Notes under the pieces: model-generated
What the model was told of the DNA's origin: nothing
Database searches by the model: none
The model's input: only the letters and a program-made list of their open reading frames with translations
Translations under genes and position numbers: made by a program
Shown here: piece by piece, positions 1-32,000 of the stretch
Layout of the letters: every line of letters starts with the position of its first letter
Position numbering within the stretch: the first letter of the stretch is position 1
DNA from: Promethearchaeia archaeon
Lineage (GTDB): Archaea; Asgardarchaeota; Lokiarchaeia; Sigyniarchaeales; SOKP01
Reading direction: 5' to 3'
DNA: 32,000 nt
Assembly: GCA_046497275.1 (NCBI GenBank)
Contig: JAWOFX010000137.1
Span: 1-32,000, forward strand

Positions 1-1229
1 ATAGCAATTGGTTTAGAAATTTTCTCTTGTAATTTAATTAATGCTTCATATCTAGGAGTTAGCATAGTCAAATAAATAAGCATCATGTCAACATTAGGGT
101 CGTTTCCTACGATTTCATAAGTATTTTTTTCCAATATAGGATCAAATGTTGCTTGAAGACTGATATCTATTGGGTTTGACATACTCGAGCCGAATTCTGG
201 TATATACTCTCTAAGTTTCATTTTTGATTCTCTAGTCAAATCTGCTAACTTTAAATTATTCATTTCACAAGCATCTGCAGCCGATACAGCGGGGCCTCCC
301 GGACCTGAAATAATAGCAACTTTTTTATTTTTTACTGGCATAGGATTGATGAACGTCTGGATCATACTTATCATTTCTTCTAAATTATACACTCTAATCA
401 CCCCATATTGTTCAAAAACAATGTCCCACATTTTATTATTTCCACAAAGAGATCCTGTATGTGATTGAGCTGCTCTTGAACCCGCGGGCGTAATTCCAAC
501 TTTCCAAATGATTATTGGTTTTCTTATTTTTCTTATTAACTCAATAAATCTTCTTCCATCATCAACACCTTCCATATAACACGCTATTAAATTAGTATTA
601 GCATCATTACCTAAATATTCTAAAAAGTCATTAAAACCCAGATCAATACCATTACCATAACTTATAGATTTTGAAAAATGAATCCCTTTCAAAATACAAC
701 TAAAAGCCATGATATTAGCGATTGAACCACTTTGGCTGATAAGGCCTAATGGACCGGATTCTGTTGGTAAGGCTGGAAAGAACGACAAACCTGTCTCTGG
801 ACAGTAAAATCCCATACAATTTGGACCTATCAATCTCATTTGATATTTTCTAGCTAATCTTAATAATTCTTTCTCAGCTTTTTTACCTTCTTCACTTTTT
901 TCACCAAATCCCGCGGAGAAAATTACCACTGCTTTTACTCCATATTGACCACATTCAGTAATTATATCTTTGACATATTTAGGATGAGTAGAACATATAG
1001 CCAAGTCTACTGGCTTTCCAATAGACTCTAAATCTGAATAAACAGGAATTCCCATTATTTCAACATTAGATTCAGTTATAGTAGGATTGATTATAAATAT
1101 ATTAGGAAATTCTTGATCAATAAATCCTTGTAATAAAATATTCCCTAACCCACCTTTTCTACTTACTCCATAAATTGCAACTGAACTCGAATGGAAAATA
1201 TCGTCAATTTCAGAGAATAAATCATTCAA
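1..1229 (-). CDS. acdA: ADP-forming acyl-CoA synthetase (acetate-CoA ligase) alpha subunit; runs off the left edge, absent from the ORF track
   Basis: Manual translation from TTG at 1229 is open to base 1: MNDLFSEIDDIFHSSSVAIYGVS..., VDLAICS..., IFSAGFGE, RLIGPNCMG, LISQSGS, SISYGNGIDL, YMEG, AAQSHTGSL (phospho-His motif), ISGPGG, NPIDI. AGGGG purine tract upstream. Confidence 0.9.
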   Translation of the reverse strand, partial: MNDLFSEIDDIFHSSSVAIYGVSRKGGLGNILLQGFIDQEFPNIFIINPTITESNVEIMGIPVYSDLESIGKPVDLAICSTHPKYVKDIITECGQYGVKAVVIFSAGFGEKSEEGKKAEKELLRLARKYQMRLIGPNCMGFYCPETGLSFFPALPTESGPLGLISQSGSIANIMAFSCILKGIHFSKSISYGNGIDLGFNDFLEYLGNDANTNLIACYMEGVDDGRRFIELIRKIRKPIIIWKVGITPAGSRAAQSHTGSLCGNNKMWDIVFEQYGVIRVYNLEEMISMIQTFINPMPVKNKKVAIISGPGGPAVSAADACEMNNLKLADLTRESKMKLREYIPEFGSSMSNPIDISLQATFDPILEKNTYEIVGNDPNVDMMLIYLTMLTPRYEALIKLQEKISKPIA

Positions 1230-1652
1230 TCAAATCCCCTCTTATTAAATAGGGCATAAAACATACAATAAATAATTGTTTCATAAATAAAAATTCTTTT
1301 AAGATTTTAAAGCAATATCTCATTAAGGATCAATTTTTAATTATGATTTCTCAGATAAATCTTTAGCTCCGTTGGAAATTAATAAAAATAAAATTTTGTT
1401 AAAAATGATTTTATCCAATAAAATTGGTGTATCCTTGAAATTTAAACAAACAAAAATTTCTAAAATTAATTCATATCAATGATTGGATATTTTCTAAATA
1501 TTAACTCCTTAATTTAATGGTTTTTATGCTATTTTTTGTAAATTATTATTGAGAGAAAAAAGAATCAATTATTTTTCATTTAATAAAAAAGAATTAAAAA
1601 GATTAATCTAACTTTAATATAATTTAAAATCATAAATGAGTTTATATCTAAC

Positions 1653-2201
1653 GTGAATTATTTACCGAATAATAGAAATCATACAGAATTAGATCATCCG
1701 AATTGGAATATTATAGAAGTTTCTAAGGTAGACGACAAAATTATTAAAAATCTGCTTAATAAGTTAAGTTTAGGGATCTCTGATGATTTCTTTATTTGTT
1801 TTGAAAGTTTAATTAAAATCGGAGAAAAAGCCAAACCCTCAATAATTTCATTTATTCAAGAGAATGAGGTTAATCTTTTCATTAAAAATATTTTCTTTTT
1901 TATTTTACAATTGATTGAAAGAAAAAACGCTAATCCTCCATTCCTTCTTAAATTATATAATCCTGATTTCATAATTCGAGCAAGAACAATAATGGAACTT
2001 GAAGCAAAGGGGGAGAAAGAATCTTTAAAATTCTTATTACCTCTTATTGATGATCCAGACGATTCAGTAAGATGGGCTTTAATCAAAATGTTAGTTTCTC
2101 TTAATTTACCGAATAACCCATTAGTAAGAGATATTCTCGAATCAAGATTAGATATCGAATTAAATCCAATAATAATAGAAAAAATAAAGGAAATCCTTTA
2201 A
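1653..2201 (+). CDS. HEAT/PBS-lyase-like repeat protein
   Basis: C-terminal IRARTIMEL...SLKFLLPLIDDPDDSVRWALIKML matches the HEAT-repeat pattern (L.D.d..VR..a...L). GTG start is uncertain. Confidence 0.6.
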   Translation: MNYLPNNRNHTELDHPNWNIIEVSKVDDKIIKNLLNKLSLGISDDFFICFESLIKIGEKAKPSIISFIQENEVNLFIKNIFFFILQLIERKNANPPFLLKLYNPDFIIRARTIMELEAKGEKESLKFLLPLIDDPDDSVRWALIKMLVSLNLPNNPLVRDILESRLDIELNPIIIEKIKEIL

Positions 2202-2211
2202 TTTTTAGAAA

Positions 2212-3246
2212 TTAATCAAAAATATTGTCTATAAATTCAGTAAGAAATTTTTTAAGAACAAGTTTTAAATCTTCTCTCCAAGCCGTTCCATCAAGTTTCC
2301 TATTTTTATTAATTCTATAAAAATCTTCTAAAACAATTGAAATAAGTTCTCTTAAATAATCCAAAGAATGCGATGATTTTACTTTTTCAGTTAAACCCTG
2401 ATACATATCTTTCGCAAAACTCTCAATCAATAAATCACGAAAATCTGAATATTGATACAATTCACCAAGCTTAAAAAAAGATGAGAGAAATTGTGATACT
2501 GCATTTTCGATTTCTCTGGGGGAAATTTTATTCTTGCTTATGCAATAAGCTTTTATCATTCTCTCTATTAATAATCCTCTAAATTCCTCTTTATCAAGTT
2601 TCTGAGTTATTTTTTCTGCCATAGAATTATTATTTTTTCTAATATGTCCTTTTTTCCTTATTTTATGGAGTTTTTGATAATCTTGCTTTATAATATCACA
2701 CAGACTTGAGCGTAATGTAATAATGTTCGTAGTAAATTTTTGATTTCCATAAAATACTGTAGGAACCTTCATTTTATATTTTTCTAAAATATCATAGATC
2801 TCAAGGATATTGTCTCCTTCTTGAGGTCTAAAGAAAACCTCATATAATGAGGAAATCTCGAATTCTTTTATCTCATTTGTGAATAAATTTCTTATATATT
2901 TATCATATTCAATAAAAAATAAGAAGATACAGTCATCTATCGCTAATTCGATATTATCATGTGTTGCTTGACTTAAATATTTTTTATACTCTAATCTAAT
3001 CTTATTTGCTCTAATCATTTCTAAAGCAAAATCCAATAGATTTTTACCATTAATGAGCTTTTCTCTATAATAATTCAGAATGTTGATTAATATGGGTTTT
3101 GTTGGCCCGATGGATTGGTTATTCAAGAATTTCGCAATTTTATTTGGTATTTTCTGCTTTTCTGATTGTTTATTGATTCTCTCATAATAATCTAATAACC
3201 TTTTTCTGTCAATTTGGTATAATTCCTTAAATTCTTGAGATTCCAT
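2212..3246 (-). CDS. hypothetical protein, 344 aa, predicted largely helical
   Basis: Long open ATG frame in AT-rich DNA, 31 bp downstream of the 3278..4306 gene on the same strand; no family motif recognised. Confidence 0.75.
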   Translation of the reverse strand: MESQEFKELYQIDRKRLLDYYERINKQSEKQKIPNKIAKFLNNQSIGPTKPILINILNYYREKLINGKNLLDFALEMIRANKIRLEYKKYLSQATHDNIELAIDDCIFLFFIEYDKYIRNLFTNEIKEFEISSLYEVFFRPQEGDNILEIYDILEKYKMKVPTVFYGNQKFTTNIITLRSSLCDIIKQDYQKLHKIRKKGHIRKNNNSMAEKITQKLDKEEFRGLLIERMIKAYCISKNKISPREIENAVSQFLSSFFKLGELYQYSDFRDLLIESFAKDMYQGLTEKVKSSHSLDYLRELISIVLEDFYRINKNRKLDGTAWREDLKLVLKKFLTEFIDNIFD

Positions 3247-3277
3247 TATCTATTTGATGTGAGTAATTTTAATTATT

Positions 3278-4306
3278 TTATGAGTCTAATTCTTTTTCGA
3301 TAAGATCTAATTCTGCTTCAGAATTTGCTCCCCATTTTGTAATATCAAAGTGAGGATTAATTTTATATAAGAACTTAAAGATATTCTCATTCCCATCAAG
3401 TAATAATCTTAATTGTTTTTTATAATATGATAAACTCCTATTATATTCAGAATCATTTATTTCAGGTATCAAAATAAATCCATAGCTTTTCTTATTACCA
3501 TTTTCTTTTAAAAATTCTTCAACATACAGTATTTCTTTCGTATTACTTTTCAAATTAATTTCTCGAATATTTGGATATACATTAGATTTATCAAACAATC
3601 TTAACGTTTCATTAATTAGATTTTCATAAAAGTTAGGTATTATAATCATTACGTAATATGATGGAATAAATGACAAAATTTTTTTTCGAATCGGATTGCT
3701 TTTCTCAAAAGTATATAAGTAAGTGTTTGAATTGTTTTCCGATATTATTCTTTCAATTATTCCAATACAATAATAATTTTGTTGTTCTTTCCAATAAATT
3801 TTCCTAGATGAACCTAAACCGTGCTGGATTAAATTAATTCCTCTATTTAATTCGTCTCTTATAAAATCTTTAAATGAAAAATCATCTCCTAAAATACTCT
3901 CTTTTATGATTTTACCTTGGATAATGCTTGGATGAATATATTTCGTAATTTTGTTATTAATCATATCAATATCTTCTGTATAGGGTGAACCTATTAAGGT
4001 GAACAAGTCTGTTATTCCATCGGGCGATGAATAAGTCGAATTAAGAGTAAAAAAACTTTGAATAATATTTCGATTCATATTTCTTTCTTGATGTAAAGAT
4101 AAAGACGCTTCGATAAAATTTATACGCCAATTATCGTCTTTTTCAGTTGCTGCTGTCAAAAATATAGGACCTAAAAACTTAAATGGAAGCATTTTAAGTT
4201 TCTCCTTTTTTTCCTCTGAAATATCCGTTGAGAACCTTATATTTTCATAAATCAGATTATTCTCATCGGAAAAAAATAAACCTAAAATTGAACTTATATC
4301 TTCCAT
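3278..4306 (-). CDS. hypothetical protein, 342 aa, mixed alpha/beta; possibly longin/uDENN-like
   Basis: Long open frame with AAGGGA upstream of the ATG. The fold guess rests only on alternating short hydrophobic strands and helices. Confidence 0.7.
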   Translation of the reverse strand: MEDISSILGLFFSDENNLIYENIRFSTDISEEKKEKLKMLPFKFLGPIFLTAATEKDDNWRINFIEASLSLHQERNMNRNIIQSFFTLNSTYSSPDGITDLFTLIGSPYTEDIDMINNKITKYIHPSIIQGKIIKESILGDDFSFKDFIRDELNRGINLIQHGLGSSRKIYWKEQQNYYCIGIIERIISENNSNTYLYTFEKSNPIRKKILSFIPSYYVMIIIPNFYENLINETLRLFDKSNVYPNIREINLKSNTKEILYVEEFLKENGNKKSYGFILIPEINDSEYNRSLSYYKKQLRLLLDGNENIFKFLYKINPHFDITKWGANSEAELDLIEKELDS

Positions 4307-4565
4307 TTTTAAAATTCCCTTGAAATCCTAATGATATTGTTAAGAAAATTCATAAAGCTAAAAAAATTTAATTCTTTTTAAGCACTCCAATCAACGAATT
4401 AATGTCTTACAACCAATAGATAAATTTATATAATATCGAGATATATTAGAAAAATTTAGAAGGATTTTCTTTTTTTAAGTATAAAGAGAAATTATATAGA
4501 AATAATTCAATAATTTAATAAATATATAGAATTTCCTCTATCAAAAACGTCAGAAGAATTAAATT

Positions 4566-5381
4566 ATGGTTAGTTTAGGTTTAAATCAAAATACATGTAA
4601 AAATAAGGATCTTATAGAATTTATGGATTTTGCCCAAGATTTCCAAGGAATTGAGTTAATTTTTGAAAATATTGAAAAATATATCATAAATAATAGTAAT
4701 ATAGAAATAAGAGATATATTAGAATATCTAGAGACCTACAATCTCGATTTAATTAATATTTTACGGTTAGAGGATTTCTCTCTATGCTCAGACTCCAAAT
4801 TTAACAATGAAATACTTCCTAAACTGAAACAAATGCTTAATTTTTGTTATAAATTAGGTTGTTATTTAATAACAGTTTCTCCAAGTATAGAATCAAGAGA
4901 TATTCCCCAATGGAGAATTATAAGAAGGACAAAACGAAAGTTAAAAGAAATTGCTAAAATTGCTTATAAGGAGGATATAAAAGTTGGTTTTGAATTTAAT
5001 AATTTACCAAATTCCTCAATCTCTACTCTTTCACAAGCTAAAGATATCTTAAAACCGTTAGTTTCTCAAGAAAATTTAGGCTATATAATTGATACCTTTT
5101 ATTTATCTGTTGATATGACAAAAATAGAGGAATTAAAGGAAATTATTAATCAAATATATCTTTTTCAACTAAGTGATGTAAATCCTTATATTAAATACCA
5201 AACTTCAAATCTTAAAGAAGAGTTTAGAACCTTTCCAGGAAATGGAAAATTTGATTTTGAGAAATTTTTTAAATTAATAGAAGAATATGGATATAGAGAT
5301 TATTACTCTATCGAGTTGTATCAAAATGAATGTAATCAAAATATGTATTATCGATTTTTTGAATTAAATAAAATTATATAA
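4566..5381 (+). CDS. sugar phosphate isomerase/epimerase family TIM barrel (xylose isomerase-like, IolE/IolI type)
   Basis: Motifs in family order: GIEL, VGFEF, IIDTFY, LFQLSD, R..PGNGKFDF, YSIEL. Confidence 0.8.
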   Translation: MVSLGLNQNTCKNKDLIEFMDFAQDFQGIELIFENIEKYIINNSNIEIRDILEYLETYNLDLINILRLEDFSLCSDSKFNNEILPKLKQMLNFCYKLGCYLITVSPSIESRDIPQWRIIRRTKRKLKEIAKIAYKEDIKVGFEFNNLPNSSISTLSQAKDILKPLVSQENLGYIIDTFYLSVDMTKIEELKEIINQIYLFQLSDVNPYIKYQTSNLKEEFRTFPGNGKFDFEKFFKLIEEYGYRDYYSIELYQNECNQNMYYRFFELNKII

Positions 5382-5805
5382 ACTCCATTTTAATTATAGT
5401 ATTGTATTGAAAAATTGTATATTTAAATAAAAGAATTTTTATCAGATAATAAAGTGTAAAAGGGAATTATTGTCTATTAAAAAATGTGCAAAAACTAAAA
5501 TAATATAATTAAGATTTTTCATATATCTATTATAAAAGTAAAATATTACAAAAAAATGGGGAGTTAATTAATAATGCCTAATTTTATTCATCGAAAAGGT
5601 TTTCAAAAGAAAAGGGTATATGAAAATTTATATTATATCCCCGAAAGGAATAATTTAAACTCCCTTTACAACGTTTATTTAAAGAACCGTTTTTTTAATC
5701 AACATAATATGTATGAAAAATTGAATCTTTTAAATTTCGGAATTTTTCATTTTAAAATGCGAAAGTATAACCCAGAACTTTATAAATAAGAGGAGAAATA
5801 TATAT

Positions 5806-6351
5806 ATGCCAGATTATGATTATACATTCAAGCTTTTACTCTTAGGTGACGCTTCAGTTGGTAAGACATCATTTACTAAGAGATATTGTTACAATATTTT
5901 TAATCCAAGCGAACGTCTCACCATAGGTGTTGATTTTCACGTTAAAACAATCGAAATAGATTATAAAGGCGAACCTAAAAAAATAAAATTGCAGATTTGG
6001 GATATTGGAGGAGAGGAACGTTTTAGGTTCCTTCTCCCAACATATTGTTTGGGAGCGAACGCAGCTTTTCTACTATATGATATAACTCGTCCCTCCACTT
6101 TGGAGAATATTCCTGAATGGACTACGATTGTAAGACAAAAAGGGGGAGCTATTCCAATTATGTTAGTAGGGGCAAAAATCGATTTAGAACCAGACCAGAG
6201 AAAAATTGACCGTGATAATGGGATACAAATTGCTGAACGTAATAAATTAGCTGGTTTTGTGGAAATCTCCTCAAAGACAGGTGTGAATGTTGATGAAGCC
6301 TTCGATCTTTTGGCGGAATTGACTTTAGAGAAAATGGAAAGTAAAACTTAG
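5806..6351 (+). CDS. Rab/Ras-superfamily small GTPase (Asgard eukaryotic-signature type)
   Basis: G1 GDASVGKT, G2 TIGVDF, G3 WDIGG followed by ERFRFL, G4 GAKID, G5 ISSK, then GVNVDEAF. AGGAG Shine-Dalgarno-like site upstream. Confidence 0.93.
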   Translation: MPDYDYTFKLLLLGDASVGKTSFTKRYCYNIFNPSERLTIGVDFHVKTIEIDYKGEPKKIKLQIWDIGGEERFRFLLPTYCLGANAAFLLYDITRPSTLENIPEWTTIVRQKGGAIPIMLVGAKIDLEPDQRKIDRDNGIQIAERNKLAGFVEISSKTGVNVDEAFDLLAELTLEKMESKT

Positions 6352-6356
6352 GTGGT

Positions 6357-7325
6357 ATGATGGGAGAAGAGAAATACTTAGCTCTTAACCAGTTATTTGA
6401 TTCTATTGGGATAATAGAGAAAGGAATAGAGAAAATATACCATTATTTATTATTGAATAAACGAATTGATAATTTAAAAAAGGTATGTAATGAATATAAT
6501 TTAACCCTAAAAAGAGGTTATAAAATTAGTTCTGTTTTATCAGATTTAGAACTTGTTCAAACTTATGATCGCCCTATGAAAATAATTCTCCAAACTCCTG
6601 TAATACCAGTCTGGCAAAAGATTATAAATGACCGAATAGAAGATTTAAAAAGAGTTTTTGATGAGAAAGTTAATTTTTGCGAGAGATCATTAACTGATTT
6701 TATCAAGATATACGATCTAAAACAAGAACAAGTAGAACAAGAACCCGTTGAATTTATTAATTATTCAATCGATAATATTGAGGATTTATATTATCCGTTC
6801 TTAGCTGCTGAAGAATGTAAGATTGCTATGGGTATTAGATATGAAAATACTTTAGTAAGTGCTATTAAGGATAAACCTATGGATCTGATAAAAAAGCAAT
6901 TTCAGCCAAAAATCTTAACGGGAATCGAAAATATCGTAAATAATATTAAAACTATTAAGATCAAAGTTGTGTTTAATCAAGATATAATTGATGTTTTATT
7001 GAATAGCAGAGAATATATGATTTTAACCAGTTTGTTAGAATCTATTAATTTTGAATTCAAGGAGCTACACACTCAAGTCACAGAGGAGGATTTCAGCAAT
7101 TTTAACCTTGTGGATGATGAATTGATACAACCTAGCTTCGATCCTGCAAATAAATTAATGGGGGCATATATTTCGAGAAATAAAAACATATATCAAGTTT
7201 TTGAAGATAAATTTGAAGATTTATTCAATAAAAGTATTCCGATTAATCAATTTTTAGATAAAAGCGAAAGTCTTAAAAAAAAAGTACTTTCTGATATACA
7301 ACGTTTTGTTTTATGTTTATTATAA
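6357..7325 (+). CDS. TrmB-like transcriptional regulator (N-terminal winged HTH, C-terminal effector/PLD-like domain)
   Basis: N-terminus LFDSIGII...EKIYHYLL...LTLKRGYKISSVLSDLELV...P follows the TrmB HTH pattern. C-terminus FNLVDDE...AYISRNKNIYQVFEDKFEDLF resembles the TrmB effector-domain end. Starts 5 bp after the GTPase stop. Confidence 0.65.
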   Translation: MMGEEKYLALNQLFDSIGIIEKGIEKIYHYLLLNKRIDNLKKVCNEYNLTLKRGYKISSVLSDLELVQTYDRPMKIILQTPVIPVWQKIINDRIEDLKRVFDEKVNFCERSLTDFIKIYDLKQEQVEQEPVEFINYSIDNIEDLYYPFLAAEECKIAMGIRYENTLVSAIKDKPMDLIKKQFQPKILTGIENIVNNIKTIKIKVVFNQDIIDVLLNSREYMILTSLLESINFEFKELHTQVTEEDFSNFNLVDDELIQPSFDPANKLMGAYISRNKNIYQVFEDKFEDLFNKSIPINQFLDKSESLKKKVLSDIQRFVLCLL

Positions 7326-7505
7326 TCATTATAGGCAAGAAACTTGAAAACTCTTTTTAAAACTGCATTACTGATCTTTTTCAAGAATGTTGTTCAGCTA
7401 AAATATCTTAAAGATTAAATTAGAGAATTTACATGATAAAATCCGATAGTAAAAAAAATAATAATAAAAATATTATAATTGAATATTTATGATTTTAGAG
7501 AGCTT

Positions 7506-9071
7506 TTAACATTCTTTGTCTTCTTGCGTTTTTTGTTTCCACTTCATTGCCTTTCTATATCGTTTTAACAACTCTCTGGGAGTGACTGGGTGTTCAGAAC
7601 GTTCAAACCTTGTTGGATTTTTACTTAAACCAAATAAATACTTACCTATTTTTTTAAGGTCTCTCATAGGATACCTTCCCATCATTGCGATGGTTTCCAT
7701 TTGTGGACTTCCTCCACCATGGAGTCCAGCAACTTGTAGAATCCCTCCTATATCAGAACATCCTAAAGTTTCAATTCCTTTTATTATTTGTAAGCCTTTT
7801 TCTGGATCCATTCTAGGATTTCTCTGCATATATTTTAGGGCTAATGGACCAATATCCGTATTTGTAAAGGTTTCTAAATAGGGCAAAGTGGCCATTATCC
7901 CACCAGTAATGTCAGCTAAAATTTCATACTCTTTATAGATATTCTCTCCTGCTAATCTTCTTCCGGCATTTGTTAAAACTTCATCAGGAATTTGGGTTCC
8001 TGAAGATGATTTTTCAGAATGCATAGCACTTGATTCTCCTGCTGCAAAAACCAATTCTGCAGTCCCAACTAAATGAGAAATTTTAGTGGAAACATGCTTT
8101 TTATCTTCTATATTATTATATTCTGCAGCTAAAGAACAAGCGCTGGCTAATATCTCACTAATGGCGGGTTTACATCCTGTATAAGAATGTCTATGATAAT
8201 GTGCGAACATAAGGGCTAAAAATCCTCCATAAGCAGTTGCATTAGGGTTTTCCTTTCCATTGAGAAACACTCTTTCTTTAGGAATAAACACGTCATCAAA
8301 GACAATCATTGTTTCAACATCTCCTAATTCGGCAGTAGGGGTTCTATATTTTTCGGGAAGGTTTTGAATTCCATGTACCCATGCAGGTCTTGCTAAGAGT
8401 TTAACACCTTCCCAATCACAAGGAATGGCAAATGAAACCGCATAATCCTTATCCTCAGGTCCTAAATATCGACAGGGAACTGATACGATTTCATCAACAT
8501 AACACGTATTAGTTATACATTGTTTAGCTCCTCGAACTATTATCCCATCATCTCTTGTTTCTACTACTCTTACATACGCGTCTGGATTTTCCTGTTCATG
8601 AGGTCTTTTTGATCTATCTCCTTTTGCATCGGTTGAAGCGCATGAAGCTGATAAATCTTTCTCTTGGAATTTTCTCATGTATTTGTTGAAATTCTCATTA
8701 TAGTTTGTCCCAAGGGCCTCATCACATTCATAGGTTACCACAGAAAGGGCATTTAAAGCATCAATTCCCATACATCTTTGAATACATCCTCCCACTTTAT
8801 GGGATAAAACTCTCGTCATTCGTTGTTTTTTGAGAAGATCCTCTTTATTTTGATGAATGTGAGTGAAACGATTGATTTTCTTGCCAGTATAATGGGATAT
8901 TGCTGTACATAAATCCTCATATTTTGGATCAAACGCACACTTATATGTCTCTTTTACGATGTTTATTCCTCCTTTAATCCTCCAATCATCTCTTCCTACA
9001 ATTTCATCCCCAAGATAGATGTTAGGTTTCATCTTATAAAGACCTTCTATATATTCCTTGGCAGTTCTCAT
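7506..9071 (-). CDS. abfD: 4-hydroxybutyryl-CoA dehydratase / vinylacetyl-CoA delta-isomerase
   Basis: [4Fe-4S] ligand motifs GGCIQRCMG (Cx3C) and HYHRHSYTGCK (His and Cys), plus TDAKGDRSKRPHEQ, GAK..IT and GLHGGGSP. These separate it from HpaB-type monooxygenases of the same fold. Confidence 0.88.
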   Translation of the reverse strand: MRTAKEYIEGLYKMKPNIYLGDEIVGRDDWRIKGGINIVKETYKCAFDPKYEDLCTAISHYTGKKINRFTHIHQNKEDLLKKQRMTRVLSHKVGGCIQRCMGIDALNALSVVTYECDEALGTNYNENFNKYMRKFQEKDLSASCASTDAKGDRSKRPHEQENPDAYVRVVETRDDGIIVRGAKQCITNTCYVDEIVSVPCRYLGPEDKDYAVSFAIPCDWEGVKLLARPAWVHGIQNLPEKYRTPTAELGDVETMIVFDDVFIPKERVFLNGKENPNATAYGGFLALMFAHYHRHSYTGCKPAISEILASACSLAAEYNNIEDKKHVSTKISHLVGTAELVFAAGESSAMHSEKSSSGTQIPDEVLTNAGRRLAGENIYKEYEILADITGGIMATLPYLETFTNTDIGPLALKYMQRNPRMDPEKGLQIIKGIETLGCSDIGGILQVAGLHGGGSPQMETIAMMGRYPMRDLKKIGKYLFGLSKNPTRFERSEHPVTPRELLKRYRKAMKWKQKTQEDKEC

Positions 9072-9281
9072 ACTTTTATCATCTAATTTTTTGATTTTAT
9101 AGTTATTAATTGTATAAAATACTTGAATCCTTTAATATCAAATTCTTATCTTGTGAAATAAATTCCTTTAATAGAATTAGATATCATATGTATAATCTTT
9201 TGATTTAGGACTATATAACTTTATCTTGGAAAAAATAAAAAAAAATAGTAAAAGTTAAAGGTTTTTTAGATTTTGAATGGT

Positions 9282-9728
9282 TTAGTGATATCTTTCTGTA
9301 GTAAATACTAACCATAAAAAGCCGACTGCCCCAATTACTAAAACGATAATAGTAATATAGTTAATCCATTCTAACCACCATGCACCACCAGCACCGATAA
9401 TTCCAATTAAATCAGCAACAGCATTAACCGTCATAATAGCTAATACTACTAATGCGATACCAAGAGCCCATTCCTCCTCTTTGAACATTCCAATACCTGC
9501 TATAATTGCGAAAACTCCCAAAGTGATTGTGACCAATCCTTGACTTCCAAGTATTGATTGTAGTTCCTGACTTACTGTAGAACCTAAAACCCAAGATGGT
9601 AATGTAAGAGGAATGCCCGCCCAGGTTAAAAATTCCATCACTGCTAGAAAAATATAGAACGCTCCTAAGAGAATTAAAATTATATTAAGTAATTCATTTG
9701 AGTCTTTTACTTTTGTTTCTTCACTCAT
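9282..9728 (-). CDS. small integral membrane protein, about four TM helices
   Basis: Four hydrophobic stretches of about 20 aa (LLNIIL..., GLVTITLG..., WALGIAL..., YITIIVL...). Confidence 0.8.
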   Translation of the reverse strand: MSEETKVKDSNELLNIILILLGAFYIFLAVMEFLTWAGIPLTLPSWVLGSTVSQELQSILGSQGLVTITLGVFAIIAGIGMFKEEEWALGIALVVLAIMTVNAVADLIGIIGAGGAWWLEWINYITIIVLVIGAVGFLWLVFTTERYH

Positions 9729-10271
9729 ATTTAGACACTTTTTTTATTGAATTGTCAAGTGAAAAATTGTTTTCTAAAATATTTAAACTTTATTTATTTA
9801 TCAAGGCTATTTGCGTTATTAAAAATATCTTCCTTTATGACTTTCTCTATCGCTATTTTACTATTATTGTTAGAATATTAATAAATCCAAAAATGAGTAC
9901 CAAATCTCTTTAAAAATTTATATATTTATTATTCATATTTTTATCTCTTTAAAAAAATCCAATATCAACCAAAATTTATAAAATAACGCTGAATTATATT
10001 AAAAAATGTTCAACCTTTTTCTTCTTTATAGCAATTCTTTTTAATTTAGCTCTAAATAATTAAATGTTTTATACAAAAATTAATAAGATTAAAAAGGTAT
10101 TATTATATTATATTTCTGATTAGAGAGAGAAAGATTAATATGGTAGTATTAAAATCATCACATTGCCTCTGGATTAGATATTTAATCTAAATAAGAGGTA
10201 TAATTTCTTTTGATTCTTTAAAATTTTTTATACCTTCTCATAATAATTATTTAAAAATATAATGAGTTAAA

Positions 10272-11588
10272 ATGGACAATAGAATAAGAATACTGGATGT
10301 GACCAACAGAGATGGTGTGCAAACCAGTAGATTAGGTTTAGCAAAAATAGAGAAAACAGTGATTAATATACTTTTAAATCAAATGGGGGTATATCAAAGC
10401 GAATTTGGATTCCCAACAACATTACATGAAACTAATTATATCAACGCAAATCTAGAATTAGCTCAGATCGGAGTACTAGATCCAATCATTTTAGAGGGAT
10501 GGATACGAGCAATTCCTTCTGACGTCGAGAGAGCAGTTGAATTAACCAGAGTGGAACATTTAAACCTCTCGATTTCAACATCGAATCAAATGATTCAAGG
10601 AAAATTCCAAGGAAAGTATGACAGAGATGATGTTATCGATATAATGACGAATGCCGTCAAACGTGCAAAGGATCTAGGTATAAAAACTATTGGTGTAAAT
10701 GCGGAAGATGCCAGCAGGACTTCAATGGATTTTCTTATCAAATTTGCAAATGCTGCAAGAAAGGCGGGAGCTGACAGGATTCGTTATTGTGATACCCTTG
10801 GTTTTGAGCGTGCATTTAGAATTCATTTCCGCTGTAAAGATTTAACGAAGGCAGTTGAACTTCCTATTGAATTACATACGCACAACGATTTAGGGATGGC
10901 TGTCGCCACAGCAATTGAAGGTGCTAAAGGCGTAATAGAGGAAGGACAGGATGCTTATATCAATACAACAATCAATGGAATGGGAGAAAGAGCAGGAAAT
11001 TGCGATTTAGTATCTACCCTTTTGGCATTAAAACATGCAGTGGATTTTGAAGAGCTTGGCCTCCTCGATCCTAATATAGATTTGAATAAAGCATGGCAAA
11101 TTTCAAAATATGCTGAACATTGCTTTGGAGTACCAATTCCAGTCAATCAAGTAGGTGTTGGTGAAAATATGTTTGCACATGAATCTGGAATTCATGCTGA
11201 TGGGATGCTCAAAGATCATGAGACATATGAACTTTATGATTTTAATGAATTAGGAAGAGGGGAAAAGATACTTGTAGAAACAGGACGTAAGATAACGACT
11301 GGAGAATACTCAGGTATTAGCGCGATGAAGCATGTGTATGGTAATTTTAATTTAGAGTTCAAAAACGAGGAAGAGGCGAGACAGATTTTAGAACTCTGTC
11401 GATTTGCAAATGTTCAAAAACAAAAACCACTAACTAAGGAAGAATTCATTCTTATAGCACAACATCCTAAGATATGTCAAACCATTCTAAAAATGGAGCC
11501 CCCCTCAGTTACTATATTTAAACCATACATTAAGTACAACGGGAAAAAATCAGAAACAGAAGAGGAATATCTTACGAAGAAGCAATAA
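10272..11588 (+). CDS. DRE-TIM metallolyase of the homocitrate/isopropylmalate synthase family; possibly Re-citrate synthase
   Basis: ILDVTNRDGVQ, NAEDASRT, RYCDTLG, HTHNDLGMA, NGMGERAGN, FAHESGIHADG. No LeuA-type C-terminal regulatory domain. Confidence 0.85.
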   Translation: MDNRIRILDVTNRDGVQTSRLGLAKIEKTVINILLNQMGVYQSEFGFPTTLHETNYINANLELAQIGVLDPIILEGWIRAIPSDVERAVELTRVEHLNLSISTSNQMIQGKFQGKYDRDDVIDIMTNAVKRAKDLGIKTIGVNAEDASRTSMDFLIKFANAARKAGADRIRYCDTLGFERAFRIHFRCKDLTKAVELPIELHTHNDLGMAVATAIEGAKGVIEEGQDAYINTTINGMGERAGNCDLVSTLLALKHAVDFEELGLLDPNIDLNKAWQISKYAEHCFGVPIPVNQVGVGENMFAHESGIHADGMLKDHETYELYDFNELGRGEKILVETGRKITTGEYSGISAMKHVYGNFNLEFKNEEEARQILELCRFANVQKQKPLTKEEFILIAQHPKICQTILKMEPPSVTIFKPYIKYNGKKSETEEEYLTKKQ

Positions 11589-11900
11589 TAAATACAACGA
11601 TATAATTTCTCAATTTTAATTTCTACTTTTGAATAACTCTTTTGGTAATTTATACATTGATTCAAATTTGAATTATTCATATTCTTTTTCTATTTTAGTT
11701 GTATTTGTTGATGATTAGAACTTATAATTTAATATAAAAATTATATCTAAGAGTAAAAAACCCTAGCTAAAATAATTATTATATGATGAGTGAATGCTAA
11801 TAATTATTTGAATAATAATATTTAAATTCATAATAAAATTCATTGTTATTTATCAATTTCGAAATATAGTTTTAGAAAAAATATTAAAAAGGAATATTAT

Positions 11901-13628
11901 ATGCAGTCAGAAAAATCTCCATATTTATCAAAAATTTGGTTAAAAAATTATGATGGTTTTGTTCAAGAAAATTTAGAATTTGAGGTACGATCATTAGCAG
12001 ATACTCTCAGAGAATCAGTTAAGACTTTTCCTGGAAGTTTGGTTTATGAATTTATGGGAACAACCTGTACTTATCGTGAGTTTGAGAAAGATGTGATTGC
12101 TTTTGCGAATTTTCTTATTGATAATGGGTTGAAAAAGGGGGATAAAATCTCAATAAACCTCCCAAATTGTCCACAGTTTATGATTGCTCTTTATGGAGCA
12201 TTTTATGCTGGAGTGGTAGTTTCTGGGATGAATTTTCTCCTCCAAACTAACGAAATTATTTACCAGCTTTCAGATTGTGAAGCGAAAGCAATAGTAACAA
12301 TGGACTCATTTTATGAAGAAAAAGTACGGAAAGCATTAGCGAGTGGAAAAACTAATGTAAAATTAGTTGTAACTACTAACATCTCTGATATGATGGATAT
12401 TGGTGGAGCTAAAAAGTTTTTAGGTAAATTATTGAAAAAAATTCCAACAGGCAAAATTAAACCAATAGATGGAATGAAATTTTTTAAATTTCCTGAAATT
12501 CTTGAGACCTATCCTAATGACAAAGCTCCAGATGTTAAGATAAATCCAAAAGAAGATTTAGCTTTCTTACAATATACCGGTGGTACAACTGGACCTCCCA
12601 AAGGTGCGATGTTAACTCATTTTAATGAGGTTGCAAACATTGATCAAGTAATTCACTGGTGGGAAATTGACACCCGTAGAGGAAGAGATATCTTCATTTC
12701 AGGTTTTCCTTTCTTCCATCTTGCAGGGTTATTTATGAATCTTGGTGCTGTTGCTTTTGCATGTATGCAATTATTAATACCAAATCCACGCGATATGGGT
12801 CATATTATCGATTTGATTAAAGAATGGCAACCAAACTTAATGGTTAATGTACCTACATTGTATTTGATGCTGTTAAATGAACCTAAATTTAGAGAACTAG
12901 ATTTAAGCAGTATTCGAGTCTATGTTTCTGGAGCAGCTCCATTTCCAGCAGAAAGTATTAAAAATTTTGAAAAAATAGTCGGATTACATAAATTACTAGA
13001 AGTCTATGGTATGACTGAGGCTTCCCCTATAGCAACAATGAATCCTTATCTGGGAGAAAGAAGAATCGGAAAAGTAGGTTTACCTGTATCTAATACATTA
13101 TTGAAAATAGTTAACGTTGAAAATAAAGAGCAAGAAGTTCCCCTTGGTGAAGCTGGAGAAATAGCAATAAAAGGACCACAAGTTTTTCAAGGATATTGGA
13201 AAAAGCCGGATGAAACCAAAAATGCATTAAAAGATGGTTGGTTCTACACCGGTGATGTAGGAATAATGGATGAGGACGGCCATCTAAAAATTGTTGATCG
13301 AACAAAAGATATGATCATTGTAAGTGGATATAAGGTCTTTAGTGTTGAAGTAGACAATAAGATGGTGAAACATCCTGCTATTCAGTTAGCATCAACAATC
13401 GGTGTGCCTGATCCCGATCGACCAGGATCAGAGATGGTGAAACTATATGTTTTATTAGAAGAAGGATATTCTGCAAGCGAGCAACTAAAAGATGAAATTA
13501 GACTATTTGCCGAAGAAAATCTTGCAAAATATAAAGTTCCCAAGATTATTGAAATTGTAGAGGAAATACCGCTTACAACCGTAGGAAAAATAGATAAAAG
13601 AGCATTGAGAGCAAAAGAGCAAGAATAA
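11901..13628 (+). CDS. long-chain fatty acid-CoA ligase (AMP-forming)
   Basis: LQYTGGTTGPPKGA (A3), YGMTEASP (A5), GEIAIKGPQVFQGYW, TGDVG, DRTKDMIIVSG, GKIDKR (A10). Confidence 0.93.
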   Translation: MQSEKSPYLSKIWLKNYDGFVQENLEFEVRSLADTLRESVKTFPGSLVYEFMGTTCTYREFEKDVIAFANFLIDNGLKKGDKISINLPNCPQFMIALYGAFYAGVVVSGMNFLLQTNEIIYQLSDCEAKAIVTMDSFYEEKVRKALASGKTNVKLVVTTNISDMMDIGGAKKFLGKLLKKIPTGKIKPIDGMKFFKFPEILETYPNDKAPDVKINPKEDLAFLQYTGGTTGPPKGAMLTHFNEVANIDQVIHWWEIDTRRGRDIFISGFPFFHLAGLFMNLGAVAFACMQLLIPNPRDMGHIIDLIKEWQPNLMVNVPTLYLMLLNEPKFRELDLSSIRVYVSGAAPFPAESIKNFEKIVGLHKLLEVYGMTEASPIATMNPYLGERRIGKVGLPVSNTLLKIVNVENKEQEVPLGEAGEIAIKGPQVFQGYWKKPDETKNALKDGWFYTGDVGIMDEDGHLKIVDRTKDMIIVSGYKVFSVEVDNKMVKHPAIQLASTIGVPDPDRPGSEMVKLYVLLEEGYSASEQLKDEIRLFAEENLAKYKVPKIIEIVEEIPLTTVGKIDKRALRAKEQE

Positions 13629-13756
13629 TTTTAAATCTTTAATTTTCTAACTTTTTTTCTGATTTTAATTTTTGAGGAAGAATAAAATTATTTTAAGAGA
13701 ACTATTCAATTATTAGATATGATTATTTCAAAATTAAAATTGAGAGTGATGATTAA

Positions 13757-15037
13757 ATGGTAGGTAAAGATTCTGTACAATGTATCAGCGATGAAATTTT
13801 GGAAAAACTTAGCCTAAGAAATCGCTACAATTTTCTTAATATAAACTTGATGAGTATTTTAAAACCTGAATATATGAATTTTCTCAGAGAAACCCAGAAA
13901 TTCTATGTGAAGTTTGAAAAAAAGAATGAAATTACACACGATGAGGATTTTTATGAGTGGATTCCCAAGATTGGGAAACAAGGCTTAGTAACTCGTGTAA
14001 ATAAATTTGAAGACATAGGAATGGATTTAGAACCACATGGTTTTATGGCAGAATTCATGAGAGTATTAGCTACTGATTTCTTTGACCCACAATTAGCAAT
14101 GGGAATGGGCGCAACAGTTCTTGCAATAAATCCCTTACTACTTCATCATGAAGACGTTGATATTCGTTTACATGCACTTAAGGAAATGGCTACAGGTGAA
14201 AAAATTGGATGTATTTGTATTACAGAACCCGAAAGAGGCTCAGATGCAGTGCATATGGTTACGATGTGTGAAGAAAAAGACGATGGGAGTCTTATAGTGA
14301 ATGGAGAGAAAATCTATCAAACAAACGGACCGAAGGCAGATTGGGCAGTTGTATATGGAGTTACTGAAAAAGATAATGGAAATACTATGGCTCAGTTCTT
14401 AGTTGACACAACCTGGGAGGGATGGAAAGCTGAACGTGTGAATATTCCATGGACACATAGAATGCATATTGGGAAAGAAACTTTTACTAATTTGAGGGTA
14501 CCAAAGGAATATATCTTAGGAGGTCCTGGAAAGGGACGGGAACATTTATTCGAGGGGTTAAATTTAGAGCGTTTAGGTATAGTTATTCTTAATCTTGCAG
14601 AAGCTTGGAATGCTCTCTCCCACGCTGTAATTTATGTAAATATGCGCAAGCAATTTGGTCAAGAAGTCTTAAAATATCAAGGTGTCGGATTTCCACTTAG
14701 TGATCAATGGGCTAAAACTATGAATTTGACCTTAGCAACACTTCACATATGCCAAATAGTAGATGAAAAGATGGAACAATATAATGGAGTGCTTCCGAAA
14801 CAATTGAATTTAGCTCTAGGTGCGAATGCCTCTCAACTAAAATCTCAGAGTGCTAAATTAGCTGAGAGAGTATGTTATGAATGTGCTAATTTGATGGGGG
14901 GTGCAGGGGTGAATGATAATACTTTAATGAGAGATTTGTTAGGTATTACTAGAATCCAGGAAATTGGTGGTGGTACACGTCAAATTCAGCAATATATAAT
15001 GAGTTTAGCATTAAGAAAGATCTTTAAAATGATATAA
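13757..15037 (+). CDS. acyl-CoA dehydrogenase
   Basis: CITEPERGSDA, VNGEKIYQT, LNLERL, RKQFG, LMGGAG, IQEIGGGTRQIQ. Confidence 0.9.
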   Translation: MVGKDSVQCISDEILEKLSLRNRYNFLNINLMSILKPEYMNFLRETQKFYVKFEKKNEITHDEDFYEWIPKIGKQGLVTRVNKFEDIGMDLEPHGFMAEFMRVLATDFFDPQLAMGMGATVLAINPLLLHHEDVDIRLHALKEMATGEKIGCICITEPERGSDAVHMVTMCEEKDDGSLIVNGEKIYQTNGPKADWAVVYGVTEKDNGNTMAQFLVDTTWEGWKAERVNIPWTHRMHIGKETFTNLRVPKEYILGGPGKGREHLFEGLNLERLGIVILNLAEAWNALSHAVIYVNMRKQFGQEVLKYQGVGFPLSDQWAKTMNLTLATLHICQIVDEKMEQYNGVLPKQLNLALGANASQLKSQSAKLAERVCYECANLMGGAGVNDNTLMRDLLGITRIQEIGGGTRQIQQYIMSLALRKIFKMI

Positions 15038-15040
15038 CAA

Positions 15041-15082
15041 TTTTTATTTTTCCTCTACTTTTAGTTTTTTTCCTTTTTCTCT
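15041..15082 (+). terminator. oligo-T tracts after the acyl-CoA dehydrogenase; possible archaeal terminator
   Basis: Several T4-T7 runs directly after the stop, between convergent genes. Oligo-T termination is established in archaea, but the site itself is inferred. Confidence 0.35.
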
Positions 15083-15084
15083 AA

Positions 15085-15906
15085 TTATTTTCTGATATTA
15101 GAACAAATCAAGATCCCTGATCTCCCAGAGATCCTGAAATATCCCTCTCTTTTAATTATTGATTTCAAATCCTCTTCTAATATATTCCATTCTTTACTTT
15201 TTTTAGATGACATATCAATTAAATTGAGACTTAAGATATATTTTTTCAAAATATTGATGTTCTTAAGAGTAATATCTACAATATTCAAGTATTTTTTAAT
15301 TATAATGGTATTAAAAAACTCTCCCATGATTTTTGGAGCATTTTCTAATGTGAATTTATTCAAAAAATGATTTCTATGGGCTTTAATATGAAAATTATGG
15401 CTCTCCAATAATAAATTAAGCTCTTCCATATGGGTTTCAGAATTAGTAGAAGCAATAAGTTTTCCGTTTGGTCGCAAAACACGAGTTATCTCCGAAAAGA
15501 CTTCTCCTAAATCAGGAACATGATAAAACATATGAAATCCCAAAATTTTATCAAAGGTTTCTTTACGAAAGGGGAGGTGTTGAGCATCAATTTGGAGAAT
15601 TTTGATGTTTGAGAGTAAGGGAAGTAAATTATTATGTAATATTTTAATCATTTTCTTGGAATAATCTGAGACAACGAGAGTGTCTATATAATGAATATAA
15701 GAACGATTTTTAAGGCAAAAATCTCCTCTTCCACTACCAAGTTCTAATAGAGAAATAGCAGAGTCCAATTGGCTATTTTTATAGAGCCATTTCTGAAATT
15801 GAATTTGATTATTTCCCAGAATCCATAAATTTTGGCGATCTAAAAGATTTTTAGAACTTTTTTGATATTGATTTCTACTATGATATGTAATTTTTGATTT
15901 ATCCAT
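15085..15906 (-). CDS. class I SAM-dependent methyltransferase
   Basis: LLELGSGRG (motif I), VSDYS, IDAQHLPFRKETFD, RVLRPNGKL. Confidence 0.88.
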   Translation of the reverse strand: MDKSKITYHSRNQYQKSSKNLLDRQNLWILGNNQIQFQKWLYKNSQLDSAISLLELGSGRGDFCLKNRSYIHYIDTLVVSDYSKKMIKILHNNLLPLLSNIKILQIDAQHLPFRKETFDKILGFHMFYHVPDLGEVFSEITRVLRPNGKLIASTNSETHMEELNLLLESHNFHIKAHRNHFLNKFTLENAPKIMGEFFNTIIIKKYLNIVDITLKNINILKKYILSLNLIDMSSKKSKEWNILEEDLKSIIKREGYFRISGRSGILICSNIRK

Positions 15907-16006
15907 TGATAAAAATACTTTATTTTCTTATTTTATATTTTATAGTAAATTTAGATTTATTTAATTTTGATAGCATAGACTTACAAATTATTTCATTTAA
16001 ATTGAG

Positions 16007-16480
16007 ATGGTTCAAATAATGAGGGAGTTAATCAGAAATTCGGTAAAGGCAATTATTATAGAAAATAATAAAATTCTTTTCACTAAAAATAAAGATGAGT
16101 CGGGAATCTTTTACCTTCTTCCTGGAGGGGGTCAAGAACCAGGTGAGAACATGAAAGATGCCCTAAGAAGAGAAGTATATGAGGAAACAGGAGCAGAGAT
16201 ATATATCGATGATATCAAATATGTACGTGAATATATCGGAGTTAATCATGAATTTTCAGAATATGATGAGGATGTACATCAGATTGAATATATGTTTATT
16301 TGCCAATTAAAAAATATCAGCGATAATCAAGTTTCTGAACCTGATTCAATGCAAATAGGAATAGAATGGATGAAAATGGATAATATAGAAACATGTAGAA
16401 TTTATCCTAAAATATTAAAATCATTATTAATGAAAGATGGTTTAATTGAGGAAAAAGTATATTTAGGGGATATCAATTAG
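16007..16480 (+). CDS. NUDIX hydrolase
   Basis: Complete Nudix box LPGGGQEPGENMKDALRREVYEETG. Confidence 0.92.
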   Translation: MVQIMRELIRNSVKAIIIENNKILFTKNKDESGIFYLLPGGGQEPGENMKDALRREVYEETGAEIYIDDIKYVREYIGVNHEFSEYDEDVHQIEYMFICQLKNISDNQVSEPDSMQIGIEWMKMDNIETCRIYPKILKSLLMKDGLIEEKVYLGDIN

Positions 16481-16541
16481 ATTTAATCAATTATAATCAT
16501 TTCAAAAATAAATTTGAATTAAATGTCTTATTAACTATATT

Positions 16542-16886
16542 ATGTTAAAAAAAAATATTAAGGAAGTAGAGGAAGAAATCGTAACTAAAGCGGGCTCCAC
16601 CAAAACCACAATAAAATGGTTAATTACAGAAAATGACGGTCCCACACATTTTGCCACAAGACGATTTGAAATCCAACCTGGAGGGAAAGTTGGTCTGCAT
16701 AAACATCCTGAAGAACATCATGTATATGTTTTAAATGGTGAAGCTGAGTTTTTTAATGGAGATGGAGTAAAATTTACTGGCAAAAAAGATGAAGTGATTT
16801 ATATCCCTCCAAATGAATTACATGGCATTAGAAATACGTTCGAGGAAACTTTTGTGTTTATTTGTGTTATTCCTTATTTAAAATAA
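16542..16886 (+). CDS. cupin domain protein
   Basis: Motif 1 PGGKVGLHKHPEEHHVYVLNGE and motif 2 IYIPPNELHGIRN. Confidence 0.9.
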   Translation: MLKKNIKEVEEEIVTKAGSTKTTIKWLITENDGPTHFATRRFEIQPGGKVGLHKHPEEHHVYVLNGEAEFFNGDGVKFTGKKDEVIYIPPNELHGIRNTFEETFVFICVIPYLK

Positions 16887-16986
16887 TTTTTACAACTTAG
16901 CTAATCTTATTCTGAAGAAATTATTAAATACATTAAGATCTAATCACTCATTATATAAAAATAATAAATTAGAATTTCTTAACAAA

Positions 16987-17808
16987 ATGAAAATTTCTGA
17001 TATTAAAGATATAACTTATGAGAAAGAAGATAATGGAATATGCACGATAACATTAAATAAACCAAAACGCAAAAATGCGATGTCCTTTGTAACTTTTCTG
17101 GAAATTGAAAGTGTATTAGAGGATATGGAAGCGGATAAAAATGCGAGAGTATTAATTATTACTGGAGCCAAAGAAGCGAATGCTTTTTCTTCGGGAGGAT
17201 ATTTTAATATGAATATGTATACTTCTGTTCCCCCTGAAATCATGGAAGAATTAGATCTCCAAGATATTGCAGTAAAGCGATTATGTATGAAATTTTGGAA
17301 CTTTTCTAAACCCGTAATTGCTGCCGTCAATGGTCTTGCTGTGGGGGCTGGCTTTACTATGCTTTTATCTGGAGCAGATCTCATATATATGTCAGAAGAT
17401 GCTTATATTGGCTTTTATTTTATTCGACGCGCGGTAATGGCTGAGTTTGGAGCAGATTTTCTTTTACCTTTTTATGTTGGATTTCAGAAGGCTAAAGAAT
17501 TACTATATTTTGGAAAAAAAATATCTCCTGAAGAAGCTTTAGAGTTAGGATTAGTTAATGAGGTTTTACCTCCAGATGAGCTCCTTTCCTATACTAGAGA
17601 ACAAGCTCTAAAGTTGATTCCTCCAAAAGGGCCAAGTCTTTCAATTAAACTTATGAAAAATACTATGCATAATTATTTTAAAGATATATTATCAAGAACA
17701 TTAGACCTTGAAAATGAAGGTTTGCGAGATCTAATGAAAACACATGATTTTCGGGAATCTATGAAGGCATTAATTAAAAAAGGCGAGCCAAAATTTAAAG
17801 GAAAATAA
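16987..17808 (+). CDS. enoyl-CoA hydratase/isomerase (crotonase) family protein
   Basis: ITLNKPKRKNAMS, AFSSGG, KPVIAAVNGLAVGAG, AEFG, EALELGLVNEV. Confidence 0.9.
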   Translation: MKISDIKDITYEKEDNGICTITLNKPKRKNAMSFVTFLEIESVLEDMEADKNARVLIITGAKEANAFSSGGYFNMNMYTSVPPEIMEELDLQDIAVKRLCMKFWNFSKPVIAAVNGLAVGAGFTMLLSGADLIYMSEDAYIGFYFIRRAVMAEFGADFLLPFYVGFQKAKELLYFGKKISPEEALELGLVNEVLPPDELLSYTREQALKLIPPKGPSLSIKLMKNTMHNYFKDILSRTLDLENEGLRDLMKTHDFRESMKALIKKGEPKFKGK

Positions 17809-17944
17809 CAAAACATCGTTTAATAATATTAATAAACATATTTCTAATAAAATCTGTAGACTTATTTATCACTTATATTGAAGTAAAACTTATTTTGTTC
17901 TCAATAATATTATTCTAATAAAGAATTTCAGTTGCGATCGTTCA

Positions 17945-18793
17945 ATGCTAATTTGGATATTAAATAGTGAGTCAGGTCAAAGGATCTTATATAAATCATT
18001 CAACGATGCTGATACTGATGGAGATATTTCTTCTGGTTTTTTAACTGTTTTTCGTCAATTTTTTATGGTTGAATTTCGAGAAGAGATTGAATCTATTGAA
18101 TTGGGAGGATTAAGATGGGTGTATATTTTGGAAACAGATTATAATCTTCTTTTTATCGCTGCAGATAATAAAAAAAATACCACGGAAATCATGCGAAATC
18201 GTCTGGAAGTAATTAAAAATGCTTTTATAAAGGAATTTAAACCTATTTATGAAAAAAGAAATAAAAGTTGGGATGGAAATATTAGAGTATTTCACCCTTT
18301 CCTTGAAACAATAGAAAATTATTATAATCAATGGGAACAAGTAGAAACACTTGTACCTCTTGCTTATTTTTTTGATGTTTTAGGCATTTTTCAAAATATT
18401 TTTATAACTCTTCGCAACATAATCGAAAAGAGAATGTATTCGAAAAGTAGAAAAAACATTTTTGATAGAATTGAAGAATCTGTAGATAACGTGAATAAAT
18501 CTGAAAAATTCCAAAACAAAAAGGATTTAGAAGAGATCTCATTTTCAATTGAAGAATGGATCACAATTATTGATTCGAACTTGGTTGAATGTGATAAAGA
18601 ATTAGTTATTGATTATTTAAAGAATATATTATCAATCATCGTACGTAGCATTGAAACTGAAAAAGGGGTTACTAGATGTTTAAAATATTTTCGTGAAGAG
18701 GGAATTTTAATTTATATATTGAACAATATAGATCTATTAAGAGATTTAAACTTAGATATGTTCTTATGGAACCTGTTTCTACTAATCAGATAA
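17945..18793 (+). CDS. longin-like (sigma-adaptin/zeta-COP-like) N-terminal domain fused to a helical C-terminal region
   Basis: MLIWILNSESGQRILYKSF...ISSGFLTVFRQF...IESIELGGLRWVY...LLFIAAD...MRNRLEVIKNAFIKEF...F..F follows the longin beta-beta-alpha-beta-beta-beta-alpha-alpha pattern common in Asgard proteins. Confidence 0.7.
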   Translation: MLIWILNSESGQRILYKSFNDADTDGDISSGFLTVFRQFFMVEFREEIESIELGGLRWVYILETDYNLLFIAADNKKNTTEIMRNRLEVIKNAFIKEFKPIYEKRNKSWDGNIRVFHPFLETIENYYNQWEQVETLVPLAYFFDVLGIFQNIFITLRNIIEKRMYSKSRKNIFDRIEESVDNVNKSEKFQNKKDLEEISFSIEEWITIIDSNLVECDKELVIDYLKNILSIIVRSIETEKGVTRCLKYFREEGILIYILNNIDLLRDLNLDMFLWNLFLLIR

Positions 18794-19017
18794 CAATCTC
18801 AAAAAAAAAATATAAAATATTCAAAAAAAATAACTAAACAAATTATTGATTAATAAATTTGGATATTTCATATAAATTCAAAAATTCACAATCTCTATAG
18901 CTATTTCTCTTAAGAATCAAAAAAATAATTGAATTGTTATTATCTGTCTAATGAGATAATTTTTAAATTCTCATATCACTAGTATTCATATTATAATGAA
19001 TAATAATTTAGAGAAAA

Positions 19018-20700
19018 ATGGAGAATAACGCTAAATTTATATTTGTAACTGGCGGTGTGATGAGTGGTATAGGAAAGGGAGTAGTCACAGCGAGCTTAGG
19101 AAAGATTCTCCAATTTAGGGGATTTAACATCTCAGTTGTTAAGATCGATCCGTATTTAAATGTTGATCCTGGAACATTAAATCCTATCGAGCATGGAGAG
19201 TGTTTTATTACAGAAGAAGTATGGGATTTTGAACCTGTGCCAGATTCCGATGAGCGAGTATATAAAATAAGTGAGATAGATCAAGATTTTGGTACATATG
19301 AAAGGTTTTTAGGAATCACAATTCATCCCTCTAATAATATTACATCTGGACAAATTTACCTCTCAACTATTCTTAGAGAACGAAAAGGCAAATTTTTAGG
19401 AAGAACTGTCCAACTGATTCCTCATGTTACAAAAATGATAAAAGATAGGTTATTCGAAATTGCTGCGAAAGATGATTTAGATGTATTATTAGTAGAATGT
19501 GGGGGAACTGTCGGTGACTTAGAATCAAGCATCTTTTTAGAAAGTTTCCGACAGTTAAGACTTGAATTACCTAAAAATAATACTGCTTTTGTTCACGTAA
19601 CATTAGTTCCTTATTCTAAGGCTGTTGGGCAACAAAAATCAAAACCAACCCAACACTCTGTTAAACAATTACAGAGCGCAGGACTTCAACCCGATATAAT
19701 AATTGGCAGGAGTGAACAACCTCTGGAGGAAGATATAAGAAATAAAATCTCCTTATTTTCTAATATACCTAAAAAAGCAGTGGTTTCTAACCCTGATTTA
19801 GATAATATTTACGAATTACCTTTATTATTTGAAGAACACCAACTAGGAGATTTACTCTGTGAAATTCTTGATTTAAAAGCTAAACTGGTATCCTATAGTG
19901 AAATAACCAATTTCTCTGAATGGAAAAAAACTGTAGAAGTATTTAGAAAAGCTAATAAGACTATAAAAATCGGAATGCCTGGAAAATATTTTAACATAAC
20001 AGATTCTTATATCTCAATTAACGACGCATTAGAACACGCAGCAGCACACCAAGGCTATAAAACAGACCTTAAAATGATTAATATTGATGAAGAAACCGAA
20101 GTTAAAGAACAATTAAAAGAATGTGATGGAATTTTACTAACTCCTGGATTCGGAGAAAGAGCCGTCGAGGGTATGATAGGGAGCGCTCTCTATGCGATGG
20201 AAAATAAAGTTCCATTTTTAGGAATATGTTTTGGCGCGCAATTATTTTTTGTAGCATTTTGTAGAAAATATTTGGGATTAACTGGCGCAAATTCTACGGA
20301 AATAAATCCTAAAACTCCACATCCCGTAGTTGATTTATTAGAAAGCCAGAAAGAAGTGACTGAGAAGGGGGGAACAATGAGATTGGGAGGATTAAAAATC
20401 TTTATCAAAGAGGATACTAAATTATATAATGCGTATCAAAAAGAAGAGGTCGTGGAACGATTTCGGCACAGATATCATATTAATTCAAAATATATTAAAA
20501 AAGAAGGGAAAGAAAACGGCATTAGAATATCAAGTACAGATGAGACAGGTAAAATTATTAATAGTATAGAATTGAGTGATCCAAACCATTGGATGGTAGG
20601 CACTCAGTTCCACCCCGAATTTAAATCTGCTCCGTTTAAACCTTCACCTGTCTATTCTGCATTCATTAAAGAAGCGATAAAATACAGGAATAATAAATGA
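19018..20700 (+). CDS. pyrG: CTP synthase
   Basis: FVTGGVMSGIGKG, KIDPYLNVDPGT, ECGGTVGDLES, KPTQHSV; glutaminase triad intact (GICFG, QFHPEF). Confidence 0.97.
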   Translation: MENNAKFIFVTGGVMSGIGKGVVTASLGKILQFRGFNISVVKIDPYLNVDPGTLNPIEHGECFITEEVWDFEPVPDSDERVYKISEIDQDFGTYERFLGITIHPSNNITSGQIYLSTILRERKGKFLGRTVQLIPHVTKMIKDRLFEIAAKDDLDVLLVECGGTVGDLESSIFLESFRQLRLELPKNNTAFVHVTLVPYSKAVGQQKSKPTQHSVKQLQSAGLQPDIIIGRSEQPLEEDIRNKISLFSNIPKKAVVSNPDLDNIYELPLLFEEHQLGDLLCEILDLKAKLVSYSEITNFSEWKKTVEVFRKANKTIKIGMPGKYFNITDSYISINDALEHAAAHQGYKTDLKMINIDEETEVKEQLKECDGILLTPGFGERAVEGMIGSALYAMENKVPFLGICFGAQLFFVAFCRKYLGLTGANSTEINPKTPHPVVDLLESQKEVTEKGGTMRLGGLKIFIKEDTKLYNAYQKEEVVERFRHRYHINSKYIKKEGKENGIRISSTDETGKIINSIELSDPNHWMVGTQFHPEFKSAPFKPSPVYSAFIKEAIKYRNNK

Positions 20701-20725
20701 TTCCTTTACATTGACTACTTAACCC

Positions 20726-20914
20726 ATGAGGTCGAATATCAATTCTTTTTGCTTCTTAGCAAGAAAAGGAATACCATGTATTAAATCTCAAATTGATAAA
20801 AAACACTTACCTTATTATGAATGCGAAAAATGTATATGGCACATTCATGGGAATAGAGTTCGCGAAATCAATGCTCTTGAACGATTGTTTGAAAAATATA
20901 GAAATGAGAGATAA
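20726..20914 (+). CDS. possible small Cys/His-rich protein, 62 aa
   Basis: Starts 25 bp after pyrG on the same strand; carries C9, C18, C33xxC36, H39, H41. Short, so it may be spurious. Confidence 0.4.
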   Translation: MRSNINSFCFLARKGIPCIKSQIDKKHLPYYECEKCIWHIHGNRVREINALERLFEKYRNER

Positions 20915-21038
20915 TAATAAAAACTTTTTCCTTTCCAACTATTTTAATGCAATTATAATTTTTATAATCAAGTCTTATAATTAAATATTTAAAATTGAAA
21001 TAAATCCCAATAAATTTGAATTTTAATTCGAGGTTAGT

Positions 21039-21050
21039 AAAAAAAAAAAA
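21039..21050 (-). terminator. T12 tract (minus strand) after the small CxxC gene
   Basis: A12 run on the plus strand lies about 20 nt beyond the TAG at 21070. Confidence 0.45.
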
Positions 21051-21069
21051 GGAATTTTGGATAGAAGTA

Positions 21070-21249
21070 CTAATTAATTTTCCAATTAGCATTATATTGC
21101 GATGCTCCACAATTTGGACAATTTTGATTTTTCCAAGAGTAAGTACATTTTTCACATAATGGAAATGAAGTTCCACATTTAGAACATACCGCAGTATGAT
21201 TAACTTGAATACTACTCTGTAACCCACATCTCGCACATTTTAAGCTCAT
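21070..21249 (-). CDS. 59-aa four-CxxC zinc-binding protein (RING-like or HVO_2753/DUF1610-like); absent from the ORF track
   Basis: Manual translation: MSLKCARCGLQSSIQVNHTAVCSKCGTSFPLCEKCTYSWKNQNCPNCGASQYNANWKIN*. All eight Cys are in CxxC pairs; AGGT upstream of the ATG and a T12 tract downstream. Confidence 0.85.
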   Translation of the reverse strand: MSLKCARCGLQSSIQVNHTAVCSKCGTSFPLCEKCTYSWKNQNCPNCGASQYNANWKIN

Positions 21250-21277
21250 ATTATTATACCTGTATCGTATTATTCTA

Positions 21278-21299
21278 AATAATTATTCGAATAATTATT
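21278..21299. promoter_or_regulatory. perfect 22-bp palindrome in a divergent promoter region
   Basis: AATAATTATTCGAATAATTATT equals its own reverse complement; it is two AATAATTATT units 12 bp apart. Confidence 0.45.
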
Positions 21300-21527
21300 C
21301 AAATAATGAAAAAAGGAATGATATTTGATTTATAAATTTACTTTTCATAAAATAGCATTTAAACTGAAATTCTTTTTACCAATATTATTCCTATTATCTA
21401 TTATAATTTATAATATAATGAATTATAATGCAAAATCGGGCATCTTATCGAGTTAATAAAAAAAATAATAAAAAATTATAGAAATAAATTACTAAAGAAT
21501 TAAATAGATAAAAATAACACGGCTAAG

Positions 21528-22661
21528 ATGGAATATAAAGATGAAAGACCTGCTATTTTAATGTTGAAAGATGGACGTTTTTTTGAAGGAATCGGTTTTG
21601 GTGCAACCAAAATTGTCACTGGAGAAATAGTATTTACCACTATAACTGGAGCTGGATATAATGAAACCTTAACAGATCCATCTTATCAAGGGCAAATAGT
21701 TGTGATGACACATCCTTTAGTCGGTAATTATGGAGTACCCCCTTGGGAAAAAGATCAAAACGGATTGATTAAATTTTTTGAGTCTGAATCAATTAAGGTT
21801 GATGGTTTTGTAGTAAATGAATGTTGTAAACAACCACATCATTATGAAAGTATAAAAACTTTAGATGAGTTCTTAAAAGAACAAAATATTCCTGGAATTG
21901 AGTGGATTGATACAAGAGCAATCACTAAAATATTAAGAGAAGAAGGTGTGCAAGTTGGATTGTTAGCGGTATATGATACAGGGGAAATTCCAAATATTGA
22001 ATATTTGAAAGAAATAGTAAAGGAGTCGAAAGACCCAAACCTCCGCCATTTAACAAGCGAAGTATCTACTAAACAAGTTCAGAAATATGTTCCATCCAAT
22101 CCCTCTGGTCGAGTTGTTATTTTAGATCTTGGGGTGAAGTATAGTATCATTCGAAATATGCTTCAACGTAATTTCGAAGTTATTTTAGTTCCATATAATT
22201 ATTCCTACTCCCAAATTATAGAATATGAGCCTGATGGTGTTTTGATTTCAAATGGACCTGGAGATCCAAAGCTTTATACGAATGCTATAAATGTATGCGA
22301 AAAACTTATTGAAAATGAAGTCCCCACTTTTGGAATATGTCTGGGAAATCAAATAATAGGATTGGCTGCTGGAGGAAACTCTTACAAACTTAAATATGGT
22401 CATAGAGGAGGAAATAAAACAGTTATTAATCCAAATAACCAGAAATGTTATATAACTTCTCAAAATCATGGATTTTGTATTCGAGATTTTAAGAAAGGAG
22501 GCTTTATCGAATTTCTTAAAAATATAGATGATAGTTCTAATGAAGGAATAATTCATGAAAATAAGCCGATCTTGGGTGTCCAATTCCATCCAGAGGCATC
22601 GCCGGGACCCCTTGATTCAACATATCTTTTTGATAAATTTGTAAAAATTATGGGGTTTTAA
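21528..22661 (+). CDS. carA: carbamoyl-phosphate synthase small (glutaminase) subunit, copy 1, catalytic residues intact
   Basis: LTDPSY, HPLVGNYG, SNGPGDP, GICLGNQ (Cys271), QNHG, QFHPEASPGP (His354, Glu356). Confidence 0.97.
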   Translation: MEYKDERPAILMLKDGRFFEGIGFGATKIVTGEIVFTTITGAGYNETLTDPSYQGQIVVMTHPLVGNYGVPPWEKDQNGLIKFFESESIKVDGFVVNECCKQPHHYESIKTLDEFLKEQNIPGIEWIDTRAITKILREEGVQVGLLAVYDTGEIPNIEYLKEIVKESKDPNLRHLTSEVSTKQVQKYVPSNPSGRVVILDLGVKYSIIRNMLQRNFEVILVPYNYSYSQIIEYEPDGVLISNGPGDPKLYTNAINVCEKLIENEVPTFGICLGNQIIGLAAGGNSYKLKYGHRGGNKTVINPNNQKCYITSQNHGFCIRDFKKGGFIEFLKNIDDSSNEGIIHENKPILGVQFHPEASPGPLDSTYLFDKFVKIMGF

Positions 22662-22662
22662 C

Positions 22663-25600
22663 ATGCCATTAGATACAACTATTAAGAAAGCACTAATACT
22701 AGGTTCGGGTGGAATTCGTATAGGACAAGCTGGAGAATTTGATTACTCTGGCTCTCAAGTATTGAAAGCACTTAAAGAAGAGGGTTTGGAAACCATTCTC
22801 ATAAATCCAAATATCGCCACAATTCAGACGGATCCGGAACTTTCCGATAAAGTTTATCTTTTGCCTATTAATGTAAAATATGTTGAAGATGTTATAAAGA
22901 AGGAGAGACCAGAGGGGATATTATTAGCGTTTGGAGGACAAACCGCTCTAAATGTAGGCGTTGAGCTTAAAGAACTAGGAATTTTAGAAAAGTATAATGT
23001 TCGTGTATTAGGAACTCCCATAGAAGCCATTCAAAAAACCGAAGACAGAGATTTATTTGTAAAAGCTATGGAAGAGTCTAAAGCGCCAGTCTGCAGAAGT
23101 AAAGCTGTTAGCAGTTATTCTGATGCCCTGAAAGTAGCAAAAGAATTTGGGTTTCCATTAATGATACGGGTTGCATATACTCTCGGAGGAAGGGGATCTG
23201 GAATAGCTAAGAATATGAAAGAATTTGAAAAAATGGCTCGACGGGGAATCGCACAATCTCGTATTAATCAAATCTTAATTGAAGAGAGTGTGTGGGGATG
23301 GAAAGAAGTAGAATATGAGGTTGTAAGGGATTCTGTTGACAATTGTTTTATCAATTGTAATATGGAAAATTTCGATCCCGTAGGTATACATACTGGAGAA
23401 AGTATAGTTGTTGCTCCTTCACAAACTCTCACTAATGAAGAATATCATATGCTCCGTTCTGCGTCAATTCGTATAATTAGAAATTTAGGAATTATAGGAG
23501 AATGTAATATCCAGTATGCTTTAAACCCAAAATCAAAAGAATTTCGAGTGATTGAAGTTAATGCAAGATTATCTCGATCTTCAGCATTAGCCTCTAAAGC
23601 TACAGGTTATCCTTTAGCATATATTGCTGCAAAACTCGCAACTGGATATAATCTCCCCGAATTAAAAAACAAAATTACAGGTATCACAACAGCCTGTTTC
23701 GAACCTGCTTTAGATTATGTTGTATTAAAATTTCCTCGCTGGGATCTCACAAAATTTCAAAGAGTTGATAGACATCTTGGTAGCCAAATGAAAAGTGTGG
23801 GTGAAGTCATGGCTATAGGACGAACTTTTGAGGAAGTTCTTCAAAAGGCAATTAGAATGTTGGATATAGGAATGAAAGGTGTCGTTGCAAATGATTTAGA
23901 ATCTATTGAGGACATTAATGAATTAAAATATAATCTCCAAAACCCAACTGATCTTCGGGTTTTCCGCATAGTTGAAGCCATTAAACGAGGAATCAGTATT
24001 GATGAAATTTATCAAATTTCGAGAGTAGATAAATGGTTTCTATATAAAATTAATAATATTATTGAAATTGAGACTAGTCTTAAGTCATTAAAACTATTAG
24101 AATCAAGTGATAAAGAAAAATGTTATATTCTGAAGCATGCGAAGAGATTTGGCTTTTCAGATGGACAAATAGGAAAGATTTTGGGAGTAGATTCAATAAA
24201 AGTAAGAAATCTACGAAAAAAATATAATATTGAACCATATGTTAAAAGAATTGATACTTTAGCAGCCGAATGGCCAGCCATTACAAATTACTTATACTTA
24301 ACTTATGGTGCTTCAGAACATGATATCAATTTTGAAGAGGAACAAAAGAAAAATTTAAAGAAAATAATCGTTCTTGGAAGTGGAACCTATCGTATCGGTG
24401 CTAGTGTTGAATTCGACTGGGGATCGGTTAATTGTCTTTGGGGATTGAAGAAACAAGGAATTGATCAAGCAATTATCATTAATTACAATCCAGAAACAGT
24501 CTCAACAGATTTTGATATTTCTGATAAACTCTATTTTGAAGAACTTTCTGGTGAGCGTGTTTTAGATATTGCAGAACTAGAGATGGCCGATGGAGTAGTA
24601 GTGTCGGTTGGTGGACAAATTGCTAATAATCTTGCAGCTAAATTTTCAAAATACAGTGAATTTTTCAGGAGAACAGGCATTAATATATTAGGAACACATG
24701 GATCTCGTATAGACATGGCGGAAGACAGAAGCAAGTTTAGCACACTATTGGATCAACTCGATATAAAACAACCTAAATGGAGAGCTTTAACAACCAAAAA
24801 TGAAGCTTTAACGTTTGCAGATGAAGTTGAATATCCTGTTCTTGTACGCCCATCTTATGTCTTGAGTGGTGCTGCTATGCGAGTATGCTATGATGAGAAA
24901 ACTTTAAGAGATACATTAGATCTTGCTGCTTCTGTTTCTAAGGAATATCCAGTAGTAATTTCAAAATTCTTTACAAATGCTCGAGAAGTGGAATGTGATG
25001 GTGTCTGTGATGGAAAAAACGTTTTTATCGGCGCAATTGTAGAACATATTGAAAATGCTGGGATACATTCTGGTGATGCGACTATGAGTATACCCCCTTT
25101 TACTATCCCTCAAAAGGTTATATCAATAATAAAAGACTATACAAAACGAATTGCCTTAGCCTTGAAAATAAAAGGACCATTTAATGTACAGTATTTAGTA
25201 AAAAATGGAGATGTTTTTGTTATTGAATGTAATCTCCGTTCAAGTCGAAGCATGCCTTATGTTTCTAAGACACGAGGTATAAATTTAATGCGTTTAGCTG
25301 CAGAAGTTATCATGGGAAATGAAATCCCTGAAAGATTACTACACTTACCATATGGAAATTATGTATCTATCAAAGCTCCCATGTTTTCCTTTATGCGTTT
25401 AGATAAAGCAGATCCTATATTAGGAGTGGAAATGGCGAGTACTGGAGAAGTTGCTTGTTTTGGCGATGATTTTTCAGATGCTCTCATAAAAGCATTGGAG
25501 GCTACTGATCGGCAAATTCCTATACATGGAGGAAATGTCTTAATCTCTGTTGCGGGGGAGGAATTAAAAAAAAAAGTTATTCCTATAGCAAAAAAATTAA

Positions 25601-25974
25601 AAAAAATGGGGTTTACATTATTTGCGACAGAAGATACGGCTAAAGCTTTGAATAAAAACGAAATATATTCTGTTCGATTATATAAAATCCATGAATATGG
25701 ACAAGAACCTAATATTATTGCTTGTTTACAAAATGGTGCCATTGATTTAGTAATTAATATACCACTTCCTATACCTCAAGAGGAAAAATTCCGTCAAATC
25801 ATTGAAGATGAATACACTATTAGAAGAATGGCAGTAGATTATAACATACCAGTTATAATTAATATTGAATTAGCTGAAGCTTTAGTTAATGCTATAGAAA
25901 AAGTGCGGAGGAGAGATCTTACCATCAAATCTCTAAATGAATATCATAAGACTTTAAAAGAAGTATATTGGTAA
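22663..25974 (+). CDS. carB: carbamoyl-phosphate synthase large subunit, copy 1
   Basis: GQAGEFDYSG, two ATP-grasp modules (GIHTGES...EVNARLSRSS; GIHSGDA...ECNLRSSRS) and a C-terminal MGS-like allosteric domain. Confidence 0.98.
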   Translation: MPLDTTIKKALILGSGGIRIGQAGEFDYSGSQVLKALKEEGLETILINPNIATIQTDPELSDKVYLLPINVKYVEDVIKKERPEGILLAFGGQTALNVGVELKELGILEKYNVRVLGTPIEAIQKTEDRDLFVKAMEESKAPVCRSKAVSSYSDALKVAKEFGFPLMIRVAYTLGGRGSGIAKNMKEFEKMARRGIAQSRINQILIEESVWGWKEVEYEVVRDSVDNCFINCNMENFDPVGIHTGESIVVAPSQTLTNEEYHMLRSASIRIIRNLGIIGECNIQYALNPKSKEFRVIEVNARLSRSSALASKATGYPLAYIAAKLATGYNLPELKNKITGITTACFEPALDYVVLKFPRWDLTKFQRVDRHLGSQMKSVGEVMAIGRTFEEVLQKAIRMLDIGMKGVVANDLESIEDINELKYNLQNPTDLRVFRIVEAIKRGISIDEIYQISRVDKWFLYKINNIIEIETSLKSLKLLESSDKEKCYILKHAKRFGFSDGQIGKILGVDSIKVRNLRKKYNIEPYVKRIDTLAAEWPAITNYLYLTYGASEHDINFEEEQKKNLKKIIVLGSGTYRIGASVEFDWGSVNCLWGLKKQGIDQAIIINYNPETVSTDFDISDKLYFEELSGERVLDIAELEMADGVVVSVGGQIANNLAAKFSKYSEFFRRTGINILGTHGSRIDMAEDRSKFSTLLDQLDIKQPKWRALTTKNEALTFADEVEYPVLVRPSYVLSGAAMRVCYDEKTLRDTLDLAASVSKEYPVVISKFFTNAREVECDGVCDGKNVFIGAIVEHIENAGIHSGDATMSIPPFTIPQKVISIIKDYTKRIALALKIKGPFNVQYLVKNGDVFVIECNLRSSRSMPYVSKTRGINLMRLAAEVIMGNEIPERLLHLPYGNYVSIKAPMFSFMRLDKADPILGVEMASTGEVACFGDDFSDALIKALEATDRQIPIHGGNVLISVAGEELKKKVIPIAKKLKKMGFTLFATEDTAKALNKNEIYSVRLYKIHEYGQEPNIIACLQNGAIDLVINIPLPIPQEEKFRQIIEDEYTIRRMAVDYNIPVIINIELAEALVNAIEKVRRRDLTIKSLNEYHKTLKEVYW

Positions 25975-26025
25975 TTATTCCTATTTTTTGAAAATAATTT
26001 TAGAATGAGTAGATAATCTTTGTTA

Positions 26026-27117
26026 TTAATAACCCTCTTCTAAATCTACAATATTTATATAATCCTTCTTCCCCTCAACCATCCTAGCAATATTTTCAAC
26101 AAGCTCATTCCATCTCAACAAGTCATTAAAAGGAGAATATCCTCTATGAGGGGAGAATATTATATTTTTTAAATCATGAAATGGATAATGATAAGGATAT
26201 TTGTTGTTATTTTTGTCTGCGATGGGATTTTTTTCATACCAAACATCGACACATGCTCCCAAAATTAATTTATTTTTTAGTGCAAAATAGAGATCCTTTT
26301 CATTTATGATTTCACCTCTCGAAACATTCACTATTATTCCTTTATCTCCTAATGAGGTTAATTCTTTTTTAGTAATCATATTTATTGTTAATTTAGTCAC
26401 TGGAATTGCGATTATAAGTATTTCACTTTCTTTTAAAAAGTCTTCAATATTTGGGTATGAAAACTTTTTTACAGGAGTTGGTAATGATTTACTTTTATGA
26501 GACCAATCTTTTCGAAAAACGGAAAATTCTATATCAAACCCAGCAAGAAAATTGTGAACTTTTTGGTTTATAGCTCCATAACCAAGCAGTCCTATGTTTT
26601 TGAATCTTAGAGGGATTGAAGCAGCTTCTTTATCTCCAGTTCTCCACTTCCCTTCTTTCATCCAGAGATGATGTGGAATAATTTTACTCATAAATGTAAG
26701 AAGAAGCGAAACGGCATGTTGAGCGACAAAATATGAATTTCCATGACCATTAGCAAGCAAGACATTCCGATTTTGATTAATTTTTTTAAAATTATCGATA
26801 ATATGATTGACTCCAGTTCCGGGTACTATAAAAAGTTTTAATCTTTTAGCGTTTTCAAGTAATTCCATACTAGGACGCCAACCTACAATGATATCCGCTT
26901 CTTTGGAAATCTTTAATATCTCCTCTTCCGTAAAATTATCTGGAAAAATTAGATTTAATCTCTTGAATCTTTTTAAATTATTTGAAATGTATGATTCGAC
27001 TTCCTTTGGTAATTTAGAAAGAAATAAAACATTAATTTCAAAATTAGGATTTGATAATTGATTTTTATGAAGACTCATGATATATTCCAACCTATGAAAC
27101 TTTAAATAAATATTCAT
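26026..27117 (-). CDS. D-isomer-specific 2-hydroxyacid dehydrogenase; true start probably the ATG at 27078
   Basis: PGTGVNHI, VAQHAV, GLLGYG, VNVSRG (Arg), DVWYE (Glu), SPHRG (His). AGGTTGG precedes the ATG at 27078. Confidence 0.9.
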   Translation of the reverse strand: MNIYLKFHRLEYIMSLHKNQLSNPNFEINVLFLSKLPKEVESYISNNLKRFKRLNLIFPDNFTEEEILKISKEADIIVGWRPSMELLENAKRLKLFIVPGTGVNHIIDNFKKINQNRNVLLANGHGNSYFVAQHAVSLLLTFMSKIIPHHLWMKEGKWRTGDKEAASIPLRFKNIGLLGYGAINQKVHNFLAGFDIEFSVFRKDWSHKSKSLPTPVKKFSYPNIEDFLKESEILIIAIPVTKLTINMITKKELTSLGDKGIIVNVSRGEIINEKDLYFALKNKLILGACVDVWYEKNPIADKNNNKYPYHYPFHDLKNIIFSPHRGYSPFNDLLRWNELVENIARMVEGKKDYINIVDLEEGY

Positions 27118-27325
27118 TAAAATCTTTGATTTCTATTGGGAGGTTTTTTATTAGAGGCGATCCCTTTCTTTATTTAGTGGTTTGGATGATAAAAGCATTA
27201 AGGGGAACATAAAAATCTTTTTTTAAATTTTTTATTATAATCTTATTTAGCCCTTACTAGAATTTGTAAGATAATTTAATTAATTATTTTTGATTATAAT
27301 TAAGAAAAAAATAAGAGCGTCTTAA

Positions 27326-28459
27326 ATGATTTATAAGACAGAAAATCCCGCTATTTTAATGTTGGAAGACGGTTCGTATTATGAAGGTATAGGTATAGGA
27401 GCTATGAAAAAGATTATTGGTGAATTGACTTTTTCCACTATTCCAGGTTCTGGTTATATTGAATCTTTAACAGATTCTGCCTATATGGATGAGATATTAC
27501 TATTTACTTATCCATCGATCGGAAATTATGGTGTTCCACAAAAAGAAAGAGACAATTATGGCATTCTTAAACATTTTGAATCTGAATCCATAAAGGTCAA
27601 AGGAGTGGTTATGAATGAATATTGTAAAAATCCAAGTCATTATGAAAGTATAAGGACCTTAGAAGAGTGGCTTTTAGAAGAAAATATTCCCGCCATCCAA
27701 TGGATTGACACAAGACTCCTTACTCAAAAACTGGTTGAGGAAACACAAGCTTTTGCATTATTACAAGTCTTAGATCACCAAAAACAACCTGATTTAAAGA
27801 AATTAAGATTAGAACTACAAAATTTTTCAGCTCAAGCAGATAAATTCCCTGTGTCTAAGGTGTCAACTGACAATATTCAAAAATACTCACCTACGGATCC
27901 AATTGGGAAAGTTGTGATATTAGATCTAGGAACTAAAAATAATATAATAAGAACTCTAATATCAAAAGAACTTGAAGTAATAAAAGTCCCATATTTATAC
28001 AATTTTGATAAGATTATGGAATTAAATCCAGATGGAGTTATTCTTCCGAATGGACCAGGGGATCCTAAAATATTAAATGCTCCAATAAACTTAACTAGAG
28101 AATTAATAGACCATAATATTCCAACAATGGGTATTGGATTAGGTAATATGATTGTGGGACTAGCTGCGGATATGGAGGTATATAAAATGTCAGCAGACCA
28201 TAGAGGGGGAAGAACAACTGTTGAATCATCGACAAATCATTGCTATATTACTTTTCAAAATCATGGATATTGTCTTAACTACAAAAAGTCCAAAAATTTT
28301 AATGAATTATATTTTGATAAAGATGATAAATCGAATGAGGGGCTGATTCATAAATCTAAACCTATTTTCTCCGTTGCTTTTAACCCAGAAGGAGCTCCTG
28401 GAGCACTCGATATCAAGGAAAAAACATTCAATCAATTTATTAATTTTATGGAGGTTTAG
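27326..28459 (+). CDS. carA: carbamoyl-phosphate synthase small subunit, copy 2; glutaminase catalytic residues substituted
   Basis: Aligns end to end with copy 1 and is also 377 aa, but reads GIGLGNM (Gly271 for Cys), AFNPEG (Asn353 for His) and LTDSAY. Confidence 0.95.
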   Translation: MIYKTENPAILMLEDGSYYEGIGIGAMKKIIGELTFSTIPGSGYIESLTDSAYMDEILLFTYPSIGNYGVPQKERDNYGILKHFESESIKVKGVVMNEYCKNPSHYESIRTLEEWLLEENIPAIQWIDTRLLTQKLVEETQAFALLQVLDHQKQPDLKKLRLELQNFSAQADKFPVSKVSTDNIQKYSPTDPIGKVVILDLGTKNNIIRTLISKELEVIKVPYLYNFDKIMELNPDGVILPNGPGDPKILNAPINLTRELIDHNIPTMGIGLGNMIVGLAADMEVYKMSADHRGGRTTVESSTNHCYITFQNHGYCLNYKKSKNFNELYFDKDDKSNEGLIHKSKPIFSVAFNPEGAPGALDIKEKTFNQFINFMEV

Positions 28460-28461
28460 AA

Positions 28462-31400
28462 ATGCCTTTAGATAGATCTTTAAAGAAAATCTTAATTTTA
28501 GGTTCTGGAGCGGTGAGGATTGGGCAAGCTGGAGAATTTGATTATAGTGGAAGCCAAGTCCTTAAAGCTCTAAATGAAGAGGATATAGAAACGATTTTAG
28601 TTAATCCCAATATTGCTACAATTCAAACAGATCCTCAAATGAGCTCAAAAGTATATTTACTGCCCATAAATATTAAATATGTTACAGAAATTATTAAAAA
28701 AGAAAGACCAGACGGCATATGTCTTTCATTTGGAGGGCAAACTGGTCTAAATGTTGGAGTAGAACTTTATGAGGCAAGGATTCTTGATAAATATGGTGTT
28801 AGAGTGTTAGGGACCCCTATAGAAGCTATTCAAGATACGGAAGATCGCGATCTTTTTGTAAAAGCAATGAGTCGCGCAAATTGTCCGGTATGCAGAAATA
28901 GGGCTGTAAATTCATATGCTGAAGCAAAAAAGGTCGCGGAAGAGTTTGGTTTTCCTTTAATGTTAAGAGTTGCATATGTTTTAGGAGGTAAAGGATCGGG
29001 AATTATTCACGATTGGGATCAATTTGAAAGGATGGCAAAAAGAGGACTAGCGCAATCAAGAATTAATCAAATCTTAATTGAAGAAAGTGTGTGGGGGTGG
29101 AAAGAAATCGAATTTGAAATTCTAAGAGATGCAGAAGACAATTGTTTTATAAATTGCAGTATGGAAAATGTAGATCCCTGTGGAATTCATACGGGAGACT
29201 CGATTGTGGTCGCTCCTGCTCAAACCTTAACTGATGAAGAACTGCAATTACTGCGAAGCGCTTCGATCAGAGCAACTAAAGAAGTAGGTGTCTGTGGAGA
29301 GTGTAATATTCAATGGGCATTGGATCCTTTTTCAAAAAAATTTAGAGCGATTGAAATAAATGCCCGGTTATCAAGATCGTCTGCTCTCGCATCGAAAGCA
29401 ACTGGATATCCTCTGGCTTATATAGCAGCTAAGATTGCTATAGGATATACACTACCTGAATTAAAAAATCAAATAACTCTCAAAACTACAGCAAATTTCG
29501 AACCTGCTACAGATTATATGGTTATGAAATATCCACGATGGGATTTAACTAAATTTGAGAAAGTTGACAGAAGAATTGGCCCTCAAATGAAAGGGGTCGG
29601 GGAATGCATGAGTATTGGGAGAGGTTTTGAAGAGGTTTGTCAAAAGGCGCTTAGAATGCTTGATATCGGTTTAAAAGGCTTTGTAGCAAATGATTTAGAT
29701 CCTATTGAAGATATTAATGAATTAAAGTATGAATTAAGAAATCCTACAGATCTTAGATTTTTAAGAATTGCCGATGCGATGAAAAGAGGGATATCTATCG
29801 ATGAAATTTATGATAGATCTCGTATTGATAAATGGTTTTTATATAAATTAAAGAACATAATCGAAATTGAAAATGAACTAAAAAACTTGGATTTTCTGGA
29901 ATCTTCTAATGAACAAAAGGAATATTATCTAACAAAAGCAAAAAGATATGGTTTTTCTGACGGTCAGATTGCTAAGATAGTTGGGGTAAACACTCCAATG
30001 ATACGCAGGTTAAGGAAAAAATATAATATAATTCCATATGTAAAACAAATTGATACCTTAGCAGGGCAATGCATCCCAAAACGCCATTATCTTTATCTAA
30101 CCTATTGGGGAAATAAGCACGATATCGATTTTGAAGAAGAAGAAAAAGAAGAAATAAAAAAGGTAATCGTTTTAGGAAGTGGAACTTACCGAATTGGGGC
30201 AAGTGTAGAATTTGACTGGGGATCTGTTAACTGCCTTTGGGGATTACAGAATCTGGGAGTAGATAAAGCAATTATTATTAATTATAATCCTGAAACAGTA
30301 AGTACTGATTATGATATTTCTGATCGCTTATATTTTGAAGAAATTTCTGGAGAGAGAGTATTAGATATTTGTGAATTTGAAAGTCCCTATGGCATTGTGC
30401 TTAATGCAGGTGGACAAATTGCTCAAAATCTTGCAGCAAAATTTGCTAAATATTCAGAATTCTTCCGAAAAACAGGAATAAATATTTTAGGTACCCATGG
30501 CTCTCGCATTGATATGGCAGAAGATAGAGCAAAATTTAGTGCCTTACTAGATCATTTAAATATAAAACAACCGAAATGGAGAGCTCTAACTATTAAAAGC
30601 GAAGCTCTAAAATTTGCAGATGAGGTGGGTTATCCCGTGTTGGTAAGACCTTCTTATGTTCTCAGTGGAGCAGCCATGCGAGTATCTTATGATGAGAAGA
30701 CATTAAGAGATACATTAGATTTAGCGGCTTCTGTCTCTCAAGAATATCCCGTCGTAATGACAAAATTTTTCACAAATTCTCGAGAAGTAGAATGTGATGG
30801 TGTTTGTGATGGAAAAAATGTTTTAATAGGAGCAATAGTAGAACATATCGAAAATGCTGGTGTTCATAGCGGAGATGCTACGATGACAATTCCACCTCAG
30901 ACAGTTTCTAAAGAAATAAGAAAGCAAATTGAAGAATATACTAGAAAAATTGCTCTTGCCCTCAAAATTATAGGTCCATTCAATGTGCAATTCTTAGTAA
31001 AAAATGGAGATGTTTTTGTAATTGAATGTAATCTTCGTTCAAGTCGAAGCATGCCTTATGTTTCAAAAACAAAAGGAATTAATCTGATGAAGCTGGCTGC
31101 TGAGGTGATTATGGGAAATAGTATACCTAAACGATTATTAAATTTACCATGTGGTAATTTTGTGGCTGTTAAAGCTCCTATGTTCTCATTTATGCGTTTA
31201 GATAAAGCTGATCCTATTCTTGGCGTGGAAATGGCGAGTACAGGGGAGGTTGCTGTTTTTGGAGAGGATCTACCTGATGCTCTACTAAAAGCATTGGAAG
31301 CAGCCGAACAGAGTATTCCTATTCATGGAGGAAATGTTCTAATCTCAGTTGCAGGAGAAGAATTGAAAAGAAAAATGATTCCTATCGCAAAAAAGTTAAA

Positions 31401-31773
31401 AAAAATGGGATTTACGTTGTTTGCTACTGAAGATACAGCTGAAGCACTTAGAAATAACGAAATATATTCTGTTCGATTATATAAAGTCCATGAATATGGA
31501 AAAGAACCCAACATTGTTGCATGTCTTCAGAATGGTGCCATTGATATGGTAATTAATATACCACTTCCTACTTCTCAAGAAGAGAAATTTCGTCAGATAA
31601 TTGAAGATGATTATACCATCCGAAGAATGGCGATTGATTATAATATACCAGTCATAATTAATTTACAGCTCGCCGAGGCAATTGTGGATGCCATAGAAAA
31701 AGTGAGAACAAAGGAACTCTCTCTTAAATCTTTAAATGAATATCATCAATCCCTAGATGAGGTATATTGGTAA
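28462..31773 (+). CDS. carB: carbamoyl-phosphate synthase large subunit, copy 2
   Basis: Same length (1103 aa) and domain order as copy 1, with both ATP-grasp motif sets present. Confidence 0.98.
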   Translation: MPLDRSLKKILILGSGAVRIGQAGEFDYSGSQVLKALNEEDIETILVNPNIATIQTDPQMSSKVYLLPINIKYVTEIIKKERPDGICLSFGGQTGLNVGVELYEARILDKYGVRVLGTPIEAIQDTEDRDLFVKAMSRANCPVCRNRAVNSYAEAKKVAEEFGFPLMLRVAYVLGGKGSGIIHDWDQFERMAKRGLAQSRINQILIEESVWGWKEIEFEILRDAEDNCFINCSMENVDPCGIHTGDSIVVAPAQTLTDEELQLLRSASIRATKEVGVCGECNIQWALDPFSKKFRAIEINARLSRSSALASKATGYPLAYIAAKIAIGYTLPELKNQITLKTTANFEPATDYMVMKYPRWDLTKFEKVDRRIGPQMKGVGECMSIGRGFEEVCQKALRMLDIGLKGFVANDLDPIEDINELKYELRNPTDLRFLRIADAMKRGISIDEIYDRSRIDKWFLYKLKNIIEIENELKNLDFLESSNEQKEYYLTKAKRYGFSDGQIAKIVGVNTPMIRRLRKKYNIIPYVKQIDTLAGQCIPKRHYLYLTYWGNKHDIDFEEEEKEEIKKVIVLGSGTYRIGASVEFDWGSVNCLWGLQNLGVDKAIIINYNPETVSTDYDISDRLYFEEISGERVLDICEFESPYGIVLNAGGQIAQNLAAKFAKYSEFFRKTGINILGTHGSRIDMAEDRAKFSALLDHLNIKQPKWRALTIKSEALKFADEVGYPVLVRPSYVLSGAAMRVSYDEKTLRDTLDLAASVSQEYPVVMTKFFTNSREVECDGVCDGKNVLIGAIVEHIENAGVHSGDATMTIPPQTVSKEIRKQIEEYTRKIALALKIIGPFNVQFLVKNGDVFVIECNLRSSRSMPYVSKTKGINLMKLAAEVIMGNSIPKRLLNLPCGNFVAVKAPMFSFMRLDKADPILGVEMASTGEVAVFGEDLPDALLKALEAAEQSIPIHGGNVLISVAGEELKRKMIPIAKKLKKMGFTLFATEDTAEALRNNEIYSVRLYKVHEYGKEPNIVACLQNGAIDMVINIPLPTSQEEKFRQIIEDDYTIRRMAIDYNIPVIINLQLAEAIVDAIEKVRTKELSLKSLNEYHQSLDEVYW

Positions 31774-31903
31774 TTTTAAAAGATAGTTGGATTATTCTTT
31801 TTAAGTCATAATTGCATATACTTAAGAGACTTTTCTGATATATAATTAGAATTTTGTTTTTTAGATTTATTATGATATTTCGTGTTCTATTCTTTTAAGA
31901 ATT

Positions 31904-32000
31904 TTAGAATTTGATCCTTTTTAATACAGGATATCTTCTCCCAATACCAAAAGCACTTGGGCTTACTTTAATAGTCTGTACTAATTGTCTTCGTTTAAAT
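31904..32000 (-). CDS. nadE: 3' end of a probable NAD+ synthetase running in from the right edge
   Basis: Manual translation FKRRQLVQTIKVSPSAFGIGRRYPVLKRIKF* matches the C-terminal (Y/F)KRRQ....K(V/I)S..AFG..RRYP signature I recall for NAD synthetases of the glutamine-dependent type. Only 31 codons are visible. Confidence 0.75.
   Translation of the reverse strand, partial: FKRRQLVQTIKVSPSAFGIGRRYPVLKRIKF

Follow-up and report, generated by a model that had tools for sequence, protein, structure and literature searches.

The genome of a lokiarchaeon raises the question of where a carbamoyl phosphate synthetase (CPS) obtains its nitrogen if its small subunit is intact but devoid of the residues that split glutamine. 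The window analysed, a stretch of 32,000 nucleotides from contig JAWOFX010000137.1 (assembly GCA_046497275.1), contains two carAB operons, A1B1 and A2B2, in the following arrangement:

19018..20700, + strand: pyrG (CTP synthase), upstream of carA1B1, with the same synteny in relatives
21528..22661, + strand: carA1, canonical glutamine-hydrolysing small subunit of 377 aa with the motifs GICLGNQ and FHPE
22663..25974, + strand: carB1, canonical CPS large subunit; CarB1 and CarB2 share 77% identity
26026..27117, - strand: gene of the D-2-hydroxyacid dehydrogenase family (Pfam, NCBIfam), between the two carAB operons and outside the system
27326..28459, + strand: carA2, intact CPS small-subunit paralogue of 377 aa with a dead class-I glutaminase site (judged from the ORF, Pfam, AF2 and orthologues)
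28462..31773, + strand: carB2, intact CPS large subunit of 1103 aa, co-duplicated partner of carA2

A second carAB operon with a dead glutaminase site

The reading frames of carA1 and carA2 are free of internal stops, and the two small subunits differ at single codons of the active site. Codon 271 is TGT (22338-22340, Cys) in carA1 and GGA (28136-28138, Gly271) in carA2; the codon of the triad His is CAT (22587-22589) in carA1 and AAC (28382-28384, Asn353) in carA2. The motif GICLGNQ of CarA1 reads GIGLGNM in CarA2, with Met275 (ATG, 28148-28150) in place of Gln, and DPSY reads DSAY, whereas the LTD motif, DLGxK, QNHG, the PG motif and the triad Glu (Glu355) are retained. The codons, the motifs, the equal length and the 2-nt gap to carB2 had all been named in the original prediction and hold on re-reading of the window; its numbering of the triad position is right for Asn353 of CarA2, but the His of CarA1 is residue 354 because of a one-residue indel.

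In the alignment with E. coli CarA, Gly271, Met275, Asn353 and Glu355 of CarA2 correspond to Cys269, Gln273, His353 and Glu355, respectively. Glutamine hydrolysis by E. coli CPS requires both Cys269 and His353 (PMC6245113). With Gly271, Asn353 and Glu355, CarA2 departs from the triad of the glutamine-hydrolysing enzyme (EC 6.3.5.5). The domain architecture is nevertheless that of a CarA, with CPSase_sm_chain (PF00988, 120 bits) followed by GATase (PF00117, 103 bits), but the Peptidase_C26 match present in CarA1 is gone. The AF2 model of CarA2 (pLDDT 88.3, pTM 0.90) matches E. coli CarA (1a9x_B, which also carries Asn at position 353) with a TM score of 0.90 and human CPS1 with 0.88 in Foldseek. 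CarA2 scores 221 bits against CPS1, but since CarA1 likewise scores higher against CPS1 (293 bits) than against the E. coli protein (225 bits), a bias towards CPS1 is not specific to CarA2.

Only the two letters AA separate the stop codon of carA2 (TAG, 28457-28459) from the ATG of carB2 at 28462; in 11 other genomes, the spacing of the two genes ranges from -1 to 6 nt. The A1B1 and A2B2 operons are adjacent in most genomes. A spacer of 119-400 nt without the dehydrogenase gene separates carB1 from carA2 in six of the seven other tandem genomes, and one of 1,657 nt in the seventh (G166); a gene of the D-2-hydroxyacid dehydrogenase family is present between the operons also in a close relative (L045).

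A functional linkage of A2B2 to ammonium transport (amt, glnK, nadE) was considered and rejected. In L003 and L004 all three genes follow carB2, as does nadE on the window's own contig, but a tblastn search of 11 other genomes of the A2B2-only, tandem and A1B1-only types found none of them within about 12 kb downstream (2.2 kb, to the contig end, in G148), which identifies the arrangement as genus-level synteny.

Conservation and origin of the A2B2 lineage

The altered site is strictly conserved. All 109 A2-type sequences, whose identity to the query extends down to about 52%, have Gly at the nucleophile position and Asn at the position of the triad His, whereas all 31 canonical Asgard CarA have Cys at the nucleophile position. 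The same two substitutions recur in an independent JGI metagenome contig (P0005/L044, 98% identical) and in 107 further sequences; on this comparison, an assembly error behind them is excluded. The remainder of the glutamine site has been released from constraint: the position of Met275, always Gln in canonical sequences, is occupied by Met (34 sequences), Asn (28), Val (16), Ile (13), Phe (7) and others, and this position (E. coli Gln273) varies freely across the A2-type sequences, as do Ser47, Gly313 and others (E. coli numbering). Among the 97 columns invariant in canonical Asgard CarA, CarA2 keeps only 52. CarA2 also carries the substitutions K134Q and R137V.

The ratio of dN/dS is 0.12-0.16 for carA2 (at dS 0.5-0.8) and 0.04-0.16 for carB2. 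CarA2 has evolved at roughly double the rate of CarA1 (end branches 0.2-0.5 vs 0.1-0.17; dN/dS 0.12 vs 0.04), and CarB2 is as slow as CarB1. Intact orthologues and a dN/dS well under 1 had been named beforehand as the marks of a gene that is not decaying, and both were found, in 109 sequences with invariant Gly and Asn. Judged from sequence and structural model, CarA2 is otherwise a well-folded CarA under purifying selection that is always translationally coupled to its own CarB2.

The clades of A2 (support 100/100) and B2 (support 100) are congruent, with carA2 co-evolving with the adjoining carB2, and arise at the same node inside Loki family f1. Their placement indicates that the whole carAB operon was duplicated once, inside one Loki family. 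Families f4-f7 of the same class, for which low scores had suggested dead copies, are all canonical except for one Cys-to-Ser copy in G123.

CarB2 is intact as a large subunit. Its Pfam architecture comprises two ATP-grasp halves, the oligomerisation domain and the MGS-like allosteric domain; Cys232, Ala251 and Ala314 (E. coli numbering) of the ammonia gate are retained, as are 361 of the 405 columns invariant in canonical Asgard CarB. The clade-specific sites are unevenly distributed, with 39 of 46 falling within residues 1-552 (binomial p = 9e-7) and none in the allosteric domain. According to PMC6245113, the small subunit is contacted by two domains of the large one, the carboxyphosphate domain and the oligomerisation domain, which together make up residues 1-552. 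At 17 positions where every canonical Asgard CarB has the same residue, at least 11 of the 12 CarB2 depart from it; these changes include Tyr261Leu, Asn258Asp, Cys345Asn and a remodelled segment at 535-542. Gene conversion as the cause of the differences in the N-terminal half was rejected, because separate trees of residues 1-552 (support 100) and 553-1103 (support 98) both recover the B2 clade.

Probable ammonia dependence and competing explanations

In the absence of the glutamine-splitting residues from CarA2, carbamoyl phosphate is most likely made directly from free ammonia, and CarA2/CarB2 is likely to be a second CPS that is unable to hydrolyse glutamine and has retained a pseudo-glutaminase as scaffold. 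It resembles in this respect the mitochondrial CPS1 of vertebrates (human structures 5DOT/5DOU), which structurally retains a dead class-I glutaminase domain, takes ammonia from solution and, in the human enzyme with Ser294, has ammonia as its only nitrogen substrate (PMC4655335). The nucleophilic Cys is replaced in both (by Gly in CarA2, by Ser in CPS1), and the Cys/Ala/Ala gate is kept in both CPS1 and CarB2; by contrast, the triad His is kept by CPS1 and lost in CarA2. CPS1 is a fused polypeptide and depends on N-acetylglutamate, whereas A2B2 is encoded by two separate genes and nothing in the allosteric domain of CarB2, free of clade-specific changes, indicates such a dependence. The parallel to CPS1 drawn in the original prediction stands as a likeness, but a convergent and not an inherited one: the duplication took place within one Loki family, and the A2 clade lies inside that family, far from the CPS1 representatives (P0151, P0153) and without common descent with CPS1/CPS3.

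Convergence extends to the tunnel near the position of E. coli Gly293, where Gln318 of human CPS1 blocks the old passage (PMC4655335). The neighbouring tunnel-wall segment of the A2 clade (28208..28255, + strand) is remodelled according to clade-specific sites mapped to E. coli and CPS1: a one-residue deletion after Gly295 (E. coli Gly293/Asn294) is fixed, Lys has changed to Arg296, and a bulky Phe310 is fixed at the position of E. coli Ala309. Both Ala309 and Tyr261 are taken here to be tunnel positions of the E. coli enzyme. The combination of Phe310 with a deletion at the spot of the CPS1 block suggests that the old tunnel from glutaminase to gate is probably obstructed in CarA2. CarA2 had been proposed to act as a scaffold or ammonia conduit; the scaffold fits better, and the conduit is disfavoured by Phe310 and the deletion beside E. 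coli Gly293.

CarA2 would have been kept for a structural or allosteric role towards two domains of CarB2, the carboxyphosphate domain and the oligomerisation domain. Ammonia would arrive at the carboxyphosphate site by a different route, as has been suggested for CPS1 and for the tunnel mutants of E. coli. Variants of the E. coli enzyme with a blocked or perforated ammonia tunnel have normal activity on external ammonia (PMC4655335); G359F (1m6v) is a tunnel-blocking mutant. The small-subunit mutants 1c30 (C269S) and 1a9x (Asn at 353) are substituted at the same two positions as CarA2. These proteins were made in the laboratory from a glutamine-dependent enzyme, whereas A2B2 is natural, ancient and conserved, and has in addition about 20 more fixed changes in CarA plus 17 in CarB. 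The affinity of E. coli CPS for ammonia is poor, so that efficient use of NH3 would presumably need adaptations. The fixed changes in the ammonia-receiving half of CarB2 may represent an adaptation to the other route and may also keep A2B2 from mixing with A1B1. The benefit would lie in direct use of NH3, which spares one ATP of glutamine synthetase per carbamoyl phosphate in an energy-limited, ammonia-rich organism.

A2B2 also occurs on its own. An A2-type carA with a single carB is all that is present in G183 (99% complete), G178 (97%), G226 (93%) and G229 (92%), each of which keeps aspartate transcarbamoylase and ornithine transcarbamoylase (OTC). In view of these four genomes, CarB2 cannot depend on CarA1, which contradicts the one pairing (CarB2 with CarA1 only) that had been named as fatal to an independent second enzyme. 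All A2B2-only genomes, however, have a carbamate kinase adjoining an OTC, and some near-complete genomes of the same family have no CarA match, so another source of carbamoyl phosphate is possible and the status of A2B2 as sole CPS is no proof of an essential role. An ORF of 345-362 aa upstream in the A2B2-only genomes has no Pfam match.

Two alternatives are unlikely to about the same degree. According to the first, the ATP-grasp enzyme CarA2B2 has taken on a different though related task, such as the catabolic, ATP-yielding direction, or the use of carbamate or another nucleophile. This would account for the 17 replaced CarB positions (among them Tyr261Leu, Asn258Asp, Cys345Asn and 535-542) and for the strict invariance of Gly and Asn, which simple loss of function leaves unexplained, and its hosts already possess carbamate kinase and catabolic-type OTC clusters. 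Retention of the 361 invariant CarB columns, both ATP-grasp halves, the ammonia gate and the whole allosteric domain points to the original reaction instead, as do the role of A2B2 as sole CPS in four genomes that retain aspartate transcarbamoylase and the location of bacterial dead CarA genes within operons of pyrimidine biosynthesis.

The second casts CarA2 as a regulatory pseudo-enzyme, either a sensor of glutamine or another metabolite or a component of A2B2/A1B1 hetero-oligomers that tune the canonical enzyme. Such a role is suggested by the strictly invariant Gly and Asn, by the preserved pocket residues G269, G273, N312, H313 and P354, by the adjacency of the two operons in most genomes and by the oligomeric state of the E. 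coli enzyme, which forms via large-subunit residues 401-552 (PMC6245113). However, the main glutamine-contact positions (E. coli Gln273 and Ser47) drift freely within the clade, A2B2 occurs without any A1B1 in four genomes, and the changes in the interface domains of A2 and B2 resemble insulation from A1B1 rather than mixing. The strict invariance of Gly and Asn still exceeds what simple loss of function would predict and hints at a positive role of these residues.

Less probable still is that CarA2 delivers nitrogen from an amide donor by a non-canonical nucleophile or mechanism, so that the enzyme would not be strictly ammonia-dependent. CarA2 has an intact GATase fold with Glu355 and the QNH motif, and several of its Cys residues (C100, C306, C316) are conserved, but Cys100 is common to CarA1, the query's Cys306 and Cys316 are likewise matched by a Cys in CarA1, and no newly fixed residue of A2 is plausible as an elbow nucleophile; moreover, nucleophile and general base are both lost, and the Gly at the elbow has no side chain. 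A decaying duplicate or an assembly artefact can be practically dismissed, because the twofold acceleration of CarA2 over CarA1 (end branches, dN/dS), which might suggest decay, is outweighed by intact frames in 109 of 109 sequences from many independent assemblies, a dN/dS well below 1 with invariant substitutions, and four genomes in which carA2 is the only carA.

Dead small subunits in other lineages

The phenomenon of a dead small subunit is wider than the Asgard archaea. Among the best 150 profile matches, about 27 have non-canonical triads, for which the tree requires at least 12 origins. The holders comprise Asgard archaea of the Loki and Hel types, Firmicutes such as Desulfonispora, several uncultured lineages and a rotifer, and the route is nearly always Cys to Gly, often combined with His to Asn. 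In the cultured bacterium Desulfonispora thiosulfatigenes, both CarA copies have Gly at the nucleophile position, and one of them is located within the cluster pyrB-pyrC-carA-carB-pyrK-pyrD-pyrF-pyrE; a metagenomic Asn/Asn form is found inside another pyr operon. The large subunits show related changes: where E. coli has Tyr261, CarB2 has Leu, both Helarchaeota and CPS1 have Phe, and Desulfonispora has His, and the CarB2 states 173V, 350T, 535G and 541R occur also in the independent CarB of Helarchaeota. Membership of the dead CarA/CarB of Helarchaeota in the A2B2 lineage was rejected, because their CarB falls outside the Loki clade. These sequence comparisons lean towards glutaminase loss with retention of the small subunit being a recurrent, unrecognised prokaryotic route to ammonia-dependent CPS that involves convergent changes of the large subunit.

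Duplicated CPS operons and glutamine-independent routes are known from other prokaryotes. Bacillus and Lactobacillus likewise have two complete carAB-type operons per genome, the arginine-specific CarAB and the pyrimidine-specific PyrAA/AB. Both of these use glutamine, and what sets them apart is their allosteric control and regulation. By contrast, the allosteric domains of A2B2 and A1B1 show no fixed difference, and divergence is on the side of nitrogen input. Archaeal carbamoyl phosphate from ammonia or without glutamine is represented in Pyrococcus by a "CPS" of the carbamate-kinase type and in Thermococcus by an arginine-synthetase route (PMC13260591; Legrain 1995 as cited there or elsewhere), but these involve unrelated folds (amino-acid kinase family) or the arginine pathway, whereas A2B2 is by its domains a bona fide two-subunit ATP-grasp CPS. 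In the NAD synthetases, too, a single amidotransferase family has changed repeatedly between free ammonia and glutamine (PMC3376133), but NadE drops the glutaminase domain entirely, whereas CPS keeps the dead subunit. The underlying survey of 600 genomes scored no carAB as glutaminase-less (Table 1, PMC3376133).

A full-text literature search found no description of a prokaryotic CarA without the Cys, in agreement with the initial impression that such an enzyme is undescribed in Asgard archaea. CPS is a textbook example of a channelling enzyme, and ammonia-only CPS has been treated as a vertebrate speciality (CPS1). There is also a systematic annotation error: CarA2 scores just above the cut-off of TIGR01368 (320.7 vs 307.35), and CarA2-type proteins are consequently named "glutamine-hydrolyzing".

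The matched pair of A1B1 and A2B2 in one genome provides a tool for studying what the small subunit contributes beyond glutamine hydrolysis, how external ammonia enters, and which changes of the large subunit raise its affinity for ammonia. The independent recurrences would represent a clean case of convergent pseudo-enzyme evolution. If the recurrent route is real, dead small subunits would mark organisms with abundant ammonia and scarce ATP, and the "glutamine-hydrolysing" names in databases would be wrong. For the Asgard archaea, the finding would bear on nitrogen and energy economy, with one ATP saved per carbamoyl phosphate.

Conservation of a dead glutaminase site

The 3' third of the window carries a canonical glutamine-hydrolyzing carbamoyl-phosphate synthase (CPS) pair (A1B1, encoded by carA1 and carB1) and a second pair (A2B2), which was proposed to be an NH3-dependent CPS. 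The genome is AT-rich (GC about 30%), and its assignment to an Asgard-like host was correct, with the nearest homologs labeled Lokiarchaeota or Promethearchaeota. Ras/Roc-family small GTPases, one of which is encoded in the window, are typical of Asgard archaea.

Features of the window and its surroundings
5806–6351, Ras/Roc-family small GTPase gene (145 bits to PF00071)
6357–7325, next ORF after the GTPase gene (322 aa), no Pfam match
19018–20700, pyrG (3' third)
21528–22661, carA1 (3' third)
22663–25974, carB1 (3' third)
26026–27117, minus strand, 2-hydroxyacid dehydrogenase-family gene between both carAB operons
27326–28459, carA2 (3' third)
28462–31773, carB2 (2-nt gap from carA2)
Just past the window end, same contig, after carB2: Gln-type NAD synthase gene

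CarA1 and CarA2 (377 aa each) share 50% identity, CarB1 and CarB2 (1103 aa each) 77%. The original prediction of an intact but glutaminase-dead CarA2 was confirmed by codons, alignment, and 109 relatives: codon 271 has changed from TGT to GGA, the triad His codon from CAT to AAC, Gln to Met275, and DPSY to DSAY, and the claimed 2-nt gap between carA2 and carB2 was also borne out. In an alignment to E. coli CarA, the changed residues map to Cys269, His353, Gln273, and Ser47, and the counterpart of Glu355 is retained. PDB entry 1c30 is, by its title, a C269S mutant, substituted at the same position as Gly271 of CarA2, and 1a9x has an Asn at aligned position 353, as does CarA2. The AF2 model of CarA2, built from an alignment of the A2 clade, is confident (pLDDT 88.3, pTM 0.90) and superimposes on E. 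coli CarA (TM 0.90) and the N-terminal moiety of human CPS1 (TM 0.88).

About 105 clusters of CarA2 type were recovered from 5.8 billion proteins, and together with genome-locus sequences they amount to 109 distinct proteins (52–98% identity to the query). Gly replaces the nucleophile and Asn the triad His in every one of the 109; Cys and His are present in 31 of 31 canonical Asgard CarA. Within the CarA2 clade, the position of E. coli Gln273 varies (M, N, V, I, F, L, S, or T), as does that of Ser47 (T, A, S, or V), and 52 of the 97 columns invariant in canonical CarA are still conserved. The dN/dS ratio (Nei-Gojobori) of carA2 is 0.12–0.16 at a dS of 0.5–0.8 and thus not near 1; that of carB2 is 0.04–0.16, and that of carA1 about 0.04, but at a dS of 3.2, which is near saturation. 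Given the invariant Gly and Asn, the drifting glutamine contacts, the low dN/dS, and the confident model, the fold and partnership of CarA2 are under selection, whereas its glutaminase chemistry is not.

Origin and distribution in Asgard archaea

Among 400 genomes of the phylum, A2-type CarA is confined to the window's own family (f1), where it occurs in about 18 of 135 genomes from eight genera (thirteen verified by residues); CarA in the other Asgard families is single-copy and canonical. All CarA2 fall into one clade (support 100/100, stem length 0.39), as do all CarB2 (support 100), and both clades branch at the same node within the family, after the split of the G147 lineage, which indicates that the whole carAB operon was duplicated once. 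The order carA1-carB1-carA2-carB2 is retained in eight genomes, with a carB1-carA2 spacer of 119–400 nt in six, 1351 nt in the window, and 1657 nt in genome G166. The dehydrogenase gene between the operons, shared by the nearest metagenomic relative (L045), looks like a recent insertion, given the short spacers of six of the other seven tandem genomes.

Four genomes from a single genus (99, 97, 93, and 92% complete) have an A2-type gene as their sole carA, accompanied by one carB of the B2 clade, which rules out that CarB2 pairs only with CarA1 and makes A2B2 the only CPS of their species. These genomes retain aspartate and ornithine transcarbamoylase (OTC). The force of this argument is limited because they also encode carbamate kinase and because several 99% complete genomes of f1 (G168, G179, G200, and others) have no CarA match at E ≤ 1e-30; CPS may be missing from some close relatives, which would rely on carbamate kinase, OTC, or salvage. 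The window's own genome encodes three transcarbamoylases (OTC, aspartate transcarbamoylase, and an N-acetylornithine-carbamoyltransferase-like protein; C13, 1858–3759; C83, 9944–10867; C79, 6024–7001), and its OTC adjoins carbamate kinase, a catabolic-type pair. The A2B2-only genomes also share a conserved, co-oriented ORF of 345–362 aa immediately 5' of carA2, without a Pfam match.

ORF upstream of carA2 in the A2B2-only genomes
L031, 4713–5750, minus strand
L032, 958–2028, plus strand
L033, 4718–5776, minus strand
L034, 4709–5797, minus strand

Changes beyond the triad

Derived states (outgroups share the CarA1 state) fixed in CarA2 are V35T, L64S, K134Q, R137V, D246N (the query keeps Asp), G291E, K296R, S310F, N331D, and A/I332K, with P360A in most members; the clade also has a one-residue deletion after Gly295 and a one-residue insertion at position 364. 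Phe310 aligns with E. coli Ala309, which we take to be a tunnel-lining position, and Gly295 is the counterpart of E. coli Gly293. In human CPS1, Gln318 at the latter position blocks the ancestral tunnel, and ammonia has been proposed to enter by another path, which starts between Glu82 and His142 and reaches the conserved gate along the subunit interface (PMC4655335). Of the two roles originally suggested for CarA2, scaffold or ammonia conduit, these correspondences favor a scaffold whose old tunnel would be closed over a conduit through the dead site.

CarB2 matches the canonical state at 361 of the 405 columns that 17 canonical Asgard CarB share without variation, and it keeps the gate (Cys232/Ala251/Ala314). 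Its clade-specific sites are concentrated in residues 1–552 (39 of 46; p = 9e-7) and absent from the allosteric domain (0 of 46); in E. coli, the domains at residues 1–400 and 401–552 are those into which ammonia is delivered and which touch the small subunit (PMC6245113). Where all canonical Asgard CarB agree and 11 or more of the 12 CarB2 depart, the changes are A95G, T173V, V220I, N258D, Y261L, C345N, S378G, V382C, K622R, V647L, and S648N, together with a rewritten 535–542 segment. Gene conversion as the source of this N-terminal asymmetry was rejected, since both halves of CarB yield the same B1/B2 split. The two isozymes may therefore be under common allosteric control and diverge in nitrogen input, and the matching changes in the N-terminal domain of CarA2 and the interface domains of CarB2 might insulate the pairs from each other.

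Dead small subunits in other lineages

Searching 1.84 billion representatives with a profile of the A2 clade, which favors its like and so gives no unbiased census, yielded a non-canonical triad in about 27 of the best 150 hits. These include vertebrate-type CPS1 (GISTGN), a rotifer and a Helarchaeota protein (both Gly/Asn), CarA of Desulfonispora thiosulfatigenes (Gly/His), and metagenomic lineages with Gly/Asn, Ser/Asn, Asn/Asn, Gly/Tyr, Gly/Ile, and other combinations. With the two catalytic columns left out of the tree, the dead state requires a minimum of 12 changes across well-supported branches. Asgard archaea provide a second, independent case, a Cys-to-Ser copy in genome G123 of family f5 (L062, G123:C424, 1095–2342, plus strand; GISTGNE/FHPE), with ISTGN as in vertebrate CPS1; the other copy (L063, ending at a contig edge) is canonical.

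The gene contexts of dead CarA forms are biosynthetic. That of D. thiosulfatigenes lies in pyrB-pyrC-carA-carB-pyrK-pyrD-pyrF-pyrE (L055, 4821–14277; GIGVGHQ/FHPE), and the Asn/Asn form sits within another pyr operon; the Helarchaeota pair stands alone. The only other CarA of D. thiosulfatigenes (L082) also has Gly at the nucleophile (GVGLGHQ), with YHPN replacing the canonical FHPE, so that neither copy of this cultured bacterium has the catalytic Cys. The ORF upstream of the second copy resembles, by eye, an ArgD-type aminotransferase. Within the pyr operon of L055, pyrB is split into ORF calls of 153 and 111 aa, pointing to a frameshift or an assembly problem. Helarchaeota CarB was rejected as a member of the B2 clade, outside which it falls; it has the CarB2 states 173V, 350T, 535G, and 541R and Phe at 261, a position with His in Desulfonispora CarB and Phe in CPS1. 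Convergence among partner CarB is suggestive only, as these sites were picked post hoc and might be variable in general.

Human CPS1 outscores E. coli CPS as a match not only for CarA2 (221 vs 155 bits) but also for CarA1 (293 vs 225) and residues 1–560 of CarB2 (745 vs 707); eukaryote-likeness belongs to the whole Asgard CPS lineage rather than to CarA2. As a mechanism class, ammonia-dependent CPS enzymes with dead glutaminases are already known from CPS1; a full-text literature search turned up no report of a natural prokaryotic CarA without the Cys. A 2012 amidotransferase survey of 600 genomes scored no carAB as being without glutaminase (PMC3376133), which is right at the gene level, yet dead subunits stay hidden. 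Because CarA2 still scores above the cut-off of TIGR01368, "glutamine-hydrolyzing CPS small subunit" (320.7 vs 307.35), NCBI records of the A2 clade, Helarchaeota, and Desulfonispora proteins bear the name "glutamine-hydrolyzing", and automatic pipelines assign CarA2 a function beyond its reach. Every comparative test available backs the NH3-dependent interpretation, and A2B2 is probably an ammonia-dependent CPS, for which the matched A1B1/A2B2 pairs and the cultured Desulfonispora make the enzymology straightforward.
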